NCBI RefSeq assembly: GCF_988242995.1 | Contig: NZ_OZ547043.1 | Reading direction: 5' to 3' (one strand) | Length of the DNA stretch: 64,000 nt | Part shown: in pieces, positions 1 to 64,000 of the stretch | How the letters are laid out: the number at the start of each line of letters is the position of its first letter | Numbering within the stretch: the stretch's first letter is position 1 | Notes under the pieces: generated by a model | What the model was told of the DNA's origin: nothing | What the model saw: the letters and a program-made list of their open reading frames with translations, nothing else | Database searches by the model: none | Made by a program: the position numbers and the translations under genes

Positions 1-26886: not shown

Positions 26887-27220
26887 AAACGCATTTGCAA
26901 CTGTCGGCGCTTTTCCAGTATGTTGCTAAAGATTTTATGAAAAACGGCCTGCGGGCCGTTTTGTTTTGTCTGGATTTTGCGCTTTTTGCCCAGCATTCAG
27001 ACGAAAATCGCCCGGGAATTGTGAAAAAATACGCGACAGCGCGCAATAACCGTTCTCGACTCATAAAAGTGATGCCGCTATAATGCCGCGTCCTATTTGA
27101 ATGCTTTCGGGATGATTCTGGTAACAGGGAATGTGATTGATTATAAGAACATCCCGGTTCCGCGAAGCCAACAACCTGTGCTTGCGGGGTAAGAGTTGAC
27201 CGAGCACTGTGATTTTTTGA

Positions 27221-28528
<1,308 letters not shown>

Positions 28529-28562
28529 TTTACGCAGCATAACGCGCTAAATTCGCACAAAG

Positions 28563-28595
28563 GCCCGTCACCGCCAGGTGGTGGGCTTTTTTTTT
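28563..28595 (+). terminator. Rho-independent terminator after tig
   Basis: Hairpin gcccgtcacc-gcca-ggtggtgggc followed by a 9-T run. Confidence 0.7.
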
Positions 28596-28774
28596 GTCAT
28601 GAATTTTGCATGGAACCGTGCGAAAAGCCTCTTTCGGTGTTAGCGTAACAACAAAAGATTGTTATGCTTGAAATATGGTGATGCCGTACCCATAACACAG
28701 GGACTAGCTGATAATCCGTCCATAAGGTTACAATCGGTACAGCAGGTTTTTTCAATTTTATCCAGGAGACGGAA

Positions 28775-29398
28775 ATGTCATACAGCGGCGAACGAGATAA
28801 CTTTGCACCCCATATGGCGCTGGTGCCGATGGTCATTGAACAGACCTCACGTGGTGAGCGCTCTTTTGATATCTATTCTCGTCTACTTAAGGAACGCGTC
28901 ATTTTTCTGACTGGCCAGGTTGAAGACCATATGGCTAACCTGATTGTGGCGCAGATGCTGTTCCTGGAAGCAGAAAACCCAGAAAAAGATATCTATCTGT
29001 ACATTAACTCCCCAGGCGGGGTGATCACTGCCGGGATGTCTATCTATGACACCATGCAGTTTATCAAGCCTGATGTCAGCACCATCTGTATGGGCCAGGC
29101 GGCTTCGATGGGCGCTTTCTTGCTGACTGCAGGGGCAAAAGGTAAACGTTTCTGCCTGCCGAATTCGCGCGTGATGATTCACCAGCCGTTGGGCGGCTAC
29201 CAGGGCCAGGCGACCGATATCGAAATTCATGCCCGTGAAATTCTGAAAGTTAAAGGGCGCATGAATGAACTTATGGCGCTTCATACGGGTCAATCATTAG
29301 AACAGATTGAACGTGATACCGAGCGCGATCGCTTCCTTTCCGCCCCTGAAGCGGTGGAATACGGTCTGGTCGATTCGATTCTGACCCATCGTAATTGA
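28775..29398 (+). CDS. clpP: ATP-dependent Clp protease proteolytic subunit
   Basis: 207-aa ORF with the catalytic Ser context ([11 protein letters not shown]). Confidence 0.97.
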
Positions 29399-29523
29399 TG
29401 CCAGAGGCGCAACTGTGCCGCTATACTTATCCAGGGCGGCACAACGCTGTAAGCGGCTTGCGCCTGAGAATGGCATTTGCGTCGTCGTGTGCGGCACAAA
29501 GAACAAAGAAGAGGTTTTGACCC

Positions 29524-30798
29524 ATGACAGATAAACGCAAAGATGGCTCAGGCAAATTGCTGTATTGCTCTTTTTGCGGCAAAAGCCAGCATGAAGTGCG
29601 CAAGCTGATTGCCGGTCCATCCGTGTATATCTGCGACGAATGTGTTGATTTATGTAACGACATCATTCGCGAAGAGATTAAAGAAGTTGCACCGCATCGT
29701 GAACGCAGTGCGCTACCGACGCCGCATGAAATTCGTAACCACCTGGACGACTACGTTATCGGCCAGGAACAGGCGAAAAAAGTGCTGGCGGTCGCGGTAT
29801 ACAACCACTACAAACGTCTGCGCAACGGCGATACCAGCAATGGTGTCGAGTTGGGCAAAAGTAACATTCTGCTGATCGGTCCGACCGGTTCCGGTAAAAC
29901 GCTGCTGGCCGAAACGCTGGCGCGCCTGCTGGACGTCCCGTTCACCATGGCCGACGCAACCACGCTGACCGAAGCCGGTTATGTGGGCGAAGACGTTGAA
30001 AACATCATTCAGAAGCTGTTGCAAAAGTGCGATTACGACGTACAGAAAGCGCAGCGCGGGATTGTCTACATCGATGAAATCGACAAGATTTCTCGTAAGT
30101 CAGACAACCCGTCCATTACCCGAGACGTTTCCGGTGAAGGCGTACAGCAGGCACTGTTGAAACTGATTGAAGGTACGGTTGCCGCCGTTCCACCGCAGGG
30201 CGGGCGTAAACACCCGCAGCAAGAGTTCTTGCAGGTAGATACCTCTAAGATCCTGTTTATTTGTGGTGGTGCGTTCGCTGGTCTGGATAAAGTCATTTCC
30301 CATCGTGTAGAAACCGGCTCCGGCATTGGTTTTGGCGCGACGGTAAAAGCGAAATCTGACAAAGCAAGTGAAGGCGAGCTGCTGGCGCAGGTTGAACCGG
30401 AAGATCTGATCAAGTTTGGTCTGATCCCTGAGTTCATTGGTCGTCTGCCGGTTGTAGCAACGTTGAATGAACTGAGCGAAGAAGCTCTGATTCAGATCCT
30501 CAAAGAGCCGAAAAACGCCCTGACCAAGCAGTATCAGGCGCTGTTTAATCTGGAAGGCGTGGATCTGGAATTCCGTGACGAGGCGCTGGATGCTATCGCT
30601 AAGAAAGCGATGGCGCGTAAAACCGGTGCCCGTGGCCTGCGTTCCATCGTAGAAGCCGCACTGCTCGATACCATGTACGATCTGCCGTCCATGGAAGATG
30701 TCGAAAAAGTGGTTATCGACGAATCGGTAATTGATGGTCAAAGCAAGCCGTTGCTGATTTATGGCAAGCCGGAAGCGCAACAGGCATCTGGTGAATAA
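29524..30798 (+). CDS. clpX: ATP-dependent Clp protease ATP-binding subunit ClpX
   Basis: 424-aa ORF; N-terminal zinc-binding domain ([11 protein letters not shown]...CDEC) and Walker A GPTGSGKT. Confidence 0.97.
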
Positions 30799-30874
30799 TT
30801 AACCATTCCCATACAATTAGTTAACCAAAAAGGGGGGATTTTATCTCCCCTTTAATTTTTCCTCTATTCTCGGC

Positions 30875-30902
30875 GTTGAATGTGGGGGAAACATCCCCAT
30901 AT
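30875..30902 (+). promoter_or_regulatory. Sigma-32 (heat-shock) type promoter upstream of lon
   Basis: gttgaa (-35-like, cf. CTTGAA) - 14 nt - ccccatat (-10, cf. CCCCATNT), about 85 nt upstream of the lon ATG. Confidence 0.6.
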
Positions 30903-30985
30903 ACTGACGTACATGTTAATAGATGGCGTGAAGCACAGTCGTGTCATCTGATTACCTGGCGGAAATTAAACTAAGAGAGAGCTCT

Positions 30986-33340
30986 ATGAATCCTGAGCGT
31001 TCTGAACGCATTGAAATCCCCGTATTGCCGCTGCGCGATGTGGTGGTTTATCCGCACATGGTCATCCCCTTATTTGTCGGGCGGGAAAAATCTATCCGTT
31101 GTCTGGAAGCGGCGATGGACCATGATAAAAAAATTATGCTGGTCGCGCAGAAAGAAGCTTCAACGGATGAGCCGGGTGTAAACGATCTTTTCACCGTCGG
31201 GACCGTGGCCTCTATATTGCAGATGCTGAAACTGCCTGACGGCACCGTCAAAGTGCTGGTCGAGGGGTTACAGCGCGCGCGTATTTCTGCGCTCTCTGAC
31301 AATGGCGAACACTTTTCTGCGAAGGCGGAGTATCTGGAGTCGCCAACCATTGATGAGCGGGAACAGGAAGTGCTGGTGCGTACTGCAATCAGCCAGTTCG
31401 AAGGCTACATCAAGCTGAACAAAAAAATCCCACCAGAAGTGCTGACGTCGCTGAATAGCATCGACGACCCGGCGCGTCTGGCGGATACCATTGCTGCACA
31501 TATGCCGCTGAAACTGGCTGACAAACAGTCCGTTCTGGAGATGTCCGACGTTAACGAACGTCTGGAATATCTGATGGCAATGATGGAATCGGAAATCGAT
31601 CTGCTGCAGGTTGAGAAACGCATTCGCAACCGCGTTAAAAAGCAGATGGAGAAATCCCAGCGTGAGTACTATCTGAACGAGCAAATGAAAGCTATTCAGA
31701 AAGAACTCGGTGAAATGGACGACGCGCCGGACGAAAACGAAGCCCTGAAGCGCAAAATCGACGCGGCGAAAATGCCGAAAGAGGCAAAAGAGAAAGCGGA
31801 AGCAGAGTTGCAGAAGCTGAAAATGATGTCTCCGATGTCGGCAGAAGCGACCGTAGTGCGTGGTTATATCGACTGGATGGTACAGGTGCCGTGGAATGCG
31901 CGTAGCAAGGTCAAAAAAGACCTGCGTCAGGCGCAGGAAATCCTTGATACCGACCATTATGGTCTGGAGCGCGTGAAAGATCGTATCCTTGAGTATCTTG
32001 CGGTTCAAAGCCGTGTCAACAAAATCAAAGGACCGATCCTCTGCCTGGTAGGGCCGCCGGGGGTAGGTAAAACCTCTCTTGGTCAGTCCATCGCCAAAGC
32101 CACCGGGCGTAAATATGTCCGTATGGCGCTGGGCGGCGTGCGTGATGAAGCGGAAATCCGTGGTCACCGCCGTACGTACATCGGTTCTATGCCGGGTAAA
32201 CTGATCCAGAAAATGGCGAAAGTGGGCGTGAAAAACCCGCTGTTCCTGCTTGATGAGATCGACAAAATGTCTTCTGACATGCGTGGCGATCCGGCCTCCG
32301 CACTGCTTGAAGTGCTGGATCCAGAGCAGAACGTAGCGTTCAGCGACCACTACCTGGAAGTGGATTACGATCTCAGCGACGTGATGTTTGTCGCGACGTC
32401 GAACTCCATGAACATTCCGGCACCGCTGCTGGATCGTATGGAAGTGATTCGCCTCTCCGGTTATACCGAAGATGAAAAACTGAACATCGCCAAACGTCAC
32501 CTGCTGCCGAAGCAGATTGAACGTAATGCACTGAAAAAAGGTGAGCTGACCGTCGACGATAGCGCCATTATCGGCATTATTCGTTATTACACCCGTGAGG
32601 CGGGCGTGCGTGGTCTGGAGCGTGAAATCTCCAAACTGTGTCGCAAAGCGGTTAAGCAGTTACTGCTCGATAAGTCATTAAAACATATCGAAATTAACGG
32701 TGATAACCTGCATGACTACCTCGGTGTTCAGCGTTTCGACTATGGACGCGCTGATAACGAAAACCGTGTCGGTCAGGTAACCGGTCTGGCGTGGACGGAA
32801 GTGGGCGGTGACTTGCTGACCATTGAAACCGCGTGCGTTCCGGGGAAAGGCAAACTGACCTATACCGGATCGCTTGGCGAAGTGATGCAGGAGTCCATTC
32901 AGGCGGCGTTAACGGTGGTTCGTGCGCGTGCGGAAAAACTGGGGATCAACCCTGATTTTTACGAAAAACGCGACATCCACGTCCACGTACCGGAAGGTGC
33001 GACGCCGAAAGATGGTCCGAGTGCCGGTATTGCTATGTGCACCGCGCTGGTTTCTTGCCTGACCGGTAACCCGGTTCGTGCCGATGTGGCAATGACCGGT
33101 GAGATCACTCTGCGTGGTCAGGTACTGCCGATCGGTGGTTTGAAAGAAAAACTACTGGCAGCGCATCGCGGCGGGATTAAAACAGTGCTAATTCCGTTCG
33201 AAAATAAACGCGATCTGGAAGAGATTCCTGACAACGTAATTGCCGATCTGGACATTCATCCTGTGAAGCGCATTGAGGAAGTTCTGACTCTGGCGCTGCA
33301 AAATGAACCGTCTGGCATGCAGGTTGTGACTGCAAAATAG
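30986..33340 (+). CDS. lon: ATP-dependent protease Lon
   Basis: ORF 30941-33340; start at [21 protein letters not shown] (784 aa); Walker [10 protein letters not shown]; catalytic Ser context PKDGPSAG. Confidence 0.97.
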
Positions 33341-33372
33341 TGACCTCGCGCAAAATGCACTAATAAAAACAG

Positions 33373-33408
33373 GGCTGGCAGGCTAATTCGGGCTTGCCAG
33401 CCTTTTTT
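33373..33408 (+). terminator. Rho-independent terminator after lon
   Basis: 11-bp stem ggctggcaggc/gcttgccagcc followed by tttttt. Confidence 0.7.
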
Positions 33409-33547
33409 GTCTCGCTAAGTTAGATGGCGGATCGGGCTTGCCCTTATTAAGGGGTGTTGTAAGGGGATGGCTGGCCTGATATAACTGCTGCGCGTTCGTA
33501 CCTTGAAGGATTCAAGTGCGATATAAATTATAAAGAGGAAGAGAAGA

Positions 33548-33820
33548 GTGAATAAATCTCAATTGATCGACAAGATTGCTGCAGGGGCTGATATCTCTAA
33601 AGCTGCGGCTGGCCGTGCGTTAGATGCTATTATTGCTTCCGTAACTGAATCTCTGAAAGAAGGGGATGATGTAGCACTGGTAGGTTTTGGTACTTTTGCC
33701 GTTAAAGAGCGTGCTGCCCGTACTGGCCGCAACCCGCAGACCGGTAAAGAGATCACCATCGCTGCCGCTAAAGTACCGAGCTTCCGTGCAGGTAAAGCAC
33801 TGAAAGACGCGGTAAACTAA
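33548..33820 (+). CDS. hupB: DNA-binding protein HU-beta
   Basis: 90-aa ORF, GTG start ([27 protein letters not shown]...). Confidence 0.96.
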
Positions 33821-33855
33821 GCGTTGTCCCCAGTGGGGATGTGACGAAGTTCAAG

Positions 33856-33881
33856 GGCGCATCTACTGATGTGCCTTTTTT
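33856..33881 (+). terminator. Rho-independent terminator after hupB
   Basis: ggcgcatc-tact-gatgtgcc stem-loop followed by tttttt. Confidence 0.65.
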
Positions 33882-34595
33882 GTGCACAGAAAACCCCCAG
33901 CTAGGCTGGGGGTTCCGGAAAGCTTTCAGCTTTGAGCCAGTTATTAAAACCCCTTTTGATTTGTTAAAACACCTTGCGGTCTGGCAACTGCAAGTGTCAA
34001 ACAAGAAATCAAAAGGGGGTCCCAATGGGGAACGAAAAGAGCTTAGCGCACACCCGATGGAACTGTAAATATCACATAGTTTTTGCGCCAAAATACCGAA
34101 GACAGGTGTTCTACAGAGAGAAGCGTAGAGCAATAGGCAGTATTTTGAGAAAGCTGTGTGAGTGGAAAAGCGTACGGATTCTGGAAGCTGAATGCTGTGC
34201 AGATCATATCCATATGCTTGTGGAGATCCCGCCCAAAATGAGCGTATCCGGGTTTATGGGATATCTGAAAGGGAAAAGCAGTCTGATGCTTTACGAGCAG
34301 TTTGGTGATTTGAAATTCAAATACAGGAACAGGGAGTTCTGGTGCAGAGGGTACTACGTCGATACAGTGGGTAAGAACACGGCGAAGATACAGGATTACA
34401 TAAAGCACCAGCTTGAAGAGGATAAAATGGGAGAGCAGTTATCGATTCCCTATCCGGGCAGCCCGTTTACGGGCCGTAAGTAACGAAGTTGGATGCAAAT
34501 GTCAGATCGTGTGCGCCTGTTAGGGCGCGGCTGGTAAGAGAGCCTTATAGGCGCATTTGAAAAACCTCCGGCTATGCCGGAGGATATTTATTTAT
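33882..34595 (+). mobile_element. IS200-like insertion sequence (IS200/IS605 family), ~0.71 kb; ends approximate (+/- ~20 bp)
   Basis: Single Y1/HUH transposase gene flanked by subterminal perfect hairpins (left cccccagc-tag-gctggggg at 33894-33912; right cctccggc-tat-gccggagg at 34565-34583); the hupB-ppiD spacer is ~0.9 kb here, much longer than I recall for K-12. Confidence 0.85.
34025..34483 (+). CDS. tnpA: IS200 transposase TnpA (Y1 HUH-type)
   Basis: ORF 33974-34483; start at MGNEKSLAHTRWNCKYHIVFAPKYRR (152 aa); HUH motif (ADHIHMLVEIPP) and C-terminal catalytic-Tyr region (GYYVDTVG). Confidence 0.9.
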   Translation: MGNEKSLAHTRWNCKYHIVFAPKYRRQVFYREKRRAIGSILRKLCEWKSVRILEAECCADHIHMLVEIPPKMSVSGFMGYLKGKSSLMLYEQFGDLKFKYRNREFWCRGYYVDTVGKNTAKIQDYIKHQLEEDKMGEQLSIPYPGSPFTGRK

Positions 34596-34723
34596 TTGTA
34601 TTCGGTGACTTTCTGCGTCTTGTGGGCTGACAATTGCCCCCGTTTCTTGTCACAATAGGCCTTTGCGCGCATCGATACGTTGCGTGAGGTACACAGTCAT
34701 CTACAGCGGAGTGTTGTTACACC

Positions 34724-36603
<1,880 letters not shown>

Positions 36604-36605
36604 GC

Positions 36606-36689
<84 letters not shown>

Positions 36690-36709
36690 CCTGTTTTCAC
36701 TGCCGTTAA

Positions 36710-37169
<460 letters not shown>

Positions 37170-37210
37170 TGGCCTCTGTACTTATAACAACAACGTAAGG
37201 TTATTGCGCT

Positions 37211-37609
37211 ATGCAAACACAAATCAAAGTTCGTGGATATCATCTCGATGTTTACCAGCACGTTAACAACGCTCGCTACCTTGAGTTTCTCGAAGAAGCC
37301 CGCTGGGATGGGTTGGAAAATAGCGACAGTTTTCAGTGGATGACGGCCCATAACATCGCCTTCGTCGTGGTCAATATCAATATTAACTATCGTCGCCCGG
37401 CGGTATTAAGCGACCTGTTAACCATTACCAGTCAGTTGCAGCAATTAAACGGTAAAAGCGGCATCTTAAGCCAGGCCATTACACTGGAGCCGGAAGGGCA
37501 GGTGGTAGCGGATGCGCTTATTACGTTTGTTTGTATTGATCTTAAAACGCAGAAAGCATTAGCTCTGGAAGGGGAATTGCGCGAAAAGCTGGAGCAGATG
37601 GTTAAGTAA
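37211..37609 (+). CDS. fadM: Long-chain acyl-CoA thioesterase III (hot-dog fold)
   Basis: 132-aa ORF (MQTQIKVRGYHLDVYQHVNNARYLEF...). Confidence 0.9.
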   Translation: MQTQIKVRGYHLDVYQHVNNARYLEFLEEARWDGLENSDSFQWMTAHNIAFVVVNININYRRPAVLSDLLTITSQLQQLNGKSGILSQAITLEPEGQVVADALITFVCIDLKTQKALALEGELREKLEQMVK

Positions 37610-37621
37610 ACGTTTTGTGGT

Positions 37622-37646
37622 GCCGGATGCTCAAGCCGCATCCGGC
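37622..37646. repeat. REP-type palindromic unit between fadM and queC
   Basis: gccggatgctcaagccgcatccggc. Confidence 0.6.
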
Positions 37647-37660
37647 GACACCCGGAATAA

Positions 37661-38356
37661 TTACTTCAACCCGGTTTTCTGCTTCATCGCTGCCATCACC
37701 GTCGGTTTATCGGCCAGATAATGATTCAAACCGTTGGCGCGTAAATTACACGCCGCACAATGACCGCAACCGTCGCCTTTAATGCCGTTATAGCAGGTCA
37801 ACGTTTCGTTACGGACTAAATCTAGTTTGCCGTAATAATCTGCCAGCGCCCAGGTTTCCGCTTTATCAATCCACATCAGCGGAGTTTCAAAACGAATATC
37901 TTTCGCCATGCCTAAACTGACGGCATGGTTTAGTGCTTTCACAAACTCATCGCGGCAATCCGGGTAACCGGAGAAATCCGTTTCGCAGACGCCGGTAATT
38001 ACGGCTTCTGCTTTTACCTGATACGCATATATTGCCGCCAGTGTCAGGAACAAAATATTACGCCCTGGGACAAACGTATTCGGGATGCCATCAGCTTCAG
38101 GTTCATAATCAGGCACCGGAATGCTGTCACGTGTCAGGCTGCTGACCGCCAGCTCGTTAAGCAGCGTTACATCAAGAACCTTATGCGCGCGTGCCCCCAG
38201 TTTCAGCGCCAGTTCGCGTGCCACGTCGATTTCTGCGCGATGCCGCTGACCGTAATCGAACGTCACGCAATGGACTTCATCATATTGTTGTAATGCCTGC
38301 ACCAGACAGGTGGTGGAATCCTGGCCTCCACTGAACACAACGACAGCACGTTTCAT
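37661..38356 (-). CDS. queC: 7-cyano-7-deazaguanine synthase QueC
   Basis: 231-aa ORF with PP-loop ([10 protein letters not shown]) and C-terminal Cys cluster (CGHCAAC). Confidence 0.93.
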
Positions 38357-38420
38357 AGATAATCCTGCTTGAACAATAAAAGCGTTATGGTAACGCCTGC
38401 GATTAACCCGGACCAGCTAT

Positions 38421-40121
38421 TCATTGCGACGGCGCGGGAAGCCAGGCTTCGGTAAATTCAAACCAGCCGCGCGGTGTCAGTCGCACACCGTTCACGCCGG
38501 GAGGGGCACTAATGCGATAGTGATAGTTGAATAGCGGCGTCAGCGTCGCGTCTGCCATTAACTGGCTAAAAACCGCTTTTAGGGCATTAAATCGGTTTTC
38601 CTCATCAGGCATTACTTGCACCGCGTCCAGTGTCGATTGCAAATGTGCATATGCTGGAGCGTCGAAAACATGTGGCCATAGTGGATCGCAACGCAGCCAT
38701 TGCTCCAGGGTATATTCCGGTGCTTCGCCAATTAATCTGTCGCCCATCATGAGGTCTGCGTGTGCCAGTAGGGTCGTGTCGTCCCAGTTTTTTGCGTTAT
38801 GAAAAATAATTGTGAGTTCACAGCCTTCCGCTGCCAGTGTCGCCTGTAGACGTTCTGCCATGGTATGAAGTTCTATCGGTAGGTGATAAACCAGTGTCAA
38901 GGTTTTCGGTAGTTTGACCTCATCCGGTACTTGCCATTGCGGAATAGTCCAGCCTGGCAGTAATGCATGACTGGCGGTGATCAGGTTTTCTCCGACTTCT
39001 AACGTTTGTAATAAACCGGATTGATGAATAATGGAGATCACTTTTCGCGCCTGCCAGAGGGACAGTCGGGGACTTTTGCGCAACGTTAAATAGCAAAAAC
39101 CTAAACTGATGCCACTACTGACCTGGCTGACCCGTTGCAGCTCCTCCGGTTTGCCGATGGTGATTTGCACGGGATGCCGACAACTGGTTCCCAAATCTTT
39201 TTCGAAAAGCGGCGGAGTTATCCAGTACTCAACCGCTTTAAGCAGCGGATGACGTAAATGGTAATAATCATGACTCTCCAGGCGCACCAGTTCCGCTGTG
39301 AATTGTGTTAAGCGAAAAGGACCCGTGCCGATCAGGGGGAATTGCGGATGCGCCAGATGGCTGCAATAGCTCGCCAGCCGGTGCGCAAGCCAGTAATCGG
39401 GGCGATGTAAAAAGAAGGTCAGACACTGCGGATGGGTGACTTCAATACGCTTCACGCTAATAAATAATTGATCCAGTGCTGGCAGTTGTAACAGCATCAA
39501 TAATCGCTGGTGTAAGTGTGAGGCTTTTACTGCATCGCCGTTATGCCAGTGTAGGGTTGAACGAAGATAAAAGTCCCAGCGTAACCCGTCAGTAGAGGTT
39601 TCCCAGTGATGCGCTAAATCGCCAATCGGGCGCTGGGTATTATTATCGAAGCGGGTCAGGCCGGAAAATATCTGCCCGGCGAGATGCTGCTCGGCACGGC
39701 CGGGCAAAAAGCCCGGTTGTAGCGGTTCGAGCGGGCGATAGTAGGGAATACGCAACGTGGGTGTATCGTTTTGCCATTGTCCACCCATAAACGGCTGTAA
39801 CAGAGTGCGCAGCTCACCTGGGGCCAGTTGCGCCAGCTCCAGCACATCTTGCTGCTTTCCGGTTTCCAGCGCCTGTTCCATCATCGCATTGCGTAGCGAT
39901 TCTGGCGTGACCAGAAAGCGTAGTTGCCCGCGCTTTCCGCGTCCTGACTGCGCCTGCCACTCCAGCCATCCCGCCTCCTGTGCCTGGCGTAACAGCGTAC
40001 GAACATGGCGTTCGCTGCAAAAACAGCGTTCGGCCAGTTCGCTGACGGTGACGGTTTGCGGCTTTCCGGCGGAAGGTTGCCACAGACGTTGATACTGGTT
40101 AAGACGGTTGAGCAGTCGCAT
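38421..40121 (-). CDS. ybaE: Solute-binding-protein-like protein YbaE
   Basis: ORF 38421-40136; start taken at MRLLNRLNQYQRLWQ (566 aa). Confidence 0.85.
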   Translation of the reverse strand: MRLLNRLNQYQRLWQPSAGKPQTVTVSELAERCFCSERHVRTLLRQAQEAGWLEWQAQSGRGKRGQLRFLVTPESLRNAMMEQALETGKQQDVLELAQLAPGELRTLLQPFMGGQWQNDTPTLRIPYYRPLEPLQPGFLPGRAEQHLAGQIFSGLTRFDNNTQRPIGDLAHHWETSTDGLRWDFYLRSTLHWHNGDAVKASHLHQRLLMLLQLPALDQLFISVKRIEVTHPQCLTFFLHRPDYWLAHRLASYCSHLAHPQFPLIGTGPFRLTQFTAELVRLESHDYYHLRHPLLKAVEYWITPPLFEKDLGTSCRHPVQITIGKPEELQRVSQVSSGISLGFCYLTLRKSPRLSLWQARKVISIIHQSGLLQTLEVGENLITASHALLPGWTIPQWQVPDEVKLPKTLTLVYHLPIELHTMAERLQATLAAEGCELTIIFHNAKNWDDTTLLAHADLMMGDRLIGEAPEYTLEQWLRCDPLWPHVFDAPAYAHLQSTLDAVQVMPDEENRFNALKAVFSQLMADATLTPLFNYHYRISAPPGVNGVRLTPRGWFEFTEAWLPAPSQ

Positions 40122-40220
40122 ATAAACCCGGAACAATATTATTTAACTATTCACTATTACTTCCGTATATATCAGGTGATACTCAATCACCATTAACCGT
40201 GTCACAGAGTGGAGAAAGAA

Positions 40221-41039
40221 ATGGCTCGTCTGGCAGCATTTGATATGGATGGCACTTTATTGATGCCTGACCATCATTTAGGTGAGAAAACCCTCTCTAC
40301 TTTGGCGCGACTGCGTGAACGCGACATTACCCTCACTTTTGCCACGGGGCGTCATGCGCTGGAGATGCAGCATATTCTCGGGGCGCTATCGCTGGATGCA
40401 TATTTGATTACCGGCAACGGAACGCGCGTGCATTCTCTGGAAGGTGAACTTTTACATCGTGATGATTTACCTGCGGATGTCGCGGAGCTGGTGCTGTATC
40501 AGCAATGGGATACCCGAGCCAGCATGCATATCTTCAATGACGACGGTTGGTTTACCGGGAAAGAGATCCCTGCGTTGTTGCAGGCATTTGTCTATAGCGG
40601 TTTTCGTTATCAGATAATCGATCTCAAAAAAATGCCACTCGGCAGCGTCACCAAGATCTGCTTCTGTGGCGATCACGACGATCTTACACGCTTGCAGATC
40701 CAGCTACACGAAGCATTAGGCGAGCGTGCACATTTATGTTTTTCCGCCACGGATTGCCTCGAAGTGCTGCCGGTGGGCTGCAATAAAGGCGCAGCATTGA
40801 CGGTGCTGACCCAACATTTAGGTTTATCGTTGCGCGATTGCATGGCCTTTGGTGATGCGATGAACGATCGCGAAATGTTAGGCAGCGTCGGTAGCGGATT
40901 TATTATGGGCAATGCGATGCCGCAACTGCGCGCGGAGCTCCCGCATTTACCGGTGATTGGACATTGCCGAAATCAGGCTGTCTCTCACTATTTGACGCAC
41001 TGGCTGGACTATCCACATCTACCTTATTCCCCCGAATAA
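40221..41039 (+). CDS. cof: HAD-family HMP-PP phosphatase Cof
   Basis: ORF 40209-41039; start at [14 protein letters not shown] (HAD motif I DMDGT), 272 aa. Confidence 0.9.
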
Positions 41040-41191
41040 CGAGATCCCTTCCAGCACCGGGCAATTGCCCGGTTTTTTTTGCGTTGAATTTGTCATTTTG
41101 TGCCGTGGTGTTTAAACCGCACAGAATAAATTGTCGCGATTTCACCTTTAAAATAGAATTAAAAGAGAAAAAAATTCTCCGTGGAAGGGCT

Positions 41192-41650
41192 ATGTTAGAT
41201 AAAATTGACCGTAAGCTGCTGGCCTTACTACAGCAGGATTGCACCCTCTCTTTGCAGGCACTGGCTGAAGCCGTTAATCTGACAACTACCCCCTGCTGGA
41301 AGCGTCTGAAACGGCTGGAGGACGACGGTATTCTTATCGGCAAAGTCGCCCTGCTGGATCCGCAAAAAATAGGCCTCGGCCTGACCGCCTTTGTGCTGAT
41401 AAAAACGCAACATCACAGCAGCGAATGGTATTGCCGCTTTGTCACGGTGGTTACCGAAATGCCAGAAGTGCTGGGGTTCTGGCGCATGGCTGGTGAATAC
41501 GATTATCTGATGCGCGTCCAGGTTGCCGACATGAAACGCTACGACGAGTTTTATAAGCGTCTGGTAAACAGCGTGCCGGGGCTGTCGGACGTCACTTCCA
41601 GCTTCGCGATGGAACAGATTAAATACACCACTTCTTTACCCATCGAATAA
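41192..41650 (+). CDS. decR: Lrp/AsnC-family transcriptional regulator DecR (YbaO)
   Basis: ORF 40964-41650; start at [22 protein letters not shown] (152 aa); HTH plus RAM domain. Confidence 0.9.
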
Positions 41651-41679
41651 ATATCCAGAATCAGGTCAGGACACAACGC

Positions 41680-45226
<3,547 letters not shown>

Positions 45227-45338
45227 ATAGCGCAATATTTCATCGTTGGTGCAAAAATGTAACGCACTGTGCACTGTCATAGTGCGTTTTCATTTTCAAT
45301 CTTCTTAACTTCCTGCTCTCTTTCTCGTTTTTCATTTC

Positions 45339-45354
45339 TGGCACACCGCTTGCA
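45339..45354 (+). promoter_or_regulatory. Sigma-54 (-24/-12) promoter of glnK-amtB
   Basis: TGGCAC-accgc-TTGCA, exact match to the sigma-54 consensus TGGCAC-N5-TTGCA, ~55 nt upstream of glnK. Confidence 0.8.
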
Positions 45355-45406
45355 ATACCTTCTTCGTGTAGCAGAACCATTACCGAATTCTGACCGGAGG
45401 GGATCT

Positions 45407-45745
45407 ATGAAGCTGGTGACCGTGATAATCAAACCATTCAAGCTGGAAGACGTTCGTGAAGCGTTATCTTCCATTGGTATTCAGGGCCTGACCGTCACCG
45501 AAGTGAAAGGTTTCGGGCGTCAGAAAGGGCATGCCGAGCTGTACCGGGGAGCGGAATACAGCGTCAACTTCCTGCCAAAAGTAAAAATTGATGTGGCGAT
45601 TGCTGATGACCAACTCGATGAAGTGATCGATATCGTCAGTAAGGCGGCTTACACCGGAAAAATTGGCGACGGCAAAATCTTCGTCGCTGAATTGCAACGC
45701 GTCATTCGTATTCGTACCGGCGAAGCCGACGAAGCGGCGCTGTAA
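45407..45745 (+). CDS. glnK: Nitrogen regulatory protein PII-2 (GlnK)
   Basis: ORF 45269-45745; start at MKLVTVIIKPFKLEDVREAL (112 aa); T-loop RGAEY. Confidence 0.95.
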   Translation: MKLVTVIIKPFKLEDVREALSSIGIQGLTVTEVKGFGRQKGHAELYRGAEYSVNFLPKVKIDVAIADDQLDEVIDIVSKAAYTGKIGDGKIFVAELQRVIRIRTGEADEAAL

Positions 45746-45774
45746 TCTCTGGCACACAGCAACAGGAACGAAAA

Positions 45775-47061
45775 ATGAAGATAGCGACGATAAAAACTGG
45801 GCTTGCTTCACTGGCGATGCTGCCGGGACTGGTAATGGCTGCACCTGCGGTGGCCGATAAAGCCGACAATGCGTTTATGATGATTTGTACTGCGCTGGTG
45901 CTGTTTATGACTATTCCGGGGATTGCCCTGTTTTACGGTGGGTTGATTCGCGGCAAAAACGTGCTGTCGATGCTGACGCAGGTGACGGTGACGTTTGCAC
46001 TGGTCTGTATTCTCTGGGTGGTTTACGGTTACTCGCTGGCGTTTGGTGAGGGAAACAACTTCTTCGGCAACATTAACTGGTTGATGCTGAAAAACATCGA
46101 ACTGACGGCGGTGATGGGCAGCATTTATCAGTATATCCACGTAGCGTTTCAGGGATCGTTTGCCTGCATTACCGTAGGCTTGATAGTTGGGGCGCTGGCG
46201 GAACGAATCCGCTTCTCAGCTGTGTTGATTTTCGTGGTGGTATGGCTGACGCTCTCCTACATTCCGATTGCGCATATGGTCTGGGGCGGCGGTTTGCTGG
46301 CTTCTCACGGTGCACTGGATTTCGCGGGTGGCACCGTGGTGCACATTAACGCCGCAATCGCCGGTCTGGTGGGCGCATATCTGATAGGCAAACGCGTGGG
46401 CTTCGGCAAAGAGGCGTTTAAACCGCACAACCTGCCGATGGTCTTCACCGGGACTGCCATTCTCTATATCGGTTGGTTTGGCTTTAACGCCGGGTCAGCG
46501 GGCACGGCGAATGAAATCGCAGCACTGGCATTTGTGAATACTGTGGTCGCAACGGCGGCGGCAATTCTTGGCTGGATCTTCGGTGAATGGGCGCTGCGTG
46601 GTAAGCCTTCACTGCTGGGAGCGTGTTCAGGCGCGATTGCCGGTCTGGTCGGCGTGACGCCAGCCTGTGGCTACATTGGGGTTGGCGGCGCGTTGATTAT
46701 CGGCGTGGTAGCTGGTCTGGCGGGCTTGTGGGGCGTTACCATGCTCAAACGCTTGCTGCGGGTGGATGATCCCTGCGATGTCTTCGGTGTGCACGGCGTT
46801 TGTGGCATTGTCGGCTGTATCATGACCGGGATTTTTGCCGCCAGTTCGCTGGGTGGCGTGGGCTTCGCTGACGGTGTGACGATGGGCCATCAGTTGCTGG
46901 TACAGCTGGAAAGCATCGCCATTACGATCGTCTGGTCCGGTGTGGTGGCATTTATTGGCTACAAACTGGCGGATCTGACGGTTGGCCTGCGTGTGCCGGA
47001 AGAACAAGAGCGAGAAGGGCTGGACGTCAACAGCCACGGCGAGAATGCCTATAACGCGTAA
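45775..47061 (+). CDS. amtB: Ammonium transporter AmtB
   Basis: 428-aa ORF with signal peptide and Amt/MEP core. Confidence 0.96.
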   Translation: MKIATIKTGLASLAMLPGLVMAAPAVADKADNAFMMICTALVLFMTIPGIALFYGGLIRGKNVLSMLTQVTVTFALVCILWVVYGYSLAFGEGNNFFGNINWLMLKNIELTAVMGSIYQYIHVAFQGSFACITVGLIVGALAERIRFSAVLIFVVVWLTLSYIPIAHMVWGGGLLASHGALDFAGGTVVHINAAIAGLVGAYLIGKRVGFGKEAFKPHNLPMVFTGTAILYIGWFGFNAGSAGTANEIAALAFVNTVVATAAAILGWIFGEWALRGKPSLLGACSGAIAGLVGVTPACGYIGVGGALIIGVVAGLAGLWGVTMLKRLLRVDDPCDVFGVHGVCGIVGCIMTGIFAASSLGGVGFADGVTMGHQLLVQLESIAITIVWSGVVAFIGYKLADLTVGLRVPEEQEREGLDVNSHGENAYNA

Positions 47062-47109
47062 CAAGCACTGCAAAAAACAGCCGGACGGTTTTCACCTCCG
47101 GCTATTTTT

Positions 47110-47970
47110 TTAATTGTGATTACGCATCACCCCTTCCTGAACGGTCGAGGCAACCAGCACGCCGTCCTGGGTATAAAACTCACCGCGCACAAAGCCGCGT
47201 GCGCTGGACGCCGAGGTGCTCTCCACGCTATACAGCAGCCATTCATTCAAATTAAACGGGCGATGGAACCACATGGAATGGTCAATGGTGGCAATCTGAA
47301 TCCCCGGTTCGAGAAAACCGATGCCGTGCGGCTGTAGAGCTACCGGCAGGAAGTTAAGATCAGAAGCGTAACCGAGCAGATACTGATGAACGCGCAGATC
47401 ATCCGGCACGCTACCATTTGCGCGGATCCACACCTGACGATGCGGTTCTGCGACGTGCCCTTTCAGTGGGTTATGAAACTCCACCGGACGGACTTCAAGC
47501 GGACGATCGCAGATGAATTTATCTTTCAGCACTGGCGGCAGCAGGTGCGCCAGCGATTGGGCGATTTGCGTTTCCGAAGGCAGGCCATCAGGCGCTGGCG
47601 CGGACGGCATTGTTTTTTGATGTTCGAAACCCGCTTCTGGTGCCTGGAAAGAGGCAGTCATATAAAAAATCGGTTTGCCGTTTTGAATAGCAGCAACCCG
47701 GCGGGCGCTGAAGCTGTTACCGTCACGCAGCGTTTCGACATCATAAATAATCGGTTTCTTACTATCGCCTGGGCGAAGAAAGTAGCTGTGAAACGAATGT
47801 ACCAGCCGCTCTTCAGGGACGGTCTCTTTTGCAGCATACAAGGCCTGACCCACGACCTGGCCGCCAAACACCTGGCGTAAACCTAAATCTTCACTCTGGC
47901 CGCGAAAGAGTCCTTCCTCAATTTTTTCCAGATTTAACAATGTCAGTAAATTTTTTAGCGCCTGACTCAT
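47110..47970 (-). CDS. tesB: Acyl-CoA thioesterase II
   Basis: ORF 47110-48054; start at [24 protein letters not shown] (286 aa). Confidence 0.93.
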
Positions 47971-48187
47971 ATAACTCTCCAGTAACAAAGCTGCCGCAGC
48001 AAGCCAAAGTGAGTTGAGTATAACGCAAATTTGCCACTGGTCCGATGGGTGCAATGGTCTGAATTACGGGCTAATTACAGGCAGAAATGCGTGATGTGTG
48101 CCACACTTGTTGACGTTACTATTTTGTTAACCACTCTTCCGGCGAGGAAAGTTAGCCCGCTGGTGCATTGATAATAAGGAGAAATGA

Positions 48188-48760
48188 ATGAAACTCGTGC
48201 ACATGGCCAGTGGTTTAGCGGTTGCGATTGCGTTGGCGGCTTGCGCAGATAAAAGCGCGGATATTCAGACGCCAGCACCGGCGGCAAATACGTCTATTTC
48301 AGCAACACAACAACCTGCTATCCAGCAACCGAATGTCTCCGGTACCGTCTGGATCCGTCAGAAAGTCGCACTGCCGCCTGATGCTGTGCTGACCGTGACA
48401 CTTTCTGACGCGTCGTTAGCCGATGCACCGTCAAAAGTGCTGGCGCAGAAAGCGGTGCGTACCGAAGGTAAACAGTCACCATTCAGCTTTGTTCTGCCAT
48501 TTAACCCGGCAGATGTTCAGCCGAATGCGCGTATTCTGTTGAGTGCGGCGATTACCGTGAATGACAAACTGGTATTTATTACCGATACCGTTCAGCCGGT
48601 GATCAACCAGGGCGGAACTAAAGCCGACCTGACATTGGTGCCGGTGCAGCAAACCGCCGTGCCGGTTCAGGCCAGCGGTGGCGCAACGACTACCGTACCT
48701 TCGACTTCACCAACTCAGGTGAATCCGTCTTCGGCAGTTCCAGCTCCTACGCAATATTAA
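48188..48760 (+). CDS. ybaY: Lipoprotein YbaY
   Basis: 190-aa ORF with lipobox (LAACA). Confidence 0.9.
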   Translation: MKLVHMASGLAVAIALAACADKSADIQTPAPAANTSISATQQPAIQQPNVSGTVWIRQKVALPPDAVLTVTLSDASLADAPSKVLAQKAVRTEGKQSPFSFVLPFNPADVQPNARILLSAAITVNDKLVFITDTVQPVINQGGTKADLTLVPVQQTAVPVQASGGATTTVPSTSPTQVNPSSAVPAPTQY

Positions 48761-48768
48761 GCGCAGTT

Positions 48769-48792
48769 AACCCTCTCCGCCCGGAGAGGGTT
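48769..48792. terminator. Bidirectional hairpin between convergent ybaY and atl
   Basis: aaccctctc-cgcccg-gagagggtt, overlapping the atl stop codon. Confidence 0.55.
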
Positions 48793-49180
48793 AGTAGTTC
48801 CAGCGATAACGCTGCAAGTCGATTTGCCCGCTTCCCGATACCATCACACCTTCTGCCAGTAATGCCTGTCGTTGACGCTGTAAATCCGGTCCGGTTAGCG
48901 AAATTGTGCCGTGGCGATTAACCACCCGGTGCCAGGGTAAGGTGCTGCCTTCGGGGAGACGCTTTAACACACCGCCCACCTGGCGCGCGGCGCGGGGCGA
49001 TCCTGCCAGTTTCGCCACATCACCGTAAGTGGTGACATAGCCTTCGGGAATAGCGGCGACGATTTGCCAGACGCGTTGGGGAAATGAATCTTCTTTTTCC
49101 ATCTTTTCTTCCTGAGGTAATTTTTCAGCATAATCTGGAAAAACGCCCGAGTGAAGCCGCATTGCGCAAGAAACCAGCAT
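48791..49180 (-). CDS. atl: DNA base-flipping alkyltransferase-like protein Atl (YbaZ)
   Basis: ORF 48791-49201; MGMT-like DNA-binding domain without the active-site Cys context; start taken at MLVSCAMRLHSG (129 aa). Confidence 0.85.
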   Translation of the reverse strand: MLVSCAMRLHSGVFPDYAEKLPQEEKMEKEDSFPQRVWQIVAAIPEGYVTTYGDVAKLAGSPRAARQVGGVLKRLPEGSTLPWHRVVNRHGTISLTGPDLQRQRQALLAEGVMVSGSGQIDLQRYRWNY

Positions 49181-49256
49181 CCGGCACGCAATGGGTTGCA
49201 ATTAGCCGGGGCAGCAGTGATAATGCGCCTGCGCGTTGGTTCTCAACGCTCTCAAT

Positions 49257-49370
49257 GGGGGCTCTGTTGGTTCTCCCGCAACGCTACTCTGTTTACCAGG
49301 TCAGGTCCGGAAGGAAGCAGCCAAGGCAGATGACGCGTGTGCCGGGATGTAGCTGGCAGGGCCCCCACCC
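49257..49370 (+). ncRNA. ffs: 4.5S RNA (signal recognition particle RNA)
   Basis: 114-nt sequence GGGGGCTCTGTTGGTTCTCCCGCAACGC...GGCAGGGCCCCCACCC matches the E. coli 4.5S RNA as I recall it, including the conserved SRP domain IV loop region (GGAAGCAGCCAAGGCAGA); located between atl and ybaA as in K-12. Confidence 0.95.
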
Positions 49371-49480
49371 ATTTCTGCCTCCCCCCGTTTCGTCAAAAAA
49401 TCCCAATATGGCTAAACTTTAACCACAACTGACGTCGCAAGAATTGTCTGGCTGCGCAGTACGCTTCGGAGGTATGTCTG

Positions 49481-49834
49481 ATGAAGTATATTGATGGTTT
49501 TGTGGTTGCCGTTCCTGTCGATAAAAAGGATGCCTATCGGGAAATGGCTGCTAAGGCTGCGCCATTGTTTAAAGAGTTTGGCGCGCTTCGTATTGTCGAA
49601 TGCTGGGCCAGCGATGTACCGGATGGCAAAGTGACCGATTTTCGTATGGCGGTAAAAGCTGAAGAGAATGAAGAGGTTGTCTTTAGCTGGATTGAATACC
49701 CTTCAAAAGAGGTCCGCGACGCTGCTAATCAAAAGATGATGTCGGACCCACGGATGAAAGAGTTCGGCGAGTCCATGCCGTTTGATGGTAAGCGAATGAT
49801 CTATGGCGGATTCGAGTCAATCATCGACGAATAG
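49481..49834 (+). CDS. ybaA: DUF1428-family protein YbaA
   Basis: 117-aa ORF (MKYIDGFVVAVPVDKKDAYREMAAKAAPLFKEFGALRIVECWASD...). Confidence 0.9.
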   Translation: MKYIDGFVVAVPVDKKDAYREMAAKAAPLFKEFGALRIVECWASDVPDGKVTDFRMAVKAEENEEVVFSWIEYPSKEVRDAANQKMMSDPRMKEFGESMPFDGKRMIYGGFESIIDE

Positions 49835-49875
49835 GTAGCGTGACGGGCTGTGCGGCGTGCCGTCAGCCCTACAAT

Positions 49876-51432
49876 TCACAAATGTTGCTCGGCCCAGCGT
49901 AAGAAATCTTCTTTCGGTAATGCCTTGCTGTAGAGCCAGCCCTGACCGTAGTGCACGCCATGCTGGCGTAACCACTCTTCTTGTTTACTGGTTTCGATTC
50001 CCTCCGCTACCATTTTCAGTTTCAGTGTTTTTGCCATTTCGATGATATGCGGCGTGACATTTTTATATTCCAGCGCATCAACGAAAGATTTATCGATCTT
50101 CAGAATGTCGACATCCAGATCCTGTAAATAACTTAAACTTGAATACCCCGTACCAAAATCATCAAGATAAATTTCATGGCCCGCCTCCCGGTAGCGAGAA
50201 ATTATCGGGGCGCTGGTTTTCGGATCGGCAAACTCGCGTTCAGTGAGTTCAAGCGCGATCTGTCTGGGATTAACCTGATAGTGATTGATCATTTCACGCA
50301 GCAATTGCGGGATTTTTTCCGAGGTGAGCACGGTGGATTCAAGATTGATCGAAATATGCTGCTGCGGATGCTGACGCAGCCAGTCGCCCATATCTTCAAA
50401 GACGCTTCTTATAATCAGTAGCGTCAATGGCTCAGAAAGGCCCGTTTGCTGTGCCAGCGGAATAAAACTATCTGGTGACAACCAACTACCGTCTGTCTGC
50501 GGCCAGCGCGCCAGTGCCTCAGCACCGACAATTTTGCCATTGGCTAAGGAGACAATCGGCTGATAGTGCACGCAAATATCACGATTTTCGATAGCATCCT
50601 GCAGCCGATGATGCGGTGACTGGATACGGCGCAAAATACGCAGCACAAACATCGCTGCCAGCAGGCCAATCACCAACCCGAGCGGTAACCAAATAAAGAC
50701 TTGCCGATGCCAGCCTTTCTGCAACATTTTCGTTGAAGCCCAGGTGATGATCGAAATATTCATTTCCGGGAAGGGCAGGATATCGTAAATGATTCCATTA
50801 TTTTCGATATGCTCACCGGGTGTTTTTTGTAGTCTGGTAATAATTCCCTGAGCAATTTCATCGCTGCTGGTTATCACAACGTTATGGGCATTGCCAATAA
50901 TGGCGGCATCAATTTGCCATGAGCTATAGGGAATGACATCAATAAAGGAAGCGGGGTCGATCATGACGACATAATGTGCCGTTCCCATGGCAACCATGTA
51001 ACGGATAATGCCTAAATCGTTATGCGATGTTAACCAGACACGATAACCATCTTTCGAAATTTTACCTGGCTCGGGGAAGGTATCGGGCGGGCTTTCATGC
51101 TCCAGAGACGAACACTGGGGAACGTTGTTATCGATATAAACCACTTCCTGAATATAGCGATAACTGTAAGATACCCGACGCATTTCCATGAGATGGGCTT
51201 CGCTACAGGCAGCGCCTTGCCATCTTTCCAGCTCTTGCAGCGCATCTTTCCCTTGTGTCGCCACCTTATTGGCCCGAATAGCGACGCGGGAGGAATACGT
51301 ATTCAGCTCTTCAATAAATGATGTTTCTACCTGCTGATGGGCCAGCCAGATGCTTAAGCCGACAGGCAGCAATACTGAAAGAATCAGTACTCCCGAAATA
51401 AGGCCGACCAAATGTCGTGTTCTCACCACCAT
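49876..51432 (-). CDS. pdeB: Cyclic-di-GMP phosphodiesterase PdeB (YlaB), CSS-motif sensor plus EAL domain
   Basis: 518-codon ORF; N-terminal TM segment, periplasmic CSS domain, C-terminal EAL domain (…EALARW… DDFGTGYSSL). Confidence 0.88.
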   Translation of the reverse strand: MVVRTRHLVGLISGVLILSVLLPVGLSIWLAHQQVETSFIEELNTYSSRVAIRANKVATQGKDALQELERWQGAACSEAHLMEMRRVSYSYRYIQEVVYIDNNVPQCSSLEHESPPDTFPEPGKISKDGYRVWLTSHNDLGIIRYMVAMGTAHYVVMIDPASFIDVIPYSSWQIDAAIIGNAHNVVITSSDEIAQGIITRLQKTPGEHIENNGIIYDILPFPEMNISIITWASTKMLQKGWHRQVFIWLPLGLVIGLLAAMFVLRILRRIQSPHHRLQDAIENRDICVHYQPIVSLANGKIVGAEALARWPQTDGSWLSPDSFIPLAQQTGLSEPLTLLIIRSVFEDMGDWLRQHPQQHISINLESTVLTSEKIPQLLREMINHYQVNPRQIALELTEREFADPKTSAPIISRYREAGHEIYLDDFGTGYSSLSYLQDLDVDILKIDKSFVDALEYKNVTPHIIEMAKTLKLKMVAEGIETSKQEEWLRQHGVHYGQGWLYSKALPKEDFLRWAEQHL

Positions 51433-51589
51433 ATCCTTATTAACACAGTGTAGGGAAAGTATATCTGATTGTGGAAAAAGGCTTGCAGGAGATAAGGAGG
51501 TAGAGCCGGGATTTCATGAAGGGATGGGTGGAAACGAACGTTGTCATTTGACCAGGCGCAGAGCTTTACGCCTGGTATGTAACCCTAAC

Positions 51590-52060
51590 TTAAGATGTTG
51601 ATTCGGCGCGAGCGAGGGTAAAAATATCGTAAAAAGACAGTTCACCTTTACGGACGATCATTTTTTGCAGTTGTTCTTTATGAACATCCGCGACACGCGG
51701 AGAGTTCAAGATGGCTTCAACCAGCGCGGCAGGTACAAAGCGCGTGTTGTACCATTCGCCGTTATAGCAAACGCGGAAATCCAGCACGTCGATATCTTCA
51801 TAGCGGTAGCGTGGGTAGACATCGAAAAAGAAGAAACCATTAAGCAGGATAAATAATACAACCAGTAGCCAGACAGAGCCTGAAAGCGTTTCGGACTGCA
51901 ACATCACCGCCAGGGTGGCAAAAAAAGCAACATACATACCGATAAACAGCCCCGGATGTTTACGGATAAAACTGATACTAAAGCGGGGTTTGTTGTCGCG
52001 TTTTTCGCGGGTATTTAGAGACTCAATTGTTTCGGTCAGCAGGCGTTGTATTTCGGTCAT
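51590..52060 (-). CDS. ylaC: Inner-membrane protein YlaC
   Basis: ORF 51590-52099; start at [27 protein letters not shown] (156 aa). Confidence 0.85.
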
Positions 52061-52175
52061 CGTTTGCCTTCGTGGTATCTGCAACTTTCCAGGGAACACC
52101 CTATTTTAACGTGGGAATAGTAGAGGGAAAGTAACAGATTTACCACAATTTTGCATAACAGTTGCGAAAAACCTA

Positions 52176-52727
52176 TTACAATTTTTTAATTATTCTGGCT
52201 GGATTACCGCCCACGACAACGTTGTCCGGGACATCTTTTGTGACAACTGCACCTGAGGCTACCACGACGTTATCACCAATGGTCACACCAGGGTTAATGA
52301 CCGCGCGTCCGCCAATCCAGACGTTATTACCGATGGTGACGGGTTTCCCCAGTTCAGCACCGCTATTACGTGCTACAGGGTCGATGGGATGTGTTGCCGT
52401 GTAGATATGAACGCCTGGTGCCAACATACAGTTATCACCGATGCGAATAGGGCAGACATCAAGCATCACGCAATCGAAGTTGGCGAAAAAATTATTGCCG
52501 AGAAAAATGTTATAGCCATAATCACAGCGAAACGTTGGCTCAATATAAGCCTCTGTCACCTGACCGAATAAATCAGCGAGAATTTGCTGGCGTAATGTGT
52601 GCTCTTCCGCCAGGGAATGATTGTATCGGTGAATAAGCTGACGAGCGCGCAGGCGATCGCGAGATAACGTCTCATCTGCCGAGCGATACAACTCACCAGC
52701 AATCATCTTTTCTTTTTCTGTGCTCAT
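52176..52727 (-). CDS. maa: Maltose O-acetyltransferase (hexapeptide-repeat acyltransferase)
   Basis: 183-aa ORF with left-handed beta-helix hexapeptide repeats ([19 protein letters not shown]...[31 protein letters not shown]). Confidence 0.93.
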
Positions 52728-52898
52728 TACTGACCTCCGGTTGCTGAAAATGCGGCAACACAGTAAGACGAAAAGTCAGTGAAGAGAACGTTCCCATTAC
52801 ATCTGTGTGATAAAGATCACATAGGGTATGTCTTCATGGCGAAAAAGTATAAAATTCTTAATAAACAGCCGGTTATAGCTCCGAAAGCGAATTATTTA

Positions 52899-53117
52899 TT
52901 AGCGAATAAATTTCCATACTGAGGAAGGGATCTTGTCGTACAGTTTATTCATGGTCAATTCGGCGAGGCGGTGATCTGCGGCTGAGTAAAATACCGCCAG
53001 TTCATTATCTGATAATTCGTATTTATTTTTCTCGATAACACGCTCCAGCGTGTCAATTGTCTGGCAACGACGTAAACGCATTAAATAATCGGTTTTTGTT
53101 AAAGGTTTTTCGGACAT
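52899..53117 (-). CDS. hha: Haemolysin expression-modulating protein Hha (H-NS co-regulator)
   Basis: 72-aa internal frame of ORF 52899-53363 ([72 protein letters not shown]). Confidence 0.95.
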
Positions 53118-53142
53118 ACTTCTACCCATGGTTGTAATAATT

Positions 53143-53517
53143 CTAACAAGATAAACTCGCAGGATTCTCTTTCGTCGCATTGACAAAACAACGGAATAGT
53201 CGATTACCTGACTTCCGCCATTTCTGAAGATCCTGCATATTAATACCATAACTGCTGAACAACATAAAGGTGTCATCCAGATATTCGTCGATCTGCTCAA
53301 TGAGCTTATTGTCTTCATTATACTTAATTTTGTAATTAAGTGCGAAGGTCGCAATATGCTCAATCAGTTCATTCAACTGGAGGTTGATCGCCGAGGTTGG
53401 GTCGTTAACCCAGCCATGATTGCTTTCTTCAAGGTTTGCAAGACAGTCATGATACAGGGTTTCACAGAGAAACTTAAGCTGTGCGATATCATGTCTTTTG
53501 GGTGAGTATTCATCCAT
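53143..53517 (-). CDS. tomB: Hha toxicity modulator TomB (YbaJ)
   Basis: 124-aa ORF immediately upstream of hha on the same strand. Confidence 0.9.
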
Positions 53518-54021
53518 AACGCGTCCCCTTCTTAGTGGTTGAACTAACGGACACCTTTCGGGATGGAAAAAACTTACTGACCTGGACTTGCCCTCTCGTT
53601 TGTTAGCTTAACTATAAGCCACTCTTTGCAGGTTTTCATCGCATTATTACGAAAAATTACAATTAGGAAGGAAGCGGGACAGGACTTACTTTTTCATACT
53701 AGCACTAACCCGCAGCAGGTAAAAGCAGTTTGCTCGAACTGTTCATAACATTTCAGGATTATCGCCAGATGAAATTGGTAACACTAATACCAGGATTGCT
53801 CTGAATATGACGTAATAACCGAGGAATGAATAAAGAATTACCGCAAATAATTAAGAATAGCCTCTAAATGATTATGGATTATTAAATCTATTAGCGCTAC
53901 TTAATATAAATTAACTAACAATCAGTATTTTTTATGAATTTTAAACGTGTTTAATACTGGTTTTCGTATGAGATCCTGAGTTGGTGGTTCAATGACTTCT
54001 TAATGTTCGTCGGTTATGCAT

Positions 54022-54043
54022 AAAAAAGGCCGCTTGCGCGGCC
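54022..54043 (-). terminator. Rho-independent terminator after acrB
   Basis: ggccgc-ttgc-gcggcc hairpin followed on the minus strand by tttttt, 20 nt downstream of the acrB stop. Confidence 0.7.
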
Positions 54044-54062
54044 TTTGTGATTACACGTTGTA

Positions 54063-57215
<3,153 letters not shown>

Positions 57216-57234
57216 TTAACGGCTCCTGTTTAAG

Positions 57235-58428
57235 TTAAGACTTGGACTGTTCAGGCTGAGCACCGCTTGCGGCTTGCTGGTTATTATCAGCGGTAACTTC
57301 TTGTGCTTTTACCTGGACACCAGGACGCACTTTCTGCAGCCCACTTATTACTACGCGATCGCCTGCTTTCAGACCTTCTGTCACCAGCCACTTATCGCCA
57401 ATAGCCTGGCTTGCAACGATCGGACGGGTTTCCACTTTGTCATCCGCGCCAACCACCAGTACGGTGGCATCGCCACGCGGCGTACGGGTTACGCCCTGTT
57501 GCGGGACTAAAATAGCGTTTGGATTAAGCCCTTCTTCCAGACGTGCACGTACGAACATACCCGGCAGCAGAGTGTGATCCGGGTTCGGGAAGATAGCGCG
57601 TAGGGTGATAGACCCGGTGGTCTGATCAACGGTAACGTCAGAGAATTCCAGCGTACCGTCCTGCGGGAACTTAATGCCGTCACTGGTGATCAGCGACACT
57701 TTGGCTTTGCCGTTCTCTTGTTTCAGCGTGCCATTTGCCAGCTCCTGTTTCAGGCGCAGGAAGTCGTTGCTGGACTGGGTCACATCAACGTAGATCGGAT
57801 CAAGTTGCTGCACGGTTGCCAGCGCAGTCGCCTGACCGTTCTGTACCAATGCGCCTTCTGTCACGTTCGACTTACCAATGCGACCGCTAATCGGAGAGGT
57901 GACTTTGGTGTAAGCCAGATTGATCCGCGCAGTTTCAACGGCAGCTTTCGCCGCAGTGACCGCAGCATTCGCCTGTTGCGCATCAGCCAGAGCCTGATCG
58001 TACTCTTGCTTACTGATGTACTGAGTACCGAGCAATTTCTGATAACGATTCACCGTCAATTGCGCGATATTGGCTGCAGCCTGGGCTTTCGCCAGATCGC
58101 CTTTCGCGCTGTCGTATGCCGCCTGATAGGTCGCAGGATCAATCTGATAGAGAGAGACACCTGCTTCGATGTCGCTACCTTCTTTGAAATTACGCTTCAG
58201 GATAATCCCGCTAACTTGAGGACGAACTTCTGCGATCCGGTAGGCACTGGTGCGACCCGGAAGCTCGGTTGTGATCTGCAGAGGTTCAGTTTTGACTGTT
58301 ACTACGCCAACGGCGGGCATCTGCTGGCCACCTTGTTGGGCCTGTTTGTCGTCACATCCTGTTAGGGCTAAGCTGCCTGAGAGCATCAGAACGACCGCCA
58401 GAGGCGTAAACCCTCTGTTTTTGTTCAT
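57235..58428 (-). CDS. acrA: RND efflux periplasmic adaptor AcrA
   Basis: ORF 57235-58464; start at MNKNRGFTPLAVVLMLSGSLALTGC (lipobox), 397 aa. Confidence 0.96.
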   Translation of the reverse strand: MNKNRGFTPLAVVLMLSGSLALTGCDDKQAQQGGQQMPAVGVVTVKTEPLQITTELPGRTSAYRIAEVRPQVSGIILKRNFKEGSDIEAGVSLYQIDPATYQAAYDSAKGDLAKAQAAANIAQLTVNRYQKLLGTQYISKQEYDQALADAQQANAAVTAAKAAVETARINLAYTKVTSPISGRIGKSNVTEGALVQNGQATALATVQQLDPIYVDVTQSSNDFLRLKQELANGTLKQENGKAKVSLITSDGIKFPQDGTLEFSDVTVDQTTGSITLRAIFPNPDHTLLPGMFVRARLEEGLNPNAILVPQQGVTRTPRGDATVLVVGADDKVETRPIVASQAIGDKWLVTEGLKAGDRVVISGLQKVRPGVQVKAQEVTADNNQQAASGAQPEQSKS

Positions 58429-58517
58429 ATGTAAACCTCGAGTGTCCGATTTCAAATTGGTCAATGGTCAAAAGTTAATAAACCCATTGCTGCGTTTATA
58501 TTATCGTCGTGCTATGG

Positions 58518-58541
58518 TACATACATTCACAAATGTATGTA
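58518..58541. promoter_or_regulatory. AcrR operator: 24-bp palindrome in the acrA/acrR divergent promoter region
   Basis: tacatacattcacaaatgtatgta (10-bp perfect inverted arms around a 4-bp core) between acrA and acrR. Confidence 0.8.
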
Positions 58542-58569
58542 AATCTAACGCCTGTAAATTCACGAACAT

Positions 58570-59217
58570 ATGGCACGAAAAACCAAACAAGAAGCGCAAG
58601 AAACGCGCCAACACATCCTCGATGTGGCTCTACGTCTTTTCTCACAGCAGGGGGTATCATCCACCTCGCTGGGCGAGATTGCAAAAGCAGCTGGCGTTAC
58701 GCGCGGTGCAATCTACTGGCATTTTAAAGACAAGTCGGATTTGTTCAGTGAGATCTGGGAACTGTCAGAATCCAATATTGGTGAACTAGAGCTTGAGTAT
58801 CAGGCAAAATTCCCTGGCGATCCACTCTCAGTATTAAGAGAGATATTAATTCATGTTCTTGAATCCACGGTGACAGAAGAACGGCGTCGATTATTGATGG
58901 AGATTATATTCCACAAATGCGAATTTGTCGGAGAAATGGCTGTTGTGCAACAGGCACAACGTAATCTCTGTCTGGAAAGTTATGACCGTATAGAACAAAC
59001 GTTAAAACATTGTATTGAAGCGAAAATGTTGCCTGCGGATTTAATGACGCGTCGCGCAGCAATTATTATGCGCGGCTATATTTCCGGCCTGATGGAAAAC
59101 TGGCTCTTTGCCCCGCAATCTTTTGATCTTCAAAAAGAAGCCCGCGATTACGTCGCCATCTTACTGGAGATGTATCTCCTGTGCCCCACGCTTCGTAATC
59201 CTGCCACTAACGAATAA
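58570..59217 (+). CDS. acrR: TetR-family repressor AcrR
   Basis: 215-aa ORF with N-terminal TetR HTH ([52 protein letters not shown]). Confidence 0.96.
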
Positions 59218-59344
59218 CCCTGAATCTGACTCCAGGATTTTTCCTGGACATTTTCGTCGTTGCTATTCTGGTTCACTGCGTCGTGATATTCTTGCGGTTT
59301 GACTTTTTCAGGTCGTTCTTCAGGTTCAGAAACCTTCATTCATC

Positions 59345-64000: not shown

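What the first reader, a model, noticed from the sequence alone, without database searches (positions are those of the whole stretch)
33856..34723. IS200 sits immediately after the hupB terminator and ~130 bp upstream of ppiD: possible effect on ppiD stress-promoter context
The element starts within a few nucleotides of the hupB terminator T-tract (33876-33881). Its left-end hairpin (33894-33912) and right-end hairpin plus T-rich tail (34565-34600) are terminator-like, so read-through from hupB into ppiD should be blocked. The remaining 34596-34723 must contain the ppiD promoter(s); ppiD is heat-shock/envelope-stress regulated in K-12. Any upstream activator sites further than ~130 bp from the start codon would now be displaced by 0.7 kb.
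Basis: inference. Interest (0 to 1): 0.35.

Follow-up and report, generated by a model that had tools for sequence, protein, structure and literature searches.

The report
IS200 copy parked behind hupB terminator
A complete copy of the known mobile element IS200 sits exactly at the end of the hupB transcription terminator because this element habitually lands behind terminators, and it leaves the ppiD promoter intact, so it is most likely an ordinary, nearly neutral insertion.

Summary
A full-length IS200C element occupies 33882-34593. It is 712 bp in the window and 711 bp in the three database strains that carry it here. Its first base follows the last T of the hupB terminator T-tract, and its last base lies 130 bp before the ppiD ATG. 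There is no target duplication.

The placement follows the element's usual habit. In 19 of 20 distinct insertion sites (the 20th has a long-loop hairpin) the left end abuts a G+C hairpin followed by a T-rich tail. None of the 20 mirrored right flanks does. Among positions preceded by TTTT, 12-14% would do so by chance.

The insertion is rare: 3 of 5,426 complete E. coli genomes carry it, and the window is a fourth strain. Two IS subtypes about 4% apart occupy this site, so it was probably hit more than once.

The conserved sigma-32-like and sigma-70-like ppiD promoter block (34619-34658) lies downstream of the element and is untouched. Two things change. Read-through from hupB now meets three hairpins. 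Two CpxR-box-like motifs in the last hupB codons are moved 712 bp further away. Any effect on ppiD is untested and probably small.

The element is already known, and interest in the finding is low. The terminator-homing rule is the more interesting by-product.

The parts
33548..33820 (+). hupB (HU-beta) coding sequence
   Evidence: ORF list. RefSeq annotation of the same sequence in strains MEW, SC418 and KGu016.
33792..33816 (+). Two overlapping CpxR-box-like motifs (GTAAAGCACTGAAAG and GAAAGACGCGGTAAA) inside the last hupB codons, now 712 bp further from ppiD
   Evidence: These are the only matches with 2 or fewer mismatches to GTAAA-N5-GTAAA in 33500-34760 on either strand. Binding was not tested, and the motifs lie in coding sequence.
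33853..33881 (+). hupB intrinsic terminator: hairpin AAGGGCGCATC-TACT-GATGTGCCTT plus T-tract 33876-33881, which is the target of the insertion
   Evidence: Fold energy is -16.9 kcal/mol here and -16.4 in K-12. The K-12 version passes the terminator scan. The window version does not, because the distal ATTTGT is replaced by GTGCAC. The hairpin and T-run are conserved out to Pantoea and Budvicia.
33882..34593 (+). IS200C insertion sequence, complete. It is 712 bp here and 711 bp in the three database strains, and has no target duplication.
   Evidence: Comparison of empty and occupied sites. The element is a single copy in the window. The 711 bp shared with the W13-16 copy (L004) are identical; the window has one extra T at the right junction.
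33890..33893 (+). AAAA immediately 5' of the foot of the left hairpin, a candidate guide that could pair with the T-tract target
   Evidence: Read from the sequence. The inference is by analogy with the guide-target pairing described for the family (PMC6006769). Not tested.
33892..33914 (+). Left-end hairpin, the published bidirectional terminator of IS200 (nts 12-34) and the presumed transposase-binding hairpin
   Evidence: Fold energy -18.7 kcal/mol. Its position matches PMC4513863 and PMC5435999. It forms the first helix of the Rfam STnc490 match.
33950..34018 (+). [quoted passage not shown]
   Evidence: Fold energy -34.5 kcal/mol, z = -4.4. It corresponds to nts 69-138 of IS200 in PMC4513863 and to the second helix of the Rfam match.
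33945..34035 (-). Expected art200 (STnc490) antisense RNA gene
   Evidence: Placed only by transferring the Salmonella coordinates from PMC4513863 (start at IS nt 153/154, about 90 nt long). Not tested here.
34025..34483 (+). tnpA, an intact 152-aa Y1 (HUH) transposase
   Evidence: NCBIfam transpos_IS200 at 147.7 bits. Matches PDB chains 2ec2, 2f4f and 2a6m. Pfam PF01797. The HIH motif and the RGYY tyrosine align with the solved proteins.
34565..34593 (+). Right-end hairpin CCTCCGGC-TAT-GCCGGAGG (34565-34583) plus the T-rich tail ATATTTATTT. It is preceded by GAAAAA at 34559-34564.
   Evidence: Terminator-like on both strands. Fold energies -15.9 and -15.5 kcal/mol. A compensatory change to CCACCGG/CCGGTGG occurs in a Vibrio relative.
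34594..34723 (+). Native hupB-ppiD spacer retained downstream of the element, including the ppiD leader
   Evidence: Identical to K-12.
34619..34658 (+). Conserved ppiD promoter block. The sigma-32-like -35 is CTTGTGG (34619-34625) and the -10 is CCCCGTTT (34638-34645). The sigma-70-like pair is CTGACA (34627-34632), 18 nt, then TG-CACAAT (34651-34656).
   Evidence: Promoter scan. The block is conserved in E. albertii and two Citrobacter species, and C. werkmanii has the consensus CCCCATTT. The sigma-32 assignment is my reading of the consensus, and the transcription start site was not mapped.
34724..36595 (+). ppiD coding sequence
   Evidence: ORF list and RefSeq annotation.

Best explanation
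This is a complete and apparently functional copy of the known insertion sequence IS200C (IS200/IS605 family, IS200 group).

It inserted as single-stranded DNA, without a target duplication. Its left end was joined to the 3' edge of the T-tract of the hupB intrinsic terminator. Its top strand lies on the strand that serves as lagging-strand template.

That position is the element's normal landing place. IS200C and its close relatives join their left end to a G+C hairpin followed by a 5-10 nt T-rich tail ending in TT, which is the form of a host terminator. I infer one of two causes. The A-run 5' of the left hairpin may pair with the T-tract. Alternatively, a terminator in single-stranded DNA may resemble the element's own right end, which is an A-run, a G+C hairpin and a 9-nt T-rich tail.

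The element is transcriptionally closed at both ends. It leaves the hupB hairpin with six U's and the whole conserved ppiD promoter block in place. The expected consequences for ppiD are therefore limited to two. Any read-through from hupB is lost. Everything upstream moves 712 bp away, including two CpxR-box-like motifs.

The identity, boundaries, target rule, rarity and promoter retention are shown. The pairing mechanism and the small size of the effect on ppiD are inferred.
For: **Identity and anatomy.** See, with PMC4513863.

**Boundaries.**
- The boundaries and the absence of a duplication come from two pairs of empty and occupied sites.
- At hupB the empty site is CCTTTTTT|ATTTGT.
- At cof-decR the occupied site is CCCGGTTTTTTT[711 bp]TGCGTTG and the empty site is CCCGGTTTTTTTTGCGTTG.

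**Target rule.**
- 19 of 20 distinct E. coli sites have an ungapped hairpin plus T-rich tail directly before GTGCACAG. The 20th has a 6-bp stem with a long loop.
- The background rate in the window is 0.9% of all positions, 5-6% of positions after TT, and 12-14% of positions after TTTT.
- None of the 20 mirrored right flanks is terminator-like, and tails are 5-10 nt long.
- A called upstream gene ends 150-210 bp before the tnpA start in all 20 listed places. It is co-oriented in 19.
- The same habit appears in a Vibrio relative. In a Pectobacterium copy the left end abuts another IS200 right end.
- A 2025-26 preprint reports terminator-like sequences over-represented just upstream of insertion sequences, most strongly for IS200/IS605.

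**Strand.** GC skew is positive on the + strand, and the locus lies at 0.46 Mb on the + strand of a K-12-like record.

**Rarity and recurrence.**
- 3 of 5,426 genomes are occupied, and 5,422 match the reconstructed empty site.
- The window and MEW carry one IS subtype. KGu016 and SC418 carry another that differs at 27-30 of 711 positions.
- The four strains differ by 0.8-1.0% over 40 kb.

**Insulation.** The left hairpin is reported to stop about 85% of incoming transcripts (PMC5435999). The right hairpin is terminator-like on both strands. No outward-facing promoter-like site was found.

**Promoter.** The promoter block is retained and conserved.
Against: - The target rule rests on natural insertions that survived selection, so survivorship contributes to an unknown degree.
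- IS200 was first found as an insertion inside hisD (PMC4513863), so terminators are not the only possible targets.
- The guide-pairing idea has no informative covariation behind it. All three relatives examined keep an A-rich guide and T-rich flanks.
- The distal half of the hupB U-tract is changed, and the terminator no longer passes the simple scan. hupB termination could be somewhat weaker.
- I could not retrieve the mapped ppiD start sites or CpxR footprints. A real upstream activator site may have been displaced.
Confidence: 0.8

Rival explanations
1. The first reader's reading is that the insertion materially rewires ppiD. It would cut off read-through from the highly expressed hupB gene and move a CpxR activator site out of range. 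The strain would then have lower basal ppiD expression, weaker Cpx induction, or both, while heat-shock induction is kept.
For: - Three hairpins now lie between hupB and ppiD.
- The left one is reported to stop about 85% of incoming transcripts (PMC5435999).
- The only CpxR-box-like motifs (2 or fewer mismatches) lie upstream of the element.
- A published ppiD plasmid said to carry the natural promoter starts inside hupB, and so includes those motifs (PMC2956729).
Against: - No expression data exist.
- The hupB terminator already stands between the two genes in every strain.
- The boxes would lie about 137 bp upstream of the inferred start even without the element. They also overlap conserved codons, so their conservation is uninformative.
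- The conserved promoter block and about 25 bp of native sequence upstream of its -35 are intact.
- The insertion is rare and recurrent, which is what an element-driven event looks like.
Confidence: 0.2
2. The position behind the terminator would be a survivor effect and not a target preference. IS200 would insert at any short T-run, and only copies that fall in harmless spots just after terminators would persist.
For: - All sites studied are natural, long-standing insertions.
- Positions just after terminators are plausibly the least harmful places in a compact genome.
- The preprint interprets the association in terms of persistence.
Against: - The junction is exact: 0 nt from the end of the T-rich tail in 20 of 20 sites.
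- It is always the left end that abuts the tail. None of the 20 mirrored right flanks is terminator-like, even between convergent genes, where both orientations should be equally harmless.
- Even among TTTT positions only 12-14% follow a hairpin.
- Two sites, hupB and yfeX, are occupied at the same nucleotide by two IS subtypes.
Confidence: 0.15
3. There would have been one old insertion at this site. The two IS subtypes seen here would arise by gene conversion from other copies in each genome, and the empty site in nearly all strains would reflect precise excision or recombination, not independent insertions.
For: - The family excises precisely, so loss leaves no scar (PMC5027513 abstract).
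- Each genome carries many other copies as possible donors, with 13-20 places per record.
- The window and MEW share an identical flanking haplotype from about 33170 to 35700 but differ at 5 positions inside the element.
Against: - 5,422 of 5,426 genomes have the empty site.
- The nearest empty haplotypes are 99.8% identical to the window's flanks.
- The two subtype pairs also carry different right-flank haplotypes.
- The yfeX site shows the same two-subtype pattern, which recurrent targeting explains more simply.
Confidence: 0.25

Closest known systems
IS200 of Salmonella enterica and IS200C of E. coli (IS200/IS605 family, IS200 group)
   Same: - About 710 bp with a single 152-aa Y1 transposase gene, no inverted repeats and no target duplication.
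- A left-end terminator hairpin at nts 12-34.
- A leader stem-loop that hides the Shine-Dalgarno sequence.
- The STnc490/art200 region.
- See, with PMC4513863. The transposase is identical to one recorded in more than 21,000 blocks of the contig collection.
   Different: Nothing differs in kind; this is a copy of the known element. Only the site is unusual, being occupied in 3 of 5,426 genomes. The window's copy has one extra T at its right junction.
IS608 (Helicobacter pylori) and ISDra2 (Deinococcus), the mechanistic models of the family
   Same: - The same transposase fold, matching PDB chains 2a6m and 2xm3.
- Subterminal hairpins.
- The left end is joined 3' of a short target sequence.
- A tetranucleotide guide lies 5' of the hairpin foot (PMC6006769).
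- Use of the lagging-strand template.
   Different: According to PMC6006769, those elements recognise a conserved tetranucleotide flanking the left end, with no reported need for a hairpin in the target. Here the flank is a T-rich tail ending in TT and is preceded by a host hairpin in 19-20 of 20 sites.
Bacterial group IIC introns
   Same: They home to the 3' side of the stem-loop of Rho-independent terminators (PMC7923331). This is the same landing place as IS200C.
   Different: They are retroelements that recognise the target through intron RNA. IS200 is a DNA element moved by a Y1 transposase.
Insertion sequences that target repeated extragenic palindromes, such as ISPpu9 of Pseudomonas putida
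   Same: The element is found inside or next to intergenic hairpin sequences (PMC8450116 abstract).
   Different: They belong to a different transposase family, and their target is a repeated sequence family, not terminators of unrelated sequence.

Membership tests
IS200/IS605 family, IS200 group | Encodes a transposase of about 150 aa of the Y1 HUH type | tested here: met
   NCBIfam transpos_IS200 at 147.7 bits against a cut-off of 55. Pfam PF01797. Matches PDB chains 2ec2, 2f4f, 2a6m and 2xm3, with the HIH motif and the tyrosine aligned.
IS200/IS605 family, IS200 group | No terminal inverted repeats; subterminal hairpins at both ends | tested here: met
   The hairpins lie at 33892-33914 and 34565-34583. 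The ends GTGCACAG... and ...ATATTTATT are unrelated to each other.
IS200/IS605 family, IS200 group | Insertion without target-site duplication | tested here: met
   Two pairs of empty and occupied sites, at hupB and at cof-decR.
IS200/IS605 family, IS200 group | Left end always joined 3' of a short conserved target sequence | tested here: met
   TT immediately precedes the left end in 20 of 20 E. coli sites and in 3 sites of relatives. The flank is T-rich.
IS200/IS605 family, IS200 group | Active strand lies on the lagging-strand template | tested here: inconclusive
   For this copy, GC skew is positive on the + strand and the locus lies on the + strand at 0.46 Mb of a K-12-like record. For other copies, the orientation pattern in three complete genomes fits. 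However, I placed their replication origins from my own knowledge of the K-12 map, not with a tool.
IS200/IS605 family, IS200 group | IS200-specific leader: terminator hairpin at nts 12-34, Shine-Dalgarno-hiding stem-loop at nts 69-138, and the STnc490/art200 region | tested here: met
   Rfam RF01405 at 146.4 bits covering model positions 1-124. Folds. Coordinates agree with PMC4513863.
IS200/IS605 family, IS200 group | Transposes through a circular single-stranded intermediate | not testable with these tools
   This needs an in vivo or in vitro assay.
Intrinsic (Rho-independent) terminator of hupB | G+C-rich hairpin followed directly by a U-tract | tested here: met
   An 11-pair stem, -16.4 to -16.9 kcal/mol, followed by six T's. 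After the insertion the distal T's are lost, and the simple scan no longer reports it.
Sigma-32 (heat-shock) promoter for ppiD | -35 CTTGAAA and -10 CCCCATNT at about 12-14 nt spacing, with a transcription start downstream | tested here: inconclusive
   CTTGTGG, 12 nt, then CCCCGTTT at 34619-34645. The pair is conserved, and C. werkmanii has CCCCATTT. The consensus is from my own knowledge. The start site was not mapped, and the mapping paper was not retrievable.
CpxR-activated promoter | CpxR box GTAAA-N5-GTAAA near the start site, bound by CpxR~P | tested here: inconclusive
   Two 2-mismatch matches lie at 33792-33816, upstream of the element, and none lies in the retained 130 bp. Binding cannot be tested here.

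The most novel reading that the evidence does not exclude
IS200-group elements may be terminator-homing transposons. On this reading their transposase treats a host intrinsic terminator, exposed as single-stranded DNA on the lagging-strand template, as a structured target. The target would be a hairpin plus a T-rich tail that mimics the element's own right end. The element's left end would be joined at the 3' edge of the tail.

This would be a requirement for a hairpin in the target that has not been described for IS608 or ISDra2. It would explain several things:
- why IS200 copies are so harmless and long-lived;
- why the same terminators are hit repeatedly (hupB, yfeX);
- why tandem junctions of a right end with a left end occur.

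In the searchable literature I found only a statistical report of the association (preprint), not this base-level rule.
Probability: 0.45. Interest if true: 0.55.

Novelty: already known. Interest (0 to 1): 0.25.

Why it matters
For ppiD the insertion matters little. It offers a natural, rare variant in which hupB and ppiD are separated by a transcriptionally closed 0.7-kb block. That variant could be used to ask two questions: how much ppiD transcription comes from hupB read-through, and whether sequences inside hupB contribute to Cpx control.

The wider value lies in the rule behind the placement. If IS200 picks terminators as targets, three things follow. Its insertions can be predicted. 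Its reputation as a silent, ancestral passenger is explained by where it lands. Repeated occupation of the same site in unrelated strains should then not be read as shared ancestry in IS200-based typing.

Tried and rejected
- **Papers on ppiD regulation.** I tried to read the papers that mapped the ppiD promoter and its CpxR regulation (PMID 9670013, PMC1170731, doi 10.1128/JB.00798-08) and the family review (PMID 26350330). None is held. Searches for ppiD with CpxR or GTAAA gave only general statements.
- **Genome-collection scan.** The scan with a degenerate pattern for the hupB 3' end was too broad. Among the 80 loci listed, most came from unrelated proteobacteria and only five from Enterobacterales. 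The phylogenetic footprint therefore rests on few and mostly close species.
- **Redundant look-up.** One contig look-up repeated an earlier one, because the L003 transposase is identical to the window's.
- **Vibrio contigs.** Most break at the element, so only two left flanks could be read.
- **Replication origins.** The records CP068819 and OZ039874 are not in the annotated collection. I could not place their origins with a tool.
- **Rejected: the window is one of the three database strains.** It differs from each by 0.8-1.0% over 40 kb and lacks KGu016's second copy.
- **Rejected: the left-flank hairpins belong to the element.** They differ at every site, and the hupB and cof hairpins are present in the empty sites.
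- **Rejected: the Rfam Ysr202 match at 34560-34666.** It scores 27 bits against a gathering score of 315 and reflects only the terminator-like hairpin.
- **Rejected: an outward promoter in the element reading into ppiD.** No promoter-like site was found.
Full report
**1. What is there**

The window carries lon, hupB (33548-33820), a 152-aa ORF (34025-34483) and ppiD (34724-36595), all on the + strand. I aligned 33800-34740 with a K-12-like strain that lacks the insert and with strain MEW, which has it. The empty site reads ...GATGTGCCTTTTTT|ATTTGTATTCGG. The inserted block is 33882-34593. It begins GTGCACAGAAAACCCCC and ends GGAGGATATTTATTT.

The block is 712 bp long here. In the three database strains it is 711 bp, because they lack one T at the right junction. 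No bases are duplicated at the junction. The run of T's allows the boundaries to be drawn up to 3 nt further left.

A second pair of empty and occupied sites, at cof-decR in strain KGu016, shows the same behaviour. The occupied site is CCCGGTTTTTTT[711 bp]TGCGTTG, and the empty site is CCCGGTTTTTTTTGCGTTG.

**2. What it is**

The ORF is an IS200/IS605 family Y1 transposase.
- NCBIfam transpos_IS200 scores 147.7 bits against a cut-off of 55.
- It matches the solved transposases of Sulfolobus IS200, IS608 and ISDra2, with the HIH motif and the tyrosine aligned.
- The contig collection records Pfam PF01797 for it.
- RefSeq calls the gene in the same place an IS200C family transposase.

The non-coding anatomy matches published IS200 point by point (PMC4513863).
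- A hairpin lies at 33892-33914, which corresponds to nts 12-34. Its energy is -18.7 kcal/mol.
- A long leader stem-loop lies at 33950-34018, which corresponds to nts 69-138. Its energy is -34.5 kcal/mol, and it buries the Shine-Dalgarno sequence.
- A right-end hairpin lies at 34565-34583, with an energy of -15.9 kcal/mol. It is terminator-like on both strands.
- Rfam STnc490 matches 33892-34015 over its full length at 146 bits.

The element is present once in the window.

**3. Why it sits at the terminator**

I collected other copies by looking up contigs that encode the identical transposase and a 4%-diverged subtype, and from two BLAST hits. This gave 20 distinct sites.

In all 20, the bases just before GTGCACAG are a G+C-rich hairpin of unrelated sequence followed by a T-rich tail of 5-10 nt ending in TT.
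- A simple ungapped definition finds such a structure at 19 of the 20 sites. The definition requires a stem of at least 5 pairs with at least 3 G-C pairs, a loop of 3-8, and a tail of 3-10 nt that is at least 60% T.
- The 20th site (yfeX) has a 6-bp stem with a 16-nt loop.
- In the window the same definition is met by 0.9% of all positions, 5-6% of positions after TT, and 12-14% of positions after TTTT.
- Applied in mirror image to the right flanks, it finds none in 20.
- A called upstream gene ends 150-210 bp before the tnpA start in all 20 listed places, and it is co-oriented in 19. For the upstream genes I recognised, my reading of the K-12 map places them co-directional with replication.

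The habit extends to relatives. Both readable left flanks of a Vibrio rotiferianus relative (89% identical transposase) are a hairpin plus T tail. In a Pectobacterium copy the left end abuts the hairpin and T tail of another IS200 right end. In Yersinia, IS1541 is reported between pheL and pheA, which places it just after an attenuator terminator (PMC3082878).

A recent preprint reports terminator-like sequences over-represented just upstream of insertion sequences, most strongly for IS200/IS605. The association is therefore at least partly reported. I did not find the base-level rule in the searchable literature.

**4. How it most likely works**

*Shown:* the left end is joined at the 3' edge of a terminator's T tail. 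There is no duplication. Only the left end shows the association.

*Inferred:* the family's known mechanism uses a short guide 5' of each hairpin foot to pair with the cleavage site, and the target equals the sequence flanking the left end (PMC6006769). Here the guide position holds AAAA (33890-33893) at the left end and GAAAAA (34559-34564) at the right end. These fit a T-run target and the T-rich right-end tail.

The right end is an A-run, a G+C hairpin and a 9-nt T-rich tail, which is the form of a bidirectional terminator. A host terminator may therefore be taken as a look-alike of the right end. The three relatives examined all keep A-rich guides and T-rich flanks, so covariation cannot test this idea.

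The + strand has positive GC skew. It corresponds to the + strand at 0.46 Mb of a K-12-like chromosome. The element's top strand therefore lies on the lagging-strand template, as the family's replication-coupled mechanism expects.

**5. Population picture**

Only 3 of 5,426 complete E. coli genomes carry the element at this site:
- SC418, from sediment in the USA;
- KGu016, from river water in Japan;
- MEW, from an ivory gull in Poland.

A reconstructed empty site matches 5,422 genomes in one piece, and the best matches are 99.8% identical. The window is a fourth strain. It differs from each of the three by 0.8-1.0% over 40 kb, and from K-12 by 1.6%.

The copies at this site fall into two subtypes that differ at 27-30 of 711 positions. 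The window and MEW carry one subtype, with 5 differences between them. KGu016 and SC418 carry the other, with 2 differences. The two pairs also carry different right-flank haplotypes. The yfeX terminator is likewise occupied by both subtypes in different strains.

Repeated hits on the same terminator are the simplest reading. A single old insertion followed by gene conversion and precise loss cannot be excluded.

**6. Consequences for hupB and ppiD**

*hupB terminator.* The hairpin and six T's remain (-16.9 against -16.4 kcal/mol). The distal ATTTGT is replaced by GTGCAC. The K-12 version passes the simple terminator scan, and the window version does not. Any extra read-through meets the left-end hairpin, which is reported to stop about 85% of incoming transcripts (PMC5435999). 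It then meets the right-end hairpin.

*ppiD promoter.* Downstream of the element, the 130 bp before ppiD are identical to K-12. They contain a block, TTGTGGGCTGACAATTGCCCCCGTTTCTTGTCACAATAG, that is conserved in E. albertii and two Citrobacter species. Within it I read two promoters.
- A sigma-32-like promoter: CTTGTGG, 12 nt, then CCCCGTTT. C. werkmanii has CCCCATTT at the -10.
- A sigma-70-like promoter: CTGACA, 18 nt, then TG-CACAAT. This is the only + strand promoter-like site in the region.

Published work states that the natural ppiD promoter responds to sigma-32 and to Cpx (PMC2956729). I could not retrieve the mapping data.

*CpxR-like boxes.* The only near-matches to the CpxR consensus lie at 33792-33816, in the last hupB codons. 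Without the element they would be about 137 bp upstream of the inferred start. With it they are about 850 bp away. A rule cited in two papers links strong Cpx control to a motif within 100 bp of the start. On that rule these boxes would be weak contributors at best.

*Outward transcription.* No promoter-like site faces out of the element towards ppiD.

**7. Verdict**

Blocking of read-through and displacement of upstream sequence are real features of the sequence. The core promoter is untouched and no effect has been shown. The position is explained by the element's own target choice.

The element is already known and already annotated in public genomes. Interest in the finding as given is low. 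The terminator-homing rule that explains it is the more interesting result and is directly testable.

Noticed in passing
L159 about 1000-1100 (Pectobacterium parmentieri PSZH01000003.1, about 875 kb): An IS200 left end (GTGCCCAGAAAGCCCCC...) directly abuts the right-end hairpin and T tail of another IS200 copy or remnant (...CCGGAGGATATTTTTTTT|GTGCCCAG). An IS200 right end therefore seems to have served as a target, or the two copies form a tandem.
   Followed up: partly
L016 27312-28022 (strain KGu016, between cof and decR): A second IS200 copy lies 7 kb downstream of the hupB copy, again directly after a terminator T-tract. It is absent from the window, SC418 and MEW. I used it as a second pair of empty and occupied sites.
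   Followed up: yes
L004 versus L027 (yfeX terminator site): The same terminator is occupied at the same nucleotide by IS subtype A in one strain and subtype B in another. This parallels the hupB site. Site sharing in IS200 typing need not mean shared ancestry.
   Followed up: partly
window 33397-33402 (lon terminator T-tract): The window has one T fewer in the lon terminator T-run than the four other strains aligned. This could be a real length variant or a homopolymer sequencing error.
   Followed up: no
window 34591-34593: The window's IS copy has one more T at its right junction than the three database strains at the same site, making it 712 bp and not 711 bp. The cause could be a variant cleavage point, slippage or a sequencing error.
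   Followed up: partly
window 33892-34015: The Rfam STnc490 model matches the tnpA-sense (+) strand, including the left-end terminator hairpin. PMC4513863 describes STnc490/art200 as the RNA antisense to the tnpA leader. The Rfam model seems to represent the sense leader.
   Followed up: no
L047 (Citrobacter werkmanii), ppiD leader: The ppiD 5' leader carries an extra segment of about 76 bp with internal complementarity, absent from Escherichia and from the other Citrobacter. It may be a small repeat element.
   Followed up: no
L017 3120-4948 (strain SC418, between yajR and cyoE): SC418 carries three extra genes here that are absent from KGu016, MEW and K-12: a TPR protein, a GNAT acetyltransferase and a DUF1778 protein. 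The last two look like a toxin-antitoxin pair. I did not check the window for them.
   Followed up: no
L151, L150, L152-L158 (Vibrio rotiferianus IS200 relative): The right-end hairpin shows a compensatory double change compared with E. coli, from CCTCCGG/CCGGAGG to CCACCGG/CCGGTGG. This supports selection for the hairpin itself.
   Followed up: partly

Follow-up and report, generated by a model that had tools for sequence, protein, structure and literature searches.

IS200 is commonly stated to be an essentially immobile and ancestral insertion sequence. In Salmonella IS200, the left-end hairpin, the counterpart of the one described below, acts as a bidirectional terminator (nt 12-34), and the substitution Y125F yields a catalytically dead TnpA (PMC4513863). 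The STnc490/art200 RNA has been described as antisense to the 5'UTR and start codon of tnpA (PMC2515195, PMC4513863), and small RNAs derived from read-through transcripts that end in the left end of the element have also been noted in Salmonella (PMC2515195). Here, an IS200 copy situated between hupB and ppiD was analysed together with its insertion site, and its surroundings were compared with those of related copies in other genomes.

The window, meaning the whole 64-kb stretch of DNA that was analysed, is colinear with K-12 at ~96-98.5% identity, and lon ends at position 33340 on the + strand, upstream of hupB. The hupB-ppiD spacer measures 903 bp in the window compared with 191 bp in K-12 MG1655, the latter in agreement with the ~0.2 kb given in a preliminary description of this DNA. 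Alignment to the K-12 empty site places the extra DNA in one clean 712-bp block, made up of the 711-bp IS200C element and one T, and reveals no target-site duplication. At this junction K-12 has GCCTTTTTT joined to ATTTGTA, and the window reads GCCTTTTTT, then GTGCACAG...ATATTTATT, then T and ATTTGTA. The preliminary description had proposed a discrete IS200-like insertion between hupB and ppiD, which the alignment bears out. It had also given the span as 33882-34595; the start of this span is exact, but its end lies 2-3 nt too far, as the element ends at 34592. The features of the locus outside and at the borders of the element are as follows.

33548..33820, + strand: hupB, an open reading frame that matches the K-12 hupB annotation.
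33855..33881, + strand: hupB intrinsic terminator, consisting of the hairpin GGGCGCATC-TACT-GATGTGCCT (33855-33876) and T6 (33876-33881).
33882..34592, + strand: IS200C element, 711 bp, from GTGCACAG to ATATTTATT, delimited by the K-12 alignment and by the shared 711-bp unit.
34593, + strand: extra T, present neither at the other three occupied hupB sites nor at any empty site.
34627..34656, + strand: predicted promoter-like site upstream of ppiD, CTGACA-18-CACAAT with TG, from a consensus scan.
34724..36595, + strand: ppiD, the open reading frame of the downstream gene.

Elsewhere in the window, positions 7401-9382 between pgpA and yajO hold ~2 kb without a K-12 counterpart, with a GC content of 27-36%, and look like a small horizontally acquired islet. 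The sole open reading frame of this region (7581-9152, - strand, 523 aa) has pentapeptide repeats, and its resemblance to the type III effectors PipB2/PipB is weak and far sub-threshold. Between yajO and dxs, K-12 has 126 bp that are missing from the window (10371-10373), and the mscK-rsmS spacer is 228 bp in K-12 versus 57 bp in the window (62707-62765). Both length differences probably reflect intergenic repeat variation.

The 711-bp unit from GTGCACAG to ATATTTATT is present with the same exact length at 12 other E. coli sites. Its termini are not inverted repeats of each other, and with TT both in front of the element and at its end the true cut points may be situated 0-2 nt further left. 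The right cleavage point probably lies just after ATATTTATT. For the copy between mglB and mglA, deletion of exactly 711 bp in silico gave a sequence with 100% identity over 180 nt to real empty sites of other strains. Because the sequence left after this deletion recreates real empty sites, there is no target duplication. The extra T at 34593 of the window does not represent a duplicated piece of the flank as usually understood. A T7 allele of the empty hupB site was not found among 5,420 genomes, the best match being 99.4% identical (one gap), and the T at 34593 therefore came with or after the insertion. Within the 711 bp of the element, the following features were located.

33892..33914, + strand: left subterminal hairpin with a 10-bp stem and a 3-nt loop.
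33892..34015, + strand: IS200 regulatory left end, a full-length match to Rfam RF01405 (STnc490) that scores 146.4 bits (gathering score 56; E 1.6e-31).
33944..34033 (approximate), - strand: putative STnc490/art200-type antisense region, placed by homology to the descriptions in PMC4513863 and PMC2515195.
33950..34018, + strand: 5'UTR stem-loop predicted to hide the ribosome-binding site, with a fold of -21 kcal/mol (z -4.9) and a role taken from Salmonella IS200 (PMC4513863).
34025..34483, + strand: tnpA, an intact open reading frame for a 152-aa Y1/HUH transposase that includes ADHIHMLVEIPP.
34565..34583, + strand: right subterminal hairpin, CCTCCGGC-TAT-GCCGGAGG, with an 8-bp stem and a 3-nt loop.
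34584..34592, + strand: right-end tail ATATTTATT, which makes up the final 9 nt; beyond it, all E. coli IS200C copies examined diverge.

The only open reading frame that fits in the 711 bp is tnpA, the rest being end structures, and neither tnpB nor iscB is present, a feature by which the IS200 group is told apart from the IS605 and IS1341 groups. TnpA matches Pfam PF01797 (Y1_Tnp) over residues 11-129 with E 4.4e-38 and NCBIfam NF033573 (transpos_IS200) with 147.7 bits at a cut-off of 55, and its relatives in the PDB are 2ec2, 2f4f, 2a6m (IS608) and 2xm3 (ISDra2). The HUH motif (H61-I-H63) and the catalytic residue Y125, which is followed by IKH-Q129, are intact. The assignment to the IS200 group of the IS200/IS605 family that had been made beforehand is thus supported by both profiles, by the PDB relatives and by the occurrence of tnpA alone, and the 152-aa HUH/Y1 transposase with a C-terminal tyrosine region had been recognized correctly. 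The assembly index records a protein identical to this TnpA in over 21,000 of its blocks. Copies that are 98.5-99.6% identical carry the RefSeq label 'IS200/IS605-like element IS200C family transposase', and the name IS200C is taken from this RefSeq/PGAP annotation, not from ISfinder. A second IS200C copy was not found within the 64-kb window.

It can be stated with high confidence that the insertion represents IS200C in intact form, i.e. the IS200 of E. coli, a tnpA-only member of the IS200 group in the IS200/IS605 family, and that it lies behind the hupB terminator and had this terminator as its target. Judged by its sequence, the copy is complete and apparently functional. IS200C itself is already known and the find is an ordinary one; the one point of wider interest is the sharp pattern of terminator targeting.

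Both subterminal hairpins, which had been described with 8-bp stems and 3-nt loops, do fold. The 8-bp core of the left hairpin, CCCCCAGC-TAG-GCTGGGGG, is extended to a stem of 10 bp with a DNA fold of -11.7 kcal/mol (z -3.6 versus shuffled controls), and this hairpin is presumably the binding site of TnpA. The right hairpin folds as DNA at -10.0 kcal/mol (z -5.5 versus shuffled controls) and appeared terminator-like on both strands in a scan. A match to Rfam Ysr202 at 34560-34666 on the - strand, with 27 bits against a gathering score of 315, was taken as a chance match to a terminator-like hairpin and rejected. The Rfam STnc490 match lies on the tnpA-sense strand and spans the left-end terminator hairpin, whereas the RNA reported in the literature runs antisense, so that the orientation of the Rfam model is not to be equated with that of the RNA.

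The 19-nt core of the left hairpin, CCCCCAGCTAGGCTGGGGG, occurs exactly in at least 120 loci of very distant groups (Pseudomonadota, Bacillota, Desulfovibrionaceae, Saccharibacteria and Elusimicrobia), and conservation of such depth suggests strong constraint, wide horizontal spread, or both. In Dickeya undicola, a lone left-end hairpin is found in a 43-nt perfect palindrome (GTCTATAGAAAA-hairpin-TTTTCTATAGAC) just behind a terminator, without a downstream transposase gene, and may be a miniature derivative or a remnant. In a Ruminococcus MAG, the same hairpin core is apparently at the right end, followed by ATGCTTATT and then by unrelated flanks. If this reading is true, the hairpin that forms the left end in one IS200-group element would form the right end in another.

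IS200C starts directly after the T6 of the hupB terminator and leaves the terminator intact. The terminator hairpin has the same sequence in the K-12 empty site and folds as DNA at -7.5 kcal/mol (z -4.3); a simple terminator scan did not list it, but folding shows it clearly. The expectation of the preliminary description that the element would be inserted next to a hairpin-forming target agrees with this position directly behind hairpin and T6.

Complete E. coli genomes were compared at the hupB-ppiD junction. IS200 is present there in 3 of 5,426 genomes, namely KGu016 (river water, Japan), SC418 (sediment, USA) and MEW (ivory gull, Poland), and an IS200 copy anywhere (at least 80% of the query covered) is present in 703 of 5,426, with at most 36 matching places per genome. 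With 3 occurrences in 5,426 complete genomes, the hupB-ppiD copy is a rare marker, and its earlier description as strain-specific holds in the sense of strain- or lineage-specific. The RefSeq annotation gives hupB as 291 nt in MEW and SC418 versus 273 nt in K-12 and KGu016 for what is apparently the same sequence; this mismatch is an inconsistent choice of start codon in the annotation.

None of the three copies at the hupB site is identical to that of the window, from which they differ by 5 (MEW), 27 (SC418) and 29 (KGu016) substitutions. A closer relative, with 2 substitutions, is the mglB copy in another, unrelated strain. The flanks of the hupB-site carriers differ from the window by 0.5-1.3% (BLAST), much like those of K-12. 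At the yfeX terminator, in the yfeX-pbp4b spacer of E. coli, IS200C is found in two strains at points 3 nt apart, in one case after TTTTT and in the other after TTTTTATT, and these two insertions are clearly independent events. The simplest reading, which these observations suggest, is that independent insertions have occurred repeatedly into the same terminators, including the same nucleotide at hupB.

Alternatively, a single old insertion between hupB and ppiD could have spread by homologous recombination and later have undergone gene conversion from other IS200 copies. This would account for the junction at the same nucleotide in all four genomes, and E. coli recombines freely, with genomes of 13-19 copies holding many conversion donors. 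However, the divergence between copies reaches 4%, against 0.5-1.3% in the flanks, the copy of the window is nearer to a copy at another locus than to the MEW copy at hupB, and its junction has the extra T. In addition, the two insertion points at the yfeX terminator are beyond gene conversion, and more than 5,400 genomes have an empty hupB site. A single origin is therefore regarded as doubtful, albeit an alternative of some weight. Repeated insertion at hupB and recombination with conversion are both at odds with the view of an immobile IS200.

The first look-alike insertions lay behind yfeX, mglB and a gene close to ykgR, and in each case the flank was a terminator. As this first set was biased, having been ranked by BLAST similarity to the hupB terminator, two further samples were taken, one chosen by the hairpin and one by the protein. 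For the first sample, one genome per species was scanned for the 19-nt left-hairpin core, and at least 120 loci were obtained from Yersinia pestis (IS1541), Vibrio, Brenneria, Dickeya, Edwardsiella, Oxalobacter, Mailhella/Desulfovibrio, Bacillota, Saccharibacteria and Elusimicrobia. This sample covers elements with the exact 19-nt hairpin, ~27 of the sites being from one Y. pestis and 13 from one Vibrio genome. The second sample consisted of eight distinct E. coli sites that were located through their identical TnpA protein, so that the flanks played no part in the choice.

Among the matches listed for the first sample, a perfect GC hairpin with a T-rich tail ending exactly at the IS was found in 79 of 103 distinct left flanks (77%), E. 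coli flanks included, and about a quarter of the surveyed sites listed are without a perfect hairpin. As controls, random positions gave hairpin and T-tail in 1.4% of cases, and T-runs of the same loci in 12-14%. The 40-nt segment before the left end folds at a mean of -19 kcal/mol in the 103 flanks among the matches listed versus about -6 kcal/mol in controls, and four of the sites listed have weak upstream structure. Together with nine E. coli copies, these 103 flanks form a set of 112 sites, 96% of which have an upstream flank with a folding energy of -12 kcal/mol or lower. In this set of listed matches and nine E. coli copies, T is the prevailing base from position -6 to -1, and position -2, which is free while position -1 is fixed by the boundary rule, is T in 111 of the 112 sites. 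Again in the listed matches and the nine E. coli copies, the IS starts 5-8 nt beyond the last G/C of the stem in 85 of 110 cases, with a mode of 6.

In the second sample, the arrangement of hairpin and T-tract was found at all eight E. coli sites, and the upstream gene has the same orientation as tnpA in all but one of the ten E. coli loci listed. In Y. pestis NCTC5923, head-to-tail IS1541 pairs were observed, in which a left end comes directly after ...GCCGGAGGATATTTATT of another copy. Such pairs fit the right end (hairpin and ATATTTATT) as a target mimic, and they also look like the joint that forms when an excised element is circular.

Part of this pattern must stem from the survival of neutral insertions. 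As a full explanation, such survival would mean that insertion into T-rich ssDNA is near-random and that harmless copies between a terminator and the next promoter persist; since insertions into genes are harmful, an intergenic enrichment would be expected. A literature search for a stated terminator preference of IS200 or IS1541 returned only one survey preprint (10.1101/2025.07.22.666184), which describes a statistical enrichment of upstream terminators and reads it as a niche limiting transposase expression. Yet survival does not account for the nucleotide precision (mode 6 nt past the stem, TT at -2/-1, one orientation) at more than 100 listed sites from many phyla, nor for the fact that only 12-14% of the T-runs in the same loci follow a hairpin. 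It also leaves unexplained the head-to-tail insertion behind the right end of another copy and the repeated insertion at the same nucleotide. Survival instead of targeting is accordingly considered unlikely.

Because survival of harmless insertions cannot give such precision together with a single orientation, the intrinsic terminator of hupB is concluded to be the target of the insertion. The terminator being the target, tnpA runs in the same direction as hupB; the co-orientation of tnpA with both hupB and ppiD, all on the + strand, is as first described. As a wider rule, it is tentatively proposed that IS200-group transposases may use intrinsic terminators as structured ssDNA targets, which would mimic the right end and receive the element ~6 nt past the stem in one orientation, with recurrent hotspots and repeated movement within E. 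coli. This general form of the proposal is possible rather than probable. An experiment on the target choice of IS200 was not found in the searchable literature, the main reviews being outside the search, and the rule may already have been described or be more nuanced.

If target choice is the true explanation, it would explain the harmlessness and longevity of IS200 and the position of tnpA, always downstream of a co-oriented gene. It would also explain how read-through transcripts ending in the left end of the IS become small RNAs, and it would provide a natural example of structure-guided integration of single-strand DNA.

A mechanism for terminator targeting can be outlined by homology to IS608 and ISDra2. 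Dimers of TnpA would bind the subterminal hairpins on the top strand and cut at a distance, and the element would be excised as a single-stranded circle and pasted 3' of its target on ssDNA, mainly on the lagging-strand template. At hupB, the top strand of IS200C is on the + strand, which would be the lagging-strand template, as expected, because the GC skew is positive on the + strand across the locus and the hupB locus lies in the right replichore of K-12. The insertion point would follow a T-rich run with TT at its end, a few nucleotides (6 in most cases) beyond a hairpin rich in GC, and tnpA would always come to lie downstream of the terminated gene. The host terminator on ssDNA may be read as a mimic of the right end of the element, i.e. 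its hairpin followed by ATATTTATT. More speculatively, the A-rich GAAAA that directly precedes each IS hairpin might base-pair with T-rich sequence at the site of cleavage or insertion, in the manner of the IS608 guide sequences. No covariation of the bases 5' of the hairpin with the target was seen in the loci listed; the GAAAA leader is nearly invariant, and the few GAACC variants are still behind T-runs.

From 34594 up to ppiD, the window matches K-12 without a difference, the predicted promoter included, and the insertion is upstream of this promoter. The hupB terminator and the ppiD promoter region would thus stay intact. Transcription leaving hupB would meet a second terminator in the left-end hairpin, and sequestration of the ribosome-binding site, together with the art200 antisense RNA, would leave tnpA almost unexpressed, following the description in PMC4513863. 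With both neighbouring signals undisturbed and tnpA repressed, the copy is most likely neutral, that is, a silent and rare lineage marker. In practice it could be used as a rare typing marker, and it is a possible site of assembly breaks or recombination.

It is highly improbable that the copy is kept for host use, be it as a source of 5'tnpA/art200 small RNAs or as an extra terminator that insulates ppiD from hupB. In Salmonella, invF is one of many genes regulated by the processed 5' end of tnpA (PMC5435999; 10.1101/2024.06.26.600842), the left end found here is a full-score match to the small-RNA region (Rfam STnc490), and two terminator-like hairpins have been added between hupB and ppiD. 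On the other hand, 99.9% of the complete E. coli genomes are without IS200 at this junction, and any other genomic copy would supply the same small RNAs. That the element is not IS200 but a REP-associated tyrosine transposase (RAYT), or else a dead relic, is hardly credible, since the weak match to NCBIfam NF047646 (REP_Tyr_transpos) reaches 32.2 bits at a cut-off of 80 compared with 147.7 bits for transpos_IS200, no REP/BIME arrays flank the element in the window sequence, and the open reading frame, the catalytic residues and both hairpins are intact, with the identical protein in the >21,000 assembly-index blocks.

Among known systems, IS200 of Salmonella enterica is alike in its size of ~710 bp, in having tnpA only, and in its transposase of 152 aa with HUH and Y125. 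The left terminator hairpin comprises nt 11-33 here and nt 12-34 in the Salmonella numbering, and the stem-loop that sequesters the ribosome-binding site, the STnc490/art200 region, the lack of terminal inverted repeats and the lack of a target duplication are likewise common to both. The two differ in nothing essential, 707 bp being quoted for Salmonella (PMC4513863) versus 711 bp and one T here; from other IS200C copies examined, the present one is separated by 2-6 substitutions. IS1541 of Y. pestis and Y. pseudotuberculosis has the same left-hairpin core and the same GAAAA leader, and its ~27 sampled copies are almost always behind a hairpin and T-tract. It differs from IS200C in its left terminus, which is GTGCCCAG instead of GTGCACAG, in its far higher copy number and in its head-to-tail tandems.

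The Y1 transposases of IS608 (Helicobacter pylori) and ISDra2 (Deinococcus) are homologous to the one found here, with E 4e-19 and 2e-16 for their solved structures. Subterminal hairpins bound by TnpA, insertion of one strand 3' of a short target without duplication, and a preference for the lagging-strand template are taken as features shared with these elements. In contrast, IS608 and ISDra2 have tnpB, imperfect hairpins and the defined targets TTAC and TTGAT, whereas IS200C has perfect hairpins and no tnpB, and its target is apparently a terminator hairpin with a loose T-rich run. Although they are unrelated retroelements that move via RNA and reverse transcriptase and have no homology to IS200, group IIC introns act in a similar way, as they insert directly behind a stem-loop, either of a Rho-independent terminator or of an attC site, and recognize the hairpin together with a short motif such as TTGT/T (PMC7923331).

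Follow-up and report, generated by a model that had tools for sequence, protein, structure and literature searches.

The intergenic region between ybaZ (atl) and ybaA was examined in a window of 64,000 nt, the whole stretch of DNA that was analysed. A 114-nt sequence on the plus strand of this spacer, starting with GGGGGCTCTGTTGGTTCTCCCGCAACGC at position 49257 and ending with GGCAGGGCCCCCACCC at position 49370, was recognized as ffs, the gene for 4.5S RNA, and was overlapped by two open reading frames (ORFs) of 112 and 60 aa. The original prediction, made from the sequence alone, had given both ends of this 114-nt RNA, had placed it in the atl-ybaA spacer and had noted the two ORFs lying across it. 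The sequence, the neighbouring genes and the two ORFs were all present as described. The features of the locus are as follows.

48791-49180, minus strand: ybaZ/atl with the K-12 start; the listed ORF runs from a TTG and covers 48791-49201 (ORF list and K-12 table)
49084-49422, plus strand: 112-aa ORF with an ATG start, apparently a chance open frame (mechanical ORF list)
49151-49333, plus strand: 60-aa ORF with a GTG start, apparently a chance open frame (mechanical ORF list)
49196-49224, plus strand: sigma-70-type promoter-like site, with -35 TTGCAA (49196-49201), a 17-nt spacer and -10 GATAAT (49219-49224) (promoter scan)
49233-49256, plus strand: predicted 5' leader of the precursor, about 24 nt, its start placed from the position of the promoter (the -10 ends at 49224)
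49257-49370, plus strand: ffs, mature 4.5S RNA (bacterial small SRP RNA), 114 nt (identity to K-12 b0455, Rfam and fold)
49265-49361, plus strand: match to RF00169 (Bacteria_small_SRP), model positions 1-97 of 97, not truncated
49299-49321, plus strand: domain IV core, GGUCAGGUCCGGAAGGAAGCAGC, a conserved 23-mer with GGAA inside it
49309-49312, plus strand: GGAA tetraloop (GNRA), which caps helix 8 and is closed by UCC/GGA in the MFE fold
49481-49834, plus strand: ybaA (ORF list and K-12 table)

The identity of the RNA gene was examined by sequence comparison and with covariance models, the two checks proposed in the original prediction. All 114 positions were shared with the ffs gene of K-12 MG1655 (b0455; NC_000913.3, 476448-476561), which is annotated as 'signal recognition particle 4.5S RNA', and this 100% identity was accompanied in a Megablast search with the ffs sequence by an E value of 5e-52, far beyond chance. 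The covariance-model search, in which the lack of an SRP RNA match would have told against the prediction, detected RF00169 at 49265-49361 with an E value of 5.5e-13 and a score of 68.1 bits, where the gathering score is 40 (Rfam 15, gathering thresholds). A permissive Rfam rescan of 48700-49900 at E ≤ 1 detected no family other than RF00169, which was preferred to weaker matches that overlapped it and belonged to its own clan.

The setting of the gene was the same as in K-12. The gene order ybaZ(atl)-ffs-ybaA was common to the window and K-12, as were the spacings of 77 nt between ybaZ and ffs (start to start) and 111 nt between ffs and ybaA. Four substitutions relative to K-12 were detected in 300 nt of intergenic DNA around ffs, none of them inside ffs. 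On a larger scale, the region from 27097 to 51309 was collinear with positions 455000-478500 of K-12 MG1655 (tig ... pdeB) at 98.2-98.8% identity, an IS200C insertion excepted, and this level of identity indicated that the window derives from a lineage of E. coli distinct from K-12. In a survey of complete E. coli genomes with Megablast, exactly one copy of ffs was found in 5424 of 5426, with an identity of at least 99% in 5420, and the eight listed RefSeq matches were annotated as 'ffs: signal recognition particle sRNA small type'. The remaining two genomes had no ffs match, and two of the 5424 matches lay on records labelled as plasmids. As ffs is regarded as essential, these missing and plasmid-labelled genes may be assembly or labelling artefacts.

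A scan of 48950-49550 for promoter-like sites detected one, TTGCAA-17-GATAAT, compared to an average of 0.4 in shuffled sequences, and a G+C-rich GCGCC was located directly 3' of the -10 hexamer. Alignment with the window indicated that TTGC and ATAATG were invariant in E. albertii, Citrobacter werkmanii, Enterobacter sp. and Providencia vermicola, and the promoter hexamers and the G+C-rich stretch after the -10 were conserved in five Enterobacterales. The leader folded into a small hairpin (GCGUUGG...CAACGC), and leader and hairpin were conserved in E. albertii, Citrobacter and Enterobacter and had diverged in Providencia. The UCAAU just 5' of G+1 was conserved in all four of these relatives. 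Similarity among the Enterobacterales collapsed a few nucleotides past the mature 3' end. The terminator scan detected no classical hairpin-plus-T-run terminator 3' of ffs, where the 4.5S hairpin is followed by ACCCAUUUCU. One candidate terminator at 49248-49262 was rejected, as it spans the leader and the 5' end of ffs and as a single find against a shuffle average of 1.0 is the level expected by chance.

The leader of the 4.5S precursor, which we take from older literature to be about 24 nt long, fits a start of transcription near 49231-49233. Judging by the conserved promoter and the literature, transcription from the site at 49196-49224 would give an ffs precursor carrying this leader, which RNase P would remove, and the 3' end would probably be trimmed by exonucleases. 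Processing of the 4.5S precursor by RNase P has been described, and an unprocessed, 5'-extended 4.5S RNA supports viability (PMC7049720). The arrangement also touches on ybaZ. If the K-12 start of ybaZ (49180) is taken, the -35 hexamer of ffs starts 16 nt past the first ybaZ codon, and the promoter of ybaZ, which is on the other strand, must therefore be sought inside the ffs promoter and gene or past them. A later in-frame Met is present in ybaZ, at MEKEDSF.

The fold of the 114-nt RNA was examined next to its sequence. The MFE structure was a single hairpin of 42 pairs with a GGAA cap (-57 kcal/mol; z = -3.15), only 2 of 200 shuffles folded as well, and the MFE and centroid structures agreed on one hairpin. 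The 5' and 3' halves thus form the single extended hairpin (helices 5 and 8) by which a small SRP RNA is recognized. The domain IV core was used as a pattern, GGTCAGGNCCGGAAGGNAGCAGC, a 23-mer with two free positions, and was scanned in one genome per species. This 23-mer was present in at least 120 contigs from Proteobacteria, Actinomycetota, Bacillota, Cyanobacteria, Planctomycetota and a DPANN archaeon. Its two free positions form a pair and co-varied, with UA in 89 sequences, GC in 7, CG in 5, AU in 4 and no pair in 3; all four Watson-Crick types were therefore found at this pair, which lies beside the tetraloop, among 108 sequences.

Conservation of the whole structure was examined across phyla. 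For this, 108 distinct segments of 114 nt were aligned with MAFFT, and the E. coli structure was projected onto the alignment. Pairing was possible in 64.5% of cells, compared to 35-49% when the 3' partners were slid by one to three columns, and none of 500 shuffles reached the observed value. The covariation score was 0.284, against 0.157 in shuffled alignments (0 of 500 reaching it) and 0.14-0.21 in slid ones, figures to be read with the shuffles ignoring relatedness and the structure deriving from one row of the alignment. For helix 1, the outer stem, 58% of cells paired in this alignment, where the stem is misplaced by indels between phyla. RNAalifold recovered only 11 pairs around the tetraloop and added a pair below the GGU/GCC stem (CG in 39, UA in 33, GC in 26 and AU in 6). 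Because indels between phyla misalign the outer stem, its absence from the RNAalifold result is a limit of the alignment and is not evidence against the stem.

As the outer stem was blurred in the cross-phylum alignment, clean pair counts were obtained from a small gammaproteobacterial subset whose rows align to E. coli without gaps. The orthologues from three Pseudomonas, Stutzerimonas, Aliidiomarina, Vibrio and one further gammaproteobacterium had 66-76% identity to E. coli and kept 37-41 of the 42 pairs, and each of them carried 6-12 compensatory double changes. The Providencia orthologue, at 89% identity, kept 40 of 42 pairs.

The relation of the two overlapping ORFs to this RNA could be read in more than one way. 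One or both could be real protein genes, overlapping the RNA gene or taking its place, since both frames are open from a start codon (ATG and GTG, respectively), and the 112-aa frame was also open in Citrobacter and Enterobacter, although with different ends (117 and 119 aa). Openness of this frame within the Enterobacteriaceae is explained by the near-invariance of the ffs sequence itself. Neither translation had a Pfam match at E ≤ 1, and no CDS was annotated at the ORF positions, either in the K-12 table or in RefSeq at the eight matches listed. In E. albertii, the 112-aa frame was cut to 59 aa though ffs was identical, and in Providencia, Photorhabdus and Vibrio this frame contained stop codons inside ffs. 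The 60-aa frame fared no better in Citrobacter and Enterobacter, where it stopped 12 nt before ffs and had no start codon thereafter. Furthermore, RNA pairing was kept by compensatory changes where the frame breaks, which is the opposite of a coding pattern. Protein-coding genes at these positions are, on this evidence, extremely unlikely. A related proposal would keep the RNA and add a small protein to it. The first 97 nt of the 112-aa ORF are antisense to the start of ybaZ/atl, and a longer transcript, itself antisense to ybaZ, could occasionally serve as the message for this frame, which would make this a dual-function locus producing a stable RNA and a small protein. The frame is indeed open through ffs in E. 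coli, Citrobacter and Enterobacter, but its truncation in E. albertii, its disruption in the three more distant genera and the lack of a family match make this proposal very improbable. As sequence change at the locus preserves RNA pairing and not reading frames, the 112-aa and 60-aa ORFs are, as far as their sequences tell, chance frames, by-products of a G+C-rich, stop-poor sequence that would encode nothing. Their description as spurious in the original prediction was borne out by the lack of conservation in relatives as well as by the Pfam result.

Two further explanations concern the RNA itself. An older proposal is that 4.5S RNA acts in translation elongation with EF-G. That its main role should be this action with EF-G on the ribosome, and not SRP targeting, is hardly credible, as the whole RNA has been placed in the complex of SRP, FtsY, ribosome and translocon (PMC5454536, PMC6059433); in any case, the EF-G question leaves the identity of the gene unchanged. 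The locus could alternatively be a decayed or extra copy of ffs, with the functional gene elsewhere in the genome. Against such a pseudogene, ffs occupied exactly one place in every matching genome (lowest, median and highest number of places all 1), and the copy in the window has the canonical position between ybaZ and ybaA, an intact conserved promoter and no substitution relative to K-12. The single-copy count and the 100% identity refute this explanation, which is the least probable of those weighed here. Overall, the RF00169 match, the identity to K-12 at 114 of 114 positions, the single copy and the hairpin with its compensatory changes indicated that 49257-49370 on the plus strand is ffs, the single-copy gene for the 4.5S RNA subunit of SRP, with a probability of about 99%. 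The central call of the original prediction is therefore upheld. This copy of ffs is an ordinary one that is already known, and nothing about the gene is new.

The significance of the gene lies in its product, as 4.5S RNA is the RNA subunit of SRP and is needed for co-translational targeting of inner-membrane proteins. The mechanism of SRP is taken from the literature and is carried over to this locus by sequence identity to the K-12 RNA. SRP consists of Ffh and 4.5S RNA, and FtsY docks first at the tetraloop (PMC5454536, PMC6059433), the role of the GGAA tetraloop being taken from PMC5454536. Both the tetraloop and a distal site of the RNA have been tied to GTPase control (PMC5454536, PMC6059433). 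Going by this literature, the mature RNA would form one long hairpin, with the M domain of Ffh bound at the conserved loops that domain IV has near the GGAA tetraloop, and the core at 49299-49321 is the likely M-domain binding region. The tetraloop would speed docking of FtsY onto ribosome-bound SRP, after which the Ffh-FtsY GTPase dimer would move to the distal end of the hairpin. There, an RNA base would enter the active site and trigger GTP hydrolysis, and hydrolysis would release the nascent membrane protein to SecYEG. Of the genes for the protein partners, neither ffh nor ftsY is present at 27097-51309, the part of the window that was aligned to K-12. The 4.5S RNA has also been proposed as an antibiotic target (PMC6059433).

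One side remark of the original prediction did not hold, in which ffs was named as the sole RNA gene of the window. The K-12 RefSeq table does list no other RNA for the stretch compared, and no tRNA or tmRNA genes were found in all 64,000 nt, but Rfam at the gathering threshold also detected sraA and STnc490. These matches and the element associated with the second are as follows.

30819-30914, minus strand: sraA (Rfam, 106.7 bits against a gathering score of 56)
33882-34586: IS200C insertion of 705 bp in the hupB-ppiD spacer, absent from K-12 (RefSeq annotation in other genomes)
33892-34015, plus strand: STnc490 (Rfam, 146.4 bits against a gathering score of 56)
within 33974-34483, plus strand: tnpA reading frame of the IS200C element

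The sraA match is located between clpX and lon, in the clpX-lon spacer, with both of these genes on the other strand, and the K-12 RefSeq feature table does not list it. The STnc490 match corresponds to the left end of IS200 and the tnpA 5'UTR. RefSeq genomes annotate an IS200/IS605-family tnpA under 33882-34586, and 869 genomes covered at least 80% of this stretch used as a query, at up to 36 places per genome. STnc490 has been renamed art200 and is described as an sRNA antisense to the tnpA 5'UTR (PMC4513863); the real art200 sRNA would for this reason come from the minus strand, though the STnc490 match was reported on the plus strand.

The finding itself matters only for quality control, as it illustrates how tracks built on ORFs alone draw false genes over an RNA gene that is well known and essential. 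Such false genes are removed when covariance models are run. Compared with known systems, the closest counterpart is ffs of E. coli K-12 (b0455; Rfam clan CL00003), in which the gene is the same in all 114 nt and nothing differs. The 4.5S RNAs of other Gammaproteobacteria (Pseudomonas, Vibrio, Aliidiomarina, Stutzerimonas and Providencia) have the same length, hairpin, domain IV core and GGAA and align without gaps, and they differ from that of E. coli in having 66-89% identity and stems changed by compensation. The large SRP RNAs, namely the Bacillus-type scRNA and the archaeal and eukaryotic 7S RNA of the same Rfam clan, have the domain IV core in common with it, and the 23-mer was present in contigs of Bacillus, Paenibacillus and the DPANN archaeon. 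These large RNAs are about 270-300 nt long and carry an extra Alu domain and further helices, whereas the E. coli 4.5S RNA is a minimal single hairpin.

Follow-up and report, generated by a model that had tools for sequence, protein, structure and literature searches.

The stretch of DNA analysed here, referred to as the window, is 64,000 nucleotides long and contains the genes tomB and hha, which lie next to each other on the minus strand and are separated from acrB by an AT-rich spacer. The two genes and the gap between them are as follows:

52899 to 53117, minus strand: hha, 72 amino acids (aa), ATG start; Hha is an H-NS co-repressor, also known as the 'toxin' of the Hha/TomB pair
53118 to 53142, minus strand: tomB-hha intergenic gap, 25 nt
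53143 to 53517, minus strand: tomB (ybaJ), 124 aa, ATG start, TAG stop; attenuator of Hha toxicity

The product of hha is matched over its full length by the Pfam HHA family (PF05321; E=8e-40, 135.3 bits against a cut-off of 25), as well as by the NCBIfam Hha profile (1.7e-50, 169 bits against a cut-off of 90). All 72 of its residues are the same as in the E. coli K-12 Hha of PDB entries 1JW2 and 2MW2, and 71 of 72 agree with the Salmonella Hha that was solved in complex with H-NS (4ICG). TomB gives full-length profile matches to the Pfam YbaJ family (PF10757; E=1e-65, 220 bits against a cut-off of 25) and to the NCBIfam TomB equivalog (3.8e-70, 234 bits against a cut-off of 108), it matches the NMR structure of YmoB (2MN2) with E=2e-50, and its gene stands directly upstream of a co-directional hha. 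The residues associated with H-NS binding and redox control of Hha, Asp48 and Cys18 (their roles are described in PMC4519777 and PMC5155140), are both present in the window sequence, as is Cys18 of TomB. [quoted passage not shown]

In the RefSeq annotation of a genome that is 99.5% identical over 24 kb, hha and tomB are placed at the same coordinates, and the gene order is maa-hha-tomB-acrB-acrA-acrR-mscK. No terminator was found within the gap at 53118-53142, which fits co-transcription of the two genes. Several candidate features were rejected. The Pfam and NCBIfam E-values speak against hha and tomB being chance open reading frames (ORFs), a 154-aa ORF with a TTG start at 52899-53363 is a mere upstream extension of the hha reading frame, and the sole terminator candidate between hha and maa, at 52802-52825, is a weak match on the opposite strand. 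The sequence-only reading had described tomB (124 aa) and hha (72 aa) as adjacent and co-directional, with a 545-bp AT-rich spacer up to acrB. The first description is confirmed by the ORF list, the sequence and the profile matches, and the second is exact. At some distance from the pair, the SRP RNA gene ffs lies at approximately 49266-49362, between the MGMT-family gene (ybaZ) and ybaA in the closest annotated genome; consequently, the ORFs listed over that stretch are spurious.

The acrB gene occupies 54063-57212 on the minus strand. The spacer between it and tomB (53518-54062) has a GC content of 37.4%, against 50.8% for the window, and the block comprising the operon and the spacer (52728-54062) has 38.9%. 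The acrB-tomB spacers of five genera were aligned (alignment A1), and the following features were recognised in the spacer of the window:

53525 to 53530, minus strand: tomB Shine-Dalgarno sequence AAGGGG, invariant in the five genera of A1
53611 to 53639, minus strand: sigma-70 promoter of tomB-hha, ATGAAA-17-TATAGT, from a consensus scan and a conserved block of A1
53646 to 53660, minus strand: CpxR-like box GTAATTTTTCGTAAT, a direct repeat one helical turn apart, just upstream of the tomB -35 hexamer
53774 to 53788, unstranded: PdhR-box-like palindrome ATTGGTAACACTAAT, with 1 mismatch to the PdhR operator ATTGGTNNNACCAAT
54022 to 54043, minus strand: acrB intrinsic terminator, GGCCGC-loop-GCGGCC followed by a T run, hairpin invariant in five genera

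The alignment shows an invariant terminator hairpin, followed by approximately 350 bp of poorly conserved AT-rich DNA and by a conserved block that ends at the tomB Shine-Dalgarno sequence. Transcripts of acrB end at the terminator, which keeps acrAB transcription apart from that of tomB-hha, and the pair is transcribed from its own sigma-70 promoter at 53639-53611. The position of this promoter implies a tomB-hha 5' UTR of roughly 85-90 nt. A genomic SELEX study of constitutive RpoD promoters (PMC3946193) reports identical hexamers for tomB-hha and an H-NS flag on the spacer. No RNA family was supported by an Rfam scan of 52000-54500 (E<=1); a uxuA-RNA match on the acrB terminator, at 26.5 bits, stays below the gathering score of 66.8 and is attributed to chance.

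The CpxR-like box is of the type GTAAT-N5-GTAAT and resembles the CpxR box GTAAA-N5-GTAAA, with two mismatches to the consensus. Of minor interest to the specialist is that the box recently tested in Yersinia matches base for base in other genera: the 15-mer GTAATTTTTCGTAAT occurs unaltered in E. coli, Salmonella, Cronobacter and Apirhabdus, and carries 2 changes in Erwinia. A scan of the window with the CpxR consensus gave 57 matches against 50 expected, which is the chance frequency. Consequently, the box draws its credibility from its conservation across genera and from the EMSA in Yersinia only. A 2026 study (PMC13353760) found that CpxR~P binds the promoter of the orthologous Yersinia ymoBA genes and that CpxR activation raises promoter activity, with the YmoA protein level unchanged. 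The same study cites a machine-learning prediction for E. coli tomB, which partly anticipates a CpxR reading of this promoter. Taken with this work in other strains, the sequence makes a CpxR input to tomB-hha through the conserved box probable.

A second regulatory input may come from PdhR. The PdhR pattern occurs 2 times in the window against 0.18 expected, and the other match is the perfect palindrome ATTGGTATAACCAAT at 23920-23934, located in a 600-bp low-GC tract (23651-24250, 38% GC) that is presumably the upstream region of the cyo operon, judging by K-12 gene order. The box at 53774-53788 shows no conservation in the other genera of A1. Direct control of tomB-hha by PdhR has been reported (PMC3265435), and a PdhR input would apply to the window as well, given the sequence and the results from other strains.

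The conservation of the locus was assessed at the level of complete genomes and of gene neighbourhoods. A 1.4-kb locus query matches 5424 of the 5426 complete E. coli genomes, nearly always as a single chromosomal copy and with a nucleotide identity of 95-99.9%, and the TomB of the window shares 98% identity with the cluster most frequent in E. coli. Loci in other genera were located through TomB homologues, after which the contigs encoding them were inspected. In Apirhabdus, the order mscK-acrR-acrA-acrB is followed by a 691-bp spacer, tomB-hha and then a ybaZ/ybaY/tesB/amtB/glnK block. The acrB-tomB spacer measures 495 bp in Salmonella, 463 bp in Cronobacter and 846 bp in Mangrovibacter, with tomB-hha next in each case. 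Across six other loci tomB is directly upstream of hha, and the gap between the two genes is 25-29 nt in five other genera. Erwinia amylovora has the same neighbourhood, except that acrB and tomB are separated by an rpmE2/rpmJ2/znu-type insertion. This insertion (L003, positions 2140-5214) encodes rpmE2/rpmJ2-like ribosomal protein paralogues and a ZnuABC-type transporter, as well as a 117-aa ORF, not assigned to a family, just upstream of tomB.

The acrB-tomB-hha order is therefore ancestral and vertically inherited across several enterobacterial genera. The sequence-only reading had presented the pair as 'retained' beside acrAB, a framing that proves uninformative: near-universal presence in E. 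coli and ancestral synteny in several genera mean that the word says nothing about the strain of the window, and the notion that the pair was retained together with the islet described below can be dropped. In the databases, about a dozen proteins of approximately 185-205 aa (P0005, P0010, P0026, P0048 and others) contain YbaJ and HHA domains together. Most of them are 90-100% identical to E. coli TomB and appear to be TomB-Hha fusions, which would require a frameshift or an indel that bridges the stop codon and the 25-nt gap. Since these proteins come mostly from read-archive assemblies, they may reflect errors of sequencing or rare mutants.

By itself, Hha does not bind DNA; it docks on the N-terminal domain of H-NS or StpA. 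In this way it strengthens the silencing of some AT-rich genes, most of them acquired, and does so mainly where the coding sequence is covered by H-NS. That Hha acts as an H-NS partner on AT-rich acquired DNA, as the sequence-only reading had stated, is established (PMC3686432, PMC4764244). Binding of Hha to the chromosome requires H-NS or StpA (PMC3686432). In the same study, 134 genes are upregulated in the hha ydgT mutant; 131 of these, acquired genes for the most part, belong to the hns stpA regulon of 583 genes.

The H-NS co-repressor Hha is itself under negative feedback by H-NS. This follows from three properties of the operon: it is AT-rich (39% GC), it is bound by H-NS in K-12, and its hha gene is de-repressed in an hns mutant. 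In K-12 ChIP data (PMC4720273, S2 Table), hha and maa are H-NS-bound, and pgpA and yajO are not; deletion of hns raises hha expression by a log2 value of 1.41 (PMC3686432). We infer the same feedback for the strain of the window; the identity of the sequences justifies this transfer from K-12.

Hha/TomB is, in addition, classed among toxin-antitoxin systems, because TomB reduces the activity of Hha through an oxygen-dependent oxidation of its Cys18. TomB and YmoB promote air oxidation of this residue, which destabilises Hha, and their interaction with Hha is transient; this type VII activity (Cys18 oxidation and relief of growth inhibition) was demonstrated for E. coli Hha with YmoB (PMC5155140). 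It is unlikely, however, that the pair is mainly a stress-responsive module of type VII, oxygen-sensitive and in control of growth arrest, persistence and the dispersal of biofilms, and not chiefly a silencer of acquired virulence DNA. Such a role would agree with the toxicity of overproduced Hha and its oxygen-dependent counteraction through Cys18 oxidation (PMC5155140), with a persister phenotype in Salmonella (PMC5133643), and with the antitoxin-first gene order and short gap, which suit a toxin-antitoxin operon. However, the pair is single-copy, vertically inherited and syntenic across genera, unlike mobile toxin-antitoxin modules, and no stable toxin-antitoxin complex forms. The description as a classical type II system does not fit either, since the locus is core and syntenic rather than patchy and the published interaction is transient. 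Moreover, the two views are not exclusive, toxicity being a consequence of the regulatory activity of Hha at high dose. With a transient interaction, no stable complex and toxicity upon overexpression, Hha/TomB is an atypical bearer of the toxin-antitoxin label.

Almost certainly, the interval represents the tomB-hha operon of the chromosome, which belongs to the ancestral core genome of the Enterobacteriaceae and lies downstream of acrAB, with the regulation set out above. As such, it is a textbook core operon that is already known: its promoter, H-NS binding, PdhR control, structures and redox mechanism have all been published.

The sequence-only reading had also linked hha to an AT-rich effector islet located elsewhere in the window. 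The islet is real and consists of the following elements:

7405 to 9382, minus strand: O-island 26 (OI-26) islet, between pgpA and yajO, with espY3 as its single gene
7581 to 9152, minus strand: espY3, 523 aa, intact, a pentapeptide-repeat type III secretion system (T3SS) effector gene

The islet has a GC content of 34.3% against 50.8% for the window, with a minimum of 25% over 300 bp, and no other low-GC tract of the window is as long; the espY3 coding sequence has 32.5%. It is present in 936 of the 5426 complete E. coli genomes. Low GC and variable presence among strains are what would be expected of 7405-9382 as an acquired, H-NS-silenced islet. In EHEC O157:H7, the only gene of OI-26 is the T3SS effector gene espY3 (PMC8565820), and the islet is now identified as OI-26/espY3. 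The EspY3 of the window is 92% identical to O157 EspY3 at the amino-acid level and approximately 96% at the DNA level. The closest copies of the islet (at least 99% identical) are found in non-O157 strains, where the gene is annotated only as 'pentapeptide repeat-containing protein'. In ST405, espY3 orthologues have been reported alongside ETT2 eiv genes.

As a factor that works in trans, Hha may contribute to silencing of the espY3 islet 44 kb away, although this is a generic prediction. Hha is the same protein as in islet-free K-12 and is present regardless of the islet; consequently, the locus itself neither supports nor tests the link. Silencing by H-NS is plausible given the 34% GC of the islet and the binding of H-NS to all effector genes of O157 Sakai, where H-NS ChIP-chip (PMC4764244) identified about 440 loci of low GC content, among them every effector gene examined. 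Occupancy of the espY3 islet by H-NS is accordingly rated as likely. A requirement for Hha/YdgT in its silencing is more doubtful, if still a realistic possibility. Neither the EspY3 paper nor the supplements of PMC4764244 contain H-NS, Ler or Pch data for espY3 (ECs0472), and the tables of PMC4720273, whose coverage is restricted to K-12 orthologues, contain no espY3 data. The high-affinity H-NS motif TCGATAAATT, with up to 2 mismatches, has a density of 4.0 per kb within the islet, compared with 1.47 per kb for the window and 0.75 per kb for the hha block. These densities are suggestive for the islet but are confounded by AT content, and the motif is therefore not used as evidence.

Two alternatives to an Hha-dependent silencing of the islet have to be weighed. 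The first places the silencing with H-NS/StpA alone, with no measurable contribution from Hha/YdgT, and its chances fall only a little short of even. The link drawn between hha and the islet in the sequence-only reading would then be wrong, despite H-NS binding to the islet. In K-12, Hha/YdgT is needed by 122 of 558 H-NS/StpA-repressed genes, the other 436 being independent, and among genes with H-NS binding over a single coding sequence 12 of 37 are dependent and 25 of 37 independent; in addition, H-NS binding profiles are barely altered in an hha/ydgT mutant (PMC3686432). However, the islet is AT-rich over the full coding sequence, and genes of this kind are over-represented among those that depend on Hha/YdgT (88% of the dependent genes have H-NS binding in the coding sequence). 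The one locus-specific hint against H-NS/StpA acting alone comes from an O157 strain cured of a plasmid that carries hha and stpA homologues (PMC3667801). Curing changed the expression of six T3SS genes associated with LEE, one of which is espY3, and the plasmid is described as a repressor of ler and of those effector genes. The effect of plasmid curing on espY3 could be indirect, through ler, and complementation with hha was measured for espF and espH only.

The second alternative dispenses with silencing by nucleoid proteins altogether: the islet gene would be constitutive, or inert in a strain that has neither the LEE secretion system nor the regulators of that system. Flat espY3 expression across the tested conditions in one O157 transcriptome would be explained in this way, as would the presence of espY3 orthologues in non-EHEC lineages such as ST405 with ETT2 (eiv) genes. 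The window, which spans neither the LEE nor the ETT2 loci, contains no evidence of LEE. This alternative is nevertheless improbable, as a GC content of 34% over 2 kb, with a minimum of 25% per 300 bp, is well inside the H-NS-bound range, and every effector gene examined in O157 Sakai is bound by H-NS. For the contribution of Hha to H-NS silencing of the islet, the hypothesis now has a realistic prior. YdgT can mask a single hha mutation (PMC3686432), and the hypothesis is therefore testable with an hha ydgT double mutant and not with an hha mutant alone.

The promoter and the islet could also be connected through envelope stress. If the box at 53646-53660 were a working E. coli CpxR site, envelope stress would set the dose of Hha and thereby the depth of H-NS/Hha silencing of acquired genes, including the espY3 orthologue of this apparently non-O157 lineage. 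As a whole, this chain of events has only a slim chance of being correct. If true, Hha would gate an effector gene in a stress-tunable manner, in strains that possibly have no Ler/Pch anti-silencers. It is unlikely, however, that an effect of CpxR on silencing matters much for genes such as espY3.

Among the closest known systems is the tomB-hha locus of E. coli K-12 (ybaJ-hha, b0461-b0460), which has the same Hha, the same TomB length and family, the same promoter hexamers and the same neighbours, with maa downstream and acrB upstream. The window differs from it only by nucleotide changes at the strain level. The ymoB-ymoA genes of Yersinia are orthologous and share the two-gene order; the YmoA structure 2K5S matches the Hha of the window with E=4e-34. 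YmoA is known for its thermoregulated proteolysis. [quoted passage not shown] The identity between YmoB and TomB is 58%, as quoted in PMC5155140.

Hha-family genes are also found on the plasmids pO157_Sal and pO157. Their products belong to the same Pfam family, have H-NS/StpA as partners and repress LEE effectors (PMC3667801). These plasmid copies are mobile and variably present, and the pO157 and pO157_Sal copies share 37% amino-acid identity. The hha of the window, in contrast, is chromosomal, core and paired with tomB. Finally, the islet corresponds to OI-26 of EHEC O157:H7 (espY3, Z0521/ECs0472), with the same insertion point between pgpA and yajO and a single 523-aa ORF, and measures 1978 bp in the window against 1983 bp in O157:H7.
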